Shown here piece by piece: positions 1 to 23,374 of a DNA stretch of 23,374 nt. The translations under genes and the position numbers were made by a program. Position 1 is the first letter of the stretch. Each line of letters opens with the position of its first letter. This stretch comes from a virus (Duplodnaviria > Heunggongvirae > Uroviricota > Caudoviricetes). The notes under the pieces were generated by a model. It did not search any database. It was not told where the DNA came from and saw nothing but the letters and a program-made list of their open reading frames with translations. The DNA is taken from positions 73,023 through 96,396 of IMG/VR virus record IMGVR_UViG_3300032156_000002; one strand, written 5' to 3'.

Positions 1-1
1 A

Positions 2-3000
2 AATTCCCGCGAGTACAAGATTACGCGGTTTGGGTTACACAAATTCGCGAGCGGCGACAAGACGTACACCGATATGTGGACGGCGGTTCTCGCAATCGGG
101 AAGGGCTTGGCGAAGTACCCCGAGGCCATGTCGTGGAGAACGGCCCCGGACACGGTGCTCGTGTTCTTCCCGCTCGCGTGGGAAGTCCTCGCCATGCCAA
201 TAGACGTGGCCGCCGGACTTGACCCCGAGTACGCGACCGTCCTTGACATGCCCGAGATTATCGAGCGCGGCGGCCCCGGCTCAGGCCACTTCGGCCACGA
301 GGGCAGGCCCGGAGAGGTGGGCGGGAGTCTACCCGACGAGGGCGGCCTCTTGACCGGGGAACCGGGCGATGCGCGGGTCAACACGTTTTTCACTAAACGC
401 GGACTCGGAATTGATGTAACACCCGAAGATGCCTTGGGCCTTTGGGAGACATGCAAGGAACTGAACGGCGGCGTGCGCACCGGTCTCACGGACAGCGTTC
501 TTCCTCCCGGCTCTCCACAGATTGAAACGGACGAGGTCTGGATTGCGCCCAACGGCGAGGCCGTTCGGGTTATCTTGGGCGGGCACGAGGGTGTCGCTCA
601 CGAGGCTCTTGAGCACTACTACGCAAAGGATGTCTCGAAATTCCTGCCCTTCCTTGACTTGAACATCAAGCAGACCGACCCGGTGTTACACGAAGGGAGA
701 GAGGTCGGTCGGCTCACATTCGTCGCGCCGAACGAAGAGGAGACGCTTGTCGCGACGGCATACATCGACCGGGATGGGAAGTTCCGGTGGAAGATAAAGG
801 AGTCGAGTTTTGACTTCGCACCAGAGCCTCTGCCGCCCACGGCGAGCAAGGAGGAGATTGTCCTCGCCAATCCGAAACACACGGTCTATGGCATCGTGGG
901 CGGCGTCGGCGCAGAGGAGTTGTTTATGGCGCACGGTTTCCTGCGCGTCAGCCGCGGCGGACAACCATCGGGGCCTATGTCAACGGCCGGTTTCTCGTGG
1001 GACGCCACCTTGACTCCAACTGAGCCGCAGAGGCGAGCGGTTATGCGCGTTGCCAAGGCCATAGAGGACGCTGGCGGCGGATACATGTGGGAGACTGCGA
1101 ATAGCAACAACAAGCATCCCGCCTCTGAGGGTATCTATTCGGCCCTTTTGGGGAACGCAAGCCGCGCTCGGAACGAACTACGGACTGCCCTGACGGGACA
1201 GCCGCACTTTCCCGTGGTCGAGCGGTCCGCGTGGCCGGACTGGGCACTGGCGCTCGTGATGCGCGGCGGGCCGGGAAGCGGTCACTTTGGGCATGAGGGT
1301 AGGCCGGGCGAGGTCGGCGGGAGTGCGCCGAGCGGAGGATTATCAATCGGAGCACCGGGGACCTACGGCACCGAGCAGGTCGTGCGAGGGCGATGGAATC
1401 CAAATGCCAACCTTGCCTACCACTGGACCGACTCCGAGGGACTGGAAGGAATCCTCGACAAGACAGAATGGGAGGCGGGAAGTCTCACGGTCAATCCCGG
1501 CTATCGGTATGTCGGGCATGGTCCACGTCAAGACCGTTTCGCGCTCGTGTTCGACCGCTCCATGATACGGGAGGACAAGGCAGAGGCGACGGTGCCATGG
1601 AGTGAGTGGGAGATACTCTCGCGCGATGATGTTCCCTTGATGCCGGGAATCAACGAACCGCAGGCGTTTCTTGGCTTCGGCGTTCGCACCCAGCGCGATG
1701 CTGATATTCTGCGCCGCAAGATTATCAAGTTCTATGATGACCCCGACTGGGGCACGATGTGGCCAATCCACATCGTGCCCGACGTGACACCGGTCCATCT
1801 GCGCTCAATGGTCGAGCGCGGCGGCCCCGGCTCGGGCCACTTTGGGCACGAAGGCCGCCCCGGTCAGGTCGGGGGAAGCATGCCCGGCGACGGATTATCA
1901 ACCGGCGAGCCGGGCGAGGACGTGAGCGCACGAGAGGCCAAGGTCCGCAAAAAACTCGACGCCATCATCAAGCGGACGAACGCGAAGATTGAGCGCATCA
2001 AGACCGCCGACAAGGCCGGTGCCATGCGCGTATTCTTCCGAGGGTTGGACAAAGAGCGCAACCGCTACGCGGGTGGCACGCACGTCAAGGGCTGGTGGAA
2101 ACTTGGCCGCGAGGCGATGGTCAAAATCATCTTCCAGTATCGCGCCTTTGCGGAGGCGAAGTACGAGAAGATGCCCCAAGTGGCCGACCTTTACGCGGGC
2201 GACACTTACAACAAAGACCGCATCAAGTACCTGCGCGAGCGGCTGGACCTCCTTGCCAGAATCGAGTATGACCTGCGGCACGTAGAGTCTGACCCGGACA
2301 TGATTGTAGAGAATGCGAGGAGTATCCAAACAGCCTTCAATGCCATGCGCGAGGTTGGCTATTTCCTTGCGCTTGATGCCGAACTCGCGCTTGACAACGA
2401 GGGGCACAAGTTCAACTGGCGCGACTCGGACCCAACGGTCGAAATGACCGTAGACGGCGAAACTATCAAGGTCGAACCGGCGGTGTACGCACGTGCCGCC
2501 GATATACGAATCGACTGGGACCCCAAGCCTGCGGAGACGCAGATTCTCGAGGCGCGGGCCGATGGATTCGCCGAGGCAATCCATACACGCATCGAGGCGA
2601 TGAGACCATTCACGGATGGACTTGTCAACGCCGCGAACGATGCGGTTCCGGGCCGTGTCCTCGTGGGTCGGGACAACGCCAGAGATGCGCTGAACGCCGT
2701 CGCCGCCGAGATTTACAACGCCGAGGCTCGCCCGAAGGTGTCCGCCATCCAGAGCCGCATCGGCATGGGCGAGTCCGTGCCGCAGGCTGACTTGGACTAC
2801 GTTGCCGACTGGACGGTCAAGTTCAAGGCATACGATTCGGCCATGAGAGACCTTGACCTTGCGCGGCGCGACGTGAGGACATGGCAGTTAGGCGGTCTAT
2901 CGTCGGAGTTGTGGAAAGACTACGGCGGACCCGAGGACACCATCCAACTCACGAGAGGCGTTGACACCGGCGACAGAATGATTGGCGGGGTTGAGGAAAG

Positions 3001-3562
3001 GAACATGAGGCTGGCGGATAAATTCCTGTCAGCCGTTGTCTCGCCCGATGTCGAACCCGGCATGGAGGTCAAGGTCTATCGGTTGGTCGAATCGGACCCG
3101 GAGCCGGACCGCGGCTTCTATCGGTCGAGCGACAGCGGCGACCTGCTCTCCGGCATCTACTTGCCCGACGGTGCGGATGCGACCACCTTCGTTCACGAGT
3201 ACGGGCATCATCTTGAGCAACACAACGCGGGATTGCACGAAGCGACCCGCGCATTCTTGTTTGAGCGAAGCAAGGGTTTGCCCATCGAGCACTATCCTGT
3301 GCCACCCTTCCGGCCGGACGAACAAGGCTACCTCACAGCCTTCCACCTGATACCCGACGACTACGCGGGCAAGGTCTACGGACCAGATGCCCTGCACTCG
3401 GGCGCGACCGAGGTCCTGTCACAGGGCCTTCACCGATTGAAAGAGGACCCGGTTTACTTCTCCGAGGGCGACCGCGACTGGTTTGACTTCACGGTGCTCT
3501 CCCTGACCGGCGACCTAGAGAGGGACATGCAATGGCTACGTCAACACATCCCTACGCCCTGA
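2..3562 (+). CDS. Large modular phage head-associated (polyvalent/MuF-effector-like) protein, 5'-truncated; three tag repeats, a putative ART-fold module and a C-terminal HExxH zincin module
   Basis: The frame is open from base 2 (NSREYKITRFG...) through ATG 74, so the true start lies outside the window. RGGPGSGHFGHEGRPG(E/Q)VGGS occurs at 266, 1262 and 1817. YHWT...SLT...EWE spans 1418-1612, and FVHEYGHHLE (HExxH) is at 3194-3208. The gene sits upstream of the prohead protease and capsid genes. Confidence 0.75.
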   Translation, partial: NSREYKITRFGLHKFASGDKTYTDMWTAVLAIGKGLAKYPEAMSWRTAPDTVLVFFPLAWEVLAMPIDVAAGLDPEYATVLDMPEIIERGGPGSGHFGHEGRPGEVGGSLPDEGGLLTGEPGDARVNTFFTKRGLGIDVTPEDALGLWETCKELNGGVRTGLTDSVLPPGSPQIETDEVWIAPNGEAVRVILGGHEGVAHEALEHYYAKDVSKFLPFLDLNIKQTDPVLHEGREVGRLTFVAPNEEETLVATAYIDRDGKFRWKIKESSFDFAPEPLPPTASKEEIVLANPKHTVYGIVGGVGAEELFMAHGFLRVSRGGQPSGPMSTAGFSWDATLTPTEPQRRAVMRVAKAIEDAGGGYMWETANSNNKHPASEGIYSALLGNASRARNELRTALTGQPHFPVVERSAWPDWALALVMRGGPGSGHFGHEGRPGEVGGSAPSGGLSIGAPGTYGTEQVVRGRWNPNANLAYHWTDSEGLEGILDKTEWEAGSLTVNPGYRYVGHGPRQDRFALVFDRSMIREDKAEATVPWSEWEILSRDDVPLMPGINEPQAFLGFGVRTQRDADILRRKIIKFYDDPDWGTMWPIHIVPDVTPVHLRSMVERGGPGSGHFGHEGRPGQVGGSMPGDGLSTGEPGEDVSAREAKVRKKLDAIIKRTNAKIERIKTADKAGAMRVFFRGLDKERNRYAGGTHVKGWWKLGREAMVKIIFQYRAFAEAKYEKMPQVADLYAGDTYNKDRIKYLRERLDLLARIEYDLRHVESDPDMIVENARSIQTAFNAMREVGYFLALDAELALDNEGHKFNWRDSDPTVEMTVDGETIKVEPAVYARAADIRIDWDPKPAETQILEARADGFAEAIHTRIEAMRPFTDGLVNAANDAVPGRVLVGRDNARDALNAVAAEIYNAEARPKVSAIQSRIGMGESVPQADLDYVADWTVKFKAYDSAMRDLDLARRDVRTWQLGGLSSELWKDYGGPEDTIQLTRGVDTGDRMIGGVEERNMRLADKFLSAVVSPDVEPGMEVKVYRLVESDPEPDRGFYRSSDSGDLLSGIYLPDGADATTFVHEYGHHLEQHNAGLHEATRAFLFERSKGLPIEHYPVPPFRPDEQGYLTAFHLIPDDYAGKVYGPDALHSGATEVLSQGLHRLKEDPVYFSEGDRDWFDFTVLSLTGDLERDMQWLRQHIPTP
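266..328 (+). repeat. Gly/His tag repeat copy 1 (RGGPGSGHFGHEGRPGEVGGS), followed by GLLTGEPG
   Basis: Direct translation in the frame of the large ORF. Confidence 0.95.
1262..1324 (+). repeat. Gly/His tag repeat copy 2 (RGGPGSGHFGHEGRPGEVGGS), followed by GLSIGAPG
   Basis: Direct translation; identical to copy 1 in amino acids with many synonymous differences. Confidence 0.95.
1817..1879 (+). repeat. Gly/His tag repeat copy 3 (RGGPGSGHFGHEGRPGQVGGS), followed by GLSTGEPG
   Basis: Direct translation. Confidence 0.95.
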
Positions 3563-3807
3563 GAGACCCGCAGAACGGCGAGATTTTCAATCTAGCCGGT
3601 GGACTGTGGACCGGCGAGAATCAGGAGGTCGTTGGCCTCCTGAACGTCTGGTTTGCCCGTTCCCGGCTGTATTTGGACGACCCCGGTAGGTATTTGCCCG
3701 ACCCGGACTGGCAGTTGGCGCAGGACGCCGCGCAGGAAATGGGCTTCGAAGTGGTTTCCGGTCCGCCCCCGGAAACGGGAGTGCCGCCGGAGGGGAACAT
3801 TTACTGA
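3532..3807 (+). CDS. Small acidic hypothetical protein (91 aa), candidate partner/immunity protein of the zincin module
   Basis: GAGAGGGA RBS at about 3518-3525 and ATG 3532. It overlaps the last 31 nt of the large ORF. The function is inferred from position only. Confidence 0.6.
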   Translation: MATSTHPYALRDPQNGEIFNLAGGLWTGENQEVVGLLNVWFARSRLYLDDPGRYLPDPDWQLAQDAAQEMGFEVVSGPPPETGVPPEGNIY

Positions 3808-3811
3808 CGGC

Positions 3812-3907
3812 CTAGAAGTTCGTCCGGGCGAATTCGCCGAAATACCTGACGGCGGCGTGGTCATAGGCGAGCGCGGCGGCTTCGGGGGTCTCAAAATAGC
3901 CGAGTAG
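3812..3907 (-). pseudogene. C-terminal remnant of an AP2 DNA-binding domain (HNH-AP2 homing endonuclease relic)
   Basis: The minus strand reads LLGYFETPEAAALAYDHAAVRYFGEFARTNF*, matching the AP2 C-terminal consensus (LG.F.T.EEAA.AYD.AA..(Y/L)FGEFA..NF). The N-terminal AP2 strands and a plausible start are missing. Confidence 0.8.
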
Positions 3908-3918
3908 TCCGTTTGTGT

Positions 3919-3960
3919 TAGGCAGACTGTTCCGCGAGCGGTAGGATAAGACAGCGGAGG
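3919..3960 (+). promoter_or_regulatory. Possible sigma70-type promoter plus RBS for the 3966 gene
   Basis: TAGGCA (3919-3924), a 17-bp spacer and TAGGAT (3942-3947), each a 4/6 match to consensus. GGAGG at 3956-3960 precedes GTG 3966. Confidence 0.3.
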
Positions 3961-3965
3961 TATCT

Positions 3966-4898
3966 GTGCCCGGCTCTGTGACCGTGCCTAGTACGCTCAA
4001 AGGACACGCCGCCGACATCTGGCGAGCCGCATTCCTTGCGTCTTGCGAGGGCACGTGCAAAGGGCGCGAGGACAAAGACTCCTGCGCCGCGTCCATTGCG
4101 TGGACCGCGGTGAAGGAAAATTACAAGAAGGGCGACTCGGGGGAATGGGTCGCCAAAGGCGGGCCTATGACGGAGCAGACGAAATTGATTGAACGCAAGG
4201 AATTCTCGGCGGGCCAGCGGGGCAAGTTGGCTGAGGAAAACAAGGCCATGCCCGGTGGCGGCTATCCCATCGAGAGCGAGCAGGACCTTCGCAATGCCAT
4301 TCATGCGATTGGCCGTGCGAAGAATCGCGCCATGACTATCCGGCACATCATGCGTCGCGCCAAGGCCCTCGGGTTGATGAAACTCATCCCGGCGGGTTGG
4401 GTGTCCGAGGTGAAGTCGCTGGCGCAGATTATCCGCGCCGTTCCCGGCGACATCCTCGTTCGCCGCATCGCGCGCGAGCACGAGGCGACCTACGATGTCG
4501 AGTTGACTCAGCGTGGCCTCGCCAACACCGAGGCCGTTCGTCCTGCCTGCTTTGATAGCGAAGTCTGGCGTGCTCTGCCCGCGAGCGAACGCACCTACGG
4601 CGCGCTTCTGCGTCGGCGCTTCATCTCGCGGCAGTACCACGAAGCCGTGGACCAGATGCTTGAGAACGGGTGGGAAGCCCGGAAGAATCCGAATCGCCCG
4701 GAGGAGTTCATCTTCCGTGGCTACGTGAATACGCCCGACGGCGCGGTGTTCGTGCGCGACATTCTTGTGCGCCGCCGCGGTACGGGCACATGGTACCCGC
4801 GCGAGGTGAGCCGCGGGGCCAGCGCCTCGACCTCCATCATGCTCGACCCGCAGGAAATTCGGTATCGCGGCCCCGAAATCGAAATCCCGGTTCACTGA
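3966..4898 (+). CDS. Multi-domain head-region protein: N-terminal ChaB-like domain, a DUF6582-like phage head module and an unknown C-terminal domain
   Basis: The ChaB-like pattern is HAADIWRAAF...AASIAWTAVKENYKK...GEWV. FSAGQRGKLAEENKAMPGGGYPIESEQDLRNAIHAIGRA...HIMRRAKALG...IPAGW resembles a module recurrent in phage head genes. GGAGG RBS at 3956. Confidence 0.65.
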   Translation: MPGSVTVPSTLKGHAADIWRAAFLASCEGTCKGREDKDSCAASIAWTAVKENYKKGDSGEWVAKGGPMTEQTKLIERKEFSAGQRGKLAEENKAMPGGGYPIESEQDLRNAIHAIGRAKNRAMTIRHIMRRAKALGLMKLIPAGWVSEVKSLAQIIRAVPGDILVRRIAREHEATYDVELTQRGLANTEAVRPACFDSEVWRALPASERTYGALLRRRFISRQYHEAVDQMLENGWEARKNPNRPEEFIFRGYVNTPDGAVFVRDILVRRRGTGTWYPREVSRGASASTSIMLDPQEIRYRGPEIEIPVH

Positions 4899-4905
4899 GG
4901 TGCGT

Positions 4906-5457
4906 ATGACCCCAACAGAGTCGGACCTCGTTCGTGGCGCGCGAGAAATTCTTGACATCTCCGCTTTGATTCTCCGCGGCGGGGCGGGGAGTGGGCACTT
5001 CGCTCACAAGGGGGTCCCCGGCCAAAGGGGCGGCAGTGCGCCGGGGCCGGGAGGCGGCACGGTTTCGGAGGCAGGCGGAACGCACAAGGGGGTCCCCGGC
5101 CAACGGGGCGGCAGTGCGCCCGGACCAATGGGACTCGGAACGAGTTGGCAAGGGGGAAAGTCATTCGCCCACACCCTGACGAACAAGTCATACGACTCTT
5201 GGGTGACGATGCTCTCCAAAAAGCCGCTCGCGAAGTTGCGGGCTTGGCAGGATGTTGTCTCTGGGCAGATGGAACTTCTGCGAAAGAACGGTGACAAGTC
5301 TCCGGGCGAGATTGCTTCGATAGAGCAGATGGTCTGGGAACTCGCCCTCACCGACGCGGTGGCACGCAAGGCATTTGCGAACGAGTTTCCGGCAGGCAGT
5401 TTCGGGCTTCCGGCGTGGCTGAAAGAATGGCGAGCGAAGGCGGAGGGGGCGCAGTGA
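4906..5457 (+). CDS. Tag-bearing small cargo protein 1 (183 aa): N-terminal leader and tag followed by an unknown helical domain
   Basis: GAGGTG RBS at 4897-4902 and ATG 4906. The leader DLVRGAREILDISALILR is followed by GGAGSGHFAHKGVPGQRGGS and a partial second copy. Confidence 0.8.
   Translation: MTPTESDLVRGAREILDISALILRGGAGSGHFAHKGVPGQRGGSAPGPGGGTVSEAGGTHKGVPGQRGGSAPGPMGLGTSWQGGKSFAHTLTNKSYDSWVTMLSKKPLAKLRAWQDVVSGQMELLRKNGDKSPGEIASIEQMVWELALTDAVARKAFANEFPAGSFGLPAWLKEWRAKAEGAQ
4975..5037 (+). repeat. Gly/His tag repeat copy 4 (variant RGGAGSGHFAHKGVPGQRGGS)
   Basis: Direct translation. Confidence 0.9.
5005..5120 (+). repeat. 38-bp direct repeat (5005-5042 and 5083-5120, 1 mismatch) duplicating HKGVPGQRGGSAP
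   Basis: cacaagggggtccccggccaa(a/c)ggggcggcagtgcgcc is present twice, 78 bp apart. Confidence 0.95.
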
Positions 5458-6446
5458 CGGACAGACTTCTCCGCGGCGCGCTTGAAATCCTTGACCTGTC
5501 GGCCGTCATTTTTCGCGGCGGACCCGGCAGTGGCCATTTTGGCCACAAGGGTCGCCCCGGCGAGGTCGGGGGAAGTGCGCCGGGCATGGGCGGATTGTCA
5601 ACCGGCGAGTCGGGCAAGACATATCCGGTGAAGTGGACCCCGACGGGGCGTGGCGTGGGCGCTGGCGTTTCTCACGAGAGTGATGACGGGAGGTTTGTCA
5701 TTCACGGAACCGGCGCTGGGCACGGAATGAATTATGTGTTGCAGGACAAGAACGCCAGCAAACCGGATGAGGCGGCGGGTCGCTTTGCCACATTGGCCGA
5801 GGCCAAGGACGCCGCCCAGCGCATCGCCAACGAGACAGAGGGATACACGACCGGCGAAGCAACTGGCAAGTATCCGGCCAACTTCAATCCCGAGACCGGC
5901 CTCTACAAGAACAAGGTCATTTACGTCCGCAAGAGCAACAGCCACAAGTGGTTTTGGGTGAACATCGCCAACGACCAAGCGGACGTGGACCGATTGATGC
6001 CCGGCATTCTGCGTGACTACAAGACCGCAGAGGGCAGGCAGTGGCAAATCAAGGTCGTGGATGTCGAGTGGGAAGGCGGCGATGTCTCCAAGATTCCGTA
6101 CTCGCTGACCGGCCCGGAACTCGAACGGTTCGCCAGCAAGGGATTGTCAACCGGAGAACCCGCCGGAGACTACGGTCGCCGTGAGGTCGTGAAGGTCAAC
6201 CTCGGGACGCTGAATGGAAAGCGCGTCTACATCGAACATCCCCTGCGCACCTCGACGGAGGAAGGGAACTGGCCGAATGACACGCTTCACGTCGGTGGCA
6301 GTAGCATACTACTGGATACCCAGCGCATGACGGAGTCCCTGTATCGCCTGATGCCAGCGGCCTACATGGCGGGCAATGGAAAGCCAGCCAGCGAGTGGCG
6401 CTGGTTCATTGACGAGGCGCGCCGCCGGGGATTGCTCCGTGGCTGA
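5454..6446 (+). CDS. Tag-bearing cargo protein 2 (330 aa): same leader and tag followed by several small unknown modules
   Basis: The GTG start overlaps the upstream TGA (GTGA) and follows a GGAGGGGG RBS. The leader DRLLRGALEILDLSAVIFR is followed by GGPGSGHFGHKGRPGEVGGS. GLSTGE occurs at 5592 and again at 6141. Confidence 0.8.
   Translation: MTDRLLRGALEILDLSAVIFRGGPGSGHFGHKGRPGEVGGSAPGMGGLSTGESGKTYPVKWTPTGRGVGAGVSHESDDGRFVIHGTGAGHGMNYVLQDKNASKPDEAAGRFATLAEAKDAAQRIANETEGYTTGEATGKYPANFNPETGLYKNKVIYVRKSNSHKWFWVNIANDQADVDRLMPGILRDYKTAEGRQWQIKVVDVEWEGGDVSKIPYSLTGPELERFASKGLSTGEPAGDYGRREVVKVNLGTLNGKRVYIEHPLRTSTEEGNWPNDTLHVGGSSILLDTQRMTESLYRLMPAAYMAGNGKPASEWRWFIDEARRRGLLRG
5514..5576 (+). repeat. 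Gly/His tag repeat copy 5 (RGGPGSGHFGHKGRPGEVGGS), followed by GLSTGESG
   Basis: Direct translation. Confidence 0.95.
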
Positions 6447-8187
6447 GAAGGAAACCTTTGGCGGCGCGAACTACAACGCCGAAACGGGCGACAGCGGGCG
6501 CAAGTGCGACGAGTGTGTGTACTTCGCCGCGGACCGCTGTGACAAGTGGAAACGCAAGGTGGCACCGGACGGCATTTGCAATGCCTACTCGCCACGACCG
6601 GAGGGCAGACTATCCATGAGCGAAGCGATTATCAACCCCGAGTCACCCGAGGCCATGCCGATGCGGTCCACGGACCTCTACATCACGCGCGTGTCTCTTG
6701 ACCCGCAGACACGCCAGCGCCGCTGGTATGCGACAGCGAGCGGGACGAAGAAAGACCTGTACGGTGACAACATGACCGTCATGCTGTTCAAGGACTTTAT
6801 CAAGCGCATCGAGCGCGGTGACGAAGCCCCCGAGCCGTTCAAGTCGCGCTCGTGGAACGGCGGCCTGCCGTACTTGTCGGTGGCTCACTACCTTGACCTT
6901 GACGGGTTTGGAGTGGCGGGCAAGACTGACCAAGTTTGGGCCGACGGCGACATTTTCAAGGCCAAAGGCACGTTCTCGGATAGCACCGTGGGACGAGCCG
7001 CCTACGAGGCGGTCAAGCGCGACATCGAGAGCGGAAAGCCGCCGAGCGAGAAAGTCAGGATTTCCATTGCGTTCATTGACTGGGGCCACGGGCACGAGGG
7101 CGCAGGTGGCGTCTTTGCCCGAAAGAGCCTTCTGGACAGGTGCCCGCACTGCGATAGCGGGCTGGGGAAGAAATCCTACCGGGAAGGGCAGATAGTGCAT
7201 TTGGCCTTGACCCGGAGGCCAGCCTACCCCGATACTGAAATCCAACTAGAGGAGCGAGCCATGACTACCCGACTGGAAGATGCCTCAAGCATTGTGGGCG
7301 ACGAACTCGCCAAGGACCTCGAAAAGCGAAGTGGCGCTCTCACAGAGCGGGCCGAGCAGGCTACTCCGGGGGTTGTCGTGGTCCGCGACGATTCTAGCGC
7401 CGCCGCCGAGAAGGACAAGGCCGAGGCCAAGCCCGAGGTCGAAACCTCCGGCTCCGCGACCGTGGAGGAAATGTCCATGGCCAAGGACGGATTCGGCACC
7501 ACGCTCGACGAGGCCGAAGCCTTCCTCGCGCGCTCGAAGGAAAGTCCGATTCTAGACGGCTGGGGAATTCTCGCCGCCGTTATCAAGAACGCATCCGCCC
7601 GGCCCGCGGCCGAGCGCGAGTCGCTCGTCGAAAAGGCGTTGGTTGAATTCCGCGACCGGCTCGATGTGGTCAACCTCGACACGCTGACAGCCGTGCGCGC
7701 ATTCCTCGACAAGGCACCCGCGCCCGTTGCGCCGTCTGCGCCCGGCGCGCCCGTTGTTCCCGCGCCCGCACCTCACGTGCTCGATGAGGGAATGGAGAAT
7801 CTCAGGGCGGTCTATGACGAGGCCCTTGGCACCGCCAATGCCACCGCGCAGGAGAAGTTGGCCGCAATTCAGCCTGCGATGAATTCGCTGGCCGAGGTCA
7901 TCATGCGCAGTGTCGAACCGCAGGCTCCCGCCGCCGAGGCGGCCTCCGCCGGTGAAACGGTGGAACTCACGAAAGCCGTACAAGCACTCACGGGGGTTGT
8001 CGCTACCCTCGTTGGTCGAGTTGATGGAATCGAAAAGCGGAGTGTGACGACACCGCGCGCCCCCGAGGCTCCGGCCCGGCGCGGCATTCGCATGGTGCCA
8101 GCCTTACCCGCGTCCGTGACTCGTTCCGCGACCGGCAAATTGTCAATCCGTGACATTGCCCGCAGGAGCGTGGGACTCACTGAATAA
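6439..8187 (+). CDS. Prohead (capsid maturation) protease-scaffold fusion with an N-terminal 4-Cys HiPIP-like domain
   Basis: HK97/assemblin-type protease pattern: ASGTKKDLYGD, candidate catalytic His (SVAHY, 6886), candidate catalytic Ser (RISIAF, 7063) and HLALTRRPAYPDTEI. An Ala/Pro/Glu-rich helical scaffold-like C-terminus follows, directly upstream of the MCP. GTG 6439 overlaps the upstream stop; alternative RBS-preceded ATGs lie at 6616, 7261 and 7477. Confidence 0.75.
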   Translation: MAEKETFGGANYNAETGDSGRKCDECVYFAADRCDKWKRKVAPDGICNAYSPRPEGRLSMSEAIINPESPEAMPMRSTDLYITRVSLDPQTRQRRWYATASGTKKDLYGDNMTVMLFKDFIKRIERGDEAPEPFKSRSWNGGLPYLSVAHYLDLDGFGVAGKTDQVWADGDIFKAKGTFSDSTVGRAAYEAVKRDIESGKPPSEKVRISIAFIDWGHGHEGAGGVFARKSLLDRCPHCDSGLGKKSYREGQIVHLALTRRPAYPDTEIQLEERAMTTRLEDASSIVGDELAKDLEKRSGALTERAEQATPGVVVVRDDSSAAAEKDKAEAKPEVETSGSATVEEMSMAKDGFGTTLDEAEAFLARSKESPILDGWGILAAVIKNASARPAAERESLVEKALVEFRDRLDVVNLDTLTAVRAFLDKAPAPVAPSAPGAPVVPAPAPHVLDEGMENLRAVYDEALGTANATAQEKLAAIQPAMNSLAEVIMRSVEPQAPAAEAASAGETVELTKAVQALTGVVATLVGRVDGIEKRSVTTPRAPEAPARRGIRMVPALPASVTRSATGKLSIRDIARRSVGLTE

Positions 8188-8258
8188 GTCCGCCAGAGCG
8201 CGTGCCGCTTCACGAGCGGCGTCAAGCGCAAGGCCATCTTTGTTTGGAGGATAGCACC

Positions 8259-9440
8259 ATGACTGAGACCATTGCCCCGGCGCTTGCCGCGGGAGAAAAG
8301 GTAATGAACTTGGGCGAGGGCGAGGCGGCATTCGTGTCGCGCGCCAACGACCCCGTGATGTCGCCCGTGCCCTATGCACGACCGAGCGACTTCGCCGCGC
8401 AGTACCCGACTCCGCTTGACCCGACCGAAATCATCGCCATGTGCGAGGAACTCTCGGTCTGGCAGGCGCTCCCCGAGGAAACCACGGCGCTCTACCAGCA
8501 CACGTGGCGCGAGTTGAACGCTCTGGCCTTCGCGTCCGGGTCATCGTACATCTCGTTCGCGGACGGGAACTGCCCTGAGGAATACGCGCACGACGGGTCA
8601 AACACGACCATCACCCTCAAGAACATCGGCGCAAAAAAGAACCTCAGCGTGTCCGACATCATGCACTCCGCCGCCGTGGCCGCGGCCAATTGGAACGGCA
8701 TCAATCGGCTGGTAGCCCCAATGGCGTCGAGCGAGGGAATGCCCGGTGGTTCGAGCGAGGGGTCCTTCCGGCAGGAATACGTGGCCGACCTGAAGGAAAA
8801 GGAAATCCGGCTGGCCATGACTCTCGTCCTCAATGGATGGGACCGCCTGCTCGTCGCGGGCAATGCCGGAAACAACGCCCTTGAGTTCAGCGGCATCGAA
8901 ACTCTCGTGGCGACCAACTGCGCGAACTACATGGCGGACACCACCTCGGGGTCCTTCAGCGCGCAGGCGTTCGACCGGTTCCTTGCCCGCTCGTGCGCGA
9001 AGCCGACGGTCATCTTCGGGCATCCGCAGGCCATTCAGGAAATGATGATGGCCTACTTCGCCCTCGGCTTCAACGGTTCGCAGGTCGTGAACTTCAGTAC
9101 CGGCGACCGCATCACCCCCGGATTCAACTTCGGCGGGTTCGTGAACACGGGCGTCGGGCGCTTGGGTGTCGTGAGTGACAACAACTTCACCCGTGTCCCC
9201 GCGGGAGCCATCTTCCGCTCGGACCTGTTCGCCCTCCGCATGAATCACAACGGCGTGCCGCTGGTGTTCAAGATTACGCAGATTCCACTCGCGTTGCAGG
9301 ACTTGACCCCCGGATGCACCGCCATCGCCTTCGAAGTGTGGGCAAAGACGGCGCTCATCGTGAAGCACTGTTGCGCTCACAGCCGCTACCGTGGCTTCTT
9401 CACGGGCACCATCACCACGACCTGCCCGGTCATCGGGTAA
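8259..9440 (+). CDS. Major capsid protein (HK97 fold), 393 aa
   Basis: Strong GGAGG RBS at 8246-8250 and ATG 8259. It follows the protease/scaffold gene. EKEIRLAMTLVLNGWDRLLVAGNAGNNALEFSGIETLV fits the HK97 spine-helix 'e..l..G......EFdGl' pattern. A terminator follows. Confidence 0.8.
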   Translation: MTETIAPALAAGEKVMNLGEGEAAFVSRANDPVMSPVPYARPSDFAAQYPTPLDPTEIIAMCEELSVWQALPEETTALYQHTWRELNALAFASGSSYISFADGNCPEEYAHDGSNTTITLKNIGAKKNLSVSDIMHSAAVAAANWNGINRLVAPMASSEGMPGGSSEGSFRQEYVADLKEKEIRLAMTLVLNGWDRLLVAGNAGNNALEFSGIETLVATNCANYMADTTSGSFSAQAFDRFLARSCAKPTVIFGHPQAIQEMMMAYFALGFNGSQVVNFSTGDRITPGFNFGGFVNTGVGRLGVVSDNNFTRVPAGAIFRSDLFALRMNHNGVPLVFKITQIPLALQDLTPGCTAIAFEVWAKTALIVKHCCAHSRYRGFFTGTITTTCPVIG

Positions 9441-9486
9441 CGGAGATGCTTTGTCCTCTCCCAGCGGGTGAAGTGCCTTAGAAGAT

Positions 9487-9529
9487 AGTGGGCGGGGTAG
9501 GCTCCATGCCTCCCCGCCCACTTTCCTTT
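9487..9529 (+). terminator. Rho-independent terminator after the MCP
   Basis: AGTGGGCGGGG-T-AGGC / loop TCCAT / GCCT-CCCCGCCCACT forms a 15-bp stem with a 1-nt bulge, followed by an imperfect T-tract (TTCCTTT). Confidence 0.8.
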
Positions 9530-9619
9530 ATCCCGTCATCGGAGTCCGAGGACCTGCTTGTGTATCCGGTTGGACTGGACGACAATATGGGTGGTTCGAG
9601 CCGCCCGTATGGAGACGAG

Positions 9620-9931
9620 ATGGCACAGCAAATGTGGGATGACGACCTCCCGAAGCAGGACCCCATTACCAACGCCGCTGGCGAAGTGGCAATGAAGTAT
9701 TATCAAGAGATGCAAATTCTTGTCCCTTGCGGCCGCGATGACGGCACCAAGGGACAATACGTTTTTGTGGTCCGTAACCACGTCGCCCTGTCTTGGGTGG
9801 ACCCGCGCGACATTCCCTGTCTGCGCGCCATCCGGGGCGGTTGTTGCGGTAACAGGCGGCCCGGCGTCATTCTCTACGCCAACGCACGCGACGTGGAGTT
9901 GTGGATGGGACAGAAGCCCGGAGAGGATTGA
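9620..9931 (+). CDS. Hypothetical protein (103 aa) with a GGCCG motif
   Basis: GGAGA RBS at 9611 and ATG 9620. The longer ORF-track start at 9488 runs through the terminator. Confidence 0.55.
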   Translation: MAQQMWDDDLPKQDPITNAAGEVAMKYYQEMQILVPCGRDDGTKGQYVFVVRNHVALSWVDPRDIPCLRAIRGGCCGNRRPGVILYANARDVELWMGQKPGED

Positions 9932-9932
9932 G

Positions 9933-10619
9933 ATGCCATCTAAAAAGGCAACGACCAAGAGCAAGGCCGAAGAAAAGAGCGCGAAAGCGACCGTCGTCGG
10001 AGACGCCTATCTCCTGCGCGAGAACATGAACAAAGAGACCATGACGACGGCTCTCATGCAGATGAACGACGAAGAACTGAGAGCGATTGCCGTGGCCGAG
10101 GGATTCGGGTCGCAGAGTTTGAAGAAAGATGAATTCGTGGCGGAAATCGTCTCAAAGTGGCTCTCTAGTTCGACGCCATCGCGCGCCACCCCGCGGCCAG
10201 CACCCGCGAAGCCTGCGAGCAAGGCGAGGCCTGCGCGAGAGCCGAAGGCCAAATCAGGCGTGAGCGCCGTGGCGGTAGCGAGGGGCGAGGGTCCGGCCGC
10301 CGTTGTGGGCAATGCCTATCTCCTGCGCGAGAACATGAGCCGCGACGACATGGCCGACCTCCTCGATAAGATGTCGCGCGAGGAACTTGAGGCCGTTGCG
10401 GTCGCGGAGGGATTTGTCCAAGACGACGCGACAAAAGAGGACCTCGTGGAGGCGATTCTCAATCGCTGGGCGGCGATTCCGTCAGTGACCGTGAACAGAG
10501 GCGGCGTAGTCGGAGACGTGCGGCCCGGCTATGCTCGGGTCTATCCCGAGCCTCCGGCCAATCCCAACACGCCGAGGTCTGCGCGTGTTGGACGCATCTT
10601 TGGCGAGACGGGGAAATAG
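9933..10619 (+). CDS. Protein with two tandem Rho-N/HeH-like helical modules separated by a Lys/Ala/Pro linker (228 aa)
   Basis: GGAGAGG RBS and ATG 9933. VVG(D/N)AYLLRENM...M(N/S)xEEL(R/E)A(I/V)AVAEGF...K(D/E)(E/D)(F/L)V..I occurs twice, with a 25-bp identical stretch at 10005-10029 and 10314-10338. Confidence 0.65.
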   Translation: MPSKKATTKSKAEEKSAKATVVGDAYLLRENMNKETMTTALMQMNDEELRAIAVAEGFGSQSLKKDEFVAEIVSKWLSSSTPSRATPRPAPAKPASKARPAREPKAKSGVSAVAVARGEGPAAVVGNAYLLRENMSRDDMADLLDKMSREELEAVAVAEGFVQDDATKEDLVEAILNRWAAIPSVTVNRGGVVGDVRPGYARVYPEPPANPNTPRSARVGRIFGETGK

Positions 10620-10622
10620 GCC

Positions 10623-11576
10623 ATGACCTATCCGCGTCAGGAGTTTCTCAACTTCCAGCCGGACGAGACGGACAGGTGGAGTGCGGTCGAGCCGGTCCTG
10701 CGGTTCGACGACCTCGCGCCGCGCGACGACAGCCTGCCCATAACGCTCTCCGTTATGATTGCGGCGAACGACTACCGCAAGGCACAGATACTTCGCACCC
10801 TTGAGTGCTTGGCCCGCCAGAAGTTCCGAGACATCGAAGTTCTTGTGGCGCAGATTGGCGGCAATCAGGACCTCGGGGAGGCGTGCGCGAGATTCTTGCC
10901 GTACCTGCGAGTGCGCTTTTTCAAACTCGAACGCGAGGGTTTCGCCGCCGACCCGAGCCGCGGCTTCCGGGCGATGATACCCGAGGCGCAAGGCGACTAC
11001 ATCGCGGCCATGCAGGCCGAGATTATGCTGACCGAGGAGGCGTGCGGTGTGCTGGTACGCTCGATGCGCGACCCGATGCTGGGGTCCACTTTCCATAGTT
11101 GCCTTGACGCTTCGCCGCTTGAGGACTGGTTGAGCAAAGAGAAATTCATCGTCCTGCGCATCGGCTTCCTCGATGGACAATGCCAACAGGCGCTCGACCA
11201 GACGGACTGGCACAGTCACGTCCGAGAAATCGAGCAGATATACTCCTACAACCGGCACGGAGAAGGATTGTCAAACCGCGGCAACACCTTCTGGCGGCCC
11301 GCTATCCATTTCCCGTGGTGGTTCGTCGGTTGCGCGAAGCGCGAAGCGGGCATCTGGAAAGATATGCCCGAGATGCTTGGGCACGCGATGATTGACTTCT
11401 ACTTGATGAACTACCGCATCTCCTACGGCTACGTGGACATTCTGCCGCCGGGGTTGTACGGCTACCATCAGTACCACTTTCGCACGGCTGTCGGCATGAA
11501 GGACGAGGAGCCGACCATGCGCCTTGCGTTACAGGAAAGGGCGCGAAGGGAGAGGGGAGGCGAGCAGGTCGAATGA
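10623..11576 (+). CDS. GT-A fold (GT2-like) glycosyltransferase with an atypical metal-binding motif
   Basis: LSVMIAANDYRKAQILRTLECLARQKFRDIEVLV is a GT2 N-terminus. GDYIAAMQAEIML occupies the position where DxD is expected. Confidence 0.65.
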   Translation: MTYPRQEFLNFQPDETDRWSAVEPVLRFDDLAPRDDSLPITLSVMIAANDYRKAQILRTLECLARQKFRDIEVLVAQIGGNQDLGEACARFLPYLRVRFFKLEREGFAADPSRGFRAMIPEAQGDYIAAMQAEIMLTEEACGVLVRSMRDPMLGSTFHSCLDASPLEDWLSKEKFIVLRIGFLDGQCQQALDQTDWHSHVREIEQIYSYNRHGEGLSNRGNTFWRPAIHFPWWFVGCAKREAGIWKDMPEMLGHAMIDFYLMNYRISYGYVDILPPGLYGYHQYHFRTAVGMKDEEPTMRLALQERARRERGGEQVE

Positions 11577-12409
11577 GGATTGCCATTGCTGGTTTCCGGG
11601 GGAGGCTTGGGTCGTGGCTGTTCGAATCTGGCGGACCCGACATCTTTGCGCTGGACGTGGACTGTGCGGACCCGCATGCGGTTGGTGAGTGCATCCAAGA
11701 GTCCAAGCCCGATGTGATTATCAATTGCGTTTCGTGGACCAAGGTGAACGAGGCGGAGGACCCGGCCAACCGGGAGGCCGTGATTCGCGCGAACGTTCGT
11801 GCACCCGGCGTCCTGCGGCGCGCCTTCGGCGGCTACCTCATCCAACTCTCCTCGGGTTTCGTGTTCCCCGGCACGCCCCTGCCGCGCGTCATCGAGTACA
11901 ACGAGAACGCCAAGACCAACCCCGTCAACTTCTACGGATTTTCAAAACTGGGGGGCGAGGCGGCGGCCCGGCTAGGCAATGGGCCGACACTGGCGGTCCG
12001 AACGCTCGACCTGTTCGGGCCGGTGGCCATTCCCGGCAAAGAGGATTTCGTGCAGGGCGTGGTGCGCATCCTGCGGTCCGGTCAACCATTTCCCACGCGC
12101 CCGTTCTACATGCGCCAGCCGACGTACATCCCTGAACTTGCGCGGGTATTGCTCGGCATTGCCAGATGTCAGAATCCAATCACGGGGATTCTTCACCTTG
12201 CCGGGTGGCCCGCCACGGATGCGCGCCACTGGGCCGAGGCCGTGGCCGATGCCTATGGTCTGCCCAAGGATGGCATCTGCGGAGGTTATGAGCCGAAGGT
12301 GCCCCGCCCGTTCGGCGCGGTCCTGAACGTCAGCAAGGCGAAGCACCTCGGAATCAATATGATGTTCCCGACGGACGCTCTCAATATCATGGCGCGAGGT
12401 CAACAGTGA
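11573..12409 (+). CDS. rmlD: RmlD-like NDP-4-keto-6-deoxyhexose reductase (extended SDR)
   Basis: Motifs MRIAIAGFRGRLG, IINCVSWTKVNEAE, LIQLSSGFVF, PVNFYGFSKLGGE (YxxxK) and QPTYIPELA. ATGA overlap with the upstream gene. Confidence 0.8.
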   Translation: MRIAIAGFRGRLGSWLFESGGPDIFALDVDCADPHAVGECIQESKPDVIINCVSWTKVNEAEDPANREAVIRANVRAPGVLRRAFGGYLIQLSSGFVFPGTPLPRVIEYNENAKTNPVNFYGFSKLGGEAAARLGNGPTLAVRTLDLFGPVAIPGKEDFVQGVVRILRSGQPFPTRPFYMRQPTYIPELARVLLGIARCQNPITGILHLAGWPATDARHWAEAVADAYGLPKDGICGGYEPKVPRPFGAVLNVSKAKHLGINMMFPTDALNIMARGQQ

Positions 12410-13110
12410 AGTTCAGTGTCGTGCTCCTTACCTTCAACAGCCCCAGCCGCTTCGAGAAGCGCATGGACGAACTGGCCTACTGGACGGCTAACCGCGACGC
12501 GGAGATTGTGCCCGTGCTCAACGGACCCGTGGACCGCGAGTACAGCCTTTTGCTTGCGCTGGCCATCTCGCGGAGCGCACACGAGCCGGGCGCGCCCTTC
12601 ATCCGACCCATCGCCATTCCGATAAACCACGGCTTCGCCGGAGGCATGAACATCGGCGCGCGCTCGACCGCGGGCGAGATTATCATTCTCCTCAGCGATG
12701 ATGTGCGCATTGCCGGTGACTTCCTTACCCCAATCGAGGCGACCCTGAGGCGCGGCTCGCTGTCCATCGTCTCCAAGACCATTGTCAACTTTCCGGGCGG
12801 ATGGAATCAGTTTGGCGATGTTGTTGTGGCCTACCCGGACGGGTCACTGGTGGCCATGCGCAAGTCAATATGGCAGGCACTCGGCGGTTTCGACGAGCAA
12901 TTCACACCCGCGGGTTTCGAGGACGTGGACCTCGGGTATCGGGCCGCGCAACTCGGCTTCCCGCTGGTTGCACTTCCCAACCTGCCGGTGGACCATAGCG
13001 CGCCGGGCCAGTCTGCGCCCTACAACAAAGAACGGTTCGACCGATGTGTTCGGATGAAGGCGTTGTTCGCCGCGAAGTACGGATTAGAGAACGTGCCTGC
13101 GGTTCCGTAG
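12406..13110 (+). CDS. GT2 family glycosyltransferase
   Basis: Motifs KFSVVLLTFN, NHGFAGGMNIGA, IIILLSDDV, GGFDEQFTPAGFEDVDLGYRA. GTGA overlap. Confidence 0.85.
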   Translation: MKFSVVLLTFNSPSRFEKRMDELAYWTANRDAEIVPVLNGPVDREYSLLLALAISRSAHEPGAPFIRPIAIPINHGFAGGMNIGARSTAGEIIILLSDDVRIAGDFLTPIEATLRRGSLSIVSKTIVNFPGGWNQFGDVVVAYPDGSLVAMRKSIWQALGGFDEQFTPAGFEDVDLGYRAAQLGFPLVALPNLPVDHSAPGQSAPYNKERFDRCVRMKALFAAKYGLENVPAVP

Positions 13111-13119
13111 GAGAGGGTC

Positions 13120-14052
13120 ATGCCTGCCAAGCGAAAGATGCGCATTGCGTTCGCGATGATATATTATCCGGTAGCGATGGGGCGTTACTTCCTTGAGGCC
13201 CTGCGCCGCCGGAGAGATGTCGAGTTGTGGACGTTTGGCCCGTACACGGCGCAATGGATTCCGTGGGACGGCGGAATGAACCTGCCCACGCGCTACGTGT
13301 TCCGGCCAGACATGCCGTTATCAATGCCGCCATTCATCTCCTACGGCTGGGCCGAGAACTCGAAGCCGTGGGAGCCGGACCTGTGGCTGGAAGCAAATGC
13401 GGCTATGCAAACCGAAGGCCGACCCAAAGGCAAGTACGCGGTGGTAGGAACCGACCCGCACGTTCTCGACTACACGCCCCAACGTCGGGCGGCGGACTTC
13501 TTCTTTGGGATGCAGGGGCCGTACCTCAAGCCGGGCGACATCTGGCTTCCCTATGGCTACGACCCCCTTTGGCATTCGTTCTCGCCGGTTCCCGCGGCGC
13601 TCCGCACGAACGATGCGGCACTCATCGGCCTCCACTACGAAAAACGCACGCAACTTGTGGACCGACTGCGGGCACTCGGACTGACCGTGCACTATTCCAT
13701 CGGCCCGGCCTATGAGGACGCGCGCGCCATCTACCATGACACGCGGGTTGGCCTCGACTGGGCCAGCCTGCAAGACCTGAATGCGCGCGCCTTCGAACTT
13801 ATGGCCCTCGGGTGCGCGCCGCTTCTTTCGCGCGTGCCGGACCTTGGGACACTGTTCGTGGAGGGCCGCGATTACGAGGGATTCGATACTCTTGATGAAG
13901 CCGTGGCCAAGGCGGTTGCTCTTGCGCGCGACCCCGCCCGCGTGGACGAACTTGCGCGCAATGCTCGGCGCGCGGTCGAGCCGCACACATGGGACGCTCG
14001 CGTGCGCGACATCCTGCACAAGACTGGGCTATTGCCCGAGGCGGAGTGGTGA
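13120..14052 (+). CDS. GT-B glycosyltransferase, CgeB/Glyco_trans_1_2-like
   Basis: LNARAFELMALGCAPLLSRVPDLGTLFVEGRDY...HTWDARVRDIL matches this family's C-terminal pattern. GGAGAGG RBS. Confidence 0.8.
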   Translation: MPAKRKMRIAFAMIYYPVAMGRYFLEALRRRRDVELWTFGPYTAQWIPWDGGMNLPTRYVFRPDMPLSMPPFISYGWAENSKPWEPDLWLEANAAMQTEGRPKGKYAVVGTDPHVLDYTPQRRAADFFFGMQGPYLKPGDIWLPYGYDPLWHSFSPVPAALRTNDAALIGLHYEKRTQLVDRLRALGLTVHYSIGPAYEDARAIYHDTRVGLDWASLQDLNARAFELMALGCAPLLSRVPDLGTLFVEGRDYEGFDTLDEAVAKAVALARDPARVDELARNARRAVEPHTWDARVRDILHKTGLLPEAEW

Positions 14053-14471
14053 CACAACTTCCATCCGAAGGTTACAGAGTCAATCGGGTGAAACATCGCG
14101 GCGACCCCAAGAGTGCTGTTCTTGAATCTGGCGACGCGGTGACGAAGCAAGACCGTGTTTTCTTCCGCATTCCCATCGCGATGGGTCGCTTCAGCGCGCT
14201 GGACTGGGTATCCATCAAGTGCGCAGAGTACCACGGGGAACATTTCGTCTACCTTGACCCCCTCTACGAGAACGACAAGGACACGGGCAGGGGGCATTGG
14301 TTCGCGGCATGCACCTGTGGAAGTCCGGCGGTGTTGATTGGCCCGACGGATGCGCAGATTGAGGACGCGGGCGTAGAGGAGCAACTCTTGGTGTGCTTCC
14401 TGTATCACAAGACTCTGACCGAAACGGGCTTTGGCCGCCACGCAACGACGGGAGAAAGGCCGTGGGCATGA
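14049..14471 (+). CDS. Hypothetical protein (140 aa) with Cys/His clusters
   Basis: GTGA overlap upstream and ATGA overlap downstream. Contains HWFAACTCGSP...VCFLYH. Confidence 0.6.
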   Translation: MTQLPSEGYRVNRVKHRGDPKSAVLESGDAVTKQDRVFFRIPIAMGRFSALDWVSIKCAEYHGEHFVYLDPLYENDKDTGRGHWFAACTCGSPAVLIGPTDAQIEDAGVEEQLLVCFLYHKTLTETGFGRHATTGERPWA

Positions 14472-15154
14472 AAGACTACGCGCGATTCGACAAGTACCTC
14501 GACGACCTCTCGCAGGATGTCCGGCCCCAGCCGGTGGACGATGGGCATAAATACTGGGCGACCATCGGGTTCCGCACGATGCTCGCGCAGATTCCAGAGC
14601 ACGAGCGGGGCCAAAGGCGTTGCCTCGATGTCGGATGCGGCGAGGGCTTCATGGAGCCGGTCATTGCCGCCGAGGGCTACCAGTGGACCGGCGCAACTAT
14701 TGGGCAGGACGGCATAGATGCCATCGCGCGGGGGATGAATGTCCAGTACGCCGACATGACTTTCCTGCCGGTTGAGGACCACTACTTTGACCTCATTTTT
14801 GCACGGCACGTTCTTGAGCACAGTCCGTTCCCCGTCATCACCTTGATGGAGTGGAGACGCATCTGCAAGGGCTACCTCATTCTCATTGTTCCCTGCCCCG
14901 ACTACTGGGAGTGGTACGGCCGCAATCACTACGCGATGGCGAACGTCGTCCAGTTGCGTTGGTGGCTCCGCCGGTCTGGCTGGCACGTGATGCACGAGTC
15001 GACTCTCAGCACAACCGACGACGAATTCCTGCTCATGTGGCGGCAGACGCCGCACCCGCAGATGGGCAACCCCGGCCCGGCGGCCCGCTTCCCCGAGGAC
15101 AAGACAGTTGAGTACCGCTTGCTCTGCAAGGCGAGCCTCGAGGTCGTCGAATGA
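14468..15154 (+). CDS. Class I SAM-dependent methyltransferase
   Basis: Motif I CLDVGCGEG, plus ADMTFLP and FDLIFARHVLEHSP. ATGA overlap. Confidence 0.85.
   Translation: MKDYARFDKYLDDLSQDVRPQPVDDGHKYWATIGFRTMLAQIPEHERGQRRCLDVGCGEGFMEPVIAAEGYQWTGATIGQDGIDAIARGMNVQYADMTFLPVEDHYFDLIFARHVLEHSPFPVITLMEWRRICKGYLILIVPCPDYWEWYGRNHYAMANVVQLRWWLRRSGWHVMHESTLSTTDDEFLLMWRQTPHPQMGNPGPAARFPEDKTVEYRLLCKASLEVVE

Positions 15155-23374: not shown

Follow-up and report, generated by a model that had tools for sequence, protein, structure and literature searches.

Why does an uncultured tailed phage repeatedly place one 20-residue glycine/histidine peptide in front of the enzyme modules that it encodes between its portal and capsid genes? 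We set out to answer this for a window of 23,374 nucleotides, the whole stretch of DNA analysed here, which is the 3′ end of a 96,396-bp virus record (IMG/VR IMGVR_UViG_3300032156_000002). The initial annotation, made from sequence alone, had noted five full copies and one partial copy of the peptide, each preceding a different domain, and this observation proved to be correct. A six-frame search showed that the pattern R-GG(P/A)GSGHF(G/A)H.G(R/V)PG..GGS starts at window positions 266, 1262 and 1817 within one ORF (2-3562), at 4975 (ORF 4900-5457) and at 5514 (ORF 5415-6446), whereas no copy was found in another frame or on the other strand. The Ser codons of GSG in these copies are TCA, AGC, TCG, AGT and AGT, as had been claimed. 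The partial copy at 5083 is a near-identical 78-nt in-frame tandem duplication of the second half of the tag, so unlike the other copies it is recent at the DNA level. The features of the region are as follows.

2..3562 (+), C-terminal 1,186 aa of a 1,721-aa polyvalent cargo protein (P0001) whose ORF starts upstream of the window; it carries five tags in all, three of them in the window, and has no Pfam family at E<=0.1
266..328 (+), tag copy (R + GGPGSGHFGHEGRPGEVGGS)
1262..1324 (+), tag copy
1817..1879 (+), tag copy
3194..3211 (+), HExxH motif (HEYGHH) of the last module, a probable zincin-like metallopeptidase
3966..4898 (+), ChaB-domain protein without a tag (Pfam PF06150, E 1.3e-8); its position next to the protease gene is conserved in relatives, and ChaB is found fused to protease homologues
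4906..5457 (+), stand-alone cargo gene P0002, with a 24-aa leader, the tag (4975-5037), the duplicated half-tag (5083-5115) and a 114-aa cargo
5427..6446 (+), stand-alone cargo gene P0003, with a leader similar to that of P0002, the tag (5514-5576) and a 290-aa cargo; the start may instead be GTG at 5454
6376..8187 (+), prohead protease P0006 (predicted assemblin/T4 gp21 fold, aa ~100-300) fused to a scaffold-like, Ala/Pro/Glu-rich C-terminal half; the probable start is GTG at 6439
8259..9440 (+), major capsid protein (MCP) of SU10 type (ESM Atlas 0.98, SU10_MCP PF17236), with a candidate maturation site after a conserved ‘FVSR’ about 28 residues from the start

We next asked how the tag is distributed over the complete virus record. 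The record holds 16 full copies in six ORFs, all on the + strand and all between the portal gene and the protease/MCP genes; 11 of the 16 are internal to their proteins. TerL and a portal carrying a MuF-like PHROG lie directly upstream of the tagged genes, and the protease and MCP lie directly downstream. Eleven residues are invariant among the 16 copies, and pairs of copies differ at 9.0 of 21 codons synonymously and at 4.2 non-synonymously. Arg precedes GG in 5 of 5 window copies and in 15 of 16 genome copies. All-against-all BLASTP showed that the 17 modules headed by the copies are mutually unrelated, with the one exception that the P0002 cargo is 44% identical over 108 aa to a module of the upstream 607-aa protein; the first modules of two polyproteins carry no tag. 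The upstream ORFs contain LigT/2H and Zeta-toxin domains. The zincin-like assignment of the last module of the large ORF rests on its HExxH motif, together with a PHROG 33618 hit at aa 1050-1164 and an ESM Atlas feature similarity of 0.95 to zincin-like metallopeptidase, ATLF and M90 clusters, the latter being a lead only. Apart from one PHROG of unknown function, Pfam and PHROG searches gave nothing for P0001, P0002 or P0003, and phmmer against PDB gave nothing for P0001, P0006 or P0007.

The tag is widespread, and 4,338 protein clusters matched it. Thirteen positions are at least 96% conserved over 336 tags. In 202 tagged ORFs from 80 viral contigs, the median spacing between tags is 239 aa, the last tag lies a median of 273 aa before the ORF end and almost never within 60 aa of it (one tag, in the prophage of the cultured Clostridiales bacterium CCNA10, AP018533.1, lies 11 aa from a C-terminus), and the first tag lies within 80 aa of the upstream stop in 136 of the 202 ORFs. 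In stand-alone genes the tag often follows a leader of 5-35 residues, and leaders can be as short as 5-14 aa. In 20 of 20 records with a detectable TerL, the tags lie downstream on the same strand, the nearest being mostly 2-9 kb away, although in two records the tags are spread over about 38 kb. Synonymous sites are scrambled within genomes, since third positions of Gly codons agree at 0.365 against 0.301 for the codon-usage control, indicating selection at the protein level. Among cultured phages (INPHARED), tblastn with a tag segment found nothing, probably because of low-complexity masking, blastn gave only chance hits, and the MCP had no tblastn match. Searches of the literature with motif strings returned no paper describing the peptide.

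The residue just before GG behaved differently from the rest of the tag. The initial annotation had stated that every full copy starts right after an Arg, but this is not a general property, as across the 336 tags the residue is K in 30%, R in 24%, D in 13% and L in 12%, with E and N also represented; Arg is specific to this lineage. The residue is 0.85 identical within contigs and 0.17 between contigs, whereas positions -12 to -4 are only about 0.1 identical even within contigs; as synonymous sites are scrambled, the fixation of the residue within a phage reflects selection. Of 148 independent proteins with at least three tags, 111 have the same residue before every GG, and each residue class has its own P4-P2 pattern.

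Given that the residue is fixed within a phage but differs between phages, we compared its class with the head proteases of 38 tag-bearing records. P0006 itself was modelled with AF2 (pLDDT 81); Foldseek top hits of the model were T4 gp21 and then herpesvirus proteases, and structural alignment (VIA) gave Z 10.7 with an rmsd of 2.8 Å over 139 of 164 residues of T4 gp21 (5jbl_B), the next hits being herpesvirus proteases at Z 5-6. P0006 has no Pfam family at E<=0.01, and the S77 model PF03420 found nothing in the record G000, so that P0006 represents a separate, unnamed sequence family with 134 homologues. In 27 homologues a His, a Ser and two further His residues are invariant, an observation made from the alignment without superposition on the gp21 catalytic triad. 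The P0006-type protease occurs in 5 of 6 R-class records and 0 of 32 others. Pfam S77 occurs in 2 of 2 long E-class records and 0 of 36 others. DUF2213 matches strongly in 11 of 11 D-class records and weakly in 4 of 4 L-class records, and is absent from E, K and R records. DUF2213 also has the gp21/assemblin fold (Z 8.4), but hhalign of the P0006 family against DUF2213 was not significant (probability 2%), and the link between them rests on fold only. Peptidase_S78 matched 0 of the 38 records, S78_2 matched only one K-class record clearly and Mu-like_Pro gave one weak hit, and for most K-class records no protease family was identified. E-class tags are preceded by (L/I/M)-x-E in several lineages, and L/I-x-E is the published T4 gp21 cleavage motif (PMC9026906). 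When three further E-class proteins were looked up in their contigs as a check on this class, two were found to lie after a lambda-like terminase and portal, and none of the three contigs has an annotated protease. In addition, an N-terminal alignment of five R-class relatives showed that the MCP has a variable N-terminus followed by a conserved (F/L)(V/I)xR|AxDP, the same signature as that of the tags.

Together, these data are best explained, with a probability of roughly 0.55, if the front edge of the peptide is where the phage’s own prohead protease cuts. In this view the region is the cargo part of a phage head module, ordered TerL, portal, polyvalent and stand-alone cargo genes, prohead protease-scaffold and capsid protein, and each cargo module is preceded by a composite signal consisting of a short lineage-specific P-side stretch (here a hydrophobic V/I, x, Arg), an invariant GG that starts the universal 20-residue peptide GGPGSG(H/N)FGHxGRPGxVGGS, and a Gly/Ser/Ala/Pro-rich spacer. 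The assemblin-fold protease would cut between the lineage-specific residue and GG (X|GG), dividing polyproteins into modules of about 240 residues and removing the short leaders of stand-alone cargo proteins, so that each released module would begin with the universal peptide. What our analysis establishes is the anatomy of the tagged genes, protein-level selection on the peptide, its wide distribution, its linkage to head genes, the genome-specific fixation of the residue before GG and the co-variation of that residue with the protease family, while the cleavage itself, the packing of the cargo in the capsid and its ejection, and any role of the peptide in loading, ejection or activation are inferred, there being no proteomic or biochemical evidence of cleavage or encapsidation. 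The association between residue class and protease is confounded by phylogeny, because each class may be one or a few clades. Furthermore, T4-fold proteases characterised so far cut after Glu, whereas this genome would need an Arg-specific one, and a cleavage site needs only a few residues, which leaves the invariance of 20 residues downstream unexplained. A complex prediction of the protease domain with a tag segment scored 0.25, under the mark of 0.32, with the tag partner modelled at pLDDT 32, and weighs neither for nor against the model.

The initial annotation had proposed a ‘tag-and-load’ system, in which a viral polyprotein is cut by the prohead protease into units sharing the same N-terminus and the peptide routes polyprotein-derived and stand-alone cargos into the head or through ejection. 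This interpretation is partly supported: the tagged ORFs are polyvalent-type cargo proteins in the head module, a prohead protease does lie next to them and the comparative data favour a cut immediately before GG, but the Arg rule is not a general property, the first modules of two polyproteins carry no tag, and the routing role remains a hypothesis. That the peptide is mainly a capsid-targeting or ejection signal, docking each cargo on a head component or threading it out through the portal with cleavage secondary if it occurs, is a doubtful but possible alternative. The tag heads modules, is kept at the N-terminus of stand-alone cargo genes after gene fission, is linked to head genes and is conserved over more residues than a protease site needs, and in T4 the 10-residue CTS loads foreign proteins into heads (PMC9026906). 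However, the tag is identical in phages with unrelated portal families (PF04860, portal_2, portal_3) and unrelated capsid families (SU10_MCP, PF09950), where a docking site on a co-evolving head protein should instead diverge, arguing against a simple lineage-specific docking site; two first modules lack a tag; and the genome-specific residue and P-side pattern look like protease subsites. A further possibility, which we regard as tentative, is that prohead-protease cleavage exposes the 20-mer as a conserved N-terminal header that is then read by a component common to all these phages or their hosts, for example during exit through the portal and tail channel or on arrival in the cell, which would give thousands of unrelated phages one shared plug-in system for delivering effectors.

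It is unlikely that the tags are instead cut by the zincin-like metallopeptidase carried by the polyvalent protein itself, to the exclusion of the prohead protease. The HExxH motif and zincin-like features of the last module, the prediction by Iyer et al. that MPTase domains process polyvalent proteins (PMC5512222) and the occurrence of ATLF and M90 families in other tagged proteins speak in favour of this route, but a relative of this zincin module was found in only one other tagged contig, by phmmer rather than by a systematic survey of zincin distribution, the residue before GG tracks the prohead-protease family in three classes, and the E-class motif matches gp21 specificity. Least likely is that the peptide is only a flexible inter-domain linker or a DNA-level recombination joint for shuffling modules. 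It is Gly-rich, was modelled with low confidence and sits at the borders of modules that are clearly shuffled between phages, but linkers do not keep 13 invariant positions across 4,338 clusters, the tag occurs 5-35 residues from N-termini yet almost never at C-termini, and the synonymous divergence of the copies leaves no long DNA identity for recombination. A ribosome-skipping 2A-like element was rejected because some tags start at residue 6, and a universal cut after a basic residue because only 54% of tags follow K or R. Resemblances to the kinase Gly-loop and to the AT-hook are treated as coincidence.

Polyvalent and internal head proteins are thought to be the first phage weapons to enter a cell, and how they are cut apart and loaded is known only for T4 and a few giant phages. 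Here one short peptide marks the start of cargo modules in more than 4,000 protein clusters, and the residue in front of it appears to report the specificity of each phage’s maturation protease. If this holds, it would give a sequence rule for finding capsid cargo and its mature ends in metagenomes, a natural table of substrate specificities for assemblin-fold proteases and a portable handle for loading proteins into phage heads.

The closest known systems each share part of this arrangement. Phage-type polyvalent proteins (Iyer et al., 2017; PMC5512222) are giant proteins encoded next to portal/MuF genes that string together disparate enzyme modules and are predicted to be packaged, injected and proteolytically processed; the present proteins agree in having several domains of disparate activity (here a 2H phosphoesterase, a Zeta-toxin kinase and a zincin, and elsewhere under the tag ART, GNAT, ParB, PI-kinase and topoisomerase I) and in lying next to head morphogenesis genes. 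That paper contains neither ‘glycine’ nor ‘linker’ and describes no conserved junction peptide, whereas here the junctions carry one invariant 20-mer that stand-alone genes carry too, and the comparative data point to the prohead protease rather than the zincin proposed there. MuF polymorphic toxins of temperate phages (Jamet et al., 2017; PMC5576092) have a variable toxin domain behind a head-associated MuF domain, and some tagged proteins are exactly MuF-tag-ART (P0362), but P0001, P0002 and P0003 have no MuF domain, and that paper mentions no linker, glycine motif, junction peptide or cleavage motif. The T4 CTS of IPI-III and Alt is likewise a short N-terminal leader on otherwise unrelated internal head proteins, removed by the assemblin-fold protease gp21 at a short motif, and in E-class phages the motif before GG is the same L/I-x-E. 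However, the tag has no sequence similarity to the CTS, the P1 residue differs by lineage and is Arg here, the signal also occurs internally, up to 10 times per protein, and in T4 nothing conserved remains on the mature protein, whereas here a universal 20-mer follows the presumed cut. Finally, in giant phages many ejection proteins are cut by a gp21-like protease at a short, lineage-specific motif (phiKZ S/A/G-x-E, SPN3US A-x-E; PMC5694885, PMC7411985), but those sites have few determinants and no conserved P′ side, while here the P′ side is a 20-residue invariant peptide shared across unrelated phages.

To ascertain where the motif occurs, a six-frame search of the window was carried out, and it was found at 266, 1262 and 1817 in one large ORF, at 4975 and 5514 in two further ORFs, and nowhere else in the window. 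The large ORF begins upstream and is 1,721 aa long in all, and the genome, a 96,396-bp IMG/VR virus record of which the window is bases 73,023-96,396, carries 16 full copies in six consecutive + strand ORFs. Eleven residues are invariant among the 16 copies, while pairs of copies differ synonymously at 9.0 of 21 codons and non-synonymously at 4.2, so selection acts on the peptide. In contrast, the partial copy at 5083 is a recent duplication. The 17 modules between tags are unrelated by BLASTP apart from one paralogous pair, in which the cargo of the small tagged gene P0002 (window 5115-5457) is 44% identical over 108 aa to part of the second module of the upstream 607-aa protein (L009:14563-16386, L009 being the stretch that carries that gene). 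The initial annotation had described one Gly/His tag in front of many unrelated cargo modules, and this observation held. In this lineage the tag is followed by a second semi-conserved element, xPxxGLS(T/I)GEPG, which is present in 9 of 16 copies (window 329-370, 1325-1360, 1880-1915 and 5577-5612) and is absent from most other lineages.

We next examined the genetic context of the tagged genes. Upstream lie TerL (Terminase_6N/6C, PHROG 38) and an 808-aa portal with a MuF-like segment, followed by a 1,939-aa protein with a 2H phosphoesterase and six tags, a 638-aa protein with a Zeta-toxin kinase and two tags, a 607-aa protein with one tag, and then the 1,721-aa protein. The order within the window is as follows:
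2-3562 (+), part of the 1,721-aa protein, with tags at 266, 1262 and 1817; the last module has an HExxH motif and zincin-like features.
3966-4898, a ChaB-domain protein just before the small tagged genes; relatives keep it next to the protease gene, and some protease-scaffold homologues carry ChaB as an N-terminal fusion.
4900-5457 (+), the ORF of P0002, with a tag at 4975 and, at 5005-5127, a near-identical 78-nt in-frame tandem duplication that repeats the second half of the tag (HKGVPGQRGGSAPGP).
5415-6446 (+), the second small tagged ORF, with a tag at 5514.
P0006, the next gene, a predicted prohead protease.
8259-8345, the N-terminus of the SU10-type major capsid protein, which follows P0006.
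9488-9931, a 147-aa ORF.
9720-10619, a 299-aa ORF after the capsid gene that overlaps the 147-aa ORF and has a weak PHROG hit to endonuclease VII (E 1.3e-5); the coding assignment here is tentative.
10623-23374, at least 13 co-oriented glycan genes, including GT-A and GT-B glycosyltransferases, RmlD-like, epimerase/dehydratase, nucleotidyltransferase, DegT aminotransferase, methyltransferase and pyruvyl transferase genes; the same arrangement occurs in a relative (L121).
The N-terminal domain of P0006, modelled at pLDDT 81, matches the T4 gp21 prohead protease with Z 10.7 and rmsd 2.8 A over 139 residues, and herpesvirus proteases follow in the hit list. The placement of the tags beside the prohead protease in the initial annotation is therefore correct.

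To determine how widely the tag is distributed, a profile of it was searched against 1.84 billion representative proteins, of which 4,338 matched at E<=0.001 and 812 at E<=1e-10, the best hits carrying 3-10 tags each. IMG/VR yielded 231 confirmed stretches. In 336 unique tags from 80 contigs the consensus is GGPGSG(N/H)FGHxGRPGxVGGS, and 13 positions are at least 96% conserved. Tags also occur in Clostridia genomes, including a prophage head module of a cultured strain. In all 20 records with a detectable TerL, the tags lie downstream on the same strand, although in two nearly complete K-class phage records (G014 and G016, the records of L045 and L022) the tags head many small ORFs spread over about 38 kb and do not form one compact block after the portal gene.

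The position of the tag within ORFs is asymmetric. The median spacing between tags is 239 aa, and the last tag lies a median of 273 aa before the ORF end and almost never within 60 aa of it, whereas in 136 of 202 ORFs the first tag lies within 80 aa of the upstream stop, and leaders can be as short as 5-14 residues. In addition, a relative of this phage encodes similar modules, such as the 2H phosphoesterase, as separate genes, several of which start with a leader plus tag. The tag therefore belongs to the module that follows it. An exception was found in Clostridiales bacterium CCNA10 (AP018533.1; L136:5145-8111), where the prophage portal protein is fused to a NUDIX domain and two tags, the second of which lies only 11 residues before the stop codon, and a separate MuF gene follows.

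We then compared the residue immediately before GG. Across contigs with at least 3 tags, this residue is 0.85 identical within a contig and 0.17 between contigs, while positions -12 to -4 are about 0.1 identical even within contigs, and third positions of invariant Gly codons are near the codon-usage control (0.365 against 0.301). By majority residue the contigs divide into K 15, D 8, R 7, L 7, E 3 and N 2. In an independent set of 148 proteins with at least 3 tags, 111 have the same residue before every GG, and each class has its own P4-P2 pattern. This looks like a specificity determinant read by something encoded in the same genome.

Given this pattern, we set out to determine whether the residue class co-varies with the protease family.
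Table. Protease families in records grouped by the residue before GG (class; family; records of the class with it; other records with it).
R; P0006-type; 5 of 6; 0 of 32.
E; Pfam Peptidase_S77; 2 of 2 (long records); 0 of 36.
D; DUF2213, strong match; 11 of 11; none in E, K, R.
L; DUF2213, weak match; 4 of 4; none in E, K, R.
One N-class record also has a DUF2213 match, while most K-class proteases remained unidentified, and the association between class and protease is confounded by phylogeny. A DUF2213 model (pLDDT 70) best matches T4 gp21 at Z 8.4, followed by herpesvirus proteases. In L158 (record G025) and L156 (record G028) the DUF2213 protease-like domain is itself followed by a tag within the same ORF, so the protease-scaffold protein can also carry the signal. 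E-class tags from several lineages are preceded by (L/I/M)-x-E, which is the published gp21 cleavage motif L/I-X-E (PMC9026906). In R-class relatives the capsid protein has a variable N-terminus followed by a conserved (F/L)(V/I)xR|AxDP, which matches the tag signature; in this phage and four relatives the poorly conserved N-terminus is about 28 aa long and ends in the conserved (F/L)(V/I)xR before the conserved AxDP, a candidate maturation cleavage site.

Together, these data are best read as indicating that the front edge of the tag is a prohead-protease cleavage site, X|GG, in which case polyproteins would be cut into modules, leaders would be trimmed, and the universal 20-mer would remain at each new N-terminus. 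No second site carrying the class signature was seen downstream of the tags inspected. While the copies, their arrangement and the co-variation are shown, the cleavage itself, encapsidation and the role of the universal part are inferences, and a complex prediction, which gave no verdict, weighs neither way. The interpretation in the initial annotation, that the prohead protease cuts the large ORF into units whose shared N-terminus routes them into the head or through ejection, is thus supported only in part. The rival readings are that the peptide is a targeting or ejection signal, that it is processed by the zincin, or that it is a plain linker.

Literature searches with motif strings returned no paper, and the two closest papers (PMC5512222 and PMC5576092) do not mention the peptide. 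With respect to known systems, tagged proteins carry ART, GNAT, Zeta toxin, MuF, ParB, PI-kinase, topoisomerase I and protease domains, and this is the domain repertoire of polyvalent proteins (PMC5512222).
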